DNA of 64,000 nt from an uncultured cyanobacterium. GTDB taxonomy: Bacteria; Cyanobacteriota; Cyanobacteriia; Cyanobacteriales; Cyanobacteriaceae. Where the stretch lies: positions 1 through 64,000 of the forward strand of contig CAVQBA010000002.1 in the NCBI GenBank assembly GCA_963710605.1, in the 5' to 3' direction. Positions 1 through 64,000 of the stretch are shown one piece after another; positions within the stretch are counted from its first letter, which is position 1, and each line of letters begins with the position of its first letter. The translations under genes were made by a program, and so were the position numbers. The notes beneath the pieces were generated by a model. It was given only the letters and a program-made list of their open reading frames with translations. It did no database searches and was not told the DNA's origin.

Positions 1-1161
1 ATTTTGAACAGATTAATCGTACAGTTTTTCTTGACTACCTATCAAAAGAGAAAAAAGTTACTAAATCCAAGTTAACTCCATTAAGAGATTTTTTCTTTGT
101 GGGTACAGTTAAGGGTTGGTTTGATATTGACCAAGATATTATTCGAGATGAAGACTATCCTAAACGTCGCCGAGGCAATCCAGATCCCCTATCACAAAAA
201 GTTACAGAGCAAATAGAAGCCAATTTACATATTTTACCAGACCCCATCGCTCGAATATATCTAATCTGCTATTTTGGAGCAATGCGTCCATCTGAACTAG
301 CTCAACTCAAACAGGATTGTTTAATACAAGAAGGACAATATTGGAAACTACGTTGGTACAGACCAAAAAATAAAGATTACCATGAAATACCTATTAGTAG
401 AACTATCGCCAAAGTTGTTCAAGAACAGCTAGATTATGTTAAAAATCTATGGGGGGATGAATATGATTATTTGTTCTGTCATTATCACGGTCTATCTTCA
501 ACAAAAGCATCTCAACCTAATCTAGTACCTGTTAAGAAGGTTGTACAAAGTAATGATTCACATCCATTAATGAAAAGTATAAGAACTCTAATTACTACTT
601 TAGACATCCGAGATGAAAATGGACAACTAGCAACCTTTATAAACAAAATATTACGTTCTACTCGCTTAACTAATCTTTTTGAACAAGGACATGATTTAGC
701 GGTAGTGAGTGCATGGGCAGGACATAAACATTTTGCTACCACTAGCACTTACTATACCAAAGTTAGTTGTGAACTCATTAATAAAGAAGCAGGACATATT
801 GAAAAAGCCTTAGTTAATGCAGAAGGTAAACAAGTACCTTATGAATCCTTCCCTAAATCGTTCTGGGATAATCCTACTGCTCATAAGTTAGAACTCTCTG
901 GAACACATATTAACACGCCCATTTATGGTTATTGTGGACTGGATTTAGACCAAGATTGTCATAAGTTCAGAGCTTGTTATACTTGCAATCATTTTGTCGC
1001 TACTCCCGATAAACTTGACCAATATATCAAAGTTAGAGATGAGCTAGAAAAAACAATCTACAGCTAATGCCAATGGGCAAGATGTTTTAGTCGAGCAGTT
1101 TGGCAGACAAGCCGACACCCTTAACAAGATTATTCAGTCATTACAACACGAGGTAGCATAA
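1..1161 (+). pseudogene. Tyrosine recombinase, Tn554 TnpB-like (5'-partial; frameshift near 1050)
   Basis: Frame is open from the window edge. Catalytic motifs: GAMRPSEL (R), LRST (R), WAGH (H), TTSTYYT (Y). C-terminal Cys cluster GYC..C..FRACYTC is typical of Tn554-type integrases. After an A-run frameshift at ~1048-1053 the reading continues (QSTANANGQDVLVEQFGRQ...) to TAA 1159-1161. Confidence 0.8.
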
Positions 1162-2010
1162 TGGCAGACTTTGATATTAGAGAACAACGTATTGAAACCC
1201 TTAAATCCACTCAGGAGAAAGAAAAAAAGAATCCCGTAATCGTGTTCATGAAGCAATAGAAAAGTTACTCAAAATCAATGCCAAGATTAACTTTGCCACT
1301 GTAGCCAGAGAAGCCCAAGTCAGTGTGAGTTATTTATATAAATATCCTGAGTTGAAGCAACGAGTGGCAGAACTTCGTAGTCAACAAAATTCTATGCCTG
1401 TTAAACCGCTCAATAAACCTAATTCTACCGCCCAAGGTAAAATCATCACGAAGTTACAAGAGCGACTCAAACGGGTAGAAAATGAAAACAAAGAACTAAA
1501 GAAAAAGAATGAAGCTCTTGCAGGACAAGTATATCGAGTCTATCAACTACAAGACCAAGTAGAAAGATTACAAAAAGAAAATGAACGACTACTTACTAAA
1601 GTTAAAGAACAAGAGATAGCAGAAAAAGTTATCCCCATTAGTCGTATGACTAAAGTTCCTCCTTTGACAAGTCCACCTCAAACTTCTACTGTTTCAATTG
1701 AAAAGGAGCTAAAAGAATTAGGTGTTAAACTTAATCCCACTTTAAAAAAAACTATCAAACAAGCAGAAGAGCACAAGTATTAGAAGAAATTGCCTCTAAG
1801 GAACAATTAGCAGATCCAAGGTTAGTAACGCAAGGGGGACGGTTAAACAAAGCGATTAAAGAAGGATGGAATCACCAATCATCTACACCTGAAGTTACCA
1901 AACCCGAACATCAACAAATAGTCAGTAAATCAACTCCTTCTGACGAAAAATTAATTAGCAACGATAGATTAAAAGCCCTTAGTAACTTATTCCGTAATGA
2001 AGACGATTAA
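1161..2010 (+). pseudogene. DUF6262 / TnpC-like coiled-coil protein (two frameshifts)
   Basis: ATG overlaps the recombinase stop (TAATG). Motif KINFATVAREAQVSVSYLYKY, then a coiled coil. Frameshifts near 1215-1225 and ~1775. The last frame (...QGGRLNKAIKEGW...) ends at TAA 2008-2010. Confidence 0.65.
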
Positions 2011-3317
2011 TCAAAATAAGCTCCTAGCAAATATAGAAGCCGAAGAAGAATTCTTGGGTACAGTTCGATTTGACCCAAAAATTATCGGTTTAATTGCATC
2101 ACAGCTTCCTGCCGATGCTTTTTCCCTTTCTGCTCATCAAAAGATTTATGAATTTGCTCTAGAAATATATCGTCAAAACAAACCGACTGATTTAACTACT
2201 ATCAGCACTTGGTTACAAGACCATAATCTTTTAGATTCTGTTGGTGGTACTCTCAAGTTAACTCAATTATTAGATTCTACAGTAACATCTAAAACAGCTC
2301 AACATTATGTTGAGTTAGTAATGAATAAGTATCAACGCCGTTTATTGCGACAAACAGGACAAGAAATAGTTGAACTAGCCAGTGATACTTCTGCCAATTT
2401 AGAAACAGTCTTTGATAGTAGCGAACAGAAGTTGTTTGATATAACTACTAAGAAAACAAGGGGCAAGATTTGACCCTAAATCTATTGGTGATAGTTTAAT
2501 TGAAGTCTTGGGTAAAATTAGCGATGGAGCAAGGAATGCCTATTCTACTGGACTGAGTAATCTTGACCAACTGATTGGCGGTTTGATAAAACAAGATTTG
2601 ATTGTGGTTGCAGGAAGACCACCTATGGGGAAAAGTTGGGAACTTGGTTGTTACTTTGCTAATTATATTGCTACCAAAGAACACAAACCAGTAGTTTTCT
2701 TTAGTGCGGAGATGAGTCACGAACAGTTGACTAAAAGATTTCTTTCAATGCACACAGGTATTGATTCTCATCGACTGATACACAATCAAATTTATGAAGA
2801 AGAATATGAGCTTTTAGTATCTTCGTTAGAGCAGGTGTCACAACTACCAATAATTATTGATGATACTCCTGCAAGTCAATTAACTCCTGCCAAAATGCGT
2901 TCTGTATTACGTGGCATACAGTTGCAAAAGGGAGAAATAGGTTTAGTCGTATTAGATTATATCCAAAAATTAGGGGATAGAAGTGCAGGAAATAGATTTC
3001 AAGCTATTGGTAAATATTCAGGAGCGTGTAAAGACATCGCTAAAATGTTTGATGTTCCTTTTATCGTTTTAGCCCAAATAAACCGAGGAGTTGAAGGGCA
3101 AAGCAATAAACGCCCTTCTATGGGTGATATTAAAGATTCGGGGGATATAGAGCAGGATATGGACTTAGGTTTACTTCTTTACCGAGATGAATACTATAAC
3201 TCAAATACAAAAGATACAGGGGTTATGGAGATAATTGTGGGTAAGAATAGAAATGGTTCAACTGGTACTTGTAAAGTCAATTTTGACCCATCTGTAGGAA
3301 ACTTTAAAGACATCTGA
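1997..3317 (+). pseudogene. dnaB: DnaB-like replicative helicase, split by a 1-nt frameshift near 2455
   Basis: N-terminal domain ORF 1997-2473 and C-terminal RecA-fold ORF 2508-3317. Motifs: AGRPPMGKS (Walker A), FSAEM, VLDYIQ, LAQINR, DSGDIEQD, KNRNG. Confidence 0.85.
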
Positions 3318-3368
3318 TAGAATAATTTTAGAAGTTAATTATTGTTATGTAAAATATACACTATATGA

Positions 3369-3817
3369 ATGTGCTTTAAATCATTGTTGTGTAAATTACT
3401 AGTATCAGATAACTTAGGCTACTCTAGTCTGATAGCAACGAGCCGAAATGAAATAATTGATAGACCTAAATTTTTGATTGCTCTACAAAGCAAGTTGACA
3501 TCACTGCAACGAGAGTTAAAGAATAAGGACAAAGGCTCACAAAACTGGAAAAAAACCTGTCGTAAAATAGCTTTACTACATGAAAAAATTCACCGAAAAA
3601 GAAAGCAGTATCATTATGAATTAAGTCATTATTTGTGTGGGCAGGCGAAAATAATTTTTATTGAGGATATTGTACCTAAAGCATGGGCGAAAGGGATGTT
3701 ACGTAAACATTCTTTAGACTTCGCTTTTGGTGCGTTCATACAAATATTAACTCAAGTGGCGAAAAAAACAGACGTATATCTTCTCAAAGTTGATAAAGAT
3801 TTTACGTCACAAACCTG
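3369..3817 (+). pseudogene. tnpB: IS200/IS605-family TnpB, 5' exon (N-terminally truncated)
   Basis: Sequence LGYSSLIATS (remnant of RuvC-I), KGSQNWKK, RuvC-II IFIEDI, and ...VDKDFTSQT, which ends at the intron 5' boundary. Confidence 0.8.
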
Positions 3818-5090
3818 GTGCGATTCGTTCAGTCTAAATAAGTAACACTTAGGGACGACTGGCTTTTGTTGAGTAACCTTAATCGGTAGAGTTCGCACTT
3901 TAAATCCTCAACGAAGGACAATTTAATAATCTTGTTGGTGAGAGTAAGTAACCTAGAAAACTCAAACCCAACCCTCCAGACATAGGAGTGAAAACACTTT
4001 CCCTACGGTAGAGAATGGTCATCAATCCGTAAAGCGGGAATGAATGGGTAAAGGTTAACTCAACCTTGAGTCAATGCCACCTTAGCAGGTTTCTATGGAT
4101 AGGAATACAAAGGTTGTGTCAGAACCGTCTAGAGTGAAAACCAGTGAAATAAGGTTGATACACTGGGAGTACCAAAAGGTCAAAAACTAAGGGTATCAAA
4201 AAAGTCAGGTTTTAATTTGATATATGTCACCCGAAATAAGGCGGAGAATAACCATCCTAAAGAAACAAAACAAAGATTATTAGAAACGAAGTAACCCATT
4301 TATTACTCTCCTGAACTTCAGGAGCAGTCAACCAAGACGCAAAATCTGAATTTTTCAGGTAATTAATGGGAAAGATTGGATTAGAAGCAAACGCTCTATT
4401 GTAACGATAGAGATAAGCTGACGAATCCACGGTAATACGGAATATAAAGCTATGAGTAGCAATGAATAAGTTATGAACACGGAATTAAAACCGATGTATG
4501 AATGGAAAGACACCAATTGGCGTAAAGTCGAGAGATGTGCTTTTAAGTTGCAAAAAAGGATTTATAAAGCGTCACAGCGTGGGGATGTCAAGACAGTTCA
4601 CAGACTACAGAGGTTATTAACTAATAGTTGGTATGCAAAGCTAATATCGGTGCGTAGAGTTACTCAGGATAATCAAGGGAAGAAAACAGCAGGAGTGGAT
4701 GGAGTAAAATCTCTGACCCCAAAGAAACGTTTCCTCTTGACAAAAGAACTTAAACTGAGTACAAAGGTCAATCCAACCAGAAGAATCTGGATTCCAAAGA
4801 AAGGAAGGGATGAAAAAAGACCTTTGGGAATACCTACCATGTATGACCGAGCTTTGCAAGGGCTTGTAAAAATGGCAATTGAGCCAGAATGGGAAGCCCT
4901 ATTTGAACCTAATTCATACGGTTTCCGACCAGCTAGAAGTTGTCATGATGCTATAAGTGCTATATTCAGCCAAATTAGACTTAAATCAAAATATGTTTTG
5001 GATGCAGATATAGCAAAGTGCTTTGACAAAATAAATCACAAAAAACTACTAGATAAAGTCAATAGCTATCCAGTCTTAAGAAGACAGATA

Positions 5091-6212
5091 AGTAGCTCCA
5101 CTTAATTAAAAGTAAAACGTTCGACTTCAAATCCTGCTTGTTTTCCTCTATTATTCATTCCATTGATTATTTCTTCAACTAACTCACATTCATCTTCAAA
5201 TACTCTTGCCCTTAATTCATCCCTTTTTAAATGTAGCCATTGATCTTCCATCTTATTCATCTGTGGATGATAACTTGCCTGATAAAAGATTAGTAATCCT
5301 TGTTTCTCCCAGTAACTATAACGTTGTCTCACTTTCTGTGATTTATGTATTGAAGCATTATCATTGACTATGACTGTTAATTTTCCTGTTTCAAATAATC
5401 TCTTTGTTGCTTTTAAGGCTTGAGCATCTAAACATTCTATATACCTTGAGCTGTTCAAAGTCGTTGCTATTAGTCCGTATTCGGGGTTTTTATCTTGCTC
5501 CCATAATCCCATGATGTTTATTCTTCTTCCTTTTCTTCGTTTTTGATGTATTATTTTTTGTTCTCCTTTTTTTCCATAACTATACACCAACGGGCTTTCT
5601 GGATATACTCCAGACTCATCCAAATACTTTAAGGTGATTCAAACCTATTTGAGCCCATTTTTTAAGCATTTCTAAATCTTTCTTTTTTGCCTCTATTTCT
5701 TTGAGATTAATTATTTCAGGTGGTTTTCTTCTGATTCTTTTCCAACGCCAGTTTTTTTTTTAGTATTCTTCTAACTTGCTCAGAACCTAACTCTACTCCT
5801 GCTTCTTGCTTTAACTTTTGAGCCAATTGTTTTGCTGTATAACTTTTTTGTTCCCAAAGGCATTTTTCTATAGTTTGCCAATCTTGTGGAGTCCATTTTC
5901 TTTTTCTTCCAACTCTTTTTTCATCCCATAATCCAGCTAGTCCTTTTTCTTCCCATCTATGTATTGCTTGTCTAACCATCTTTGCTCCGCATTTTAAGTA
6001 ATCTTTGATTTCATTAACTGTTTTTCCCCTATTATTTAACCTCAGAGCAGTAGCTCTTTGTTTTGTTCTTTTTGGTACGCTATTTGCAAGAGATAACTCT
6101 TCAAGAGTTTTGTCTTCACTTTGTGATAGTTTTACTTGTAAAAAACTGGGCATTATTTCTTTTCCCATAATTATCCTGATTTTTTATTTTACTTTATTTA
6201 TGTGGAGCTACT
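5091..6212 (-). mobile_element. IS630-family insertion sequence
   Basis: Terminal inverted repeats AGTAGCTCCACTTAATTAAAAGTAAAA / TTTTACTTTATTTATGTGGAGCTACT, flanked by TA on both sides (5089-5090, 6213-6214). Confidence 0.9.
5102..6168 (-). CDS. IS630 transposase (HTH ORF 5716-6168 plus DDE ORF 5102-5623; A10 slippery site, one extra frameshift near 5640)
   Basis: DESG, NDNASIH and YHPQMNKMED (D-D-E) motifs. An A-run at 5752-5761 links the frames. An additional +1 base lies before ITLKYLDESG. Confidence 0.85.
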
Positions 6213-7218
6213 TAATAAGGTATGCAGATGACTTTGTAATCATGCACGAAGATATAAATGTGGTTATAAAATGTAAAGAAGTGATTAGCACATGGTTAAA
6301 AAATCTAGGATTAGAACTAAAACCGAGTAAAACAAAAATCGTACATACTCTGAATCAATATCAAGGACAAAAACCTGGATTCGATTTCTTAGGGTTCAAT
6401 ATACGTCAATTCAAAGCGGGAAAATATAAATCTGGAAAAAACACTAATGGAAAGATTTTGGGATTCTCTACCATAATCAGACCTTCAAAGGAAAGCCAGA
6501 AAGACCATTACAATAAAATAAAAGAGGTAATTAATAAGCATAAAGCTAAACCGCAAAATATACTTATTAGAAACCTGAACCCCATAATAAAAGGATGGTG
6601 TAACTATTTTTCCGTTGGATGCCCATCGAAAACATTCTACAGAATGGATTATACAATCTATTGGAAACTACAAAGATGGGCAAGAAGAAGACACCCAAAT
6701 AAGGGTAAGTATTGGATTTCCAAAAAATATTTTAATAGTATTGGAAACAGAAATTGGGTGTTCTCGACAAGAGATGATAAAGCGAGTTTTAAGTTGCTAG
6801 AATACGGTTCAATCAAGACCAGAAAGTACATTAAAGTAAAAGGTGAAGCATCACCATTTGATGGAAATCTTACCTACTGGAGTACAAGAATGGGAAAACA
6901 CCCCCAGATGCCTAAGCGAACAGCATCATTGTTAAAAAAAACAAAAAGGGATGTGTAACCACTGTGGATTGTACTTAAAAGATGGAGACATTATAGAGCT
7001 AGACCATATTATACCCAAATCCAAAGGAGGAAAGGATAGCTATGAAAACTGGCAGTTACTTCATCGACATTGCCATGATGTAAAAACTAAGGATGACGGA
7101 AGTCTAGAAAGAAATCCGATTATAATACCTGATAAATATTATTAGGAGAATGACATTCTTGTGTCGTACTAATGACAATAGCCGTTTTACTGAGGAGCGG
7201 TGTGACGTGAAAATGTCA

Positions 7219-9598
7219 GTGCGATTCGTTCTAGCAAAAGTCTAAAGCTAATAAGCTCAAGCGTAAGCTAGGCAAGGTTAATCATTCATTTGAACCTTGA
7301 CAACTCAATATCCATGTAGGTGAGAATCCTACCCTCTCATGCTAAGAGTGAAAGCATAACCCACATTGAATTGGCGTTTGGTAAGTCATACGATGAAGCT
7401 GGGTTAAATGGTGGTAACTGATAGCCAAAATTGGAATCCCACCTAGCACAGTAGTCATGGGTACGAAAGGAATCTTCGTAATAATCATCGTTATCTCGAA
7501 ACAGCTAAATGGCTGATAAGCTGTAACCAAAAGGTATTAGTCTAACGTACTGGCAATATTGACGGCTTGAACCAGATAGTATTACATAGACTCGGTGAAG
7601 AGAAGAACTCTAAAACTACATAGTATGGATATTGGGAACGAAATAACCCCAAAAAGACTCTCAACATTATTGTTGAGTAGTAACCAGCGTAAGTCTGATG
7701 GGGAAGGATTGTGTAAGAAGCGAAAGTCTAATTGTAATGATTAGAATATGCCCACGTACACACTTTGATTAGTAAAGAATAGTCCAAGTAGAATTAAAAG
7801 ACATGAACGTAAAGTATGTATGGAACAATTGGAACGAAATCGACTGGAAAGTCGTAGAAATTTCAGTGTTTAAAATTCAAAAACGAATATTCCGAGCAAG
7901 TCGTAGTGGTGATAAACAAGCAGTTCACAAATTACAAAGACTACTCACTAACTCTTTCTATAGCCGTTTATTAGCGGTCAGAAAGGTATCTCAAGATAAT
8001 CAAGGCAAGAAAACAGCAGGAGTTGATGGAATAAAACATCTAACCCCTAAACAGCGTCTTGAAATGGTCAATAATTTAAAAATAAGTGGTAAATCTAAAC
8101 CAACTCGCAGAGTGTGGATGCCAAAACCCAACGGAGAAAAAAGACCACTTGGAATACCGACTATATATGAAAGAGCAAAACAATGTCTAATTAAACTAGC
8201 TCTAGAACCTGAATGGGAGGCTACTTTTGAGAATAACAGCTACGGTTTTCGTCCAGCAATGTCAGCACACGACGCTATTGAGGCAATATTTAAAACCATT
8301 AAACAAAAGCCAAAATACGTACTAGATGCGGATATAGCAAAGTGCTTCGATAAAATAGACCATCAAAAACTACTTCAGAAAATGGAAACATATCCAAAAT
8401 TAAGAAGACAAATAAAAGCATGGCTAAAAAGCGGAGTAATAGACGGAAAATCTTGGTATCCAACAGATGAAGGCACACCACAAGGAGGAGTGGTGTCACC
8501 ATTATTAGCAAATATAGCTCTTCACGGTATGGAAGACGAAATCAAAAGATACGCTAGAACATTAAAAGGAAATAAATCTAAAAATGAATCGTCACTGAGT
8601 TTAATCAGATATGCTGACGATTTTGTTATCCTACATTCAAAAAAAGAAGTAATTCTTGAATGTAAACAAATAATAGAAAGATGGCTTCAAGACATCGGAT
8701 TGGAACTGAAACCGAGTAAAACAAAAATCACACACACCCTCAATCAAGTAGAAGGTAATGTGGGGTTTGATTTCTTGGGATTTAATATTAGACAATATCC
8801 CGTTGGAAAACATCATAGTAGTAAATCCACTCACTCAGAAATACTTGGATTTAAAACAATCATAAAGCCGTCAAAGGATAAAGTTAAACTACATACGCAA
8901 AAAATTGCAGAAGTAATTAAGAAACATAGAGCTAGTCAACAAATTGTCCTAATTAAAGAGTTAAATCCAATCATTAAAGGATGGTCGAATTATTACAGCA
9001 CAGTTTGTAGTAAGGATACATATTCTAAATGTGATTCTATACTATACTCACAATTAAAAAGATGGGCAGAGAGAAGACACCCAAATAAATCAAAACACTG
9101 GGTTGCTAAAAAATATTGGCACTCAAGGGGTTTAAGAAACTGGGTCTCTTCATGAGGAAGGGGAAATATATAGCGAATTAAAAACTCACTCACAGACCCC
9201 TATCAAAAGGCATATAAAAGTAAGGAAGAACTACAGCATTTTTAATGGTGAGATAGTTTACTCGAGTAGTAGATTAGGAAAGCATCCCGAAATGTCTGAA
9301 CTAATGGCAAAATTGCTAAAAAGACAAAAACAAAGGTGTAATCATTGTGAACTGTTACTCATGAGAAGAGAATTATTAGAAATTGACCATATAATCCCTG
9401 TATCAAAAGGAGGAAGATACAGTTTTCAAGAATTTACAAATTCTCCACAGACATTGCCACGACACTAAGACAACCACTGATGGAAGTCTCACTTGTATTC
9501 AAGACAAGAAACTAATTAGAGAGGAGCGAGGTGAGGGGAAACTTTCATGCCTCGTTTTGAAGACGAGTCAGAATGGTGACGTTCTGGCTTAGTTTAAC
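7219..9598 (+). mobile_element. Group II intron 2 (inner), inserted in domain V of intron 1
   Basis: Starts GTGCGATTCGTT at 7219. It has its own domain V (GAGCGAGGTGAGGGGAAACTTTCATGCCTCGTTT, ~9524-9557), domain VI, and a 3' end ..GTTTAAC at 9598. Confidence 0.92.
7803..9520 (+). pseudogene. Intron-encoded RT/maturase of intron 2 (RT and X intact to 9155; HNH region frameshifted)
   Basis: 450-aa ORF with GTPQGGVVSPLLAN and YADD. Out-of-frame remnants EIDHIIPVSKGG and RHCHDTK lie downstream. Confidence 0.9.
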
Positions 9599-9649
9599 TG
9601 CACCGTTTTGGAGAGCAGTAGGTGGGGTGACTCACTTACTGACTTTAAT

Positions 9650-9878
9650 CCCAAATTGTAATACAATTACTGGTAAAAAAGACTTGAAAGAGCGAGTTCA
9701 TAGTTGTTCTGAATGTGGTTTTACGGCAAATAGAGATGTAGCCGTATCGATGATTGTAGAGCAACGAGGTCTCCTAGCCGTTGGACAAACGGTGTCGCAG
9801 TCTGTGGAGGATAGTGGTATCGGGGTTGTTGAGAAATCGACAACTAGAACCACCCGAAAAAGCAGAAAATCTAAATAG
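9650..9878 (+). pseudogene. tnpB: IS605-family TnpB, 3' exon
   Basis: PNC...HSCSECGFTANRDVA (zinc finger and RuvC-III), in frame with the 5' exon after splicing. Confidence 0.85.
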
Positions 9879-9930
9879 CGATGTTTGGAAGCCCATGTCT
9901 GTACTGTAAGTCAGCGTGGAAAGATGTCAC
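9780..9930 (+). ncRNA. IS605 right end / putative omegaRNA scaffold region
   Basis: Overlaps the tnpB 3' end and terminates GATGTCAC (TCAC-type right end). The RNA extent is inferred from TnpB family knowledge. Confidence 0.5.
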
Positions 9931-9966
9931 TACGATAATTAATCAATAATTTAAAATCAAAATACT

Positions 9967-9994
9967 GTAGAGATGGGGTAAGCCTTGTCTCTAC
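9967..9994 (+). repeat. GTAG-type REP-like palindrome
   Basis: GTAGAGATGGGGTAAGCCTTGTCTCTAC. Confidence 0.55.
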
Positions 9995-10256
9995 TTCTTT
10001 TTGCTCAAGTTTAATATATACAAGGCTAATATTTTTTATTTTAAAGATCTAAAAACAAAAGAAGGTCTGATTAAGATTTAGATTATCTTATCTTAATATT
10101 TTAATCAAACTAACTTTGAGACGCAATAATCGTCTTGAATTATTACCAAACAATTGTATCTTGAAACGCTGAAGGGGTATCAAGATTTTATTAATAAGTG
10201 CGTAACTAACTTTACTTAAAACTCTCAAGGCTATACTCTATAAGAATATAGCGAAA

Positions 10257-10330
10257 CGGGCGTGAAGGGACTCGAACCCCCGACCTGCTGATTCGTAGTC
10301 AGCCGCTCTAATCCACTAAGCTACACACCC
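10257..10330 (-). tRNA. tRNA-Arg(ACG)
   Basis: GGGTGTGTAGCTTAGTGGATTAGAGCGGCTGACTACGAATCAGCAGGTCGGGGGTTCGAGTCCCTTCACGCCCG folds as a cloverleaf with anticodon ACG. CCA is not encoded. Confidence 0.95.
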
Positions 10331-10386
10331 ATATTTTTCGCACTTATCTATAATAACCAATAATACCTAAAAATGCAATAGTAATA

Positions 10387-10866
10387 ATGTCTCAAGAATT
10401 ATCTCATCTTAACAACGATCGTGAAATTGATATGGTTGATGTTTCTCGCAAAAACATTACCGAACGTAAAGCGATCGCTTCTGGTAAAATAATTATGTCC
10501 CAAGAGAGCTTGAGTAAAGTACAAGCAGGAAATAGTCCTAAAGGAGATGTGATTGCCACAGCTAAAATAGCCGGAATTATGGCGGCAAAACAAACTTCAC
10601 AACTAATTCCTTTATGTCATCCTTTACCATTACAAAAAATTGGCATCAAAATTACAGCCGATTCTAAATTACCCGGTTATCACATCGAAGCGTTAGCGAA
10701 AACCAAAGCCGAAACAGGTGTAGAAATGGAAGCCTTAACCGCAGTTAGTGTGACGGCATTGACTCTTTATGACATGATTAAAGCGATCGATAAATCAATG
10801 ATAATCACCGAAATAAAATTAATCAGTAAAACAGGAGGAAAATCTGATTATCAAATCGGCGAATAA
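10387..10866 (+). CDS. moaC: Cyclic pyranopterin monophosphate synthase
   Basis: [29 protein letters not shown] motifs. Confidence 0.95.
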
Positions 10867-10919
10867 ATAAGCAATTAACAATTAACAATGAATAACGCTT
10901 AATTATTCATTGTCTAAAG

Positions 10920-11222
10920 CTACCAACTAGATTTAACAACTCCAGGTAATAAACCTTCATGAGCCCATTCACGGAATACATTACGAGATAAACCAAAATC
11001 ACGATAATAACCACGAGAACGACCTGTCACCCAACAACGATTACGTTGACGGTGAGGAGCGCTATTTAAAGGTAAACGTTGTAATTGACGTTGTAACTCA
11101 AATTTTTCAGCAGGATCATCACAAACACGGATTTGCTCTTTTAATTCTACTCTTTTGTCAGCATATTTTGCTACTAATTTGGCACGTTTTGCTTCACGTG
11201 CGATCATTGATTTTTTAGCCAT
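10920..11222 (-). CDS. rpsN: 30S ribosomal protein S14
   Basis: [10 protein letters not shown]...[21 protein letters not shown]...PGVVKSSW. Confidence 0.98.
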
Positions 11223-11401
11223 TTAAAATAATACGTAAATACCAGATTAATTATAAACACAGCATCTTTTATAGTAACCCATATTTTTCTCAAATGTCAA
11301 AACAATTGAGTAAGAAGATATTCGACCTTCTAGAGAACTTTTGATATAATGTGACCACCGCCATGTATTGTTAAAGCTAACTTTCAACCTTAGACAAAGC
11401 C

Positions 11402-12160
11402 TTGAAATTTTTACTCTATTCCCCCGTTAACACAACCAAACCACTATTTATTTATTTACCAGGTATGGATGGTAGTGGAGATTTATTAGAAAGTCAGACA
11501 CATATCTGGGAACACTTTGATGTACGTTGTTTATATCTTCCTTCTGAAGAATTAGATTGGGAGCAGATAACTCAAGCAACAGTCAGTTTAATTAAAGAAG
11601 AATTAGCCATTAATGGAAAAAGAAAAATATATCTGTGTGGAGAATCTTTTGGTGGTTGTTTGGCTTTAAAATTGATTGAATTAGAGCCTAAACTATTTGA
11701 TCAAGTCGTTATTATCAACTGTGCTTCAGCTTTCTCACAGAGACCTTTATTGACTTTGGGGATATTTTTTACTGAAATAATGTCTAATTTTGCTTATCGT
11801 TACTCAGCAATACTTTTGTTACCTTTTTTGGGCAAATTAGGGGCTATTAGCAAAAAAGAAAAAAATAAATTATTAAAAGTAATGAGAAACGTCCCCCCTA
11901 AAGTAGTTTCTTCTAGATTGGCTTTACTGAGAAATTTTGAATTTGAACCGCCTCAAGTGTATCCTCGTTTATTATTTGTGGCAGGAAAGCAAGATAATCT
12001 ATTACCTTCTGTTTCTGAAGCCCAAAGACTTAAGCAAGAGTATTTTCCTTCTGCTAAGGTTGCTATTTTACCTAATAGTGGACATTGTTGTTTATTAGAA
12101 ACAGATATTGATTTATTAGAAATTATGAGTGAGCAACAATTACTTCTTTTTCAAGAATAA
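11402..12160 (+). CDS. Alpha/beta hydrolase
   Basis: LPGMDG, GESFGG nucleophile elbow, D and GH catalytic residues. Confidence 0.85.
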   Translation: MKFLLYSPVNTTKPLFIYLPGMDGSGDLLESQTHIWEHFDVRCLYLPSEELDWEQITQATVSLIKEELAINGKRKIYLCGESFGGCLALKLIELEPKLFDQVVIINCASAFSQRPLLTLGIFFTEIMSNFAYRYSAILLLPFLGKLGAISKKEKNKLLKVMRNVPPKVVSSRLALLRNFEFEPPQVYPRLLFVAGKQDNLLPSVSEAQRLKQEYFPSAKVAILPNSGHCCLLETDIDLLEIMSEQQLLLFQE

Positions 12161-12280
12161 TTTTAATTTTTTATTCGTTTTGATTAAGTAATAGTATAAA
12201 TAATCAAAAGTGTAGTTATTTGAAATAAGAATCAAACAAGTTGTCATCTATTTATTCGTTGTGCAATTTATTACACGGTA

Positions 12281-12385
12281 AGTAGCCCCAATTAATTAAA
12301 CGTAAAAAAGCTTAAGCCTTTCGTAGTGAGGTTTTAAGCCCTAAAGGGGTCACTACAAACTTTCTTTTATTTAGTTGGTGCTACT
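12281..12385 (+). mobile_element. IS630-related MITE
   Basis: Ends AGTAGCCCCAATTAATTAAACG / TTTATTTAGTTGGTGCTACT with TA flanks, resembling the IS630 inverted repeats at 5091/6212. Confidence 0.75.
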
Positions 12386-12419
12386 TACTTAAATAACTCA
12401 TATAGCAGATAATAAATAA

Positions 12420-15400
12420 TTAGATAGTAGCTAAAGATTTTTGCTCAATTAATTGACCGATCGACTGGAGAAATTTTTGTTCAATATAAGGTTTGGTAAA
12501 GTAAGCATTCGCACCTAAATGAGTTGCTAATTTACGGTGTTTATCATTACTTCTAGATGTAAGCATCGCTACTGGTATTTTGCCTAATTCAGGATAACGT
12601 CTTCTTTGTCCTAAAAATTCAAAACCGTTCATATTTGGCATTTCAATATCACAAATCACTAAATTAACATTATTTAGTTGTTGTAATTGATCGAATGCTT
12701 CTTTACCGTCTTTAGCTTGAATTACTCGATAACCTGCTTTTTCTAATGATAATGCTAATGTTCTTCTCATAGCGGCACTATCATCTACGATTAAAACAGT
12801 TGCTACTTGGAATGTTTTGATACTTGATGTTGGTGCTTGCTCTTCGTTTTGAGGAGTATTAATCGGAATTTGAACTTTACGAATTCCCTGAGTGACTTGT
12901 AAGAAATTAGATAATAAAGTAGCTGTATTGATAACTGGGATTAAAGTACCATCGCTCAGGATTGTACAACCGTAGGTATAGCTAGGTGCACTAAGTGATT
13001 TACCAAAGGGTTTGATTACTAATTCTTGCTCACTAACTAAGTTTTCGACTTCAATCGCAAATAGTTCTTTTCCTAAACTTAATACTAATAAAGGATTACC
13101 CCATTCCTCAGGTGTTGGTAAAATTTCTAAACTGGTACTAGCGGTTGTTAATTCCGATACATAACAACGATATTCTAAAAGGTTATTTAATGAATAAATA
13201 GGTACTATTTTGTTTTCAAAATGTAAGAATCTTTGATTTCCTGATGTTTTAATTTGTTTGGTTTCAGGAACGATAATCTCGGTAATATTATCTGAAGGTA
13301 GAGCATAAAAATGTGGCCCCATTGATAAGACTAGTAGTTTATCGATCGTTAAAGTTAGGGGTAAACTAAGAATAAATGTAGTTCCTTTTCCTTTTTCTGA
13401 ATTAACCGTAATATTACCTTTAAGCGCTCTTAATTGAGAACGAACAATATCTAAACCGACACCACGCCCTGAAATTTCGGTAACGGCGGTTGCGGTGGAA
13501 AAGCCCGGTTCAAAAACTATATTAAGTAAATCATCTTCACTAATTGAGTTAGATTGCTCTAAAGTTATTAATTGACGATCGATCGCTTTATTTCTAATTT
13601 TATCTAGATTTAAACCATTACCATCGTCTTTGATTTCAATAATAGTTTGATTACCTTGATGGTAAGCTTTTACTTGAATTGTACCCATGATTGATTTACC
13701 TCGTTGCCGACGGATTTCAGGGGTTTCAATTCCGTGATCAAATGCGTTACGAATCAAATGAACTAAAGGATCATATAATTTTTCTAATGCCGCTTTATCT
13801 ACTAATACACTAGTACCGTCCATTTTAAGATTAACTTTTTTGTTATATTTAACTGATAAATCTCTTAATACACGAGGAAAACGATTAAGAATTTCAGCTA
13901 AAGGTAACATTCTCGCCCACATCAGCTCATCTCTTAAACGATTGAGCATTTGACGTTGCCCTTCTACAGTTTCACCTGTTTGACTAGCAAACAAAGCAAT
14001 ATCATCAACCGCTTCTTCTAATTGAATCATTTGTTCAATTAAACCTTGAACAACACCGTAAAGGTTATCATAACAATCCATTTCTAAGGCATCAAAAGCT
14101 GAATTTAGATTAAATTGTTCATCGTCGAATCCAGATGGCGAGAGGCTAAATTTATTAGTTTTGCTTGTGGTTGTCGGAGCAAATTTTTCGGGAGAAACGA
14201 GCATTTGGTCGGCTAAATCTCTCAAATTATTTGCCATTTGTTGGAAACTACCAAATCTTTCGGTTAATTCTTCTACTGAAGTTTGTAGTTTATCGTTTTG
14301 TAATGATAACCCATTACGATTAATTGATAATTCACCGATAAGGTTATTCATTCTTTCTAAACGATCTAAATCGACTCTAATGGTTAAATTAGATTTATTG
14401 TTAGCCGAAGAAGTAACGTTAGTTTTTTTCTTGCTTGTTTTTTGATTAGATTTAGCGACTAATTTTGATTTAGCTTTTTTAAGTATTTCAGTTGTCGGTT
14501 TGAGTGGGGCATCTGTTTTGATACTAGGTAATTTTTGATAAATATCACCAATTGATTGAATCGCATCAGTTAGGTTTGTTGGTACATTTTCTATTTCTAC
14601 ATCGTCGCTTATTTGTTCATCATCAGCGTCTTTTAATTTAGTATCTTCGATCGTAATTTGTGGTAAATCTTGATTACTAAAAGGTAATAAGTTATTATCT
14701 TGTACAACTTCTGTTTGTGCTTCTTCTGAATCATTAACTTCATAATCGAAAGTACCGAAAACATCTTCAATTGAAGGAGATAATTCATTGTTTTGAGCTT
14801 TATTTTCAGTAAAATTAAAAACTTCTGGTTCATCTTCTTGATAACCAAATATACTACTAACAGAAGTATTTTCAATTAGTGGTACTGAATCATCATTATC
14901 ATCATCTAGATCAAGAATATCTTCTATTTCGGGAAGTTGAAAAATTTCTTCAACCGAAGGAATCGTTTGATTTTTATCTTGCTCTAATGCTAATTTAGAA
15001 GCCGAACTTAATAAATTAATTTGTGATGGGGTTAATTCTGAGGCAAATATATCTTCTAATTCTACAATCGATTCTGAAGAATCGTTGTCAGTTATTTCTT
15101 CCTCAGTTGAAGATAAGACATCATCTATTTCTAAATCTTCTTGATTGAGAGCTAATGATTCTTCATCAAAAGAAGTATTGATTTGAGTATCTTTGGAAAT
15201 TGGCGTTAGTCTAAATATGTGATCTAATTCGGTTAATTGTTCCCCAAATATCTGCTCAATTGAAGGTTGCATCTCTTCATCTAAGGTTATTTTTTGTTGA
15301 GCTAAACTAATTAACTCCAGACTTGGCTCACCTCCTGTGATACGATCGCCATCTAGTACCAAACTACGAGCTTTTTCGACATCACGAATGAGGATTTTGG

Positions 15401-18400
15401 CAATTAAAACTAAACAATCAGGGTTAGTTTCAATCGCTTGTAACCCTAAAACACCAATATCTTCAAACCCAGATAAATTAAGAATTTTACCAAAACCTGA
15501 GAATACTTCTAATGTCGCTCTTAATTCTCCCATCAAAGGTTGGGTTATTGGTTGGGTGCTGACACTTTTTAGTCTTTGTAATTGCTCAGCAACATCAACT
15601 TCAAACATAGATTCAACTATATCTATACCCAAATCAGTTGAGCTTGGCATATAATCGTTGCTACGAGTTAAAGCTGTGCCTAATTTCGCTTGAATATTTT
15701 GCCAAACAGCTTCAGCCCTATTTAATATTTTTTCTTGATCATAGCTACCTGTCTCAATTTGTGAGTTTAAGGCAGTATCTAGACAATCATAACTTTCTAA
15801 TAACCATGTTTCTAATTCTGTATCTACTTCTATCTTTGGGTTATAAAGGACTTTAAAAACGTCTTCTAAGCGGTGAGAAATAGTCTTAATTCCTTCCAAA
15901 TGAAAGTTTGACGCTCCCCCCTTCAATGAATGAGCCGCTCTCATTAATTCGTGTATTTTAGCAGGAACTCGTTTTTCTTCTTTTAGATTTAAAAGTCCAT
16001 TTTCTAATATTTGTAACAGTTCGGGGGCTTCTTCAACAAAGAAAGTGTAAGCTTGATCTTTAGTGGAGTCTATTTGTTCATCAGTTGAATCGATCGAGTT
16101 ATCTGAATCAGGAGCAATTGTTGTTTTTCCTGCTAAAAAGCTGAGTTGTTGACTTGGTTTACCACCTTCGGTACAATCGCCTTTTAAAACTTCTTGTCTG
16201 GCAAATTTCAAGCTGTCAATCAACTCTTGAGTAATTACCTGTAATTGTTCGTCGCTATTGCGAGATAATGCTTCGGTTGCTGTCTGGCAAATAGAGACAA
16301 AACCCGGTAAAGATAACATTTCACCAAAACCTAAAAAGACTTCGGTTTGTATTGTGATAGTTTCTTTGATTGCCGATTCTTCTGCACTATCTAATGCCGA
16401 TTGTAAATGATTAATTCCTTCTAAAACATCAACTTCAAATATAGAAGTAGCAATATCAATTCCTAAATCACTTGATGAGGGTAAATATTCTTGAGCTTTC
16501 GCTATTTCTTCGCCAAATTGCCCTTCAAATTCAGCCCACATTTGATTAGCTATTTCAACGGCAGTTTCTTCATCAAACTCTTGATTTTCGATTCTGGCTA
16601 TTACAGCTTGACGTAGTAATTGATAAATTTCTTCTAGATAAGATTTGAGAGAATTACTTAGAGGAATTTCTTCATTAAATAAGGCTTTAAAACTTTTTTC
16701 AACTCTTAAAGCAATCATACCTAGGTTTTCTAACCCTGCACTTCTTGAGCCACCTTTGAGTGAATGAGCGCAACGAGCAACTTCATTAATTAAGTTTACA
16801 TGACGGTTAGCTAAAACAGCTTCTAAATTCTCATCAATTTGAGCTATCAAATCAACTGCTTCTTCAATAAAGAATTGATATGATTGTGCTTGTAATTCTT
16901 GTTGTTGAATGGAGGTATCTAATGACTCATCATTGTCTAGAAAAACGTTTTCAGTTGTTAAGGATATATCGCCAAAAATATCTTCTGTTGATACTTGTTC
17001 AAAAATATCTTCAATCGATTGTTTTTCTTCTTCTTCAGAATTATCTACTAAGAAATTTTCAGTTAATGATATATCTTCAAAAATATTTTCTAGTGGCGGT
17101 TGTTTTCCTTCTTCTTCATTTTGAGCCGAAATTTGCTGAGAAAATTCTTGCTCGAATAGACTAGATTCAGGTAAATCAATTAATTCACTAAAAACATCTT
17201 CTTTCTTATTATCTTTAACACCAAAGTTAAGAGTAAACATGGTGCTAGGATTATCTGAGGCTGATGATGAAATTTCTTCTAGTTCTGATGATATCTCAGA
17301 AAAGGTTGATGGATGTTCGTTTTCTTCTAAAGCACTTAACTCAGAAACTAATTCGGTAAAATCTAAAGTTGTATTAAATTCTGCTTCAATTAACGGTGGA
17401 TTATCTTCTTCTACTGCTTCTACCAAATTCATTAACAAGTCATCATCGTTATCGTCTGTTGATATTTGAGCTAGTTTTAATAACTCTGAAGATGGTTTAT
17501 TTAAAATTTGGGTATCTTTACCTTCATCTAAAACTTGTTGTTGTAAAGCTTTAACGTCATCAATTAATAATGATGCGATCGTATTAACTTGCTGAGGATG
17601 AAGTATTAATGCTTGAGCGGTAGTAGTAGCAATTTTTTTTAGTGATGGAATTACCGTCACTTCACCTAACCCTAAGATGATGTCAAGTTGTTCGTTAATG
17701 ACACAAAGTAATTCATAGCCAGATAAATTTTCCAGACTAGTTTGTAATTGCTCGATGGTATTAGCTAAATCAACTTCAAATAAAGATTGAACGATATCAA
17801 TGCCTAAATCTTCAGATGAAGGCAAATAATCTGTAAGTGCGATCGCTCCTAACTGTTTATCTAGTTTTTGCCATACAGCATCCGCTTCTTGTTGCCAATG
17901 ATTACTATAGTTTCCTTTCTGTGTTTGTTCAGCTAAAGCATTTTTAAGACAATCAAAGGCATTTAAAAAATCAGTTTCTAATTGATCATTAACAATAACA
18001 GTTTCATCAAATAATGCTTTAATATAATCTTCTAGTTTATGAGCAATATTTTTAATTCCATCTAAACCGACACTCGCCGCACCACCTTTAATTGAATGTG
18101 CCGCTCTCATAATATCGTTAATATTACTAATACTTTTATCGTCTTTAATCGATAATAATGCTGACTCAAGAGTATGTAACAAATCAGGTATTTCAGCCAG
18201 AAAAAACTGATAAACTGGATCACTTAAAGTCAGAGTTACTTTTTGATCTTTGATAATACGATTTACCGCACTAGCATCTAAATCCGCATCTATATCTTCT
18301 GCTAACTTAAGTAAACTTGAGCAAGGGTTTCCACCTTCGGTGCAATCGCCATCAAGTACAAGATTACGAATAATCTCTAAATCATGTAAAAATAAACTAG

Positions 18401-19067
18401 CAATAATCTCCATTTTATCAGGATTATTTTCCAGTGCTTGTTCGGTAATACTAAGTAGAATAGAAAACCCCGGTAAATCAGCAACTTCACTTAAACCTTT
18501 TAAAATTGCTAAAGATTCAGCTAATTCTTGCTCAATGTTAAACGTTTCTGGGGAAGTGACTAAACCTTTAAAACGACGAATTTCTTGAGCTACATCTACT
18601 TCAAATAAAGATTGAACTAAATCGATACCTAAATCTTCAGAAGAAGGCACATAATTTTCGACTTGTTTAAGTGCTTGTTCTATTTTAGGCTCAAGTTTAG
18701 CTTTGACTAAATCAATTTTTGTTTGTGCTTCAACTCGATCGAAATCACCTGTTTCTAATTGTTGAGTTAAAGGAATCGCTAAACAGTCGTATGCTTCTAA
18801 AAAAAGATTTTCTAACTGAGTATCAACGACTAAATCGTCATTATACAAAGCCTTAAGATAATCTTCTAATTGATGGGCTATATTTTTAATTGTTTGTAAA
18901 CCTACACTTGCCGCACCACCTTTAATTGAATGAGCCGCCCGCATGATATCGTGTACTTTGGCAGTGCTTTTATCGACTTGTATATGTAGTAAACCAGTTT
19001 CCATTTGTTGTAATAATTCTGGTACTTCATCGACAAATAATTGATAAGCTTGATTTAGTGAAGTCAT
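12420..19067 (-). CDS. Hybrid CheA-CheY kinase, PixL-like (4 Hpt, HATPase, CheW, receiver)
   Basis: Four HS(I/L)KGG motifs, HLIRNAFDHG, GRGVGLD, and C-terminal IVDDS..CDIEMP..KP. Confidence 0.92.
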   Translation of the reverse strand: MTSLNQAYQLFVDEVPELLQQMETGLLHIQVDKSTAKVHDIMRAAHSIKGGAASVGLQTIKNIAHQLEDYLKALYNDDLVVDTQLENLFLEAYDCLAIPLTQQLETGDFDRVEAQTKIDLVKAKLEPKIEQALKQVENYVPSSEDLGIDLVQSLFEVDVAQEIRRFKGLVTSPETFNIEQELAESLAILKGLSEVADLPGFSILLSITEQALENNPDKMEIIASLFLHDLEIIRNLVLDGDCTEGGNPCSSLLKLAEDIDADLDASAVNRIIKDQKVTLTLSDPVYQFFLAEIPDLLHTLESALLSIKDDKSISNINDIMRAAHSIKGGAASVGLDGIKNIAHKLEDYIKALFDETVIVNDQLETDFLNAFDCLKNALAEQTQKGNYSNHWQQEADAVWQKLDKQLGAIALTDYLPSSEDLGIDIVQSLFEVDLANTIEQLQTSLENLSGYELLCVINEQLDIILGLGEVTVIPSLKKIATTTAQALILHPQQVNTIASLLIDDVKALQQQVLDEGKDTQILNKPSSELLKLAQISTDDNDDDLLMNLVEAVEEDNPPLIEAEFNTTLDFTELVSELSALEENEHPSTFSEISSELEEISSSASDNPSTMFTLNFGVKDNKKEDVFSELIDLPESSLFEQEFSQQISAQNEEEGKQPPLENIFEDISLTENFLVDNSEEEEKQSIEDIFEQVSTEDIFGDISLTTENVFLDNDESLDTSIQQQELQAQSYQFFIEEAVDLIAQIDENLEAVLANRHVNLINEVARCAHSLKGGSRSAGLENLGMIALRVEKSFKALFNEEIPLSNSLKSYLEEIYQLLRQAVIARIENQEFDEETAVEIANQMWAEFEGQFGEEIAKAQEYLPSSSDLGIDIATSIFEVDVLEGINHLQSALDSAEESAIKETITIQTEVFLGFGEMLSLPGFVSICQTATEALSRNSDEQLQVITQELIDSLKFARQEVLKGDCTEGGKPSQQLSFLAGKTTIAPDSDNSIDSTDEQIDSTKDQAYTFFVEEAPELLQILENGLLNLKEEKRVPAKIHELMRAAHSLKGGASNFHLEGIKTISHRLEDVFKVLYNPKIEVDTELETWLLESYDCLDTALNSQIETGSYDQEKILNRAEAVWQNIQAKLGTALTRSNDYMPSSTDLGIDIVESMFEVDVAEQLQRLKSVSTQPITQPLMGELRATLEVFSGFGKILNLSGFEDIGVLGLQAIETNPDCLVLIAKILIRDVEKARSLVLDGDRITGGEPSLELISLAQQKITLDEEMQPSIEQIFGEQLTELDHIFRLTPISKDTQINTSFDEESLALNQEDLEIDDVLSSTEEEITDNDSSESIVELEDIFASELTPSQINLLSSASKLALEQDKNQTIPSVEEIFQLPEIEDILDLDDDNDDSVPLIENTSVSSIFGYQEDEPEVFNFTENKAQNNELSPSIEDVFGTFDYEVNDSEEAQTEVVQDNNLLPFSNQDLPQITIEDTKLKDADDEQISDDVEIENVPTNLTDAIQSIGDIYQKLPSIKTDAPLKPTTEILKKAKSKLVAKSNQKTSKKKTNVTSSANNKSNLTIRVDLDRLERMNNLIGELSINRNGLSLQNDKLQTSVEELTERFGSFQQMANNLRDLADQMLVSPEKFAPTTTSKTNKFSLSPSGFDDEQFNLNSAFDALEMDCYDNLYGVVQGLIEQMIQLEEAVDDIALFASQTGETVEGQRQMLNRLRDELMWARMLPLAEILNRFPRVLRDLSVKYNKKVNLKMDGTSVLVDKAALEKLYDPLVHLIRNAFDHGIETPEIRRQRGKSIMGTIQVKAYHQGNQTIIEIKDDGNGLNLDKIRNKAIDRQLITLEQSNSISEDDLLNIVFEPGFSTATAVTEISGRGVGLDIVRSQLRALKGNITVNSEKGKGTTFILSLPLTLTIDKLLVLSMGPHFYALPSDNITEIIVPETKQIKTSGNQRFLHFENKIVPIYSLNNLLEYRCYVSELTTASTSLEILPTPEEWGNPLLVLSLGKELFAIEVENLVSEQELVIKPFGKSLSAPSYTYGCTILSDGTLIPVINTATLLSNFLQVTQGIRKVQIPINTPQNEEQAPTSSIKTFQVATVLIVDDSAAMRRTLALSLEKAGYRVIQAKDGKEAFDQLQQLNNVNLVICDIEMPNMNGFEFLGQRRRYPELGKIPVAMLTSRSNDKHRKLATHLGANAYFTKPYIEQKFLQSIGQLIEQKSLATI

Positions 19068-19198
19068 GACAATAATTAATATTTGATAACGTTAGAAACC
19101 GACGACGACTCAAGTCGGACAAAGAATTTCTACTAAGATAACGGTGGTGGTATATCAACCAAATTAATAGAAGATAAAACCACTAAGGTGGCTGATGG

Positions 19199-22100
19199 TT
19201 AATTTACTTTAAATTGAGAAACATTAGATTCTAGTTGATTAGCTAATCCTCTTAGTTCAATAAAAGATTCTGAGAGTTGGTTAACTGAGAGATTAGTTTT
19301 TAGAGCAACTTGGGCTACATCAGTAATTTTAGTTTTAACTTCTTCTGAGTTTTCTGATTGCTCAAATGCCGCTAAGGCGATCGATTCTACTAATTCATTA
19401 ACTTGGAGAGTAATTGAGGTTATTTTAGTCAAACTTTTACGTGTTTCTTCAACTAAACCACTCCCTTCAATTACCAAATCACTACCTTCTTCCATCGCTA
19501 AGACTACGGTTTTAGTTTCAGTAAGAATATCACTGACTAATTTTTCGATATCGGCGGTTGCTCGAGCTGATTGAGTTGCTAAACTTCTTACCTCATCGGC
19601 AATTACGGCAAAACCTTGACCCTGTTCTCCTGCACGAGCGGCTTCGATCGATGCTTTTAAAGCTAATAGGTGTGTTTGAGCGGCAAATCGACTAATCAGT
19701 CCCACAACGTTAGAGATGTTTTCGGTAGTATCTCCTAATCGTCTCATTTGTTCTGTAGCCTGTTGTACAGTACCCCGAATATTCGTGATTGATTTAACTG
19801 TACTATTCATCGCTCCTTCACCCATCTCTACAGTTTCTTGGGCTTGTGCTAGTGCTTGTTCTGCTTGTTGCGCACTTTGAGCTACTATTTTACTTGAATT
19901 GTTCATCACGTTAACTTTTTCTAACGCTTCACTAATATTCAATACCTGCCCACTAATCTCGGTTTGTAATAGATCAACTTCTTGTTGTCTATTTGTCGTT
20001 GTTTGGGTTACTTGTAATGCTGTTGATTGTACTTGTGTTACGATCGCTCTTAAGTTTTCAATTGTTGCATTATAAGAATCAGCGATCGTGCCGATTTCAT
20101 CTTCGGTTACTGTCGCTCTAATAGTTAAATCTCCTTGAGAAACAGGATCAACTTGCATCAATAGTTCTAATGCTCGTTGTTGTAATAAAAGTCTTCCTTC
20201 CCTTTGTTCGGTTTCTGATTTTTGTTGTAAGTCTGATAATCTAATTCTTTCTAAAGCCAAACCGACTTGAGTTGATATTTGAGTATATAAATCAATTTCT
20301 TCTGGTTGCCAATATCGAGCAGATGAACATTGATGACAAATTAGTAAGGCGATTAATTTACCGTTAACTAAAATTGGAGCTACCAAATTCGCTTTGACTT
20401 TAAAAGGTCTTAACTGTTGTAAATGGCAATCGGTTAATCCTGCTTTATCAATATCTGGGGTTGATTGTACTCTACCTTGTTCATATCTAGCAACATATTT
20501 ATCGGCAAAACAAGGATCTTTAATAGTTGAACCTATTGCTTTAGGATAACCAGGGGCAACAGATTCGGCGACAATTGTTCCTGTCCAATCATTATCAAAT
20601 TCGTAAACTATAGTACGATCGCATTCTAGAGCTGAACGAACAGCTTTGACTGTACTAGATAAAACTTCTTCTCGTTCTAGAGTAACCGCCAAAGTTGTAG
20701 TCACATCTTTTAATTGTTCAGCTTTTATAGTTGCCTTAATTTGATTTTTAAGTAGATTGACCCGATCTAAAATTACACCATAACGAACCGACAGTTGTTC
20801 TAAGAAAGCCTTTTCTCGATTTTCCCAAGTATGATGCTGACGACAATGATGAGCAATTAATAAACCAAACAATTTACCTTGACTAATGATCGGTACAACT
20901 AAGTTTGATTTAATTTGTAAACGATGCATTAATCCTTCGTGTTCGGGTGCAAATCCTGCTTGATAGACATTTTCAGTGGCAAAAATTCGTCCGTTGACAT
21001 ATGCTTGTCTTAACTCAAAAGGAATACAAGGATCATTAATCTCTTCTTCTAAAGCACTAGGTAAATCATCTTCCCCTGCTTCGTTACTGATATAACCACT
21101 CCAATCGGGTTTAAAACGATAAATAACTAATCGATCGATTGCTAATATCTCTTTAGCTTCTGATAAAGTATTATTAAAAACTCGGTTAATATCATCTTCA
21201 TCTATTGTTTGTGCACCTGTAATTTGTTGGAACAAAGCCGCCTGATTAGCATCTAATAGTAACAGAGATTCATTTTTAAGAATGTTATCTGCTAGATAAT
21301 TAAAAGTAACGGCTAAATCACCAACTTCATCTTCTCCGATAATATTGGCTCGACTATCATACTGTCCATCCGCAAATTTAGCCGTTGTCTTTTGTAATGA
21401 TTCAATTCGATCGGCGATCGTCCGAGACATTAAAATGATGATAAAAACACTAATTACAAACAAGAGTAAAGCAACTTGTGCCTGTGTTTTTAAGGCATTA
21501 GCAATAATTTGGCGTAAATTACTTTCTGATGTTCCCCTCACTAAAACACCAATCGGGTTATTTTCATTATTCAAGATAGCTTGAGCTGTCAGGGTATATT
21601 TTGTATCTACTACTTGATCCCTTGCTGAGACAATTTCATTGGGGTTTTCTAAAGCTAGTTGTAATAACCGATCGTTAACTATCCCTTCATCAGTCTGGTT
21701 TTCATTTTCTCCTCTAGCAGTTAGTAAACGAAAATTATTTTCTCCTTCTGCTAAATAAATAGCATTATAACCACCATCAAATTCTGCTACCGTTGTCTCA
21801 ACGATCGTATTTTTTGTCTGACCAATAACATCACCTGAAACTAAAACACCAATTATTTCTTGAGTATTAGGACGAAAAACAGGAGTAACTGTATTGCGAA
21901 CTAAAACATCTTCATTAGCAGTAAGTTCTGATAATACTGGTGGGGATTCTTTTTTTATATCTTGCCACGAGATAATTTCTGATGTTTTAATCTGTTGAGG
22001 ATTATTAATGACTTGAGAAACAAGATTATTCGGATCAAAAACTTCTCCTGTACGATCGTTATTAGCATTAACAATAATTCTTTTGTTTACACCAACTAAT

Positions 22101-22651
22101 GTTGCGTATTCTATATTCCGAGCTTTAATTTCATTTTGTAAAATTTGCTTGACAACTGCTCGTTCTTGTGCGGTTAAGCTTTGTCCATTCGTATTAGCTA
22201 ATGCCGCTTCAATAATTGCCGAGTTATCTGATTGCCCCCGAAAACCAAAACCCATTTGATCAATTTTGATTCCATAGTTAACTTCGGTCGCTTTTAATTC
22301 TGATTCAGATTGATTAACTAACTGTTTACGTCCACTACCAACGGTTTCAAATGCTCCGACTAATAACAAAACGATCGTTAATAATGATTGTACTCCTAAG
22401 AAAACTAAGAGTTGTTTTTTCCGAATCGAGAGGTCATAAAACCACTTTACAAGTGGAGAAGATAAAGGTTTTTGAGTTTTTTGAGCGTTAGTTTTTCTCC
22501 TCGTCGAATTAGTAATGGGGCTAGTTGTCGGTGTAACTCCATTACGATTATCAACGATAGTTACTGGAGAAGTAACCGACGATGACGATGACGATAAAGA
22601 TGAAGACGACTTTGATGTATCCAAACTTGGTCTTTCTGGTGCTTGAGTCAT
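19199..22651 (-). CDS. Methyl-accepting chemotaxis protein with HAMP and two GAF domains (PixJ-like)
   Basis: Two TM segments, HAMP, GAFs with DPC motifs (the second has DPCF..CH), and MCP signalling domain ASIEAARAGEQGQGFAV. Confidence 0.92.
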   Translation of the reverse strand: MTQAPERPSLDTSKSSSSLSSSSSSVTSPVTIVDNRNGVTPTTSPITNSTRRKTNAQKTQKPLSSPLVKWFYDLSIRKKQLLVFLGVQSLLTIVLLLVGAFETVGSGRKQLVNQSESELKATEVNYGIKIDQMGFGFRGQSDNSAIIEAALANTNGQSLTAQERAVVKQILQNEIKARNIEYATLVGVNKRIIVNANNDRTGEVFDPNNLVSQVINNPQQIKTSEIISWQDIKKESPPVLSELTANEDVLVRNTVTPVFRPNTQEIIGVLVSGDVIGQTKNTIVETTVAEFDGGYNAIYLAEGENNFRLLTARGENENQTDEGIVNDRLLQLALENPNEIVSARDQVVDTKYTLTAQAILNNENNPIGVLVRGTSESNLRQIIANALKTQAQVALLLFVISVFIIILMSRTIADRIESLQKTTAKFADGQYDSRANIIGEDEVGDLAVTFNYLADNILKNESLLLLDANQAALFQQITGAQTIDEDDINRVFNNTLSEAKEILAIDRLVIYRFKPDWSGYISNEAGEDDLPSALEEEINDPCIPFELRQAYVNGRIFATENVYQAGFAPEHEGLMHRLQIKSNLVVPIISQGKLFGLLIAHHCRQHHTWENREKAFLEQLSVRYGVILDRVNLLKNQIKATIKAEQLKDVTTTLAVTLEREEVLSSTVKAVRSALECDRTIVYEFDNDWTGTIVAESVAPGYPKAIGSTIKDPCFADKYVARYEQGRVQSTPDIDKAGLTDCHLQQLRPFKVKANLVAPILVNGKLIALLICHQCSSARYWQPEEIDLYTQISTQVGLALERIRLSDLQQKSETEQREGRLLLQQRALELLMQVDPVSQGDLTIRATVTEDEIGTIADSYNATIENLRAIVTQVQSTALQVTQTTTNRQQEVDLLQTEISGQVLNISEALEKVNVMNNSSKIVAQSAQQAEQALAQAQETVEMGEGAMNSTVKSITNIRGTVQQATEQMRRLGDTTENISNVVGLISRFAAQTHLLALKASIEAARAGEQGQGFAVIADEVRSLATQSARATADIEKLVSDILTETKTVVLAMEEGSDLVIEGSGLVEETRKSLTKITSITLQVNELVESIALAAFEQSENSEEVKTKITDVAQVALKTNLSVNQLSESFIELRGLANQLESNVSQFKVN

Positions 22652-22668
22652 AACAAAGGATGAGGAAT

Positions 22669-22806
22669 GAGTAAGGAGTAAGGAGTAAGGACTAAGAATG
22701 AGGGATGACGGATGAGGGAGGAAGTAAAAAGTAAAAAGTAAAAAGTAAGGACTCTTTTAGCTTATTACTTATAGCTCATAGCTTTTAATTGTCAATTGTC
22801 AATTAT
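22669..22806. repeat. STRR heptamer arrays (AGTAAGG, AGTAAAA, AATTGTC)
   Basis: Tandem 7-mers are visible between the two MCP genes. Confidence 0.7.
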
Positions 22807-22807
22807 T

Positions 22808-25456
22808 TTAATCAACTTTAAATTTACTAACACTTCGTTGTAAGTTTTCCGATACACGAAGTAGTTTTTTGAAAGTTTGAGATACTTCCTTCACAGCTTC
22901 GGAGGTTTGGTCAGAAATTCCCGCTACATCGGTCATTGTTTCGGAGATATTTTCTGAGGTTTCTGATTGTTGAGCGGCAGAAGAAGCAATCGCAGATACT
23001 AGTTGACTAATTTGAGCAGAAGCGGCGGTAATATCGGTCAAAGAAGCACGGGTTTCTTCGACTAATCGAGTACCTTCAACTACTTGCTGAGTACCTGATT
23101 CCATCGCTTGTACCACTTCGTTTGTTTCTGCTTGAATCTCGGCAACTACTTTACTAATTTCAGCGGTTGCATCGGCTGATTGACGAGCTAGAGAACGAAC
23201 TTCTTCTGCTACTACCGCAAAACCTCTACCTTCTTCTCCTGCGTGTGCGGCTTCGATCGAAGCGTTTAAAGCAAGTAGGTTAGTTTGGTCAGCAAAACTA
23301 CTAATTAGGTTAACTACTTTAGAAATTTTCTGGGTCGATTCTCCTAAACGTTTTACTTTTTTGGCTGTTTCGGCTACCGTTTCTCTGATTCCTAAGATAC
23401 CGTCAACTGTACGGTTCATCGCTACTTCACCTTCTTCTACACTGCGGTTTGCTTGTGCTACGGCGGTTTCTGCTTGCTCGGCGTTATCTAGTACTGTGCG
23501 AGCGGAGAAGGCTAAGGTTTGTACTTGTTGTAAAGCACTACTAATTTCATCGGCTTGACGAGTAATCTCATCAGCTAGGTTAGCAACATAGTCTTCTTGT
23601 TGGACTACCACATCATTTACTGCTTGTGTACCACCTTTTACTTGGGTAACAATTACTCTTAAACTTTCAATCGTCGCATTGTATGAGTCAGCGATAGTAC
23701 CGATTTCATCTTCGGTTACATTAGCTCTGATCGTTAAATCTCCTTGAGAAACAGGATCAACTTGCATCAGTAATTCTAAAGCTCGTTGTTGAATTGTCTC
23801 TCTTGCTTGTCTTTGTTCTAATTCCGAATCTAGTTGACGATTAAGTAAATTAATTCAATCTAAAGCAGGACCAATTTGAGTCGCTAATTGAGCTAAGAAA
23901 TTACATTCAGAAACTGACCATTCACGGGGGGCATCACATTGATGAGCAATTAGTAAGCCGAGTAAATTACCATCAACAATAACGGGGGTAACTAAATTGG
24001 CTTTCACGCTGAAAGGTTCTAGTTGTTTGATGTGGCAACTAGTCAAACCTGCGGTATAAATATTATTTGTTGCTTGTACTCTTCCTTGAAGATATTTATC
24101 AACATACTTTTCAGCAAAACAGGGATCTTTAATCGCCGAGCCAAGGGCTTCAGGGTATCGTGGATCGACTGATTCGGTGATAATTGTACCTTTAAAATCT
24201 TCATCAAAAGTATAAATAATAATTCGATCGCATCGAAGTGCTTCTCTTCCTTGTGTTGTTGCTACTTCAAACACTTTTTCTTGGTTTAAACATTCGGCGA
24301 TAGAAAAGGTAACATCTTTAAGTTTTTGAGCTAATAATGTATCTAACTGTTGTGTCTCAAGTAACATTACTCTTTCTAAGGCTGGCCCATCTGAGTTGCT
24401 GTTTGCCCTAAAAAGTCAATTTCTTGAGTTGTCCAATTTCTTGGTGCAGAACAATTATGAGAAATTAGCAGTCCTAACAATTTATTATTCGCAATAATCG
24501 GAGCGACTAAATTAGCTTTAACTTGAAATGGCTCTAATTGTTTGAGGTGACAGTCTGTTAATCCTGCTTTATAAATATCTGGTGTTGATTGTACTCTACC
24601 GTTAAGATATTTTTCGACATAGCTTTCAGCAAAACAAGGATCAAAAATTTGAGCCCCCAAAGCTTCTAGGATATTTTCTATTAACAGATTCAGCAATAAT
24701 TGTTCCTTGCCATTTTTCATCAAAAGCATAGACGACAACACGATCGGAGTTGATAGCGTCTCTAATTTGATTAACAGCAATTTCAAATACCTCATTAACA
24801 TTAAATGCTTTAGTCATTTCTAAGGTAATGTTTTTGAGCATATCAGATTGACGAGCAAAATTTTGTTGTTCTAACAAAAGAGTTTTTAACTGAGATGTCA
24901 TGTTATTGATACTATCGCCTAACTGAGCAATTTCATCATCCCCTTGAACATCAATCCGTAAATCTAAATCTCCTGAACTTATTCTTTTAACTCCCTCTGA
25001 GGTTTTTTTAATTGGTGCTAAAATCTGCTTAGTTAATAGATAAGCCAGAAAAGCCGCCCCTGCCCCAGAGACTAAGATACCCAGAAGAGTAGAAGCCCAA
25101 ATACTATTAGTGGCTATATCTTTTGCTTTTTCATATACCGCAACAACTTCTTCATTACTTTCTTGCTCTATCTGATTTTCGATACTATTTGAGATTGTTA
25201 AAGTTTCGATTGTACTCACCGCTAATAGAGGTAAAATACTTAACAAAACAGCGGTAAGGGTTGTCTTAAAACGAATACTTTGCTTACCCCACCATGAAGA
25301 ATCTTGTTCTTTTCTTTGCTCATCAATTTGTATTTGAGGCTCACTAGAAATTAAATAATCCTCTATAGATGAAGACGTATTAATCGTATTTAAACTAGGA
25401 TCAGAAATAGTTGGTTTAGTTTTTTGTTCTGGTTGCTGTGGAGATGTTTGAGTCAT
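22808..25456 (-). pseudogene. Cyanobacteriochrome-GAF MCP (PixJ1-like), disrupted
   Basis: Four ORF pieces join into TM-HAMP-GAF(DPCF..CH)-GAF(DPCF..CH)-MCP. Lesions: +1 near 24668, -1 near 24386, and an in-frame TGA at 23855-23857. Confidence 0.88.
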
Positions 25457-25662
25457 TGAGTTTTCCTCGAAATATTAATATGGGTAAAATTAATTTTTTA
25501 TTGCTTGGTGAGTCAGAGGATGATTTGACAATCTTTGTTAGCTAAATATATTAGCTCATAATATATTAGTAATTCTAACTTATTAGATACTTTATTTTTA
25601 TGATACTTCAGCTAGTTGATGATAAAGCCTTGATATTTATTTTGCCCGTAAATTTATTTTTC

Positions 25663-26787
25663 TTAGCATTCAAAATTGAATTGATTAATAAAACTAAAAT
25701 CTAACCACTCTTTTACATACCATAAAATAGACGATTTGTAACCTATTTTGCCCCACATTGCTATCGCTTTTTTATCTCCTGTGCCAATTATATTTAAGTA
25801 TTTTTGCTGAGGTTTATATTTACTTAAAGATTGACTACTTAGATATTTATCTAAATTTCGTAATAGGGGTTTACCTTGACGAACCGCAAAAACACCAGCT
25901 TTTGGTCGATCGTAATTAATCATCGTCGCAATATCTCCTGTGGCAAAAATATAATCATAATTGATACTTTGTAATGTATCTTTAACTAAAATAAAGCCAT
26001 TTTGATCGGTACTAATTAAATTATCGATTAACCAAATAGGTGCTTGTGCTTGAGTTACTAAAAATGTATAATCAGAGTCAATTTTTATTCCTTGTTTACT
26101 AATAATTTGTGTCTTAGTTACTTGTTCGATTTCAGTTTCTAAATAAAGATTGATTTGACGATTATTTAGTACTTGTGTTAATTGATTACTAATCCATTTA
26201 TTTTGATTAGTTAAAATTCTTTCTCCTCGATGAATTAAATTAATTGTTAGTTGATTACTCGCCAAAATATTAATTAATCGATGGTGCATATTTAAAGCTA
26301 ATTCAACTCCGCCTGCACCACCACCAATGATACTAATTGTGACGGGGGATTGAGGGTTATTTTGACAAATTTCAATTATTTGTTGCCATTTATGCCATAA
26401 TTGCGGAACAGGTTTAGCAGGGGTAGCATACAATTTAGCCCCTTCGATCGTACTTTTTTTTGGTGTGCTACCAATATCGATCGATAATAGATCAAAGTTA
26501 ACTATTTTGCCAGATTCACAAATAATTTGTTTTTGGTCTGGTTTAATATTAATAACACGATCGATCACTAATTTTACATTAGCAAATTGAGCGAGTTTTT
26601 CTAAATTTATATGAGCTTGTTCATAGCTATAATATCCTGCTATCAAACCCGGTAACATTCCCGAATAAGGAGTATATTTAACATCACTAATTAAAGTAAC
26701 TTGCACATCTGGATGTTTTGTTTGTTTCCATATTTTTTTAAGTGCGATCGCATGGCTATGTCCACCACCAATAAAGACAAGATTCAT
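25663..26787 (-). CDS. FAD-dependent pyridine nucleotide-disulfide oxidoreductase (like the N-terminal domain of SelD fusions)
   Basis: GGGHSH, YSGMLPG, GGGAGGVE, FATGD, PKAGVFAVRQG. Confidence 0.85.
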   Translation of the reverse strand: MNLVFIGGGHSHAIALKKIWKQTKHPDVQVTLISDVKYTPYSGMLPGLIAGYYSYEQAHINLEKLAQFANVKLVIDRVINIKPDQKQIICESGKIVNFDLLSIDIGSTPKKSTIEGAKLYATPAKPVPQLWHKWQQIIEICQNNPQSPVTISIIGGGAGGVELALNMHHRLINILASNQLTINLIHRGERILTNQNKWISNQLTQVLNNRQINLYLETEIEQVTKTQIISKQGIKIDSDYTFLVTQAQAPIWLIDNLISTDQNGFILVKDTLQSINYDYIFATGDIATMINYDRPKAGVFAVRQGKPLLRNLDKYLSSQSLSKYKPQQKYLNIIGTGDKKAIAMWGKIGYKSSILWYVKEWLDFSFINQFNFEC

Positions 26788-26791
26788 CAAT

Positions 26792-26979
26792 AGTTAAGAG
26801 TAAGGAGTAAGGAGTAAGGAGTAAGGAGTAAGGAGTAAGGAGTAAGGAGTAAGGAGTAAGGAGTAAGGAGTAAGGAGTAAGGAGTAAGGAGTAAGGAGTA
26901 AGGAGTAAGGAGTAAGGAGTAAGGAGTAAGGAGTTAAGAGTAAGGAGTAAGGAGTTAAGAGTAAGGAGTTAAGAGTTAA
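26792..26979. repeat. Long STRR array (AGTAAGG)n, about 27 units
   Basis: Directly visible heptamer tandem repeat with AGTTAAG variants at both ends. Confidence 0.95.
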
Positions 26980-27057
26980 AACAGGTACTCTTGCAAAAGG
27001 TATCAAGTGTATCTATTTTAGCTAAAAGCAAAGAGCTAACTAAAAGAAATTAATTGT

Positions 27058-28020
27058 TCATTGTTCATTGTTCATTGCTAATTGTTTATTTTTTATCGCT
27101 CGTCGTCTTAACTCGTAGCTACAAAAGATGAGTAATGAGACAATTAAGGGTATAAAATAATATATACCACGATAAGCTAATAATACTCCTAATAAATCAC
27201 TAGCAGGAATTAAAGGGGAAAGTAAAGTAATTATAACTGTTTCAAATATTCCTAATCCACCTGGTACATTACTAATAATTCCTGTAATTTGAGCTAGTAA
27301 ATAAATACCAAAAAAACTAATAAAAGAAATATGTTTAGGTACAGGTAACAATACATATAATACTGCCGAGGCAAATATCCAATCAAAAGAAGTTAGAAAA
27401 ATTTGAGCCAGACATAGTTTAAATGAAAGATGAGGAAATACCCAATTTTTAATTTTTAAAGGTTTTTTACTGAAAGCAGAAAAAGCTAGATAAGTAGTAA
27501 TAATCAGTAAAAAAACTACTCCTAAAGGAAATACAGAAATAAAAGGTAAATTAAGTTGGGGAGGAATCTCTAAAGGAATGAACGTAAAAATAATACCACC
27601 GACAGCCAATAATCCTAACCAAAAACTGAGATTACAAAAACTAATGATGTGGGCAATATTAACCGCAGAAACACCCCAAGCTGAGTAAAAACGATAACGA
27701 ATAGCACTACCACTAAGTAAAGCAAAACCAACACTATTACTGATGCCATAACTAATAATTGCCACTAGACTACTACGGCGATAAGATAAACGTTTACGGA
27801 TATAACGAAGGGCTAATGTATCATATCCTGTAAGTAAAAAGTAGTTGCATCCAGTTAAAATAATCGCCCAGATTAAGTATTGGTTGGGGATAGCTTTGAG
27901 ACTACTGATAATATCTTGTAAGCGATATTTGTGTAGCTGTTGAGAAATCGCCCAAACACAAAGGGTAAGTACTAAAACACTAATAAAAATAGGGACAGTT
28001 TTACTTAATTTTTTGAACAA
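27058..28020 (-). CDS. MprF-type lysylphosphatidylglycerol synthase transmembrane (flippase-like) protein
   Basis: GYDTLA, LSGSAIRYRFY, PGGLGIFE, LLAYRGIYY; multi-TM. Confidence 0.85.
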   Translation of the reverse strand: MFKKLSKTVPIFISVLVLTLCVWAISQQLHKYRLQDIISSLKAIPNQYLIWAIILTGCNYFLLTGYDTLALRYIRKRLSYRRSSLVAIISYGISNSVGFALLSGSAIRYRFYSAWGVSAVNIAHIISFCNLSFWLGLLAVGGIIFTFIPLEIPPQLNLPFISVFPLGVVFLLIITTYLAFSAFSKKPLKIKNWVFPHLSFKLCLAQIFLTSFDWIFASAVLYVLLPVPKHISFISFFGIYLLAQITGIISNVPGGLGIFETVIITLLSPLIPASDLLGVLLAYRGIYYFIPLIVSLLIFCSYELRRRAIKNKQLAMNNEQ

Positions 28021-28136
28021 AGAAGTGATTTTCCATTGAGAAATTGTTGGGTAATAATATATATAAGTAGTAACACAAAATTAGTTGGATGTTTTAATAC
28101 TCAAAGTGCGATCGAGCAAACATTTACTCTCGTCAA

Positions 28137-28210
28137 GGGTGTAAGCCGTCTTGGTGGACGTTCCCTTGCGACTTGTCGTCGTCGCGGGATTCCACCGCTT
28201 ACACCCCTAC
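28137..28210 (-). repeat. GTAG-REP with a GC-rich hairpin nested in its loop
   Basis: GGGTGTAAGC...GCTTACACCC-CTAC arms enclose GGTGGA/TCCACC and GCGAC/GTCGC stems. Confidence 0.65.
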
Positions 28211-28345
28211 AAAGTCATTCTACAAATAATTTTGCATAGGTACTTAGCAGAGAATGAGTTGGTCAGGACATTATTAAAAAGTGCTCATCTTTGCCATATA
28301 AGAATTTTACGCCAATCAATGGAGTATCCCCCCCATCCCTACGCA

Positions 28346-28523
28346 GGGCTGTTTCATTCAAAGGAAGAATAAAATAGCTATCTGCTCATAATAAATAGCT
28401 AGAAGCTATTACTCGATCGATCGAGAGTGGTTACATTTTCTTTTTACGAAAGCCAAAAAAACCGCCACATTTACTGCCATTTCTTGGTTCTAAAAATGAC
28501 AAAAATAAGACATGAAACAGCCC
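28346..28523. mobile_element. 178-bp MITE
   Basis: Perfect 12-bp terminal inverted repeats GGGCTGTTTCAT / ATGAAACAGCCC; no ORF. Confidence 0.65.
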
Positions 28524-28686
28524 CTCCCCGATGCGGGGGGAGATTCGGGGTTTTAAACCCGTGACTTTTCGATCAGTACAAGTTACTAAATTGCGATCGT
28601 GCTTTGAAACATGAGATAGTTATAAATTGAATCTAAAAAAGATAATAATGAATAGATAATAACGATCGACTCTTAAATTATCATTT

Positions 28687-29598
28687 ATGTCGCTAATTTG
28701 GCAAAAAAGAATTATTATCATCCTAGGTGTTTTAGGTGTATCTATGGCACCTATTTTTATCCGTTTATGTCAGCGAGAAGTAACTCAAGTAACGATCGGT
28801 TTTAGCTTATTTATTGCCGCTAGTCGTTTAATTTTTACGGGCATTTTGTTAACGCCTACTTACGGTAATCTTAAAAAAGTTGATAATTCAAATAAACAAA
28901 TTACTTATGCGATCGCCGCAGGGGTTTGTTTGGCTTTCCATTTTGCTACTTGGATAACCTCTTTAAAGTTTACTTCTGTTGCCGCTTCAGTTAGTATCGT
29001 CACCACAAATCCTCTTTGGGTTGCTTTGTTATCTTGGTATTTTTGGCGACAGAAAATATCTCTTAAGACTTGGATCGGGATTTCGATCGCAATTGTTGGT
29101 AGTGTGATAGTTGCTTTTAGTGGCGAACAAATTGCTAATATTAGTAATAATCCTTTATTTGGAGCTATCTTAGCTTTAGTTGGTAGTTGGTGTGCTAGTG
29201 GATATATATTTTTAGGTACGATCGCACAACAAAAAGGTTTGGCTACAAATCAATATATTGCCATTGCTTATCTTACCGCCGCTATTTGTTTGTTTCCTAT
29301 GCCTTTACTTTTTGGTAGCGGTTATCTGGGTTATCCTACGATCGTTTATCTTTATATTATGCTGATGGCGATCGTTTCTCAAATTATCGGACATACTAGC
29401 CTCAATTGGTGCTTAAAGCATTTTTCACCGACTAGTGTTTCGATCTTAGTTTTGTTAGAGCCATTAATTTCTAGTGTACTGGTATGGTGGCTATTTACGG
29501 AAATACCATCTTTATCGGTTATCCTCGGCGGATTGATTTTATCGATCGGCGTTCTGATTTCTGTAACGAAGTCTAATAATAATGGTTTGTCGCAGTAG
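28687..29598 (+). CDS. DMT/EamA family transporter
   Basis: About ten hydrophobic helices with two EamA repeats (TTNPLWVAL; LLEPLISS). Confidence 0.9.
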   Translation: MSLIWQKRIIIILGVLGVSMAPIFIRLCQREVTQVTIGFSLFIAASRLIFTGILLTPTYGNLKKVDNSNKQITYAIAAGVCLAFHFATWITSLKFTSVAASVSIVTTNPLWVALLSWYFWRQKISLKTWIGISIAIVGSVIVAFSGEQIANISNNPLFGAILALVGSWCASGYIFLGTIAQQKGLATNQYIAIAYLTAAICLFPMPLLFGSGYLGYPTIVYLYIMLMAIVSQIIGHTSLNWCLKHFSPTSVSILVLLEPLISSVLVWWLFTEIPSLSVILGGLILSIGVLISVTKSNNNGLSQ

Positions 29599-29600
29599 CA

Positions 29601-29957
29601 GTAGGTTGGGTTGAGCCTCGGAGGATGTCACTATACACACGATATATAAAAAAAGCGAAACCCAACGACAAATACCCAAAACAAACCAACAAATCATTCT
29701 CTACCAACTTCATCGTTAAAAATAACTTCTTCATTTGCACCCCACATTAAATCGTAATCTTGACTTTGAACAAAGTAATAAAAACTAGAATATTGCCAGT
29801 CTTTGGGTGCTTTTACTAATTTATGACGAACAGGGTTGTAATGAATATAATTCAAATGATTAATAAAATCTTCTTCATCTTTAATTTGATGTTGGGTTTC
29901 GCTGATTATATTTCTTCAGATTTAAAGATAAGTTTTTTGTAGCTCAACCCAACCTAC
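29601..29957 (-). mobile_element. Deleted mini-REPtron: REP - 3' 200 bp of RAYT gene - REP
   Basis: REPs at 29601-29666 and 29891-29957. Region 29694-29893 is a near copy of 30776-30975. Confidence 0.8.
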
Positions 29958-30068
29958 TACTATTATTTAGTTGACTAATTGTTTGAGGATTTACACTATG
30001 GATATTACTGTTTGAGGTATGAGGGTTGACCAGATATTATTTACGCTATTATTTAATTGGTTTAGTGT

Positions 30069-30614
30069 TTGGAAATTGGAATTATGATTAAAATGACCAT
30101 TAGAGAATTGTTGAAAAGGTATGATGCTGGAGAAAGAGATTTCAGAAGAATTAATTTTGTTATTTCCGAAACTGGAAATTTCACAAGCCTTAGAAAACTT
30201 ATTTTGAGCGGAGTTGATTTGAGGTTCTCCTATTTTCATGGATTTGTTTTTTTCACCGAAGTTAACCTGAGTCATGCCAATCTCAGAGGAATTGATTTGT
30301 CCGAATGTAATATTGAGAGGGCTAACTTCAGTGGGGCTGACTTGAGCTTTTCTGATTTGAGTTTTTCCGATTTGAGTGGGGCTAATTTGAGTGGGGCTAA
30401 TTTGAGTGGGTCTATCCTTCAAGATACTGTTCTTTGGGAAGCCGACTTGAATAGGACTGATTTGAGTGGAGCTTGGTTGCATAATACCCGTTTTTTGGAA
30501 AATAATTTGACTAGAACTAATTTTAGTCATGTAAGGGATCTTGATTGTTGTGATTTGTCTAGTTGTATTTTCAACGAAACCATTATGTCTGATGGTATTA
30601 TTCGTAATAGTTGA
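30069..30614 (+). CDS. Pentapeptide repeat protein
   Basis: ELLKRYDAGERDF N-terminus, A(D/N)LSG repeats, TIMSDG C-terminus. The true start is probably the Met near 30093. Confidence 0.88.
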   Translation: MEIGIMIKMTIRELLKRYDAGERDFRRINFVISETGNFTSLRKLILSGVDLRFSYFHGFVFFTEVNLSHANLRGIDLSECNIERANFSGADLSFSDLSFSDLSGANLSGANLSGSILQDTVLWEADLNRTDLSGAWLHNTRFLENNLTRTNFSHVRDLDCCDLSSCIFNETIMSDGIIRNS

Positions 30615-30683
30615 TGAATTAAAATTATTTACATTTTGATTAAAACTTGTACTTGCTAAAAGATTAGTACGATCGTATCGCTT

Positions 30684-31563
30684 GTAGGTTGGGTTGAAGC
30701 CTCGGAAGGTTGAATATACATACGATACATAAAATAAAAGCGAAACCCAACGATAAATATAAAGAAACTAACAAATTATTCTCCACCAATTTCATCGTTA
30801 AAAATAACTTCTTCATTTGCACCCCACATTAAATCGTAATCTTGACTTTGAACATAGCGATGAAAACTAGAATATTGCCAATCTTTGGGTGCTTTTACTA
30901 ATTGATGACGAACGGGGTTGTAATGAATATAATTCAAATGATTAATAAAATCTTCTTCATCTTTAATTTGATGTTCCCAAAATCGACGTTGCCAAACACC
31001 CTTTTCTTTTTTGTTCTGTCTCGATAAATTAACATTTCTTTGAAATTGTCGATCGCAATTACGGCTAAAATAACTTTTGATTAATCGCCAACGAGTAGAA
31101 TAATCACTATCTTTTGAAGGTAAAGTCCACAGACAATGAATATGGTCTGGTAAAATAACAATTCCATCAATCGTAAAAGGATGTTTCCTGAGAACGTATC
31201 TAAAAGAATCTTTCAATAAATCAATATTTTTCGGCAGGCATAAAATTTTTTGTCTATGATGGGTAACTACAGTGAAAAAATAACATCCCCCTTCTATTTT
31301 TGCTCGACGATACTGCATAAAATAAATGTTTTTAGACTAGAAAATAATCTATTATACTAGGCTTCCCCCGATCGTTTATCTCAAAGTATATTGCTATCTA
31401 ATGTTGGGTTTCGTTGGTTATATATTTTCAGATTTCAAGATAAGTTTTTTGAGGCTCAACCCAACCTACTGCTTTAAAGTACATTACGATCTAATGTTGG
31501 GTTTTGCTGGTTATATATCTTTAGATTTTAAAGTCAAGTTTTTTGATACTCAACCCAACCTAC
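30684..31563. repeat. REP set flanking RAYT (30684-30751, 31403-31469, 31496-31563)
   Basis: GTAG-GTTGGGTT ... AACCCAAC hairpins with long loops, oriented inward. The last two form a ~93-bp tandem duplication. Confidence 0.85.
30776..31318 (-). CDS. REP-associated tyrosine transposase (RAYT/TnpA-REP, HUH)
   Basis: YFFTVVT, PDHIH (HUH), WQRRFWEH, YIHYNPV motifs; flanked by REPs. Confidence 0.92.
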   Translation of the reverse strand: MQYRRAKIEGGCYFFTVVTHHRQKILCLPKNIDLLKDSFRYVLRKHPFTIDGIVILPDHIHCLWTLPSKDSDYSTRWRLIKSYFSRNCDRQFQRNVNLSRQNKKEKGVWQRRFWEHQIKDEEDFINHLNYIHYNPVRHQLVKAPKDWQYSSFHRYVQSQDYDLMWGANEEVIFNDEIGGE

Positions 31564-31666
31564 TGCTACTATATTCGATCGTTATCTGTTGTTTATTCTC
31601 TCTGGTTATTAGATAATAAACAATAATTATATATATTCAATATTTAACAAAGCTTTAATTATATAA

Positions 31667-33640
31667 ATGAAATTATCCGAATTACTATATTTAGAAATAT
31701 CTAATCCTAATCCTGAAGAAGTTTGTCAGTGGTTACACCAAAGTTGGCAACCATCTCAAGGAAAAAAGATGGCTACCGATAATGGTATCAAAATCGAATT
31801 AGCCGACAATCACGAACTCTCAATTTTTACATGGACATTACAAAGAACAACTTATTTAAAAGTATTTCGTTGGGGAGACAAACAAGTTAGCCAAGAAGTA
31901 AAAATTAAATCAGAATTAGAAGAAGCAATCCAAAAAGCATTTCCACCTCATTATCCCGAGTTGCCTGAAATAGATTTAAGTGATCAATCAATATTTTCGG
32001 CTTTAGCACCTTATTACCCCCAAACAGTTAAATACTTTCAAAAAATGCCCAAGGGTGAATACGATCTCAATCGTGTTTATTGGTGGGAAAAAAGATGGCG
32101 TGAAAGTGTCAAAAATAAAGTGAATCCCGCTCCCAAACAAGTTTTATTTACTGACAAAACCACAGGGCAAGCTGATTATGATTTAGTTTATGTTGGTGGT
32201 GCATTAGGGGCAATTCATGCGGCTTTAATGGCTAAATTAGGTTATTCTGTTTTACTGATTGAGAGGTTAAAGTTTGGCAGAATGAATCGAGAGTGGAATA
32301 TTTCTCGTGGTGAATTTCAGGTTTTAATTGATTTGGGTTTATTTACTACTGAAGAATTTGAATCGATTATTGCCGCTGAATATGTTGATGGTTATAGTAA
32401 GTTTTTTGATGCGAATAATCCGTCTAACCTCAAAGCGGATATCTTGCATACTCCTACTGTTTTAAATATAGCGATCGATACTAGCAAATTATTAACTTTA
32501 TGTGGTGAAAAAATTCATCAATATAACGGTGAAATTTGTGATGAAACCGAATTTGTTAAAGCAACAATTAGTAAAGATTTAGTTACAATTAAGACTTGTG
32601 ATTTAGCCACCGATGAAGAAAAAAGTATCACGGCTAGGCTTTTAATTGATGCTATGGGTACAGCTTCACCTATCGCTTGGCAAATAGCAGGAGATAAAAC
32701 TTTTGATAGTGTTTGTCCAACTGTTGGGGCAATAGTAGAAGGTTTTTCACCTGAAGTATGGGATAAAGATTATGGTGATGTTTTATTTTCTCATGGTGAT
32801 ATTTCTAGAGGCAGACAATTAATTTGGGAGTTGTTTCCCGGAGACGGTAATGAGTTGACTATTTATTTATTCCATTATCATCAGGTGCATGAAGATAATC
32901 CCGGCTCATTATTAGAGATGTATGAAGATTTCTTTTCGATTTTACCTGAATATCGTCGTTGCGATATGGATAGTTTAGTTTGGAAAAAACCAACTTTTGG
33001 TTACATCCCCGGTCGATTTACTGTGGGTAAAAACGATCGTAAAATTGCCACTGATAGAGTGTTAGCCATAGGGGATGCGGCTTCGTTGCAATCACCTTTA
33101 ATCTTTACAGGTTTTGGCTCATTAGTACGTAATTTAGGGCGTTTAACTAATTTATTGGATATTGCCTTAAAACATCACTTATTAGATGCCGAATCTCTGA
33201 ATAGAATTCAAGCATATCAAAGTAATATAGCAGTAACTTGGTTGTTTTCTAAAGGAATGATGGTGCCAACTCATCAAACTTTACCTCCTGCTAGAGTAAA
33301 TTCAATGCTCAATACTTTTTTTGGTTTATTGGCAGATGAACCCGAAACAGCGGATACTTTTATTAAGGATAAAACAGACTGGTTAACTTTTAATCGTCTT
33401 GCACTTAAAGCGGCTAGAAAAAACCCTCCTCTATTGTTTTGGATTGTCGAAATGGCAGGGGTAAAAGATTTATTACGTTGGTTAACTTCTTATCAAACTT
33501 TTACAGTTGATGCTTTTAAAAATTTGATTTTTAGTGGTTGGTTTCCTAGTTGGTTAAAATCGCAAGAAGATTGGTTAATTAAAAGTAACCCAAAACTGTG
33601 GTTTAAATTACTAGTATTTAGTTCTAATTTATCCGATTGA
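31667..33640 (+). CDS. cruA: CruA-type lycopene cyclase (flavoprotein)
   Basis: GGALG, NREWNISR, DAMGTASP, VCPTVG, GDAASLQSPL..GFG. The N-terminal extension and 657-aa length fit CruA better than CruP. Confidence 0.78.
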   Translation: MKLSELLYLEISNPNPEEVCQWLHQSWQPSQGKKMATDNGIKIELADNHELSIFTWTLQRTTYLKVFRWGDKQVSQEVKIKSELEEAIQKAFPPHYPELPEIDLSDQSIFSALAPYYPQTVKYFQKMPKGEYDLNRVYWWEKRWRESVKNKVNPAPKQVLFTDKTTGQADYDLVYVGGALGAIHAALMAKLGYSVLLIERLKFGRMNREWNISRGEFQVLIDLGLFTTEEFESIIAAEYVDGYSKFFDANNPSNLKADILHTPTVLNIAIDTSKLLTLCGEKIHQYNGEICDETEFVKATISKDLVTIKTCDLATDEEKSITARLLIDAMGTASPIAWQIAGDKTFDSVCPTVGAIVEGFSPEVWDKDYGDVLFSHGDISRGRQLIWELFPGDGNELTIYLFHYHQVHEDNPGSLLEMYEDFFSILPEYRRCDMDSLVWKKPTFGYIPGRFTVGKNDRKIATDRVLAIGDAASLQSPLIFTGFGSLVRNLGRLTNLLDIALKHHLLDAESLNRIQAYQSNIAVTWLFSKGMMVPTHQTLPPARVNSMLNTFFGLLADEPETADTFIKDKTDWLTFNRLALKAARKNPPLLFWIVEMAGVKDLLRWLTSYQTFTVDAFKNLIFSGWFPSWLKSQEDWLIKSNPKLWFKLLVFSSNLSD

Positions 33641-33724
33641 AAGTAATTATTAGTGATTATTTATTCAATAATTTGTTTAAGATAAAAAAATCTATGTGAG
33701 TCTATTATCATCTATCACCATTTA

Positions 33725-33823
33725 ATCAGGATTTTAGGATTACAGGATTTACATGATTTTTTTCTTGAAGTTTTACTCTTTAAAGTAAAGTTGATTGTCA
33801 ATTGTCAATTGTCAATTGTCAAT
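33725..33823. repeat. Short AGGATT-core repeats and (ATTGTCA)n STRR
   Basis: Visible tandem units; a similar AGGATT array lies at 54665-54699. Confidence 0.55.
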
Positions 33824-33834
33824 GATTTCACCAA

Positions 33835-34128
33835 CTATCTCTCGTCGATTGTTTCTGCTTCTGAGTTTTTAAGTAAAGTAAAACGAACTTCATCTATCGC
33901 ATGATTTAATTGATTAATTTTATCTTCTAAATCAACTTTTGTCTCTAAAATCTCATCTTCATCATTCTCATCTATTGTATATTTAATATTTTTTATTCCT
34001 ACACTATTATTAGGGGATAATAGCTCTTTATTTTTGTTAGCAATCAAAGTTCCTAATACACCTCCTACAATACCGCCGATAACAGTACCAAGGAAAAAAC
34101 CACCACTAAAACTACCTTTATTACTCAT
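33835..34128 (-). CDS. Small membrane-anchored conserved cyanobacterial protein (YtxH-like)
   Basis: Gly-rich TM segment GGFFLGTVIGGIVGG plus coiled coil LEDKINQLN. Confidence 0.7.
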   Translation of the reverse strand: MSNKGSFSGGFFLGTVIGGIVGGVLGTLIANKNKELLSPNNSVGIKNIKYTIDENDEDEILETKVDLEDKINQLNHAIDEVRFTLLKNSEAETIDER

Positions 34129-34204
34129 GATAAATTAACTAAGATTTGTTCTTTTAAAAGTTATTAATATTTTGATAATTAAAATTATTATCATCAGAAT
34201 TAAT

Positions 34205-34855
34205 TTAAGTTCCAAAAGATCGATCGCCAGCATCTCCTAACCCCGGAACAATCAAACCAGAATCATTAACCTGTTCATCAATCATAGCAGTATAGATGTA
34301 TAAACTAGGATATACCAGACTTAATTTTTGTAAAGCTGGTGATGAGGTAACGACAGAAATAATCCGAATAAAGTCGGGATTCCCCCCTCTACTGACAATT
34401 TCTTTTAATGCCGCCATTATTGTCCCACCAGTAGATAAAATAGGCTCTAATACCAAAATACGAGTATCTTCAGCAAACTTTTCTGGCAATTTATTTAGAT
34501 AACAAGTTGCAGTTAAAGTCTCCTCATTTCTTTCCATCCCCAAATGATAAGTTACAGCTAAAGGTAAAACTGTTTGGCTTCCTTCCCAAATAGTCAAACC
34601 TGCCCGAAGAATCGGAATCATAGCAATTACATTTTGAGGATCAATAAATGTCGCATCCGCAACTCCCAAAGGTGTTTCGACTTGAGTATCAATAGTTGGT
34701 AGCCATTGTTTTGTCGCCTCATAAGTAAGCCAACGCCCTAATTCTACCATGGCGGTTTTAAATAGACTTGGGGGAGTATTTTTGTCTCTAGCCACCCCTA
34801 GCCAATGTTTAATTAATGGATGAGGAGGTACGTATATTTTTAGCTGTAATGTCAT
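34205..34855 (-). CDS. upp: Uracil phosphoribosyltransferase
   Basis: HPLIKH, PILRAG, IVPGLGDAGDR motifs. Confidence 0.93.
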   Translation of the reverse strand: MTLQLKIYVPPHPLIKHWLGVARDKNTPPSLFKTAMVELGRWLTYEATKQWLPTIDTQVETPLGVADATFIDPQNVIAMIPILRAGLTIWEGSQTVLPLAVTYHLGMERNEETLTATCYLNKLPEKFAEDTRILVLEPILSTGGTIMAALKEIVSRGGNPDFIRIISVVTSSPALQKLSLVYPSLYIYTAMIDEQVNDSGLIVPGLGDAGDRSFGT

Positions 34856-35057
34856 TATAGTTAAAAGTTAAGAGTTAAAAGTTAAGAGTTCAACCTCTCA
34901 ACAACCAATTTATCGACAAATCTTCTTAATAGATATTTAAAAATAACTAATTTTATTAAAGGTTAAAACCCTTATTATAAATAGTTCACAAAAATATTTG
35001 ATCACAAAAGCCTAATATTTACTTTTTAATAATTGATAATTTTCTCGTAATTATAAA

Positions 35058-36353
35058 TTATATACATTTTTGATATATTTCCAGAATTTTATTTGCTTTT
35101 TCATCCCAATCATATAAACTTACTGCTTTTTGATAGCCTCTTTCTCCCATTAATTTTACTAAATCGGGATTTGTCACTAATTTTTTCATTGCGATTGATA
35201 AGTTTTCAATAAAAGACTCTTTATTATCAGGATCGACTAAAATACCACAAGAGTCATCTAGATAATCAGCAGGACCGCCCCAATTAGTCGCAATAACAGG
35301 AACTTTCATCGCCATCGCTTCTAAAACAACAGCTCCACCACATTCGTATAAACTAGGTAGTACCATAATTTGTGCTTGTTCTAAATGCTTAGCACATTCT
35401 TGTTGAGGTAATTGTCCTCGAAAAACTATGTGAGAATTGTTTGTGTCTTTATTTTGTTCTAAACCTAAAGATTTCGCTTGTTGTTCTAAATTACTCCTTT
35501 GCTTTCCATCACCAATAATGTCTAAACAAATTGTATATTCTGGTAATGTTGTAACTAAATTAGCAAATGCTGTAATAAGTAAGTCAACCCCTTTCCAATC
35601 AACTAAACGTCCGATATAGATTATTTTTAAACATTTATCCTCGTTGTCATCATAGTTAGGCTTGTCTTCGTTATTATCTATTGGCGACGTATTCCAGATC
35701 GATAAATCAATACCATTTTCGACTAGTTCCATAATTTGAGATGAGCTATTTTTAACTGGTTTAGGAAGAGCATTTTTAGTTCTTTGGTTGGCAACGAGTA
35801 AAACAGCTGCTTTTCTTTTACCAGGAATCAAAATATTCATTATATTAGCTAAATATCTTGCTGATTTTTCTAAAAAATTAACCCCAATTGTCTCTCTTAC
35901 TTGAAATGCCTGAGGATAATTCATTCCACCATTCATAGGACCTATCACCACAGGTACTCCCATATTATAAATCATAGAAGGTAGTTTGGGTGAAACTGGT
36001 ATAGGTTGATGGATAATATCTATTTGGTATTTTTCAATCAAATATTTCGCCAGTTTAACTTGATTAATTTGTGTGATTGTCCGTGACAAACTACCAAAAG
36101 TAAAGTAATAAATTTTGGCGGGTAAGAATTTGTTGAAACTGAAAAGAAATTTGTACAGTATATTATCTTCAATATAAAAAATTTTGTCTAAATCATCAGG
36201 AAAAAGGGTTCTAAGTTCTTCTTTTCTTCTTCCATGTACTATCATCCAGACATTAATTTTTTTTTTCCTTAGAACTCGAAAATAATGTAATGGTAATGCC
36301 GCTTCACCTCCATATTTTAAGGAGGCATTTTCTGAGATAATAAGTATATTCAT
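35058..36353 (-). CDS. Glycosyltransferase family 4
   Basis: GRLVDWKG and PSLYECGGAVVLEAMA. Start placed at MNILII. Confidence 0.9.
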   Translation of the reverse strand: MNILIISENASLKYGGEAALPLHYFRVLRKKKINVWMIVHGRRKEELRTLFPDDLDKIFYIEDNILYKFLFSFNKFLPAKIYYFTFGSLSRTITQINQVKLAKYLIEKYQIDIIHQPIPVSPKLPSMIYNMGVPVVIGPMNGGMNYPQAFQVRETIGVNFLEKSARYLANIMNILIPGKRKAAVLLVANQRTKNALPKPVKNSSSQIMELVENGIDLSIWNTSPIDNNEDKPNYDDNEDKCLKIIYIGRLVDWKGVDLLITAFANLVTTLPEYTICLDIIGDGKQRSNLEQQAKSLGLEQNKDTNNSHIVFRGQLPQQECAKHLEQAQIMVLPSLYECGGAVVLEAMAMKVPVIATNWGGPADYLDDSCGILVDPDNKESFIENLSIAMKKLVTNPDLVKLMGERGYQKAVSLYDWDEKANKILEIYQKCI

Positions 36354-36550
36354 TAGTACAAATATTTTTGATAAAAACAACCACAAACATTCAAGTTTTA
36401 ATTGTAGAACAGGAAGTAGTGAACAAATCAATAACTTTATTGTTGGAAAGATAAACTCAACCTAAGTATAACTTGTGTTTTTATTAATATTTGTTTTATT
36501 TCTTGCATTTTATCCTGTTTTTATTTCAAAAATGTTTGCTATTTAATTGT

Positions 36551-36877
36551 TTAAGTCTCGTCAAAATTACTATAACAAGTAGAATTTTTGTAAAAATCAA
36601 AACAATTAATAGCTGATTCAGAAAAAGCAGTCGAAGGATTAACCGTACATCTCAAATAATGATTATTAGTAGAGTAACGACAAGAATGACAAGGGATTTG
36701 GTGCATAGTGGCAGAGCGTTTACGTACATCAACAATAGAGGATACGATCGTCGAAATAAACATCGCCGAAAATAACCATGCAAACAAAAACAAAATTGGC
36801 TGTAAAAAAGCACTATAGCGAGCCAACAAACTAGTTACTAGAGGAATCATAGTTATCTCAAAAGTAAATGTGACCAA
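36551..36877 (-). CDS. Conserved cyanobacterial membrane protein with Cys motif
   Basis: TM helix followed by HQIPCHSC..LRCTVNP..AINC. Confidence 0.7.
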   Translation of the reverse strand: MVTFTFEITMIPLVTSLLARYSAFLQPILFLFAWLFSAMFISTIVSSIVDVRKRSATMHQIPCHSCRYSTNNHYLRCTVNPSTAFSESAINCFDFYKNSTCYSNFDET

Positions 36878-36946
36878 TAATTAAAAATTGCTCAGCAGAT
36901 TAGAATAATAATTAATTATTAACTATATAACTATTACCTATGAATA

Positions 36947-37867
36947 TCAACTAGTTTGTAACAAAGATACGAATTTGCTTAATTGTTCTTGATTAAAAAC
37001 CTTATTCAGCATTTCCGCCGCCATTACAGGATCGACAGTAATCAAGACTTGTGGTAACTTAGAATGAGCAAGTTGTTCTAAACCTTGAGAAGGTGTAATT
37101 TCAGAACCTTTACCAACTTCTAAACAATCACCACCTAATTTAATTTCTTTGATTACTACAGGTGCTAACAACAGATAAGAATGTTTTGGATTGATGATTG
37201 CCGTTTTGGAGCATTTAAGCAAATTTTGCCAACCATTTTCATCAGGTGCAATTTGAGCTAACTTATCGCACATAGATTGTAACTGCTGACGATTATTCGG
37301 AGTTGGTTCTTGTTTGAAAATAGCCAACATTTGTTGTAAGATTTGTCTTACCTGCATGATGATTTCATCTTGAGGAATACGCACTAAAGAAGGAGAAACA
37401 GCCCTAACGTCTGCTGATGTCAATTTAGGTGCTTGAGGAATGTCTGATTGAGCTAGTTGTTCGATGTAGCTTAATAGTTCGACAAAATGAGGCTCAGCCG
37501 CTTCTAGAATTTCATCACCGTCTTCTTCTGTTAATCCTAATGGCCCTTGTAATCTTTGTAATAATTCTTGAATAATATCATATGTTTTTAAAAACAAACT
37601 TTCTAAGGTTTGATCCGGATTAATATTTTCATCTCGTAAAATTTTAAACGCATCTTCTAAACGGTGAGAGGTTTTTTGGATACTAGTAAAATTGAGCATC
37701 GCCGCACCACCTTTAATTGAATGGGCGGCACGAAATAACTCATTAACTGTCTCTTCGTCTTCTACGGCGGCGGATAAATCAAGAATTCCTTTTTCGATCG
37801 TTTCTAAATGTTCTTTTGCTTCTTCGATAAAATAACCGATAATTTTCTCATTGTTGGCATTATCCAT
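36947..37867 (-). CDS. Stand-alone Hpt domain protein (CheA N-terminal-like)
   Basis: YFIEEAKEHL...FRAAHSIKGGAAML; no kinase domain. Confidence 0.85.
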   Translation of the reverse strand: MDNANNEKIIGYFIEEAKEHLETIEKGILDLSAAVEDEETVNELFRAAHSIKGGAAMLNFTSIQKTSHRLEDAFKILRDENINPDQTLESLFLKTYDIIQELLQRLQGPLGLTEEDGDEILEAAEPHFVELLSYIEQLAQSDIPQAPKLTSADVRAVSPSLVRIPQDEIIMQVRQILQQMLAIFKQEPTPNNRQQLQSMCDKLAQIAPDENGWQNLLKCSKTAIINPKHSYLLLAPVVIKEIKLGGDCLEVGKGSEITPSQGLEQLAHSKLPQVLITVDPVMAAEMLNKVFNQEQLSKFVSLLQTS

Positions 37868-38044
37868 TTTTACTGCTCCTATATCAAGTGAACAATCATT
37901 TTTGTACTAAAATTATAAGCTATCTACTTTAATAAGCTAATAGCCTTAAGCTTACTTTGTGGCTGGAGCAAATACTCCTTTATTTGTCTATAATAATAAC
38001 CGATCCCTAGTATTAATCCACATTAAGTAAAGATAAGCAAAAAT

Positions 38045-39223
38045 ATGATTGCTCGTCCGATATATTTAGATGGTCATGCCACAACTCAAGTAGATTCTAG
38101 AGTAATCTCTGCTATGCTCCCTTATTTTAATGAATATTACGGTAATCCTTCTAGTAACGCACATATTTATGGCTGGGAAGCTCAAACGGCAGTTAAGCAA
38201 GCTAGAGAAGCAATTGCACTAGCAATCAATGCGAATGATAACGAAATAATTTTCACAAGTGGTGCGACTGAAGCTAATAATTTGGCGATTAAAGGAGTTG
38301 CGGAGGCTTATTTTAGTCAAGGAAAACACATAATTACTTGTCAAACAGAACATCGTGCGGTAATCGAGCCTTGTGAATATTTACAAACTTTAGGGTTTGA
38401 AGTAACCTATTTACCTGTACAAGCTAATGGTTTGATTGATTTAGCGCTACTTGAAAAAACTATTCGTGAGGATACAGTTTTAGTTTCGATTATGGTTGCT
38501 AACAACGAAATTGGTGTAATACAAAATATTGCCAAAATAGGTTCTCTTTGTCAGAATAAAAACGTACTATTTCATACAGATGCCGCTCAAGCGATCGGTA
38601 AAATAAATTTAGATGTGCAAGAAATGAAGATTAACTTAATGTCTTTAACTGCTCATAAAATACATGGAGTTAAGGGAATAGGTGCTTTATATATTAGTCG
38701 TAAAAATCCTCGTGTTAAATTAGCATCGCAAATACAAGGAGGAGGGCAAGAAAATGGCTTTCGCTCAGGCACATTACAGACACCACAAATAGTTGCTTTC
38801 GCTGAAGCTATCAAAATAGCCTTAAATGAATTAGAAAGCGAAAATCAACGACAAAAACAATTAAGAGATTATTTATGGCAACAATTAAAGCAATTAGATA
38901 ATGTTCATCTTAATGGAGATATCGATCGACGTTTAGCAGGTAACTTAAATATCAGTATTGAGGGAGTTAACGGCTCAGCTTTACTCTTAGCATTACAATC
39001 AAAAGTAGCTATCTCTTCTGGCTCAGCTTGCTCTTCGACAAATACCCAACCTTCCCATGTCTTAAAAGCATTAGGACATTCTGATAGCCTAGCTCGTGCT
39101 TCAATTCGTTTTGGAATAGGACGTTTTAATACCCAAGAGCAAATAGAGCAAGTTGCTGAATTTACCGTTAAAACAGTCAACAGTTTACGTCGAGCCAAAA
39201 GACAATTGACAGTTGACAATTAA
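38045..39223 (+). CDS. Cysteine desulfurase (IscS/NifS family)
   Basis: YLDGHATT, TSGATEAN, HTDAAQ, TAHK, SSGSAC motifs. Confidence 0.93.
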   Translation: MIARPIYLDGHATTQVDSRVISAMLPYFNEYYGNPSSNAHIYGWEAQTAVKQAREAIALAINANDNEIIFTSGATEANNLAIKGVAEAYFSQGKHIITCQTEHRAVIEPCEYLQTLGFEVTYLPVQANGLIDLALLEKTIREDTVLVSIMVANNEIGVIQNIAKIGSLCQNKNVLFHTDAAQAIGKINLDVQEMKINLMSLTAHKIHGVKGIGALYISRKNPRVKLASQIQGGGQENGFRSGTLQTPQIVAFAEAIKIALNELESENQRQKQLRDYLWQQLKQLDNVHLNGDIDRRLAGNLNISIEGVNGSALLLALQSKVAISSGSACSSTNTQPSHVLKALGHSDSLARASIRFGIGRFNTQEQIEQVAEFTVKTVNSLRRAKRQLTVDN

Positions 39224-39327
39224 GTGAAATATCATAATACTGCTAAAAAATTACATATTTAGATTTTGACTTTTAATTCTGATTGATTATCTAATTAACC
39301 TCAATTACAGTTAAGCTAAAAGTGCGA

Positions 39328-39457
39328 AGTAGTTCCACCTAAATAAAAGAAAGTTTGTACTTACCCCTTTGAGGGGCTACTAACAAGCTATTAAGATAAG
39401 GGCTAAAGCCCATACTACGAACTTAATCTTTCTGACGTTTAATTAATTGGGGCTACT
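39328..39457 (-). mobile_element. IS630-related MITE (second copy, inverted)
   Basis: Ends AGTAGTTCCACCTAAATAAAAG / CGTTTAATTAATTGGGGCTACT match the 12281-12385 element. Confidence 0.7.
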
Positions 39458-39851
39458 TATTTGATAATCAATAGTTTAAAGGCTGAGAGTCTTAAATATT
39501 ATCATCGATAAAGTGCGATATAGTTGTTTCAAATAAAAATGAGACACGAGTGATGAATCTAAATTTAAGTTTAATTTATTAAACGAACAGGATATTAGCC
39601 TTGCACGATAGTTCAAGGTGGGTTTAATACTTTGGTTTTAGTATTGTTCTTACTGTCTTAATCTTAATTGAAATGACTATAACTTGGAAACTACTATCTC
39701 TTACCACCGAACTTACGTTCGTTCGTTAAATTAAAGAGACACAATCATTACATGAAAAAATTTAACAATTTACACCAAAAAAAGGCAATATAGTCTATAA
39801 CTTATTCATTAACCAAAATTTACTGCTTAAACCAAATCAGGGGAATAAAAA

Positions 39852-41105
39852 GTGACCATCAAAATCTCGAATACTCATGGAGAAAATCCAAAAAATCCTA
39901 ACAAAATTAATCAAAAGAGTAAAGATAATCGCTTCACAATAGTTTCCCAAAATAAAGCTGATTCCAAAACAAATAAGACTAATCGTTTTGTTTATGACAA
40001 GCCGAAAATTGTACCGCCTCCTGCCAAACCAGTTAGTTTTGTTAATAAATTTATTAATACACTTTTTCGTTTAAGTATTATTGGTGTAGGAATAGGTACT
40101 ATATTTGGAACTTTTTTAGCTAATCGAGATTTGACTAAGCCTTTATTTCCTAAAGTAAATTTGCCTTTTATGGCTAAGATTTTTCCTGAGAGTCAAACTA
40201 GTGAAAATAAGACAGTTGCCGATTCGACAGCAGATAAAAAAGAAGAGACTAATAAATCAACAAATCTGGTTAATAATTTAGTTACTGAGATTAATTTTTC
40301 TAAGGAAGAAAGTGGGCTGAAGCAAAAATTAAATGAGTTAACAGCGAAATATCCTCAACTTGAAGCTAGTATTTTCTTTGTTGATTTAGATAATGGTGTT
40401 TATGTTAATGCAAATGGGATTAAACCTCTTCCTGCGGCAAGTACGATTAAAATACCTGTTTTGATTGCTTTTTTACAAGATGTTGATGAAGGTAAAATAT
40501 ATTTAGATGAAGAGTTAACCATGACCGAAGCTAATCGTGTTAGTGGTTCAGGTGGCATACAATATAAGGGTGTTGGTAAAAAGTATAGTGCGATCGATGT
40601 AGCGACGCAAATGATTATTAACAGTGATAATGCCGCTACAGAAATGATTATCGAACGTTTAGGAGGAAAAGATCAACTTAATGAACGTTTTTGGGAATGG
40701 GGTTTAGAAAGTACAATGATTAAAAATCTGTTACCTGATTTAGAAGGTACAAATACTACTAGTGCCAGAGATTTGGCTTTGTTATTAGCTAAAGTAAATC
40801 AAGGTCAACTTATCTCTTTGCGATCGCGCGATCGTTTAATGGATATTATGACGAGAACAAAAACCCGTACTTTGTTACCTCAAGGAATTGAAGACGGAGC
40901 GATGATTGCTCATAAAACAGGAGATATTGGTAAAGCCTTAGCTGATGCAGGAATTATTGATATGCCTACAGGTAAACGTTATGTTGGTGCTGTCATCGTT
41001 ACCCGCCCTCATAATGACCCCGCTGCACGTACTTTAATACAAGACATATCTGGTACGACTTATCAACATTTCAAATGGTATTTACCTCGTTCTAGCAACT
41101 ACTAG
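39852..41105 (+). CDS. Membrane-anchored serine hydrolase, class A beta-lactamase-like fold
   Basis: ASTIK (SxxK), SDN, HKTG motifs. Confidence 0.88.
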   Translation: MTIKISNTHGENPKNPNKINQKSKDNRFTIVSQNKADSKTNKTNRFVYDKPKIVPPPAKPVSFVNKFINTLFRLSIIGVGIGTIFGTFLANRDLTKPLFPKVNLPFMAKIFPESQTSENKTVADSTADKKEETNKSTNLVNNLVTEINFSKEESGLKQKLNELTAKYPQLEASIFFVDLDNGVYVNANGIKPLPAASTIKIPVLIAFLQDVDEGKIYLDEELTMTEANRVSGSGGIQYKGVGKKYSAIDVATQMIINSDNAATEMIIERLGGKDQLNERFWEWGLESTMIKNLLPDLEGTNTTSARDLALLLAKVNQGQLISLRSRDRLMDIMTRTKTRTLLPQGIEDGAMIAHKTGDIGKALADAGIIDMPTGKRYVGAVIVTRPHNDPAARTLIQDISGTTYQHFKWYLPRSSNY

Positions 41106-41258
41106 GAGTGAAAAGTTAAGAATTAAGAGTTAAGAGTTGATAAATAAAAAAGAATTTGGAATTGTTAAACTAACACTTCTTACTTATTACTCCTTACTCC
41201 TTACTCCTTTCCAACTATCAACTATCAACTATCAACTATCAACTATCAACTAAATATC

Positions 41259-43415
41259 ATGACTATTGAGTCTATGAAAGAAGAAACGATCGATCTCAAC
41301 GATTATCAATATTATTTTAACCGAGAAGTTAGTTGGTTAGAATTTAACCGTCGAGTTTTACAAGAAGCTTTAAACGAAAAAACTCCATTACTAGAAAGAT
41401 TAAAATTTACGGCTATTTTTAGTGCTAATTTAGATGAATTTTTCATGGTAAGAGTTGCCGCTTTAAAAAGACAGATAGAGGCAGAAGTTACTAAAAGAAG
41501 TCTGGATGGGCGTAATGCGATCGAGCAAATAAAAGATATTAATACTCGATTGCGTCCGATGGTAAAGCTACAAACAGATAATTTTGAGACTAACCTTAAA
41601 AAAAATCTAACGCTTGAAGGTATTCATTTACTTGATTTTGTTGATCTTAATCAAGAACAAAGAGAATATATTAGTACTTATTTTAACGGTAATATTTTTC
41701 CCGTCTTAACACCTTTAGCAGTAGATACAAGTCATCCTTTTCCTCACGTTTCTAATCTAAGTCTTAATTTAGCTGTTGTGGTTAAAAATCCAGAAACAGG
41801 AGCAGAATTGTTTGCTCGGGTTAAAGTACCTAAAAGTTTACCTAGATTTGTTTGTTTTCCTGATGATTTAAAACAAGTAAGTTATAAGCATGATCAAACT
41901 CCTTTTTGGGTTGGTGTACCCTTAGAGCAAGTTATAGCACATCATTTAGCCGCTTTATTCCCCGGAATGGATGTACAAGAATGTTATAATTTTCGTCTAA
42001 CTCGTGATGCAGATTTAGGTGTACAAGAAGATGAAGCTGATGACTTATTATTAGCCATTCAACAAGAGTTACGTAAACGTCATTTTGCTGGCTCATCAGT
42101 ACGTTTAGAAATTAATTCGAGTATGCCTGAAAACATTAAAGAAACTCTAATGCACGGCTTATCTTTAACTGAAATGGATATTTATACCATTGATGGATTA
42201 ATCGGTTTGAAAGATTTATTTGTTTTAGCTAGTTTACCCTTACCTGAATTAAAAGATATTCCTTGGAGTGGCGTTGTGCCTAAAGCTTTTGAAAAATTGC
42301 AAGTAACGCCGGCAAATGAAGAAGAAGAACAAAATATTAGTAACGAATTTTTTGCTAAGATTCGTAAGGCTGATTTGATGGTACACCATCCTTATCATTC
42401 TTTTTCTGGTACAGTTCAACAGTTTATCACTCAATCTGCTCATGATCCTAATGTGATGGCGATCAAAATGACTCTTTATCGTACCTCTGGTAATTCACCG
42501 ATCGTTAAAGCCTTAATTGAAGCTGTTGAGAATGGTAAACAAGTCGTTGTCTTAGTAGAATTAAAAGCCCGTTTTGATGAAGAAAATAATATCATTTGGG
42601 CAAGAAAATTAGAAAAAATGGGTGTTCATGTTGTCTATGGTATCGTTGGTTTAAAAACACACACCAAAATTGTTTTAGTTGTACGTAAAGAGAAAGAAAA
42701 AATACGTCGTTATGTTCATATTGGTACTGGCAATTATAATCCGAAAACATCCAAACTTTATACCGATATCGGTTTGATTAGTGCGAATGAAGATTTGGGT
42801 GCTGATTTAACTGATTTGTTTAATTTTTTAACTGGCTACTCCAAACAAAAGTCTTTTCGTAAATTACTTGTCGCTCCGACAACGATGCGTACACGTATAA
42901 TTGAAATGATCGATCGAGAAGCTCAACATTGCCTTGAAGGTAACAGTGGCAGAATTGTAGCTAAAATGAATTCCTTAGTTGATTTAGAAATGATTAAAGC
43001 TTTATATAAAGCCTCTCAAGCAGGAGTAAAAATCGACTTAATTATCCGAGGTATTTGTTGTTTACGCCCTGGTGTTGAAAACATAAGTGAAAACATAAAC
43101 GTGATTAGTATAATTGGGCGTTTTTTAGAACATTCACGAGTTTTTTATTTTCATAACAATTCTGAAGAAGAAATTTATATAGGTAGTGCTGATTGGATGA
43201 CTCGGAATTTATCTCGCAGAGTAGAAGCAGTAACCCCAATAGAAAGCCCTAAACTTTTAGCCCAATTACAAGAAATACTTGGTATCATGTTGGCTGATAA
43301 TGTTCAAGCGTGGGATTTACAACCTGATGGTAGTTATATTCAACGTCAACCAAATTCAAAAGAAAAAGAATTAGGCACTCATCAAAAACTAATGGAAATG
43401 GCAAGTTTAGAATAA
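41259..43415 (+). CDS. ppk1: Polyphosphate kinase 1
   Basis: NREVSWLEFN, NLDEFFMVRV, HHPYHSF, KTHTK, RFLEHSR. Confidence 0.96.
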   Translation: MTIESMKEETIDLNDYQYYFNREVSWLEFNRRVLQEALNEKTPLLERLKFTAIFSANLDEFFMVRVAALKRQIEAEVTKRSLDGRNAIEQIKDINTRLRPMVKLQTDNFETNLKKNLTLEGIHLLDFVDLNQEQREYISTYFNGNIFPVLTPLAVDTSHPFPHVSNLSLNLAVVVKNPETGAELFARVKVPKSLPRFVCFPDDLKQVSYKHDQTPFWVGVPLEQVIAHHLAALFPGMDVQECYNFRLTRDADLGVQEDEADDLLLAIQQELRKRHFAGSSVRLEINSSMPENIKETLMHGLSLTEMDIYTIDGLIGLKDLFVLASLPLPELKDIPWSGVVPKAFEKLQVTPANEEEEQNISNEFFAKIRKADLMVHHPYHSFSGTVQQFITQSAHDPNVMAIKMTLYRTSGNSPIVKALIEAVENGKQVVVLVELKARFDEENNIIWARKLEKMGVHVVYGIVGLKTHTKIVLVVRKEKEKIRRYVHIGTGNYNPKTSKLYTDIGLISANEDLGADLTDLFNFLTGYSKQKSFRKLLVAPTTMRTRIIEMIDREAQHCLEGNSGRIVAKMNSLVDLEMIKALYKASQAGVKIDLIIRGICCLRPGVENISENINVISIIGRFLEHSRVFYFHNNSEEEIYIGSADWMTRNLSRRVEAVTPIESPKLLAQLQEILGIMLADNVQAWDLQPDGSYIQRQPNSKEKELGTHQKLMEMASLE

Positions 43416-43699
43416 TGGAGAATTGCTTTTCTAACATGATTATTGTATATCCATATTCGATCGTAAACATATATGTATAGTCGTCTAAAAAAAGAATTGA
43501 GACAGTTTTAATAATCGTAAAAATGTGAGTAGCAAATCCGATGAGCAATTATCATTACAAGGCTAACAAAATCCGTTTAATAAATTAAACTCTAATTTAC
43601 CAGCACCAAGTTGTCTCATTTTTATCTGAAATAACTATAATTGTAATCAAGAATCTATACTTCTAAATTTACTTCAAGAAAAACTAAGTTTAATCTCTG

Positions 43700-45289
43700 A
43701 TGACTGATAAATTATCGCTCCGAGAAAAAATAGGACAATTAATAGTTGTTCGTACTACAGGTTATCTTTTTGATCATCAAATTCGTTATCCTGCATGGGA
43801 AGCAAATCAAACTCAATTACAAAGATGGCTGAGTGAGTTAAATATTGGTGGTGTGATACTTTTAGGTGGTAGTTGTGCGGAGATTGCTTATCGCACTCAG
43901 CAGTTACAATCATGGGCGAAAACACCTTTATTTGTTTCGGCGGATATCGAGGAAGGTGTTGGGCAGAGATTTACAGGGGCAAGTTGGTTTCCTCCTCCAA
44001 TGGCTTTATCACAAATTGCACAGAATAATTATAGCCTCGCAATTGAATATGCCTATCAAATGGGAAAAATAACCGCCGAGGAAGCTAGTGCGATCGGGAT
44101 TAATTGGATTTTAGCACCTGTAACTGATGTCAACAATAATCCTGATAACCCTGTAATTAATGTCCGTGCTTTTGGTGATAATCCTCAAATTGTTGCTGAT
44201 TTGGCGACTGCTTTTATTCAAGGTTGTCAATCCTTACCGATTCTAACTACAGCTAAACATTTTCCCGGGCATGGCGATACGGCGACAGATTCTCATTTAG
44301 ATTTACCTCGCCTTAGTCATAGTTTGGCTAGATTAAATGAAGTTGAATTACAACCTTTTCAAAAAGTTATTGATGAAGGTGTTGATACTGTCATGACTGC
44401 TCATTTGTTAGTCGAAAGTTTTGATAAGAATAATCCTGCTACTTTATCTTCGGCGATTTTGACTACTCAGTTAAGGGAGAAAATGGGTTTTGATGGCTTG
44501 ATTGTTACTGATGCTTTAATTATGGGTGGTGTGGCTAAATACGCTTCTACTGAAGAAATTGCGGTTAAAGCGATTCTTGCTGGGGCTGATATTTTATTAA
44601 TGCCTGAAAATCCTGAAGTTGCGATCGATTCATTAATTAAAGCGATCGATGATGGTATTATTTCCTCAAGCAGAATTGATCGTAGTTTAGCCCGTATTCA
44701 AACTGCTAAAGAAAAATTATTTACGCATAAAAACGATCGTTCACAACCATTAGCTATTGATGCTATTAGCTCCATATCTTCACAAAAGACTGTTAAAGAA
44801 ATTTTAAACCAAAGTACTATAATTGATGGTAATATACCTCTAAAAACGCAGTCTGAGGGGATAAATTTAGTGGTAGTGGATGATTTACTAGGTTGCGATT
44901 TTCTCGATCGACAAACAGCGGCGATTACTATTCCGACAACTTTTAATTACCAAACGCAAATTATTGAACAAAAAAATCTCTATTTCGCCTCTCAACAGCA
45001 ATCTATTTTATTACAAATCTTTATTCGTGGTAATCCGTTTAAAGGTAGTGCGGGTTTGACACAAAAATTACAATCTTTTTATCAACAACTGGTAAAAGAC
45101 AATACCATTGAGGCATTAGTAATCTATGGTAGTCCTTACGTTCAATCTTGGTTTCGATCGTTTTTACCCGTTGAGACACCTTGGGTATTTAGCTACGGGC
45201 AAATGCCTGAGGCACAAACTATAGTTCATCAAAAGCTATTTGGTTTAGACTCAGATGTACCAGAATTAAACAAAGGAGACTTTTTGTAA
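43700..45289 (+). CDS. Glycoside hydrolase family 3 (beta-N-acetylhexosaminidase-like)
   Basis: DIEEG, KHFPGHGDTATDSH, VTDALIM. Confidence 0.92.
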   Translation: MTDKLSLREKIGQLIVVRTTGYLFDHQIRYPAWEANQTQLQRWLSELNIGGVILLGGSCAEIAYRTQQLQSWAKTPLFVSADIEEGVGQRFTGASWFPPPMALSQIAQNNYSLAIEYAYQMGKITAEEASAIGINWILAPVTDVNNNPDNPVINVRAFGDNPQIVADLATAFIQGCQSLPILTTAKHFPGHGDTATDSHLDLPRLSHSLARLNEVELQPFQKVIDEGVDTVMTAHLLVESFDKNNPATLSSAILTTQLREKMGFDGLIVTDALIMGGVAKYASTEEIAVKAILAGADILLMPENPEVAIDSLIKAIDDGIISSSRIDRSLARIQTAKEKLFTHKNDRSQPLAIDAISSISSQKTVKEILNQSTIIDGNIPLKTQSEGINLVVVDDLLGCDFLDRQTAAITIPTTFNYQTQIIEQKNLYFASQQQSILLQIFIRGNPFKGSAGLTQKLQSFYQQLVKDNTIEALVIYGSPYVQSWFRSFLPVETPWVFSYGQMPEAQTIVHQKLFGLDSDVPELNKGDFL

Positions 45290-45349
45290 TCAATTCTCAA
45301 TTGAGGAATTAGTAACAACCAATCATAACCAAAATTTAACCAGCAAAAA

Positions 45350-45365
45350 TGTATTTTAAGATACA
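45350..45365 (+). promoter_or_regulatory. Putative NtcA box
   Basis: TGTA-TTTTAAGA-TACA (GTA-N8-TAC), ~80 nt upstream of 45447. Confidence 0.5.
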
Positions 45366-45446
45366 TTAAGTAACTATAAACAAAATTAATAAGTTAGACT
45401 ATAGTAGAAAACTAAGACTCTAAATAATCAATACGGGGTAAAAATA

Positions 45447-45680
45447 ATGGCAACCTTGAATAGAATTGCAACAAATTACTCGATCGATACAATTAAAGAC
45501 GAAGCACGTCACTTAGTAGAAAAAGGCTCTATAAGTCGTCATCAACCAATATACATACTTTGTCAATATATTCCTGCTAGGGAATGGGTTTGTGTTGAAT
45601 GTGAATTAGAAAAATGTGATTTCTTATTAAGAGATCAAATCGGTGATTTAGTTGCCTGTGAAAGTTGGGACAACGATTAA
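45447..45680 (+). CDS. DUF4327 family protein
   Basis: IKDEARHLV..RHQPIY..IPAREW..ELE..DFLLRD pattern. Confidence 0.8.
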   Translation: MATLNRIATNYSIDTIKDEARHLVEKGSISRHQPIYILCQYIPAREWVCVECELEKCDFLLRDQIGDLVACESWDND

Positions 45681-45772
45681 ACAATGTCAACAGTGAACAG
45701 TGCCAAGAGTGAACAACCATTAACTATATAACGCTTTTCACTGAATAATCTTTAATTATCAATTGTTAATGC

Positions 45773-46837
45773 TCAACTGTCAATGATAATTCGATCGATA
45801 CTTTGAGCTAACCTTTCATTTTGCTCTTCGTGTTTAATTGCTACTCGAAAGTATTTTTCTCCTAACTCAGGAAAACTTAAACAGTCACGAATAAATATCT
45901 GCTCTTGTTGGAGTAGTTTTAATTGTAATTCGGGTACTTTCATCTTACCCTTACTTTCAACTAATAAAAAATTAGTTTGACTAGGAAAAACGTTTAGTTG
46001 TTTGATACTGCTTAGTTGCTCAACTAACTTTTGTTTTGCTTTAGGTAGCCATTGCCAAGTTAATTTTTCAAATTCTGTATCTTGTATAACAGCACTTCCT
46101 GCTATAGAAGCTAAAGTATTAACAGACCAAGGATCTCGCCACTTTTGCCATCGATCGATTCTAGTTTGATGACTCACTCCATAACCAATTCTCAAGCCGG
46201 GTAAACTATAAAACTTAGTTAATGACCTTAAAATAACTAAATTATCATAATCACTAACCATAGCCAACAAACTCTGTTGCTGATTCGGTGGTAAAAAATC
46301 CATAAACGCTTCATCAATTATCACCAAAGCAAATAAACGCAGATAAGGTAATAAAGTCTCTCTATTCCATAACTTACCCGTAGGATTATGAGGATTATTA
46401 ATCAATAAAGCCCATTGATGAGGATGTACGATATCAAAACCTGTTTCTATTGCATTAAGAGGATAAGAAACACTATGGAGATTAAAAGTTGCTAATGCTC
46501 TTTTATAATCAGCAAAACAAGGGGCGGGTAATAAAACACCCTTAAGACTTTTAACTTCCCAAGCCATCCAAGTCAACAATTCAGCCGCACCATTAGCCGG
46601 CAAAATCGATCGAGGATTAAGATTATATTTATCCGCAATTACCTCACGAAATAGAGGATAATTAGGGTTAGGATAATCTTTTAATTGGGATAAACCTTGA
46701 TTAAGGATAGCATCGATCGCACTTTGGGGAGGACCTAAAGGATTGATACTTGCCGAAAAATCGACAATCGCACAAAGAGGGCAGTTGGCAATACTGACTG
46801 CCCAATCTAAATTACCGCCATGAGTTGGTCTTGTCAA
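45773..46837 (-). CDS. cobD: Threonine-phosphate decarboxylase
   Basis: HGGN, DFSASINPLG, NNPHNPTG, DEAF, SLTKFYSLPGLRIGY. Confidence 0.88.
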   Translation of the reverse strand: MTRPTHGGNLDWAVSIANCPLCAIVDFSASINPLGPPQSAIDAILNQGLSQLKDYPNPNYPLFREVIADKYNLNPRSILPANGAAELLTWMAWEVKSLKGVLLPAPCFADYKRALATFNLHSVSYPLNAIETGFDIVHPHQWALLINNPHNPTGKLWNRETLLPYLRLFALVIIDEAFMDFLPPNQQQSLLAMVSDYDNLVILRSLTKFYSLPGLRIGYGVSHQTRIDRWQKWRDPWSVNTLASIAGSAVIQDTEFEKLTWQWLPKAKQKLVEQLSSIKQLNVFPSQTNFLLVESKGKMKVPELQLKLLQQEQIFIRDCLSFPELGEKYFRVAIKHEEQNERLAQSIDRIIIDS

Positions 46838-46915
46838 AATAGTTAAAATAGTAACAATTAGGAGCAAAAATCTTCCATTAAAGGAATAATTGATTTCTGC
46901 TCTTTATGGTAATCC

Positions 46916-47200
46916 TTAAGATTTAGGTGGTGCAACTTTTTCTTTGAACAATTTACCCGCTGAAAAAGCAGGTACTTCTGTTGCTGGAATTTGCATTTTT
47001 TCTGCTGTTTTAGGGTTACGCCCCTCTCTAGCTTTTCTATGACGGCGTTCAAATGAACCAAAACCGACCAAAGTTACTTTATCTCCAGATGCAACCGCTT
47101 CCATAATTGATTCAATAGTTGCACTGATTACGGTATCAGCTTGTTTTTTTGTGACTTCAGCTTTAGACGCTACTGCATCTACTAATTCACCCTTATTCAT
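46916..47200 (-). CDS. hup: HU DNA-binding protein
   Basis: MNKGELV...GFGSF...GRNPKT...PAFSAGK. Confidence 0.96.
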   Translation of the reverse strand: MNKGELVDAVASKAEVTKKQADTVISATIESIMEAVASGDKVTLVGFGSFERRHRKAREGRNPKTAEKMQIPATEVPAFSAGKLFKEKVAPPKS

Positions 47201-47810
47201 AAATCGACTTTCCTCTTATTTGATATTTATCGTACCCAAAATAGTATTAATTATTTTAATAGCTGAAATAACCATAAAATAAGTGTTCCACTCTTTTCGG
47301 CACTAGATCTGATATTACATGATTAAACGCTGAAATGTTGAAATATGATAGTTTTTCTCAATTTTTTTACATTTTTTCGTATATTTGTAAAGATGTGTAA
47401 AAAATAAACATCAAAATGTGATCAGAACGAGAGTCTATGTTTACAATTCATAATTAGACTATTTTGTTAGGCAGTTCAAAGTGAGTGTAACAATGTGCGA
47501 TTAATTCTCACTCTAAGCAATTATTACTTTTTTCTCGTTAAAAGGTTAAGGTTACCTATAACAAAATTAAATAATGGTGGAACTCTTTAAAAATAGAATA
47601 GAGTAGTTTCGAGATACGTAAATGAATTTAGAAGCTTGGCAAAAGCAATATTTTAAAAATTAACCAGCTCATATTAGCAAAAGTCTTTGTGCTATTAAAT
47701 ATCTTGGAGAAAGCACAAATCGATAACAGATTCAAAATACTCTCGAACATATTTGTTATTTAGTTACTCAATCATAAAAAAATGGAAAAAGAGTAATCAA
47801 GTTTTTTTAT

Positions 47811-49172
47811 CAAAAGTGGAGTTTGAGGAGCAATAAAACCCCGCACCTTCAGGTCGGGGATACATGGACTCCTCAAGGTAATTTTAAAGCCCTCGGCGGG
47901 CGGTAAAAAATACTATTACCATTCTGTTAATAGTATGCTATACTTTGACATAAGATTCAAGAAATTAAGAAATGCTCAAAGCGATAAAGTACCGAATTTA
48001 CCCTGATGACTCTCAGAAGACTTTGTTGAATAAGTCTTTCGGATGTTGTCGTTGGTACTTTAACTACGCATTGGGGAGAACGAATGAAACGTACAAGGAG
48101 ACTGGAAAAGGTTTAAGTAGAAATACAATCATCAAGCTATTGCCAGTTTTAAAGAAAGAACATGAATGGTTAACAGAACCTCCTTCTCAAGCCTTGCAAC
48201 AAGTCGCTTTAGACCTCTCTAGTGCATTTTTGAACTTCTTTGAAGGTAGAGCAAAGTTCCCTCGTTTTAAGAAAAAAGGTAATCGTCAATCTATGCGTTT
48301 GCCTCAAGGATGCAAACTATTAGAAGATACAATCAAACTCCCAAAAATAGGAGAAGTATATTGTAAAATATCTAAACGATTAGAAGGGGAACTTAAATCT
48401 GTCACTGTGAGTAAAGCTCCATCAGACAAATACTATGTTAGTTGTTTGTATGATGATGGTAAATGTTTACCTGAAAAGTCTTCACAAGGCAAGGCGATAG
48501 GTATAGATATGGGTTTAACTCACTATGCAATTACCTCAGAAGGCTCAAAGCATGGTAATCCAAAATACTACCGTAAGTATGAAAATAAGTTGGGTAAACA
48601 ACAAAGACGGTTAAGTAAAAAGGTAAAAGGTTCTAAAAACCGTTACAAAGCAAGAGTCAAGGTTGCTAAGGTTCAAGAAAAAATATCAAGATGTAGAGAA
48701 GATTTCCTCCATAAACTAAGTCGTAAATTAGTGGACGAAAACCAAGTCATTTGTGTGGAGAATCTAGCCGTAAAAAACATGGTGAAAAACCACAAACTAG
48801 CTAAGTCTATTAGTGATGCTAGTTGGGGAATGTTTTGTACTATGTTGAAATACAAGGCAGAATGGGCAGGGAAAACCTACATAGAGGTAGGTAGATTTTA
48901 CCCTAGCTCAAAAACTTGTAATAATTGCTTACATCAAGTGGATAAATTACCTTTAGATATTCGGCAGTGGCAATGTCCTAGTTGTAAAGCAGTTCAGGAC
49001 AGAGATATTAACGCCAGTCGAAACATCAGGGATGAAGGATTACGAATTTTAGGGGTAGGACGTATCCCGATAGCTTCTGGAGAACGAGTAAGACCAAGTA
49101 AAGGCACTGCTTTTGTAAGGCATCATTCTACGAAGGAAGAATCCACTCGCCTTTAGGCAGTGGAGAAGTCAA
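47811..49172 (+). mobile_element. IS200/IS605-family element, tnpB only (IS1341-type)
   Basis: Left hairpin CCCCGCACC-TTCA-GGTCGGGG (~47839-47859). Right end GAAT-CCACTCGCC-TTTA-GGCAGTGG-AGAAG-TCAA. The left boundary is approximate. Confidence 0.8.
47972..49156 (+). CDS. tnpB: TnpB RNA-guided endonuclease, intact
   Basis: N-terminal KYRIYP, RuvC motifs GIDMG / VENL / DRDINA, zinc finger CNNC..CPSC. Confidence 0.93.
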   Translation: MLKAIKYRIYPDDSQKTLLNKSFGCCRWYFNYALGRTNETYKETGKGLSRNTIIKLLPVLKKEHEWLTEPPSQALQQVALDLSSAFLNFFEGRAKFPRFKKKGNRQSMRLPQGCKLLEDTIKLPKIGEVYCKISKRLEGELKSVTVSKAPSDKYYVSCLYDDGKCLPEKSSQGKAIGIDMGLTHYAITSEGSKHGNPKYYRKYENKLGKQQRRLSKKVKGSKNRYKARVKVAKVQEKISRCREDFLHKLSRKLVDENQVICVENLAVKNMVKNHKLAKSISDASWGMFCTMLKYKAEWAGKTYIEVGRFYPSSKTCNNCLHQVDKLPLDIRQWQCPSCKAVQDRDINASRNIRDEGLRILGVGRIPIASGERVRPSKGTAFVRHHSTKEESTRL

Positions 49173-49191
49173 TGAACGTATCAACTAAACA

Positions 49192-50019
49192 ATGTCAAAC
49201 ATAGAGTTACCTGAAAATCTAGAAATTTATCGAGAAAAAATAGAAGCAACCATTAAACCTTATCTTCAAATCGAATTAACTCAACAAGATAAGCCCGATT
49301 GGTGGGATAGTAAATTTGGTGGTTTACCTTATTTACCAAAAAATTACGAATATCCTAAAAATAGTCAAGGTGAATATCTTTATCTGTTAGCACAAATTAA
49401 TTTTGCTCAAACACCTGAATTAAAAGATTTTCCCGATCGAGGAATTTTACAGTTTTATATTCTTGCCGATGAGACTTATGGAATGAAATTTCCTGATACT
49501 TTTGAAGAAATGGTTTTACTCAATACTCAACAAGATAATTTTCGAGTAATATACTTTCCTGAAATAAGTTTAAATACAGATGATATATTAACTGATTTTA
49601 GCTTCTTACCAGCAATTAAAGATGATTATTATTATCTTCCCATGAGTGGTTGTTGTGCGATCGATTTTTCCTATCAAACATCTCCTATCAGTATTGTTGA
49701 TTATAACTTTGACTTTTTTCCTAATAATGATTTTTCTAATGAATTTTACAACTCTCTTTACGATTTATATTACGATCGTTTTCCCTGCAACGGTCATAAA
49801 ATAGGAGGCTATCCTAATTTCGTCCAACAAGATCCGCGTTATTCTCTTAAAGAAGATGAAGAAGAACCTTATATTTTACTTTTTCAGATGGATTCTGACT
49901 GGAATGAGATGATTAATATTTTCTGGGGAGATGGTGGTGTTGGTAACTTTTTTATTAAGAAATCTGCTTTGCAAAAATTAGATTTCAGTCAAGTTTTATA
50001 TAACTGGGATTGCGGTTAA
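49192..50019 (+). CDS. YwqG / DUF1963 family protein, copy 1
   Basis: SKFGGLPYLP, LAQINF, GILQFY, HKIGGYP..Q.DPR, WGD.G, YNWDC. Confidence 0.85.
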   Translation: MSNIELPENLEIYREKIEATIKPYLQIELTQQDKPDWWDSKFGGLPYLPKNYEYPKNSQGEYLYLLAQINFAQTPELKDFPDRGILQFYILADETYGMKFPDTFEEMVLLNTQQDNFRVIYFPEISLNTDDILTDFSFLPAIKDDYYYLPMSGCCAIDFSYQTSPISIVDYNFDFFPNNDFSNEFYNSLYDLYYDRFPCNGHKIGGYPNFVQQDPRYSLKEDEEEPYILLFQMDSDWNEMINIFWGDGGVGNFFIKKSALQKLDFSQVLYNWDCG

Positions 50020-50086
50020 AATTTGAAGTTTAATAAAGATAGCGATCGTCATTATCTAAAATTATTTATATTTAACTTGCCAAAAA

Positions 50087-50998
50087 ATGAATCATAAATT
50101 GAATTTAGAGTTACCTGAAAATCTAGAAATTTATCGAGAAAAAATAGAAGCGACTATTAAACCTTATCTTCAAATCGAATTAACTCAACAAGATAAGCCC
50201 GATTGGTGGGATAGTAAATTTGGTGGTTTACCTTATCTACCAAAAAGCTATGAATATCCTAAAAATAGTCAAGGTGAATATCTTTATCTGTTAGCACAAA
50301 TTAATTTTGCTCAAACACCTGAATTAAAAGATTTTCCCGATCGAGGAATTTTACAGTTTTATATTCTTGCCGATGAGACTTATGGGAAAAAATTTCCTAG
50401 TTTAGAATCATTTGAAAATGTCCAACAGAATATTTTACTCATGACTCAACAAGATAAACTTCAGGAATTTTTAGAAAGTTTTGCAAAGGATAATTTGTTT
50501 CGTAATACTCAACAAGATAATTTTCGAGTAATCTATTTTCCTGAAATTAGTTTTAACCTTGATGATATCCTAACTGATTTCAGCTTTTTACCTCCTATAA
50601 AAGACTATTATTTCCCTATCGAAAAAGGATGCTGTGCGATCGACTTTTCCTATCAAATATCTCCAATCGGTTTTCGTGATTATCAATTTAATATTTTTGA
50701 TTCGGATAAACAGGATGAAAATATTGATCAACAGCCTGATGAAGAAACATATAGTAAGTTTTTTCCTTGCAATGGTCATAAAATAGGAGGCTATCCTCAT
50801 TTTACCCAAGACGATCCACGTTATCTCTTAGAAGAAGATGAAGACCCTTATATTTTACTTTTTCAGATGGTTTCTCAGGATAATAAATCGATCTATATAA
50901 TGTGGGGAGATTGCGGTGTTGCTAACTTTTTTATTAAGAAATCTGCTTTAAAACGATTAGATTTTAGTCAAGTTTTATATAACTGGGATTGCGGTTAA
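50087..50998 (+). CDS. YwqG / DUF1963 family protein, copy 2
   Basis: Same motifs as copy 1; the first ~100 aa are nearly identical. Confidence 0.85.
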   Translation: MNHKLNLELPENLEIYREKIEATIKPYLQIELTQQDKPDWWDSKFGGLPYLPKSYEYPKNSQGEYLYLLAQINFAQTPELKDFPDRGILQFYILADETYGKKFPSLESFENVQQNILLMTQQDKLQEFLESFAKDNLFRNTQQDNFRVIYFPEISFNLDDILTDFSFLPPIKDYYFPIEKGCCAIDFSYQISPIGFRDYQFNIFDSDKQDENIDQQPDEETYSKFFPCNGHKIGGYPHFTQDDPRYLLEEDEDPYILLFQMVSQDNKSIYIMWGDCGVANFFIKKSALKRLDFSQVLYNWDCG

Positions 50999-51266
50999 AA
51001 TTTGAAGTTTAATAAAGATAGCGATCGATATTACTACAAAACACATTGTTATTTTTTTTAGGTTTCAACTTTGTAATGTTACTGTTGTTGTTTTAAAAAA
51101 CTGTATTTATTTATTGACGAAATATTATTGATGCTTTTAAGAAAAAAAGTTGAAGTTTAATTTATTAAACGGATTCTATTAGCGTAATGGAGATTTATTG
51201 CAAGGTGGGTTAAAAGCTCACATTTTTTTGACTATTGTTAAGCATTAGCTCAAAATTCCCAGTTAT

Positions 51267-51647
51267 CTAGCTGACTTGCTCAAAATCTTGACAGTCTTCG
51301 CATGGCCCGGATGGATTAATCGCACATCGTAAAAAAGGCGAACGAGCATTATGAATACAAAGAGGATTACCAAGCATTTTGTCAGGAGGCAGAATAATAC
51401 GATCTAACCTTGCCAGACGAAAGCTACAAGTGCGTCGAGAGCGAATTCTAAAATCTGCTTCTATCAAACAGGCTTTGTCAAAATTACAAGTAACCAAAGT
51501 GGCATTAGCGAAATTCGCACCATGAAGATTTGCACCACTAAAGTCACAACAAAAGAGAATAGTATCTTGAAAATCTGCACCAGTAAGATCTCGATCGCTA
51601 AAGTTATTGAGAATCAAGCGTTCACCACGATAGTTTTTTGAAGACAT
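51267..51647 (-). CDS. Pentapeptide repeat protein with C-terminal Cys-rich (DUF6464-like) domain
   Basis: ADF/ANL repeats, then C.HNARSPFLRCAINPSGPC..C. Confidence 0.75.
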   Translation of the reverse strand: MSSKNYRGERLILNNFSDRDLTGADFQDTILFCCDFSGANLHGANFANATLVTCNFDKACLIEADFRIRSRRTCSFRLARLDRIILPPDKMLGNPLCIHNARSPFLRCAINPSGPCEDCQDFEQVS

Positions 51648-51807
51648 GATTAATCAAATAGTGAATTTGAATCGATCGTAGCATATTTAGTTATAGTTGA
51701 TGTTAGACACAATTGTTGTCTTTTAGTCACAATCTAATTAAGTAAACAGATAGATAAAATATAGATATTTTCATTGCTCATTATTGATTAATTAATTAAA
51801 AAATATC

Positions 51808-52023
51808 ATGAAAACATTTACAGCTATTATCGAAAAAGATTTAGATACACATCTTTATGTTGGATATGTACCAGGTTTTTCAGGAGCACATTCTCAAGGA
51901 GAAACATTAGAAGAATTACAAGAAAATTTAGCTGAAGTAATTGAGATGCTTTTAGAAGATGAAAAATTAGTATTAAAGACACAATTCGTTGGCACTCAGC
52001 AAATTACAATTCCATCATCATGA
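51808..52023 (+). CDS. HicB-like antitoxin (short)
   Basis: VPGFSGAHSQGETLEELQENLAEVIE. Confidence 0.85.
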   Translation: MKTFTAIIEKDLDTHLYVGYVPGFSGAHSQGETLEELQENLAEVIEMLLEDEKLVLKTQFVGTQQITIPSS

Positions 52024-52244
52024 GTAATATTCCTATATTAAAACCAAGAGAAGTCGTCAGGATATTAGAAAATCTCGGATTTGTAGAAGTACGACAAAAA
52101 GGTTCACATAAACAGTTTCGCCATGAAGATGGAAGGGGAACTACAATTCCATTTCACAAAGGGCGTGACATATCACCTCGACTACTGAAGCAGATTGCTA
52201 GTGATATTGGTTTAAGCGTTGAAGAATTGTTGGAATGGCGATAA
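52020..52244 (+). CDS. HicA-family toxin
   Basis: GFVEVRQKGSHKQFRH..TIPFH; overlaps the hicB stop. Confidence 0.88.
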   Translation: MSNIPILKPREVVRILENLGFVEVRQKGSHKQFRHEDGRGTTIPFHKGRDISPRLLKQIASDIGLSVEELLEWR

Positions 52245-52380
52245 AATCAGAAAGATACGATTAGTTAAATTTAAATATTTGTATTCAAGCAATCGACAAT
52301 TTATATCTTCGATAATCTCTCCTCTCCGATCGTGATAAAATACCTCTGAGAGATTACGCACTTTGCAGAAAAAAAAATAA

Positions 52381-54651
52381 ATGAGCAACGCACCTTTTAG
52401 CCCCGAAGAAATCGCCGCAGAAGGAATTAAACCAGAAGAATACGAAGATATTGTCCAAAGATTAGGCAGACACCCGAACAAAGCTGAGTTAGGGATGTTT
52501 GGGGTAATGTGGTCGGAGCATTGTTGTTATAAAAATTCTCGTCCTTTGCTCTCGCAGTTTCCTACTAAAGGCGATCGAGTATTAGTAGGGCCGGGAGAAA
52601 ATGCAGGGGTAGTCGATTTTGGTGATGGGTTACGGGTAGCGTTCAAAATTGAGTCTCATAATCATCCTAGTGCGATCGAACCATTTCAGGGAGCGGCTAC
52701 AGGAGTTGGCGGTATCTTAAGAGATATTTTTACTATGGGTGCAAGACCGATCGCAATCCTTAATTCTCTGCGTTTTGGTAATTTAGATAATCCTCATACA
52801 AAACGTATATTTAAAGGTGTAGTAGAAGGTATAAGTCATTATGGTAATTGCGTCGGGGTCGCCACAGTAGGCGGTGAAGTTTATTTTAATTCGGCTTATA
52901 AAGGTAATCCTTTAGTTAACGCAATGGCGATCGGTTTGATGGAAACTGATGATATTGTAAAATCGGGGGCAGTAGGTATCGGTAATCCCGTTTTATATGT
53001 TGGTTCGACTACAGGTCGTGATGGTATGGGTGGTGCAAGTTTCGCTAGTGCGGAGTTAACTGAAGCATCTATGGACGATCGACCTGCGGTACAAGTAGGA
53101 GATCCTTTCCTTGAGAAATCCTTAATTGAAGCCTGTTTAGAAGCATTTAAAACAGGGGCTGTTGTCGCCGCTCAAGATATGGGTGCGGCAGGTATTACTT
53201 GTTCTACTTCCGAGATGGCGGCTAATGGTGGTGTGGGAGTTGAGTTAGATTTAGATAAAATACCCGCACGGGAAACAGGGATGATACCTTACGAGTATCT
53301 CCTTTCTGAATCTCAAGAAAGAATGCTTTTTGTTGCCGACAAAGGTAGAGAGCAAGAATTAATTGATATTTTTGAAAAATGGGGACTCCATGCTGTAGTT
53401 GCAGGGCAAGTAGTCAAAGAGCCGATCGTTCGTATCTTTCATCAAGGAAAAATAGCCGCCGAAGTACCTTCTACCGCCTTAGCTGATAATACCCCTATTT
53501 ATCATCACGAATTAATGTCAGAACCTCCTGAATATGCTACAACTGCATGGGCGTGGAAAGAAGAAGATTTACCTACTTGTAACGATGATAATATTTTAGG
53601 ACAAAAATGGTCTGATATTCTCTTAACTCTCCTTGATACGCCAACAATAGGTTCTAAAAGATGGATTTATCGTCAATACGACCACCAAGTCCAAAATAAT
53701 ACGGTTGTAATGCCGGGGGGAGCAGATGCGGCGATCGTTAGAGTTCGCCCTGTTAATGGTAAACCAGCTTTGGCAACGACAGGAATTGCGGCAACAACTG
53801 ATTGCAATCCTCGTTATGTTTATTTAGAACCTAAGTTAGGGGCAAAACTAGCTGTAGCCGAAGCGGCTCGTAACTTAAGTTGTGTCGGGGCTGAGCCGAT
53901 CGCAATTACCGATAATTTGAATTTTGGTAGTCCTGAAAAACCTGTGGGTTATTGGCAGTTACATAATGCTTGTGAAGGTATCTCTGAGGCTTGTCGAGAG
54001 TTTAATACTCCTGTGACGGGTGGTAATGTTTCTCTTTACAACGAGACTGTTGATAGTGATGGTAATCCGCAACCTATTTATCCTACTCCTGTAATTGGTA
54101 TGGTGGGTATTGTTCCCGATATTAGTCAAGTTGTGGGGCAAGGTTGGCAAGATGAAGGGGATTTAATTTATATTTTGGGTAAGTTTACTCCTTCTCTTGG
54201 TGCGTCGGAGTATTTAGTAACTATTCATGATACGATCGCAGGGAAACCTCCTGAGTTAGATTACGAGCTAGAAAAATCAGTACAAAATGCTTGTCGTCAG
54301 GGTATTCGTGACGGGTTAGTCAAATCGGCTCATGATTGTGCAGAAGGTGGTGTTGCTGTTGCCTTAGCTGAGTCTTGTATTGGTGGTAAGTTAGGCTGTG
54401 AGGTTAGTTTACCTGTTGGCGATATGCGTTTGGATACGGCTTTATTCGGTGAGTTGGCGAGTTTAATTGTGGTTTCTGTATCTGCTGAAAATCGATCGAA
54501 GTGGGAGAGTTTTCTAGATGAGAATTTAGCTGGTAGTTATCAACAAATTGGTGTTGTTAAAAATGATTGTTTGGTAATTGATGATGTTGTTAATGTATCG
54601 GTTGCACAGATGACTGATAATTGGGAAAATGCGATCGATCGAAGATTATAA
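52381..54651 (+). CDS. purL: Phosphoribosylformylglycinamidine synthase subunit PurL
   Basis: [38 protein letters not shown]. Confidence 0.97.
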
Positions 54652-54813
54652 ACCCCTTGTCTATATCAGGATTAAGAGGATTAAAGGATTGCAGGATTTT
54701 TGATTAAAAGTTAATTATTAATGTATTTCTAACTTTTATAAGATTAAACTTACGATCGTGTTAGTGTTACAATCTATCATTTTTATGAGATATATAAATT
54801 CCAATAGCTGTTC

Positions 54814-55086
54814 CTAGATTGATAATAGCTGATAAAGTAATACTGAAAGAGGTACTAATATAATAAAACCTAAAGCAAATACAGCAGGTCCACCATCTAT
54901 TGTACTTAAGATAAAGCCAACCAAGCAAAAAACAACAAATAATATCAGGATAGACGAGATTATTTGAATTAGAAACATTCGGAAAATTCCTCGTTTACCC
55001 TTTTTTTTAAAAGCTTTAAGTTGTGCTTCTCGAAAAAAAATTGAAATGAGAATAGATGAAAATATAAAAAAAAGCAAGTATTCCAT
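54814..55086 (-). CDS. Small hydrophobic hypothetical protein
   Basis: 90-aa ORF with about 3 TM segments; no recognised motif. Confidence 0.45.
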   Translation of the reverse strand: MEYLLFFIFSSILISIFFREAQLKAFKKKGKRGIFRMFLIQIISSILILFVVFCLVGFILSTIDGGPAVFALGFIILVPLSVLLYQLLSI

Positions 55087-55146
55087 TTAATTATATTTAA
55101 ACTAATAAAATTTGTATATTAAACATGATAGTGTTGGGTATTAAAA

Positions 55147-55322
55147 ATGCCAACCAATGAATAATTAAAGGGGCTTTATCAAATTTGTTATTATTTAACT
55201 TATAAAGTTTTCAACCTATTCGTCTTGTCTGTATTGATGAGAGAACAAATAATCTTTTCGTTTTAGCAGGTGATGATGATGAAATTGAACTAGAGATTAC
55301 AGCAATAGAAGAAGTTATCTAA
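55147..55322 (+). pseudogene. DUF6888-like small protein with a premature stop at codon 6
   Basis: MPTNE*LKGLYQICYYLT..FQPIRLVCIDERTNNLFVLAG..EIELEI. Family recognised from memory. Confidence 0.55.
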
Positions 55323-55492
55323 TGAGACAGACTAATTATTCTAGTATGTCAGATCAAGAACTAAGAGAATACTTTTTAGTAAATAAATACGATCAATCGG
55401 CTTTACAAGCTTATTTAGCAAGACGAAATAGTAAGCCAAGAAAAGTTATTACTAGAATTGATGATATTGATTTTGATTTAAAAATAGAATAG
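55322..55492 (+). CDS. DUF6887-like small protein
   Basis: NYSSMSDQELREYFL..DQSALQAYL; translationally coupled to the upstream ORF (TAATG). Confidence 0.55.
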   Translation: MRQTNYSSMSDQELREYFLVNKYDQSALQAYLARRNSKPRKVITRIDDIDFDLKIE

Positions 55493-55534
55493 GCAATATC
55501 AGCAAAGTTAAAAAAATTCATTAAAATACGAAAA

Positions 55535-55783
55535 ATGAAGAAAAAGCAAGAAATTATTTTAGAAGAACAAGAATGGCTTAAAATTCAGGCAATAGCGAAT
55601 AACTTTGGACTATCAATCTCAGAATTTTTAACTCAATTAAGCTCACAAAAGTTATTAGTAGTCAATGCTGATTTAGAAGAAGATAAGTTAGATTTAGAAG
55701 AAGCCTTAACTGTCTTAAAACAAGCACAAGAAGAAGGAGAAGAAGCTATGTTGTGGTCAGATTTTGAAAAAGAACTTGTTTGA
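55535..55783 (+). CDS. Putative antitoxin
   Basis: Acidic small protein ending WSDFEKELV, directly upstream of a RelE-like gene. Confidence 0.65.
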   Translation: MKKKQEIILEEQEWLKIQAIANNFGLSISEFLTQLSSQKLLVVNADLEEDKLDLEEALTVLKQAQEEGEEAMLWSDFEKELV

Positions 55784-55785
55784 GA

Positions 55786-56049
55786 ATGAAATATGAAATT
55801 AGAATTTTAAGTAAAGCTCGTCGTCAAATTAAAAAATTGCCAAAATTAGTGCAAAGCGATCTTAAAAATACTATTCGTAACTTAGCACAAAATCCTCGCT
55901 CCTCAGGAGTTAAAAAGTTATCAGGTAATTACGATTTATATCGAGCTAGAATGGGTAATTACCGTATTATTTATGAAATTAAAGACGATGTTTTGATTAT
56001 CGTAATCGTCTTAGTCGGACATCGTAAACAAATTTACCGAGATTTATAA
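55786..56049 (+). CDS. RelE/ParE family toxin
   Basis: ARRQIKKL..NPRSSGVKKL..YRARMGNYRIIY..VGHRKQIY. Confidence 0.88.
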   Translation: MKYEIRILSKARRQIKKLPKLVQSDLKNTIRNLAQNPRSSGVKKLSGNYDLYRARMGNYRIIYEIKDDVLIIVIVLVGHRKQIYRDL

Positions 56050-56176
56050 TATTAATAATATTAAGGAAGTTATTCCTATGTCAAGAATGTTAATTTGATT
56101 AAAGAAAAAACGATCAACCGTAGGCTGGTGCTGCGCGATCGCCATCGTACCATAAATTGTATTTATTTTATTTTTG

Positions 56177-56207
56177 TTAACCGTAGGGGTTGAACATTGT
56201 TCAACCC
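56177..56207 (+). repeat. REP, left arm of a perfect 31-bp inverted pair
   Basis: TTAACCGTAGGGGTTGAACATTGTTCAACCC. Confidence 0.85.
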
Positions 56208-56243
56208 ACAAGAATGGTTCAAGATTATCGAATCAATCACATC

Positions 56244-57065
56244 TCATCGACGCTTATCTCGATATTTGTATATTTCATACAACATTAAACTACCCGCTAC
56301 AGCTAAATTCAAAGAATCGCTATTTCCTACCATCGGAATCCGAATTAAACGATTGCACAAGGCTTTTTGTCGATCGCTTAAACCTTTACGCTCTTCTCCT
56401 AGAAAAAGAATGGTAGAACGAGGATATTTAAAATGATGAAAGTCAACCTCAGCCTCTGGTGAAGCCGCTATTACTTCCATATTACGACGACGTATCCAAT
56501 GAGCTAAAGAAGAATAACTCGTACGAATCAGTTGTTGATGAAATAAAGCTCCCATTGTGGCTCGAATTACATCATAATGATAGGGATCGATCGTTTTACC
56601 GATTAAAATAAAACCATTACCACCGATCGCTTCTGAAGTACGTATTAATGTACCGAGATTCCCACTATTACGAACTTTTTCTAAAGCAACCCAACATAAT
56701 CCTGAGTTACCTGCAAGATGATGTAATTTAGTCCACTTTTGTTTGACGATAGCGGCAATACCAGACGCTTTTTCTTTAAGAGAAATACGACGAAATTGTT
56801 CTGGTGTTAGTTTAACTGTATCAATACCACTACGTCTTAATTTACGAACTACTTGACGTGCGGGTGGTACGATTAAGAGTTTTTCACTGTATAGAATAGT
56901 GACAATTTCAAAATCGTTTTGAGCGACTTGAAGAAAGTTACGGACACCTTCAAGATAAAAGAGGTTTTGTTCGTCACGATAGACACGACTTTTTTGGAGT
57001 TTACAGACTTGGGTTAACACCTCTTCAATTGTTAACCGATGACGATCGATTTTAGCATCGACCAT
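56244..57065 (-). CDS. TrmH/SpoU family RNA methyltransferase
   Basis: NSGNLGTLIRT, LGEERKGL, IPM..DSLNLAVA. Confidence 0.9.
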   Translation of the reverse strand: MVDAKIDRHRLTIEEVLTQVCKLQKSRVYRDEQNLFYLEGVRNFLQVAQNDFEIVTILYSEKLLIVPPARQVVRKLRRSGIDTVKLTPEQFRRISLKEKASGIAAIVKQKWTKLHHLAGNSGLCWVALEKVRNSGNLGTLIRTSEAIGGNGFILIGKTIDPYHYDVIRATMGALFHQQLIRTSYSSLAHWIRRRNMEVIAASPEAEVDFHHFKYPRSTILFLGEERKGLSDRQKALCNRLIRIPMVGNSDSLNLAVAGSLMLYEIYKYRDKRR

Positions 57066-57242
57066 CCTCCCTAAGAGTTAATTCACTCTTTACGAATTGT
57101 TTAAACATGAATATAAATGACTTAACGCATTGGTTTGTTTATATCTAGTTAATTGTAGCTTAAATAACGATCGACTGTATAACATGAGGAAGTACTGATT
57201 TTGTAGCGATAAAATTAATATATTAGCAGGAGTATTTAAGTC

Positions 57243-57428
57243 ATGAATAAATATAGAACATTAGAAGAAATAACGGAAGAATATTTAATAAATCATCCCG
57301 AAGAAATCGATGACTTTTTAACTGAAAGTTTTGCTGAATATGCTAATGATGGAGACAGTGCAGTTTTACTTTCTCAATTACGAATCATTGTTCGTGTTAA
57401 AGGTATCTCTTCGTTTCTAAAATATTAG
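57243..57428 (+). pseudogene. Truncated addiction-module antidote protein
   Basis: EEYL..PEEIDDFL..LLSQLRIIVRVKG; the ORF stops before the HTH. Confidence 0.55.
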
Positions 57429-57462
57429 CTTGAAAATTAATTTTATCGCCATCAAAGAAGAA

Positions 57463-57493
57463 GGGTTGAACAATGTTCAACCCCTACGGTTAA
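57463..57493 (-). repeat. REP, right arm of the perfect 31-bp inverted pair
   Basis: GGGTTGAACAATGTTCAACCCCTACGGTTAA is the exact reverse complement of 56177-56207. Confidence 0.85.
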
Positions 57494-57587
57494 AATATTA
57501 TAATTAACGATCGTTATTCAATGTCTGTTGGTATTTGCTCATCGTCTATATACGATCGAATTTTTGGCTTAAAAATAATCAAATCAA

Positions 57588-58043
57588 TTACGAATTACTA
57601 CTATCAAATCGAGGAAAAACAGGGCTAGTATAACCTGTCGCTTTAAATTGTTTTAACTTTAAAGGAGTAGGCTGATTTGAAGGTACACTAATTCTTAATT
57701 CAAACCCATTAACTCCCGGAGGTACTTCGGCGATCGAACCTAATCTGCTACGATTTTGTAAAGCTGGTTCGTTATTTGCATCAAGTACACGACCAAAAAC
57801 GTCTGCATCATATACTGTTTTACTTGAAGTATTATTCGTGTTTCCTGTCACTAAAAAACAACTTGCAGGTAATGCACTACCGCCACTAGTTACACTGTTT
57901 TCACCCATACCAGCAGGGCATTCTTTATAATCCACATCGGTAATCTTTATCTGTACAGCCGCCTCGGCAGACGGTGGTAAAATTAAGCTACTTAAAAACA
58001 TGAGAATGGTAACAAAACCGATCGTCAAAATACGTTTGAACAT
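57588..58043 (-). CDS. Conserved cyanobacterial exported protein
   Basis: Signal peptide (..PPSAEA) and YDADVFGRVLDAN, LKLKQFKATG motifs. Confidence 0.7.
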   Translation of the reverse strand: MFKRILTIGFVTILMFLSSLILPPSAEAAVQIKITDVDYKECPAGMGENSVTSGGSALPASCFLVTGNTNNTSSKTVYDADVFGRVLDANNEPALQNRSRLGSIAEVPPGVNGFELRISVPSNQPTPLKLKQFKATGYTSPVFPRFDSSNS

Positions 58044-58196
58044 AGATAATAAATTCCTATAGTATCGATATTCTAATTTTATCTGTAAAGGGAAGTTAAA
58101 CAATTAATAATTGATAATTATCTCTACATTAAGCAAATAAAGCTTTTGATTTCTTTTTTCAATGAGTTTTATGGTTGTATGTGCTATTGTCTTTAG

Positions 58197-58733
58197 TTAT
58201 TTTAAATCGAGTAAACCTTCTTCTTTTAATTTAGGATTAAAACGCATATTCATTGTAACTCCTCGATCGTGTAATTTTTGTTTGATTGTTTCTTCTACTC
58301 TTCTGGCTGATTTTTTGAGGATTTTACTTTGATGTAATTCGTCTTCTTGCTCATATTTTTCTTTTTCTTCCTCCGTCATTTGCCCTCTAGTATCGATCGG
58401 TTGTGTCCATTCTTTTTGCTCTAATTCGCTAGGTAATAAACCTTCATTTTCGGCTAACCAATCGTTACGAATTCCTTCTAAAAGCGATCGACTAGGGCGT
58501 TCAATAATATGTGCTTTAAACCAATAACATTGATCTACTTTTCTCATTAAATGTTGTTGCAAACTTTTAAATAAATTACGAGTATAGCCGATATACTGTA
58601 TTTTTTTATCTTGATCGTAAATTGCATAAATAGCTATTTTTCCTTCTAAATCAGAATCTATTTCTCCTTCATTATTAAGGTAAGAATTATAATCTATATC
58701 TTTTAAATAAATTTTTTCTTCGGTAGTTATCAT
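58197..58733 (-). CDS. GIY-YIG domain protein
   Basis: IAIYAIYD..QYIGYTR motif. Confidence 0.78.
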   Translation of the reverse strand: MITTEEKIYLKDIDYNSYLNNEGEIDSDLEGKIAIYAIYDQDKKIQYIGYTRNLFKSLQQHLMRKVDQCYWFKAHIIERPSRSLLEGIRNDWLAENEGLLPSELEQKEWTQPIDTRGQMTEEEKEKYEQEDELHQSKILKKSARRVEETIKQKLHDRGVTMNMRFNPKLKEEGLLDLK

Positions 58734-59130
58734 CTGTGTCTATGGTATAGATAATTTAAGCGTGGATAATTAATCATCAAAAAACGATCGTCAATAGTAT
58801 AGTATTTGTTAGATTGATTAGCTAATTTAATTAAAGATTGGCTATCACTACGATTTCTTTTTTAACTACTTATCGATCGTCTATTTATGAAATTTGGGCA
58901 TAACCAAAAATTATTGACCACGATTCAAATTACCATTAATTCTATACCTAACCCACTAGTTTTCAATAAAAATTAACAGAAGTAACGCCTATTATTAATT
59001 AAGTAATAGAAAGTAAGTAAATCATCGTGTTAATGAAAAATTATCAGAAGAAAGAGTATTTATTTAAGACAATCGTCTTGTAATAAATAATGAAGGTGCA
59101 AGCAGACAAACTCCGACGATGGAATATTTT

Positions 59131-59505
59131 TTAATCAACAATCCCGACTTGAATTCTCTCATCTACAATTTGGATTGGATAAGTCGGAATTGTTACCTCA
59201 GCGTTATCTAAACATTCTCCTGTAGCTAAATTAAAATTTTGTTTATAGATAGGAGAAGCTACTTTAACAATACCTTGTCGATCGCCTAAAATACCTCTAG
59301 ACAAGACATTTGCCTTACTAAAGGGGTCATAATTACTTAAAGCATAAATTTTATCTTCATTATTTATTTGTACCCGAAAAATAGCTACTTGTTCGCCTTT
59401 GACTAAAGCACATACTCCTGTATTAGGGAAAATGTCTGCTACTGCACAAATGTCAATCCACTCGCTGACTTCATTTTGATTTGTAATCGGTAATGTTTGA
59501 ACCAT
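59131..59505 (-). CDS. nirD: NADH-dependent nitrite reductase small subunit
   Basis: VAIFR..SNYDPFSKANVLSRG..VASPIYKQNF. Confidence 0.9.
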   Translation of the reverse strand: MVQTLPITNQNEVSEWIDICAVADIFPNTGVCALVKGEQVAIFRVQINNEDKIYALSNYDPFSKANVLSRGILGDRQGIVKVASPIYKQNFNLATGECLDNAEVTIPTYPIQIVDERIQVGIVD

Positions 59506-59534
59506 GATAATAGTTGATAGTTGATAGTTAAATT

Positions 59535-59632
59535 CCCCTCCTTCGCAAGGAGGGGTTAGGGGTGGTTTTTCTCTTAATAGAGGGGCTAGAGGAGGTTATT
59601 TATTGGTGGGTTGAATTATATTAAACCCCTAC
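59535..59632. repeat. Intercistronic palindromes (CCCCTCCTT-CGC-AAGGAGGGG; GTAG-REP at 59608-59632)
   Basis: Visible hairpins between nirB and nirD. Confidence 0.6.
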
Positions 59633-59650
59633 GTTGTTGGGTGCGATCGG

Positions 59651-62203
59651 TTATTGGTTACTTGTTAAAAGCACTTTTTCCGCTTCCGTTGCAGGGCGTT
59701 TTTGGTCACGCTCTTGTACGTATGCTAAATTAGAATCAACTCCGTCGGTGTTAATAAAGCTACGGAATAATTTTAATTTTTCAGGATTTTCGATCGCCGC
59801 TTTCCATTCACATTCATAGGTATTGACTAAATGCTCCATCTGTGCTTCTAGTTCATCACAAATACCTAAAGAATCTTCGATAATTACTTCTTTTAGATAA
59901 TCCATACCACCTTCTAATTTATTGAACCATGTAGCTGTTCTTTCTAGTTTGTCGGCGGTGCGGATATAGAAAATTAAAAATCGATCGATATATTTAATTA
60001 CAGTTTCTTTATCGATATCCGATGCAAATAACATAGCGTGTTGTGGTCTCGTCCCACCATTACCACATAGATACAAATTCCAACCGTTTTCGGTGGCAAT
60101 GATACCAAAGTCTTTACTTTGAGCTTCCGCACATTCACGGGTACAACCAGATACCGCTGATTTTAATTTGTGAGGGGCACGAATACCACGATAACGTAAC
60201 TCAACTTCGATCGCAAAAGCAACCGAATCTTGTACGCCATAACGACACCAAGTACTACCAACACATGATTTTACCGTTCTAAGGGCTTTACCGTAAGCAT
60301 GACCCGACTCAAAACCTGCTTCGATTAATTTTTTCCAAATATGTGGTAATTGGTCTAATCTTGCCCCAAAAAGGTCAACTCGTTGAGCCCCTGTAATTTT
60401 AGTATAAAGATCGAATTCTTGAGCAATTTGTCCTAAAACGATTAATTTATCAGGAGTAATTTCGCCACCTGGTACGCGAGGAATAACTGAATAAGTACCG
60501 TCTTTTTGGGTGTTAGCTAAAAATCGATCGTTAGTATCTTGCAATCCCGCATGAGTTGGTTCTAAAATATGCTCATTCCATGTTGCCGCTAACATTGAAG
60601 TAACAGCAGGTTTACAAACTTCACAACCCAAACCAGTACCAAATTGAGCGATTAAATCGCCGAAGGTTTTGATTTTGTGGAAACGAACTAAATGATATAA
60701 TTCTTGACGAGAATAGGCAAAATGTTCGCAAAGGTGGTTTTTCACCGTTAAGCCCATTTTCTTCATCTCAGATTTCATGATATCAGTGACAAGAGGCACA
60801 CAACCGCCACAACCCGTGCCTGCTGAAGTACATTGTTTGATGCTACCAATATCAGTTAATTCTTGCTCGTGAATGGCGGTAACTAAATCTTGTTTGGCGA
60901 CGCTGTTACAAGAACAAATTTGAGCGGTATCGGGTAAACTATCTACACCCATACCTGCGGATGCACTCTTGGTTTCGCCTTCTCTTGGTGGCAGTAATAA
61001 GTCTTCAGGATGAGGAGGTAAAGCGATATTGTTTTGCACAAATTGTAGAAGTGTACCGTAATCATCGGCATCTCCTACTAAAATACCACCTAATAAACGA
61101 GTACCATCTTCATTAAGCACTAATTTCTTGTAAATACCTTTAACCGAATCATTAACAGCAATTTCTTTTGCACCTTCAGTCACACCAAAGTTATCGCCAA
61201 AACTAGCAACGTCAACACCTAAAAGTTTTAACTTGGTTGACATATCCGCACCAGCAAAGCTACTTTCTCCCGATTTAGTTAAAGCATCTACTGCCACACT
61301 AGCCATGTTATAACCAGGGGCAACCAAACCATAAATACGATTGTCATATAAAGCACATTCACCGATCGCATAAATGTCTTCATCGCTAGTTTGACAATAT
61401 TCGTTAATAACTATACCGCCTCTTTGCCCGATCGCTAAACCACTACTTCTAGCTAACTCATCGCGAGGGCGAATACCCGCAGAAAAGACGATCGTATCTG
61501 TCTGTAATTCTGTACCATCAGCAAAAGTCATTTTGACAACTTTACCGTCTTCGCTGACAATTTCGGTGGTGTTTTTACTAGTATGTACTGTTACGCCTAA
61601 TTCTGCGATTTTATTTTTGAGAATATTACCACCAGCATCATCTATTTGTACGGGCATCAAACGAGGAGCAAATTCGACGACATGAGTTTCTAAACCCATA
61701 TTTTTTAAAGCATTAGCACATTCTAAACCGAGTAAACCACCACCGATGACAACTCCTGTTTTACATTCTTTGGCGTAACTTTCCATCGCTTCTAAATCGT
61801 CAATGGTACGATAAACAAATGTACCTTCTGCATCTTTACCCTTGATTGGAGGGACAAAAGGATAAGAGCCTGTAGCGAGTACTAGTTTATCATATTTAAT
61901 TTCTTTTCCTTGCTCGGAGACGATCGTCTTGGAGTCTCTATTGATGGTGGTTGCTTTATCACCAATATGTACTGTAATATTATTTTCTTCGTAAAAATTA
62001 GGCTCAACTAAGGATAAATCGTCGGCACTTTTACCTGAAAAGTATTCACTTAAATGAACTCTATCGTAGGCTAAACGTGATTCTTCGCAAAATGTAATTA
62101 GATTGTATTGTGAGGAGGTGGCTTGTTTTTTGACCATAAGCTCTAAAAACTTATGACCTACCATTCCATTACCAATTACAACTAGATTTTCTTTATATGT
62201 CAT
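59651..62203 (-). CDS. nirB: NADH-dependent nitrite reductase large subunit
   Basis: FAD/NAD motifs GNGMVG and GGGLLGLE, BFD-type CSC..CGGC, siroheme ligands CVGSTWC and SGCTREC. Confidence 0.93.
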   Translation of the reverse strand: MTYKENLVVIGNGMVGHKFLELMVKKQATSSQYNLITFCEESRLAYDRVHLSEYFSGKSADDLSLVEPNFYEENNITVHIGDKATTINRDSKTIVSEQGKEIKYDKLVLATGSYPFVPPIKGKDAEGTFVYRTIDDLEAMESYAKECKTGVVIGGGLLGLECANALKNMGLETHVVEFAPRLMPVQIDDAGGNILKNKIAELGVTVHTSKNTTEIVSEDGKVVKMTFADGTELQTDTIVFSAGIRPRDELARSSGLAIGQRGGIVINEYCQTSDEDIYAIGECALYDNRIYGLVAPGYNMASVAVDALTKSGESSFAGADMSTKLKLLGVDVASFGDNFGVTEGAKEIAVNDSVKGIYKKLVLNEDGTRLLGGILVGDADDYGTLLQFVQNNIALPPHPEDLLLPPREGETKSASAGMGVDSLPDTAQICSCNSVAKQDLVTAIHEQELTDIGSIKQCTSAGTGCGGCVPLVTDIMKSEMKKMGLTVKNHLCEHFAYSRQELYHLVRFHKIKTFGDLIAQFGTGLGCEVCKPAVTSMLAATWNEHILEPTHAGLQDTNDRFLANTQKDGTYSVIPRVPGGEITPDKLIVLGQIAQEFDLYTKITGAQRVDLFGARLDQLPHIWKKLIEAGFESGHAYGKALRTVKSCVGSTWCRYGVQDSVAFAIEVELRYRGIRAPHKLKSAVSGCTRECAEAQSKDFGIIATENGWNLYLCGNGGTRPQHAMLFASDIDKETVIKYIDRFLIFYIRTADKLERTATWFNKLEGGMDYLKEVIIEDSLGICDELEAQMEHLVNTYECEWKAAIENPEKLKLFRSFINTDGVDSNLAYVQERDQKRPATEAEKVLLTSNQ

Positions 62204-62535
62204 AAGAGCAAATATAATGTATCTAGATTCATTCTATTCATCTTGACTGAAAATGAACCATGTATCTGTCACCACTTATTGATGTAAAACATCGTCTTGA
62301 TGCGATCGTTGCATATATTAGCGATCGCTAACAAAATAATTACCTGTTCTAAATCTATACAATCTATACGCTGTAAAGAGAATAGTGGTAATTACATTAA
62401 AAATAAAAAGTGAGATAATAAGCCGTAAAAGTGTAACGAAATATTAATAGACTTTTGTTATTTAATATTTTTGAATTAGTTTGTAGTGAGGGTTTTAACC
62501 CTCAAGCCTAAGTGATTATTTTCCCCTAAATTTTT

Positions 62536-62803
62536 ATCCCCCTAAATCCCCCGCATGTTCGGGGGACTTACCAACTGTAAGTGTAGTTTTAATTATTGAA
62601 AATGGTACAAGCAAAAAAAAATAAGTATTTTTTATATAAAATAGTTTGGATGTTTTTCTGTAGGGGTGCAAGGTTTGCACCCTTATTTTAGTAATTATTA
62701 GAGATAGCTACTTAAATAAGACCAAATTCAAAATACAAAAAGACAGATAGATCCCCCCAACCCCCACGACGTAGCAATGCTACGTCTCTACAAAGGGAGG
62801 CTT
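62536..62803. repeat. Cluster of short palindromic repeats (62536-62569, REP 62660-62682, nested REP 62768-62791)
   Basis: CCCCCG..CGGGGG hairpin; GTAGGGGTGCAAGGTTTGCACCC; GACGTAGCAATGCTACGTCTCTAC. Confidence 0.6.
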
Positions 62804-62842
62804 ACCATTTTGAGGCGGGTACTTTTTTTGATGGGAAATATT

Positions 62843-64000
62843 CTAACGCAAACGAGACTTAAGGAAAGTGAATAACAAAGCAATTAAAAATAATATTCCG
62901 CCAAAAACAGCATAGGTAAAACTGAGACTTGTATTGATTACCAAAGGTTGAGACAAAATCGGCGAGAGAAATTGACCTAAAAATAAAGCTGTAGATAATC
63001 CACCTAAGGCTCGACCACGTAAATTGTCGGGTACGATGCTACTTAACCACACATTCATATTCGGCATCAAAAGTCCTAAACTTACTCCAGTAAGACTCAA
63101 ACCTACTAAAATTTGTAACCAGATAGTACCTTGTCCGATTAAAAGATAACCGATACCCATACAAGCAAAGATGATGGGTAAAAAAGTAGCAAAATCAATT
63201 TTTTGTTTGAGTTTACCATAACTTACAGAAGCGATCGAGCTAAATAATGTACAAAGAGCAATTGCTAAACCACTTTGAGTTGGTGGGGCTTGGAAAAGAG
63301 TTTCTAATAAAAACGGTAATTGTACGGGAATCAGATAAAAAGCAACTTGACTGATAACTGTTAAACCATAAATAATAGCTAAAATAACGATCGGTAATGA
63401 ATTTGTTCGATCGACTGTAGTCGTCTGCTTTACTGGTGCATTATTACGTTCGGGTTCGACAATAAACATTAAAATCAAAGGTATAAATAACCAAGCAAAA
63501 AGATAGATACCGAAAGGAAAACGCCAATTTTGTTCGGCTAACAATCCACCCAAACTAAGAAATAATACGCCTCCTAAACCCATAAATCCAGCTTGTAAAC
63601 CCATGAAGTTGGCTCGATCGTTACCTGTATAATAGTCAGCAATCAAAGTCGTGGCACTTACCATCACCCCCGCTACAGCTAAGCCTAACAAAGCACGTCC
63701 GAGTAAAATATCCGTCAAACTATCTAAATATAAACCCGTACTACCTGCCGCACCGTAGATTATCGTGGTAATTAATAATAAAGGTTTACGTCCAAAACGA
63801 TCGACAATTAACCCTGCGATAGGAGAAGCGATGACAATAAATAATGCAGGAGTTGTAATGACTAACTTGACTAAAGTGTTGACTGTTTCTGGATTATCCA
63901 TTTGAGTTGCGAAGTATTTATTCATCGCAGGTAAAGCAGGTGAAATAGTTGCCCCCGACATCACTGTTAAACTACTAGCTAATAAAAGCGTAATTTTTGT
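62843..64000 (-). CDS. MFS transporter (5'-partial)
   Basis: Motif A GLIVDRFGRK; multi-TM; frame open to the window edge. Confidence 0.9.
   Translation of the reverse strand, partial: TKITLLLASSLTVMSGATISPALPAMNKYFATQMDNPETVNTLVKLVITTPALFIVIASPIAGLIVDRFGRKPLLLITTIIYGAAGSTGLYLDSLTDILLGRALLGLAVAGVMVSATTLIADYYTGNDRANFMGLQAGFMGLGGVLFLSLGGLLAEQNWRFPFGIYLFAWLFIPLILMFIVEPERNNAPVKQTTTVDRTNSLPIVILAIIYGLTVISQVAFYLIPVQLPFLLETLFQAPPTQSGLAIALCTLFSSIASVSYGKLKQKIDFATFLPIIFACMGIGYLLIGQGTIWLQILVGLSLTGVSLGLLMPNMNVWLSSIVPDNLRGRALGGLSTALFLGQFLSPILSQPLVINTSLSFTYAVFGGILFLIALLFTFLKSRLR

Follow-up and report, generated by a model that had tools for sequence, protein, structure and literature searches.

How a tnpB gene interrupted in the middle of its zinc finger came to be spread over several thousand bases, and whether anything encoded there can still work, is the question raised by the first 10 kb of the window, the 64,000-nt stretch of DNA from an uncultured cyanobacterium (family Cyanobacteriaceae; GCA_963710605.1, contig CAVQBA010000002.1) that we analysed. 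The preliminary description had proposed that joining position 3817 to position 9650 restores the zinc finger, and the joined frame does read ...S-Q-T-C|P-N-C... and stays open through the stop codon at 9876-9878. It had also suggested looking for intron-free tnpB genes with another junction; when this comparison was run, 7/7 uninterrupted homologs fetched carried the predicted one, the removal of 3818-9649 leaving the tnpB pieces colinear with every one of them at single-base resolution. These homologs comprise one copy in the same genome (C6:789529-788294) and six copies in five related genomes (G010 twice, G011, G014, G015 and G018), while an eighth, on contig C83 of G015 and outside the fetched set, is contiguous at 298|299 by alignment coordinates alone. 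The Pfam Cas12f1-like_TNB profile is split at the same junction, the 5' piece matching its positions 1-31 and the 3' piece its positions 32-57, and the two parts score 20.5 and 22.1 bits, each under the cut-off of 26.3 because the domain is halved. The OrfB_IS605 (RuvC) profile scores 53 bits on the middle tnpB piece (cut-off 30.5), and by this core together with the C-terminal zinc-finger TNB domain the host gene is classed as TnpB of the IS200/IS605 family. The paralog on C6 is full-length and intact (411 aa) and shares 69.8% protein identity with the middle piece over aa 204-342 and 74% with the last piece over aa 337-394; the DNA of the last piece is 81-83% identical to the closest relatives' copies among the matches listed (G010, G015 and G018).

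The window contains tnpB only from about codon 205 to its end, the first ~205 codons lying on contig C5, where the cognate N-terminal 222 aa of TnpB are found at C5:327757-328419. The nest had been taken to begin at 3369, which had to be corrected: tnpB homology starts at ~3411 (DNA homology to relatives begins at query base 44-46, equal to window 3412-3414), the ATG at 3369 is the start of a spurious ORF, and 3369-3410 belongs to a different mobile element, of which it forms the right end. This 6.9-kb element splits the same tnpB upstream at ~3411, at the first RuvC motif, and its left part corresponds to C5:328357-332074. The gene is therefore not continuous, since the 6.9-kb DNA element and the 5.8-kb intron nest separate its three pieces (C5:327757 to ~328365, window 3411-3817 and window 9650-9878), all of which remain open reading frames. 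At the other end, homology to six copies of the insertion sequence in relatives ceases at window 9919-9932. The adjacency of C5 and C2, the contig of the window, is based on a 220-nt overlap between the end of C5 and the start of C2 and on a colinear copy of the 6.9-kb repeat on C1 that bridges both, not on a single continuous contig; window 1-3410 is 98.3% identical to C1:3414-1, and C5:328357-332074 is 99.8% identical to C1:6913-3195. The remark that the region breaks up into more than ten ORFs was borne out, as 21 ORFs of at least 50 aa overlap 3369-9930, and that these resolve into four elements is a warning for annotation.

Table 1. Coordinates in the window of the tnpB pieces and of the elements inserted in and beside them.
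Feature	Position	Strand	Description
6.9-kb mobile element, right part	1..3410	+	Three tyrosine recombinases, DUF6262 protein, DnaB-like helicase
tnpB, middle piece	3411..3817	+	~Codons 205-342; RuvC-II region to first zinc-finger Cys
Outer group II intron (intron 1)	3818..9649	+	5,832 nt including two passengers
EBS2 of intron 1 (GTGA)	4134..4137	+	Pairs with exon bases -11 to -8 (TCAC)
EBS1 of intron 1 (CAGGTTT)	4206..4212	+	Hairpin loop; pairs 7/7 with last seven exon bases
Intron 1 protein, N-terminal part	4473..5090	+	RVT_N 116 bits; RVT_1 profile positions 1-97 of 205
IS630-family insertion sequence	5091..6212	-	1,122 bp; transposase in two ORFs, 5716-6168 and 5102-5623
Intron 1 protein, C-terminal part	6213..7166	+	End of RVT_1, GIIM, HNH; frameshift near 6936-6946
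Intron 1 domain V, 5' part	7195..7218	+	5' strand, GAAA loop, upper 3' strand, first bulge nucleotide
Inner group II intron (intron 2)	7219..9598	+	2,380 nt, between two bulge nucleotides of intron 1 domain V
EBS1 of intron 2 (TGACG)	7560..7564	+	5 bp, one G-U, with last five preceding bases (TGTCA)
Intron 1, remainder	9599..9649	+	Second bulge nucleotide and lower 3' strand of domain V (9599-9608), domain VI, 3' end
tnpB, last piece	9650..9878	+	Zinc finger, RuvC-III, C-terminal tail, stop; TNB positions 32-57
tnpB-only insertion sequence, right end	9879..9932	+	Putative guide-RNA scaffold end; homology limit

The sequence between the two exons had been read as one group II intron that holds an IS630 element and a second intron, and this architecture holds, both by colinearity at the junction and by the features of the introns. 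Intron 1 begins with GTGCG at 3818, ends in ...TTTAAT and is 67-73% identical to relatives of the same family. In L019, L020 and C5:26622 the loop homologous to its EBS1 forms 5 bp with the exon of the respective member, and the EBS2 position likewise covaries with the exon (5 bp in these three members, 4 bp in L022 and in the window), so that the positions of the 7-bp and 4-bp exon pairings are backed by covariation across five family members. A second CAGGTTT, at intron position 269, was rejected as EBS1 because the block around it is conserved across the family, whereas position 389 is a variable loop that covaries with the exons. Such pairing of EBS1 and EBS2 with the DNA site is the mark of retro-insertion by reverse splicing, by which the outer intron would have entered tnpB at the matching site. 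Its RT-maturase-endonuclease is represented by RVT_N, RVT_1, GIIM and HNH fragments, and tblastn searches with the intact proteins of relatives (597-602 aa) showed a change of frame and the absence of aa 207-276 at the site of the insertion sequence. The element found there is assigned to the IS630 family by DDE_3 (62 bits) and HTH_32 (53 bits) matches of its transposase on the minus strand, by terminal inverted repeats at 5089-5110 and 6193-6214 (20/22 matching) and by the TA that flanks it on both sides. It lies in the RT gene on the strand opposite to intron 1 and is the only copy in the assembly; the division of its transposase into two ORFs may stem from a programmed frameshift, from decay or from a sequencing error. 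Relatives hold ~208 nt, equal to 60-70 codons, between the points that flank it, and these ~208 nt of the RT gene are missing here; the IS630 stands in their place and is no simple insertion. With the IS630, the loss of 60-70 codons and one frameshift, the protein gene of intron 1 is broken.

Intron 2 also begins with GTGCG, at 7219, and its 3' region matches RF00029 at 9522-9598 with 50.6 bits (cut-off 40), while RF04357, a plastid domain-V model, gives 48.8 bits on it and 57-59 bits on relatives of intron 1, the one hint as to the class of these introns (for example chloroplast-like). It is colinear with full-length relatives in 8 genomes at 67-70% identity, and its ORF at 7803-9155 (450 aa) reaches 339.8 bits with TIGR04416 (cut-off 300). 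The loop position of its EBS1 is confirmed by covariation, with 5/9 family members forming 6 bp or more there with their respective 5' flanks; no convincing candidate for the EBS2 of intron 2 was found. This intron had been called complete, which fits the RNA, colinear as it is with the full-length relatives, but not the protein gene, which carries two frameshifts, before and within the HNH part. The single-base frameshifts in the intron proteins and in the IS630 transposase may be sequencing errors, because repeats that are otherwise nearly identical show many 1-nt indels between their copies in this assembly (18 indels and 37 substitutions over 6.9 kb), and the protein of intron 2 could then be intact.

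When 7195-7218 and 9599-9608 were joined in silico, they formed a 34-nt hairpin shaped like domain V of intron 2, the 36-nt stretch that was folded giving -17.1 kcal/mol. Around the 5' part there is a weak partial match to RF04357, at 7192-7234, and the window gives no RF00029 match for intron 1 because the hairpin is split. In 4/4 relatives of intron 1 (L019, L020, L021 and L022) domain V is uninterrupted at the exact base, and in three of these four loci it scores 55-57 bits with RF00029. The domain V bulge is essential for group II intron catalysis. Intron 2 thus interrupts the catalytic element of the outer ribozyme, and since domain V exists only after intron 2 has been removed, the outer intron could splice only after the inner one, making the pair an obligatory inside-out twintron. 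Splicing, its order and the present activity of both introns are predicted here from sequence.

We favor, with a probability of about 0.78, the interpretation that the locus is the fossil of an IS200/IS605-family insertion sequence that had tnpB as its only gene and measured ~1.35 kb, and that other mobile elements, invading one after another, enlarged it to ~14 kb. Under this interpretation the inner intron would have arrived when the outer intron already sat in tnpB, because an outer intron with a split domain V cannot move as a ribozyme. The preliminary description had spoken of a four-layer nest from which the order of insertion can be read. The nesting of tnpB, intron 1, and IS630 and intron 2 within it stands, although as three levels with four elements, and a fifth element (6.9 kb) cuts tnpB outside the nest; the order tnpB, intron 1, intron 2 likewise stands, but the nesting does not date the arrival of the IS630, its place relative to intron 2, or the 6.9-kb element relative to any of the others. 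The timing of the IS630 is left unfixed because trans-driven mobility is not necessarily stopped by an insertion sequence in the domain-IV ORF. The 6.9-kb break at the first RuvC motif would be beyond removal by RNA splicing, and together with the destroyed outer protein and the two inner frameshifts it suggests that no working TnpB comes from the locus; at most, splicing at the RNA level may persist, helped by the 450-aa RT-maturase ORF of intron 2 or by other genomic copies.

That both introns still splice in order, like those of the Tery_4732 twintron of Trichodesmium, restoring a functional 3' tnpB message or guide RNA so that the nest is tolerated, seems improbable. The three tnpB pieces are open, both introns preserve their RNA hallmarks (GTGCG, domains V and VI, EBS1), the inner intron retains its 450-aa RT-maturase ORF, the frameshifts might be sequencing errors, and the genome holds other intron copies (RF00029 matches it 12 times at E <= 1, and 11 of these matches exceed the cut-off); but splicing cannot remove the 6.9-kb DNA element that also cuts the gene, and the outer intron protein lacks 60-70 RT codons and carries an insertion sequence. 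Somewhat less improbable, yet still unlikely, is that DNA recombination or gene conversion between intron copies brought in a composite formed elsewhere, either the outer intron with its IS630 or the entire twintron, in which case depth in the nest would not give the order of events. Introns do recombine in this genome, since rearranged nested intron pieces cluster at C5:11-30 kb and internal deletions in one of them have brought together stretches that share 94-100% identity with intron 2, and an insertion sequence in the ORF region need not block outer mobility driven in trans, as may be deduced from TeI4g::ISEL2f (PMC2882425). Against such a transfer, the outer intron has an EBS1 and an EBS2 that fit this tnpB site, as its own retro-insertion predicts, the assembly holds no donor copy of intron 1 or of the IS630 elsewhere, and with domain V split, the ribozyme could not carry the twintron to a new site in one piece.

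That the assembler created the nest by joining repeated intron sequences into a chimera is the least credible explanation, and we consider it very improbable, even though the assembly consists of 7 contigs with 84.9% completeness, its contig ends overlap repeats and near-identical repeats differ by small indels. The assembly holds one copy each of intron 1, intron 2 and the IS630, if pieces of 210 nt and 101 nt on C5 are left aside, and every junction falls at a biologically exact base (colinear exons, the two halves of domain V, inverted repeats flanked by TA), unlike chimeric joins.

The new point of this locus is that a degraded second copy of the inner intron ends at the same domain-V position in a diverged intron on C5. 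There, C5:29412-29621 matches intron 2 at 94% identity and C5:29613-29713 at 100%, with a drop in identity at the last base of the intron, and the outer intron around the copy is only 65% identical to intron 1; the C5 copy has lost its 5' junction by deletion, and the 3' junction alone is common to both loci. The shared position in a diverged outer intron indicates that the lineage of intron 2 probably homes to the domain-V site. The further idea that this lineage has the catalytic domain-V bulge of another intron family as its specific homing target, as a parasite of a parasite that locks the ribozyme of its host, is tentative and on balance doubtful, and the 5-bp pairing of intron 2 with the domain-V site, one G-U included, is weak for a dedicated homing site. 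Were it true, the outer intron and any host gene would be expressible only while the inner intron stays splicing-competent, and the inner intron, having struck two diverged outer introns, may still be active here. A targeting of domain V general to the intron 2 family was rejected, since the 5' flanks of seven relatives (L006-L012; both flanks were compared for four of them) are unrelated. One relative of intron 2 lies at another spot in a tnpB, and L011 sits inside a sibling intron, in its domain I. In a search of 401 genomes of the order, exact matches to the domain-V junction pattern were confined to the two sites of this genome; two matches with one mismatch (G022 and G399) have no adjoining domain V, the reversed pattern, used as a control, matched about a dozen genomes, and both one-mismatch matches were taken as chance. 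A bacterial twintron whose inner intron splits the domain V bulge, as seen at two loci, offers a natural system for enforced splicing order and for intron-on-intron homing.

Every layer of the nest has a published precedent in Thermosynechococcus, Trichodesmium or the Euglena psbF twintron, and current understanding is unchanged. In Thermosynechococcus elongatus, Mohr, Ghanem and Lambowitz (2010; PMC2882425) describe twintrons of TeI3 in TeI4, introns in the IS200-family element ISEL1 and one intron ORF interrupted by an insertion sequence (TeI4g::ISEL2f). There, identical inner introns occupy diverged outer introns, which resembles the present case (inner introns 94-100%, outer introns 65% identical); the inner introns there, however, sit at the ORF start in domain IV and leave the outer ribozyme enabled, whereas here the domain V bulge is split and a single locus combines the three kinds of event. 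The ~5.4-kb twintron of Tery_4732 in Trichodesmium erythraeum, within a protein-coding gene, is likewise a group II twintron from a cyanobacterium, and its two introns are distant relatives, each with its own protein gene, as reported by Pfreundt and Hess (2015; PMC4649490); its inner intron lies in domain I, its host gene is conserved and functional, and sequential splicing was shown in vivo, in contrast to the present host, a transposon gene also broken elsewhere, for which splicing is predicted. The psbF twintron of the Euglena gracilis chloroplast (Copertino and Hallick 1991, as described in the excerpt of PMC8393795) is a further precedent but is organellar and consists of reduced introns without proteins in an essential gene. 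The "zombie" twintrons of plant mitochondria, degenerating nested introns that include a hypermobile intron invading relatives (Zumkeller, Gerke and Knoop 2020; PMC7049729), differ in having the inner intron placed in parts that can be dispensed with (domain IV), and their outer intron can do its splicing without the inner one, a mode that cannot apply here because domain V is split. Among the matches listed in a literature search on group II introns with TnpB and IS605, none concerned group II introns inside tnpB, from which we claim no absence. At this locus the accumulation of mobile elements upon one another in a cyanobacterial genome can be followed to the base, a single 1.35-kb transposon gene having taken up DNA equivalent to five further elements.

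The 6.9-kb element carries Phage_integrase three times, DUF6262 and DnaB/DnaB_C by Pfam, its recombinases being 361, 496 and 672 aa in length. No curated family reached its cut-off for these recombinases, which gave generic Phage_integrase and sub-threshold Xer or GmtY matches, and NCBIfam searches of the element gave weak sub-threshold matches to the gamma-mobile-trio models GmtY and VPA1267. The closest kind is presumably that of Tn554-type, multi-tyrosine-recombinase elements, although no family match reaches its cut-off; the element resembles these in its several tyrosine recombinases in a row and its small DUF6262-type protein, and differs from them in the sizes of its recombinases and in its DnaB-like helicase. 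Its left end is conserved in relatives, and its right end was seen once, since the C1 copy stops at the contig end; it shows one insertion orientation and a short preferred sequence. Specificity for tnpB was rejected, because in relatives the left end abuts a DNA-methylase motif I, a P-loop, a helicase motif or an intron maturase gene. It is nevertheless worth noting that both copies (2/2) of this element in the present genome interrupt a tnpB, a different gene in each case, and both do so in its first RuvC motif.

In the window, tnpB is split by a group II intron (intron 1), and within this intron lie an IS630-family element and a second group II intron (intron 2). The assembly (G000) comprises 3.93 Mb in 7 contigs with 33% G+C, and the window is C2:1-64000. 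The ORF list for 3369-9930 has 21 entries of 50 aa or more, which Pfam sorts into two TnpB pieces, the protein domains of two group II introns (RVT_N, RVT_1, GIIM, HNH) and one minus-strand IS630-type transposase. TnpB gave an OrfB_IS605 match of 53 bits, and its TNB zinc-finger profile was divided: the 5' piece matches positions 1-31 and the 3' piece positions 32-57. The preliminary description had proposed that joining 3817 to 9650 restores the TnpB zinc finger, and the joined sequence does stay in frame, giving S-Q-T-C|P-N-C. An intact, uninterrupted paralog of 411 aa on another contig (C6:789529-788294; 76% DNA identity) is contiguous exactly at 3817|9650. A search of this genome and 40 relatives gave some match in 27 of the 41, and six uninterrupted tnpB copies retrieved from relatives (two in G010 and one each in G011, G014, G015 and G018) were all contiguous at the junction base. 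No intron-free tnpB with a different junction was therefore present among the seven homologs retrieved, including the C6 paralog; an eighth uninterrupted copy (G015:C83) is also contiguous, judging by search-alignment coordinates. The start of tnpB had been placed at 3369, and this was not borne out, as homology to tnpB begins only at ~3411-3414. Likeness among the tnpB copies spans from ~15 nt upstream of the ATG, which lies on contig C5, to window 9919-9932, indicating that the host is a tnpB-only insertion sequence of ~1.35 kb. A tRNA gene (RF00005, 64.9 bits) was found on the minus strand at 10257-10330, ~330 nt past the right end of this insertion sequence.

Coordinates of the mobile elements and exon-binding sites in the window
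Feature	Position	Description
Intron 1	3818-9649	5' end GTGCG
EBS1 of intron 1	4206-4212	CAGGTTT hairpin loop, 7/7 pairing with final seven exon bases
EBS2-type pairing of intron 1	4134-4137	GTGA with exon bases -11 to -8
IS630-family element	5091-6212	DDE_3 + HTH_32 transposase on minus strand, TA at either side
Intron 2	7219-9598	5' end GTGCG, 3' end ...TTTAAC
EBS1 of intron 2	7560-7564	TGACG, 5 bp (one G-U) with domain-V bases preceding insertion

Alignment with four family relatives showed that both exon-binding sites of intron 1 covary with each member's own exon. An Rfam scan of the window returned no domain V match for intron 1, because the hairpin is split: when joined, 7195-7218 and 9599-9608 form a 34-nt hairpin that has a GAAA loop and 2-nt bulge and matches domain V of intron 2 in shape, and the break falls between the two bulge nucleotides. 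Domain V is unbroken at this point in all four intron 1 relatives (L019 and L020, both in G020, L021 in G033 and L022 in G022), three of which score above the RF00029 cut-off (55-57 bits). Besides the damage at the IS630 site, the reading frame of the intron 1 protein gene shifts once, at an A8 run near 6940. Intron 2 has its own RF00029 match at 9522-9598 (50.6 bits), and its 450-aa ORF scores 339.8 bits on a curated group II RT-maturase model (cut-off 300); against the intact ~600-aa proteins of relatives, the frame of its protein gene changes twice, near 9152-9178 and near 9422-9465. The EBS1 loop of intron 2 was located by aligning nine family members, five of which form at least 6 bp with their own 5' flank. 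The IS630-family element is single-copy in the assembly and its terminal inverted repeats match at 20 of 22 positions. It is no simple insertion in intron 1; in relatives the points bordering it are ~208 nt of RT sequence apart, and 60-70 RT codons are absent at this site in a protein-level comparison.

RF00029 matches the genome 12 times at E <= 1, with 11 of these over the cut-off, and a cluster of rearranged group II intron pieces was found at C5:11-30 kb. This region (L004, C5:11000-30000) contains at least six intron copies or fragments in 20 kb, apparently nested and rearranged, and five of the 12 matches. A second decayed twintron lies at C5:26622-29770 (L004, L056). Its intron beginning at C5:26622, which is 65% identical to intron 1, is located in the RT motif of another intron (D-A-D-I-A-K-C-F-D|) and holds a remnant that is 94% identical to intron 2 over 210 nt and 100% identical over 101 nt. 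The remnant stops at the same domain-V position as intron 2 (...TTTAAC|CGTAACG...), with identity falling beyond; the 5' junction of this copy is deleted. For Thermosynechococcus, Mohr et al. (PMC2882425) treat the occurrence of nearly identical inner introns within divergent outer ones as a sign of recent independent insertions. We infer that the intron 2 lineage probably homes to this domain-V site. This reading is limited by the deleted 5' junction of the C5 copy, by the short pairing of intron 2 with its site (only 5 bp) and by the spread of the junction pattern, which across 401 genomes was present in this genome only. Two junction hits with one mismatch were rejected, as they lacked domain V and occurred at the control rate.

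Domain V is the catalytic centre of group II introns, and intron 1 would therefore be inactive until intron 2 is excised. From established group II intron biology, intron 1 would have entered tnpB first and intron 2 afterwards, since a twintron split in domain V would be unable to reverse-splice as a unit. The arrival time of the IS630-family element cannot be fixed by nesting alone. With a DNA element also interrupting tnpB, and with the intron 1 protein destroyed, we regard the locus as a fossil; the open RT-maturase ORF of intron 2 would leave room for residual splicing. The locus is an unusually complete example of an arrangement already described: parts of the Thermosynechococcus study (PMC2882425) describe introns in IS200-family elements, twintrons and an IS within an intron ORF, the sections of a Trichodesmium study (PMC4649490) on an in-gene twintron of two protein-coding introns demonstrate sequential splicing, and Euglena psbF is given in a passage of PMC8393795 as the founding case of an intron within another's domain V.

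Full-length relatives of intron 2 (67-70% identity) were found in eight same-family genomes among the 41 searched, mostly in multiple copies. One relative of intron 2 (L011, G018:C129:632-6031) is nested ~90 nt into a same-family sibling intron, and another (L007, G013:C274) splits a tnpB-like gene in its N-terminal part. Among the relatives of intron 1, the closest (L021, G033:C132:2300-7600) lies in a tnpB as well, inserted after A-A-V-N close to the final RuvC motif, and is a twintron too, with an additional domain V match at 2522-2600 within its domain I. L020 and L022 are family members in tnpB at the same codon of the last RuvC motif (D-R-D|V), L022 being an ORF-less derivative of ~560 nt.

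The TnpB N-terminus was found on contig C5, where 327757-328419, directly left of a 6.9-kb tyrosine-recombinase element, encodes TnpB residues 1-222 with 69% identity to the C6 paralog, a level equal to that of the window's tnpB pieces. This location beside the element indicates a second break in tnpB, at the first of its RuvC motifs (G-V-D-L-G-Y-T|). The left part of the element (C5:328357-332074) shares 99.8% identity with C1:6913-3195, and the right part (window 1-3410) shares 98.3% with C1:3414-1; the end of C5 and the start of C2 overlap by 220 nt. The C1 copy (L002, C1:1-6913) adjoins another tnpB gene, again at this motif (there G-L-D-M-G-Y-T|). Each of the genome's two copies thus cuts its own tnpB at the first RuvC motif, G-x-D-x-G-Y-T|. 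The element, which gave no match to a curated family, codes for three tyrosine recombinases (361, 496 and 672 aa), a DUF6262 protein and a DnaB-like helicase. The helicase gene is broken at differing places in the two copies (window 1997-2473 and 2508-3317; L002 94-366 and 470-1411). Most differences between the copies are 1-nt indels and substitutions clustered in this gene, and either decay or consensus errors of long reads could account for them. In all, 18 small indels and 37 substitutions separate the two copies, so single-base frameshifts in the assembly, including those in the intron proteins and the IS630 transposase, may be errors. Of 151 genomes searched in the order, 18 have homologs of the first recombinase (E <= 1e-40). 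The left ends of the relatives are conserved (ATACAA...AACAACAACAACAA) but adjoin a methylase motif I, a P-loop, a helicase motif and an intron maturase, and these varied conserved-motif neighbours suggest that the element prefers a short GGTTAT-like sequence, not tnpB per se. One relative of the element (L034, G021:C290) interrupts the gene of a group II intron protein within its maturase (X) domain.

Follow-up and report, generated by a model that had tools for sequence, protein, structure and literature searches.

Twintrons, in which the inner intron must in general leave first so that the outer intron can fold (PMC4424553), were first described in the chloroplast psbF gene of Euglena gracilis (Copertino and Hallick 1991), where the inner intron is located within domain V (dV) (PMC8393795). 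The preliminary description of the locus reported here had left it to the literature whether dV had been described previously as a target, and psbF answers in the affirmative (PMC8393795). The present locus lies in the window, a 64,000-nt stretch of DNA from an uncultured cyanobacterium that was analysed as a whole, and resembles psbF in that a group II intron resides within dV of another, the comparison being drawn at the level of the domain. Whereas the Euglena twintron is organellar and comprises highly reduced introns that lack ORFs and interrupt an essential gene, with splicing that has been experimentally demonstrated, the elements here are bacterial retroelements of full size that carry RT-maturase-HNH ORFs, occupy the gene of a mobile element and are known from sequence.

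In Thermosynechococcus elongatus, as here, a cyanobacterial intron has homed into a conserved group II site, with TeI3 (F3) inserted in TeI4 (F1); further points of likeness are that the inner copies are identical while the outer copies have diverged, that some introns lie within insertion sequences and that an IS element splits one IEP (PMC2882425). The T. elongatus target, however, lies in DIV, between the first and second ATG of the IEP ORF, where inserts are tolerated, whereas the target here is the catalytic bulge of dV; mobility was measured in that organism, whose five twintrons compare with two junctions read from DNA data in the present case (PMC2882425). At the plastid mat1f of Porphyridium purpureum one inner intron occupies the same site in two different outer introns, but within DIV and in the plastid of a red alga (PMC4476101). 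Trichodesmium erythraeum possesses a prokaryotic twintron that undergoes sequential splicing, with the inner intron in domain I and not dV (PMC4649490). Introns of Methanosarcina acetivorans have homed repeatedly into other introns, without coding exons (PMC4424553), and the inner introns are placed in intron ORFs, not dV, by the title of a paper cited in that source. Within the literature searched, prokaryotic twintrons have their inner introns in DIV, in domain I or in intron ORFs, and a dV site is represented by Euglena psbF only. A literature search for insertions in "domain V" returned papers on 23S rRNA only.

The coordinates of the features of the locus are given in Table 1. When the stretch was cut at the junctions and searched against Rfam for truncated matches, nucleotides 7193-7218 matched positions 1-26 of RF00029 (22.1 bits, E = 0.01) and positions 1-27 of the D5 model RF04357 (28.9 bits, E = 4.9e-5), and nucleotides 9599-9649 matched positions 27-77 of RF00029 with a score that is weak by itself (14.1 bits, E = 0.91). 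The two truncated RF00029 matches adjoin between model positions 26 and 27, which correspond to consensus A26/C27, the two nucleotides of the bulge. The scores of the halves sum to 36.2 bits with the pairs of the lower helix unscored, neither half alone reaching the gathering score. Joined in silico, the halves fold as a canonical dV followed by dVI, with a bulged A located 7 nt from the 3' end. A lower helix with nine of nine positions paired, one base past an arbitrary point, is available at 3005 of 7,860,360 genome positions (3.8e-4). Folding energy was rejected as a control for chance since it proved uninformative: when random 10-mers were attached to the left half, between 340 and 356 of 20,000 reached the observed value.

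Table 1. Positions in the window of the features of the TnpB gene, the outer intron and the inner intron
Feature	Position	Strand	Basis or remark
5' exon, N-terminally truncated TnpB (IS200/IS605 OrfB-type) fragment	3369..3817	+	ends ..FTSQT
Outer group II intron	3818..9649	+	5832 nt including insertions; starts GTGCGATTC, ends TTTAAT
Outer IEP, N-terminal part	4473..5088	+	Pfam RVT_N and first half of RVT_1
Insertion sequence within outer IEP, presumably IS630-like	5089..6214	-	inverted repeats; DDE_3 and HTH_32 ORFs
Outer IEP, C-terminal part	6215..7145	+	RT end, GIIM maturase domain, HNH (Pfam)
Outer dV, 5' half	7193..7218	+	RF00029 model 1-26, RF04357 model 1-27
Outer dV, lower-helix 5' strand; AGC triad	7195-7203; 7196-7198	+	
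Outer dV, upper helix; GAAA loop	7204-7208 and 7213-7217; 7209-7212	+	
Outer dV, bulge nucleotides	first A7218, second T9599	+	
IBS2; IBS1 of inner intron, within outer dV 5' half	7206-7210; 7213-7218	+	EBS-IBS counts
Inner group II intron	7219..9598	+	2380 nt; GTGCG start at 7219
EBS2 TCTCG; EBS1 TGACGG of inner intron	7494-7498; 7560-7565	+	covariation across relatives
Inner IEP, open frame	7803..9155	+	450 aa; RVT_N, RVT_1, GIIM (Pfam)
Inner IEP, DNA-binding/HNH part	out-of-frame extension to ~9589	+	frameshifts near 9144 and 9420
Inner dV and dVI	9522..9598	+	RF00029 model 1-77, 50.6 bits
Outer dV 3' half and dVI	9599..9649	+	truncated RF00029 match, fold, relatives
Outer dV, lower-helix 3' strand; bulged A of dVI	9600-9608; 9642	+	
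3' exon, remaining TnpB zinc-finger (TNB) and C-terminus	9650..9878	+	Pfam

An empty site is provided by the homologue L065, which shares 74-76% identity with the outer intron and in which dV and dVI are contiguous; the alignment extends to the insertion point, whereafter dV of L065 continues uninterrupted, and six more uninterrupted relatives of the outer intron align in the same manner. The preliminary description had placed the insertion between the two dV bulge nucleotides and had proposed that excision of 7219-9598 restores a canonical dV. The adjoining RF00029 halves bear out the former and the fold of the joined halves the latter, and the coordinates and sequence elements that it gave for the junction all held on re-examination. 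Nucleotides 7219-9598 are thereby confirmed as a group II intron located wholly inside dV of an outer group II intron, between the nucleotides of the bulge.

The host gene encodes a TnpB, the 5' exon matching positions 23-112 of the 120 of the Pfam OrfB_IS605 profile (E = 3.8e-14). Positions 1-30 of the Cas12f1-like_TNB profile were located in exon 1 and positions 33-57 in exon 2; the TNB domain is therefore continuous across the outer intron, which constitutes a precise interruption of the TnpB zinc-finger domain. We take the relatives of the outer intron to be placed in TnpB genes on the basis of a ..TSQ.. motif in their 5' exons; the TnpB exons of the window yielded no tblastn matches at 1e-2 to the loci of these relatives.

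The 5' end of the outer intron was read from the sequence and its 3' end was placed by the 5'-truncated match to RF00029. Its group II character is evident from the GTGCGATTC start, from the identity of its first 655 nt to the L065 intron (74%) and from the match of both dV halves to RF00029. A 7-nt candidate EBS1, CAGGTTT, is complementary to the final 7 nt of the 5' exon. The N-terminal part of the outer IEP covers amino acids 6-207 of an intact relative in tblastn alignments and is followed by an insertion sequence bounded by 22-nt inverted repeats that are 91% complementary (5089-5110 and 6193-6214), which we take to be IS630-like from its combination of DDE_3 and HTH domains. At the site of this element approximately 67 amino acids of the outer RT are absent, corresponding to a gap in tblastn coverage at amino acids 208-274 of the relative. 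The C-terminal part contains one frameshift near 6900-6940 and was recovered by tblastn in two reading frames.

The inner intron begins with GTGCG and ends with a match to the full dV and dVI model of RF00029 that exceeds the gathering score of 40 (Rfam), and its 3' end at 9598 is therefore set independently of the outer intron. The same match comprises an AGC triad, a GNRA loop and a 2-nt bulge in dV, and an unpaired UA in the 3' strand of dVI, 7 nt upstream of the 3' end. Over its full length the inner intron exhibits approximately 70% nucleotide identity to introns from eight genomes of the same family, and its domain I can be aligned throughout with those of relatives having IEPs of 597-607 amino acids. 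With this alignment and a dV/dVI match above the gathering score, the ribozyme parts look intact. The inner IEP, when compared by tblastn with a relative of 607 amino acids, is split over three frames; the RT and maturase domains are retained, and the DNA-binding/endonuclease part has been lost via two frameshifts. On the state of their reading frames both IEPs are pseudogenes and, as the outer one carries an IS element, the locus is a fossil.

The positions of EBS1 and EBS2 were fixed by covariation across 13 family relatives together with the inner intron. On average, 5.43 of the 6 EBS1 positions are paired with the exon of the same intron, as against 2.55 of 6 with the exons of other introns; the equivalent values for EBS2 are 4.71 and 2.01 of 5, and none of 176 cross pairs reached both at least 5 for EBS1 and at least 4 for EBS2. 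On the upper hairpin of the outer dV the inner intron pairs at 5/6 positions for EBS1 and 4/5 for EBS2, i.e. at 9 of 11, a combination attained by only 0.19% of genome positions (approximately 15,000). The relatives pair better with their exons, EBS2 being complementary at 5/5 positions in 12 of the 13 and EBS1 at 6/6 in 8 of the 13. The joint ideal targets of the inner EBS1 and EBS2 describe a dV-like hairpin with a loop starting GA. The dVs of the L070, L104 and L020 introns show a full match to the EBS-compatible pattern. In the source genome the intron at C6:937362 has a dV that agrees with the EBSs at every position if wobble pairs are counted, yet it is unoccupied, as is a near-target at C5:11391. 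As read from the pairing output, both mismatches at the site in the window are partners of a single pair, that which closes the loop. An alternative EBS1 at nt 474 of the intron, a 7-nt complement to the exon of a C5 relative, was rejected, as covariation places EBS1 elsewhere.

A second, remnant copy of the inner intron was located at C5:29412-29713 in the same genome. This copy is internally deleted and 94-100% identical to the inner intron, with 100% identity to its last 101 nt at C5:29613-29713 and 94% identity to its nt 1267-1476 at C5:29412-29621; the 5' 1266 nt are missing. The last base of the copy adjoins the 3' half of a dV, beginning with the second bulge nucleotide and followed by dVI, that belongs to a different intron: the flank is identical at 42/54 positions to the equivalent part of the intron at C6:364792, against 32/54 for the outer intron of the window, and between the two outer introns the 5' ribozymes share 66% identity. 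The corresponding 5' half of dV was searched for and not found, and the putative second insertion event is therefore read from the 3' junction. These are the only two copies, each of them damaged, and they give two junctions at one position of dV, the second lacking a 5' junction and with no Rfam match to its flank at E<=5. The sequence at C5:28227-29411, for which no strong match was present elsewhere in the genome, reads like a degenerate transposase.

Of the 13 family relatives whose 5' flank is defined, none was located in dV. No dV half was seen in the printed flanks of 80 loci of IEP relatives, a set in which the 5' end was unsought in 2, dV was not found for 12 and some calls of the 5' end were poor. 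A scan of the phylum for the 5' junction pattern, defined as a GAAA loop with GTGCGA at the exact position and hence blind to other variants, yielded 16 matches across 401 genomes against 6 with a reversed control. Of these, only the match in the source genome had a paired upper helix on inspection, and none of the 15 matches from the 400 other genomes sampled was a split dV. A metagenome scan with the lineage-specific 3' junction gave 34 matches, none with dV upstream (0/34), the twintron arrangement was absent from all 19 other family genomes, and a search of plasmids returned ordinary ltrA introns alone, at approximately 65% identity. The preliminary description had suggested that the flanks of inner-intron relatives be inspected for dV halves, and none was such; its proposal of a specialised hyperparasite lineage finds no support in the relatives (0/13), the phylum matches (0/15), the metagenome matches (0/34) or the compatible but empty dV at C6:937362. 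Its suggestion of homing into dV survives in part, being favoured by the C5 junction and by EBS pairing at 5/6 and 4/5 and opposed by the lack of any relative in dV. Insertion into dV is not a widespread specialism but is limited to one genome among those searched.

Taken together, these data suggest that the locus is probably the fossil of a group II twintron that arose by site-specific retrohoming. An outer intron, of a lineage whose insertions target a conserved motif in TnpB-type genes, would have entered the TnpB gene first, and an inner intron of the same cyanobacterial IIB-like family would then have reverse-spliced into the DNA encoding the outer dV. The EBS2 and EBS1 loops may have guided this step through pairing with the two strands and the loop of the upper hairpin, which would set the insertion point after the first nucleotide of the bulge. 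The inner intron would have inserted on at least two occasions, its hosts being two outer introns of the source genome that have diverged; near-identical inner copies in diverged outer introns are a pattern that was taken as independent insertion in T. elongatus (PMC2882425). At the level of RNA, the 2.4-kb insert is predicted to hold apart the two sides of the catalytic hairpin, both at the bulge nucleotides and in the lower helix. Until the inner intron is excised, the outer ribozyme would presumably be inactive, so that splicing would proceed in the order inner then outer. The element is now in decay, in the inner IEP, the outer IEP and the truncated TnpB alike, and this dependence in splicing would be largely moot since both IEPs and the host TnpB are degenerate.

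Two other routes to the same arrangement were considered. A single ancestral insertion is unlikely; the composite would have been moved or duplicated, its outer parts diverging while its inner copies were homogenised by gene conversion. The relatedness of the 5' ribozymes of both outer introns (66% identity), the many recombining intron copies at C5:10-31 kb and the mobility of composite twintrons, which has been deemed possible (PMC2882425), are in keeping with such a history. The inner copies, however, are 94-100% identical where the outer dV/dVI agree at 32/54 positions and the outer 5' parts at 66%, suggesting that the inner copies are clearly younger; the C5 outer 3' end is closer to another intron, that at C6:364792 (42/54), and a conversion tract would need to end exactly at the intron boundary. 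Chance ectopic retrotransposition, for which a match of 9 of 11 would have sufficed without any preference for dV, is distinctly unlikely. Two junctions at an identical dV position in two different introns are difficult to reconcile with it, as only about 0.2% of positions are eligible and for both insertions to strike one nucleotide of a 34-nt motif by accident is very unlikely, and the EBS pair itself spells a dV hairpin; it would nevertheless account for the imperfect pairing (5/6 and 4/5), for the approximately 15,000 genome positions that pass the same thresholds, for the lack of relatives that target dV and for the better-matching dVs that are empty.

It is highly improbable that the nesting is a working regulatory device, kept since ordered splicing controls expression of TnpB or of the outer intron. 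The inner ORF of 450 aa retains RT and maturase domains, both ribozyme cores look intact and sequential twintron splicing is documented in Trichodesmium (PMC4649490), but the host TnpB is without its N-terminal part, the outer IEP is ruined by a frameshift and a gap as well as by the IS element, the inner IEP is frameshifted twice, and the arrangement is conserved in 0/19 other family genomes. That repeated intron sequence led to a false join in the assembly, mimicking an insertion, is barely credible, even though the genome contains many related intron pieces and no fewer than 12 matches to dV/dVI. The joins fit canonical intron ends and complementary dV halves to the base, which a false join would not honour, and the other full-length copies in the genome share only 64-70% identity with the inner intron, which leaves no long exact repeat at the junctions in the window.

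No part of a group II intron is more conserved or less open to change than dV, which would therefore offer a second intron a lasting site for homing, and an insert at the metal-binding bulge should tie splicing of the outer intron strictly to that of the inner. A bacterial pair of full-size retroelements would also widen the known range of intron-in-intron targets, and the outer intron with and without its insert would represent a simple test system. The significance is limited by the decay of both copies, by a host that is a truncated transposon gene and by the occurrence of the arrangement in one genome among those searched. A bolder reading, that the inner intron is an "intron of introns" whose EBS1 and EBS2 have been shaped by evolution to recognise the two strands of the near-universal dV hairpin, is conceivable though doubtful. 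If true, every group II intron whose upper helix fits would be a potential home, and each insertion would shut the catalytic centre of the host intron until the insert removed itself, a ribozyme gated by a ribozyme. This would amount to a hyperparasitic strategy directed against a sequence that group II introns cannot freely alter. The region at C5:10-31 kb of the source genome is a nest of many related intron copies and is comparable to the nested introns of Methanosarcina acetivorans.

The twintron is real, and the inner intron (7219-9598, 2380 nt) is inserted precisely at the bulge of domain V (dV) of the outer group II intron. The split dV set out in the preliminary description was recovered on re-reading both coordinates and elements. 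The nine bases following T9599 pair with all nine of the lower-helix 5' strand; in a chance control, lower-helix pairing of 9/9 one base past an arbitrary point occurred at 3005 of 7,860,360 genome positions (3.8e-4). Folding energy alone was a poor control, the observed value being equalled by 340 of 20,000 random 10-mers. The dV and domain VI (dVI) of the inner intron occupy 9522-9598 and match the Rfam group II model RF00029 at 50.6 bits (gathering score 40); the match ends at 9598, which independently fixes where the inner intron stops. Both flanks were searched separately against Rfam, with the searched stretch cut at the insertion junctions. For 7193-7218, RF00029 matched over model positions 1-26, truncated at the 3' side (22.1 bits, E 0.01), and the plastid D5 model RF04357 over positions 1-27 (28.9 bits, E 4.9e-5), while 9599-9649 gave a 5'-truncated match to RF00029 positions 27-77 that is weak alone (14.1 bits, E 0.91). 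The two truncated RF00029 matches meet between consensus A26 and C27, the two bulge nucleotides. The computed join of the dV halves folds into a canonical dV followed by a dVI whose bulged A (9642) lies 7 nt from the end.

Features of the twintron in window coordinates
Feature	Position	Details
Outer intron	3818-9649	starts GTGCGATTC
IS element inside outer RT gene	5089-6214	22-nt inverted repeats at 5089-5110 and 6193-6214; DDE_3 and HTH ORFs, minus strand
Outer dV lower-helix 5' strand, 9 nt	7195-7203	AGC triad at 7196-7198
Outer dV upper hairpin, 5 bp	7204-7208 and 7213-7217	GAAA closing loop at 7209-7212
First bulge nucleotide of outer dV	7218	unpaired A
Inner intron 5' start	7219	GTGCG
Inner intron EBS2	7494-7498	4/5 pairing with 7206-7210
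Inner intron EBS1	7560-7565	5/6 pairing with 7213-7218
Second bulge nucleotide of outer dV	9599	unpaired T

Relatives of the outer intron carry the same domain unbroken. An intron in a Symploca MAG (locus L065) shares 74% identity with the first 655 nt of the outer intron and 76% with the 319 nt upstream of the insertion point; there the alignment reaches the insertion point and dV then continues uninterrupted. A contiguous dV and dVI aligning with both outer halves was also present at loci L061, L062, L069, L071, L081 and L082.

Exon-binding sites (EBS) were located in an alignment of the inner intron and 13 relatives, 12 of them in other genomes of this family and one on contig C5 of the same genome, full-length copies being approximately 70% identical. 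Two variable segments covary with the 5' exon of each intron. Mean EBS1 pairing was 5.43/6 with the intron's own exon against 2.55/6 with the exons of other introns, and mean EBS2 pairing 4.71/5 against 2.01/5; none of 176 cross pairs reached both EBS1 ≥5 and EBS2 ≥4. Only 0.19% of genome positions pair with EBS1 and EBS2 of the inner intron as well as does its insertion site. On a post hoc reading, the perfect targets of both EBSs together would form a dV-like hairpin of 3 bp with a loop beginning GA and an A as first bulge nucleotide, and the two mismatches at the occupied site would be both partners of the loop-closing pair. A search pattern for fully EBS-compatible sites, allowing wobble pairs, included among its matches the dVs of three other introns (L070, L104 and L020), which fits a dV-tuned intron. 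The last of these lies in the same genome (C6:937362-937439, minus strand); its dV fits EBS1 and EBS2 without a mismatch when wobble pairs are counted, and holds no insert, so that a better site in this genome is empty. A partial duplicate of this dV is found at C6:946374-946432, at the contig end.

A second, damaged copy of the inner intron lies at C5:29412-29713. C5:29412-29621 corresponds to nt 1267-1476 of the inner intron (94% identity) and C5:29613-29713 to its last 101 nt (100%); an internal deletion separates these parts, and the copy lacks the 5' 1266 nt. Immediately 3' of the copy is a dV 3' half starting with the second bulge nucleotide, followed by dVI. The 5' junction is lost, the 5' dV half of the surrounding intron was not found and an Rfam search of the flank gave no match at E ≤5. 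This flank is identical at 42/54 positions to the matching part of an intron at C6:364792 and at only 32/54 to the outer intron of the window, and the 5' ribozymes of the two outer introns are 66% identical. In T. elongatus, near-identical inner copies within diverged outer introns served as an argument for independent insertions (PMC2882425); the two inner copies are likewise near-identical and their outer introns diverged. Site-specific retrohoming into dV DNA, at least twice and followed by decay, is the best reading. At least 12 dV/dVI matches were counted in the genome. Loci L002-L031 at C5:10000-31000 form a cluster of six or more group II intron copies or pieces, in which introns interrupt the RT ORFs of others (examples lie after C5:24976, after C5:26488 and near C5:26618, in a DADIAKCF motif). 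C5:28227-29411 holds a degenerate, transposase-like sequence.

The proposal that the inner intron homes into dV is partly supported: there is fair evidence that dV was a true target within this one genome. The twintron is decayed and does not belong to a widespread lineage. The preliminary description suggested testing whether homologues are flanked by dV halves; none of the 13 aligned relatives is in a dV. No dV half was seen in the flanks listed for 80 loci with relatives of the intron-encoded protein (IEP; 56-69% identity), a set in which the 5' end was unsought in two, 12 gave no dV and the 5' end was poorly called in some. Across 401 genomes of the phylum, a 5'-junction pattern gave 16 matches against six for the reversed control, only that of the present genome having a paired upper helix. 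A 3'-junction pattern gave 34 matches over a metagenome collection, none adjoining an intron, and a scan of 5.05 Mb (collected loci and genome) for any insertion point after an upper hairpin returned only the present case and three false positives. Relatives of the inner intron (L032:957-5775, L117, L127, L135) are inserted in domain I (about nt 95) of another copy of their own family, in tandem or nested, a self-invasion like that reported for a plant mitochondrial intron (PMC7049729). In an Acaryochloridaceae MAG (L073:3592-3650), an intron starting GTGCGATTCGTTCTT lies within the dVI of another intron, 10 nt past its dV, a different twintron site.

The first twintron described, Euglena psbF, shares with the present one an inner group II intron inside an outer domain V (PMC8393795). 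Introns homing into a conserved domain IV site of other introns are described for T. elongatus (PMC2882425) and, with two different outer introns, for Porphyridium (PMC4476101), and homing into other introns is summarised for Methanosarcina (PMC4424553); the inner intron of a Trichodesmium twintron is in domain I and splicing is sequential (PMC4649490). No prokaryotic twintron in dV was found in the passages of literature searched.

At the RNA level, the insert would part the two bulge nucleotides and place the lower-helix strands 2.4 kb apart. The dV bulge and AGC triad hold the catalytic metals in group II introns, on which grounds the outer intron should be inactive for as long as the inner one is in place. 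The 5' half contains the entire upper hairpin, and formation of the lower helix around the insert is still possible in principle, so that complete inactivity is something we infer. Both IEPs are broken. Family relatives have open IEP frames of 597-607 aa in all six examined, whereas alignment to a 607-aa relative places the inner IEP in three frames, with frameshifts near 9144 and 9420; an open 450-aa part keeps the RVT_N, RVT_1 and GIIM maturase domains. With RT and maturase domains and a ribozyme core that look intact, the inner intron may still be capable of splicing; it can no longer retrohome with an endonuclease of its own. In L125 and the other family relatives the IEP frames span the dV/dVI region almost to the intron 3' end, so coding sequence and catalytic RNA overlap. 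The outer IEP lacks an equivalent of aa 208-274 (about 67 aa of the RT) and has one further frameshift; its frame reads through once the IS element and one TA are removed, with those RT residues still absent.

The exons flanking the outer intron belong to a TnpB-type gene (Pfam) without its N-terminal part. Exon 1 matches OrfB_IS605 and positions 1-30 of the Cas12f1-like_TNB profile and exon 2 matches TNB positions 33-57, so that the outer intron interrupts the zinc-finger domain precisely. The last 7 nt of exon 1 have a complementary 7-nt stretch in domain I of the outer intron. At L062, L065, L069 and L081, relatives of this intron sit after ..TSQ..-like codons of their 5' exons, a resemblance to the TnpB site of the window that suggests a lineage homing into TnpB genes; a tblastn comparison of the window's TnpB exons with the loci of those relatives gave no match. 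Directly upstream of the truncated TnpB fragment (3369-3817) is an ORF with a DnaB_C domain (2508-3317, 269 aa, TTG start). The TnpB 3' exon is followed after approximately 380 nt by a tRNA gene (10257-10330, minus strand; Rfam 64.9 bits), the anticodon loop of which was read as ACG (Arg).
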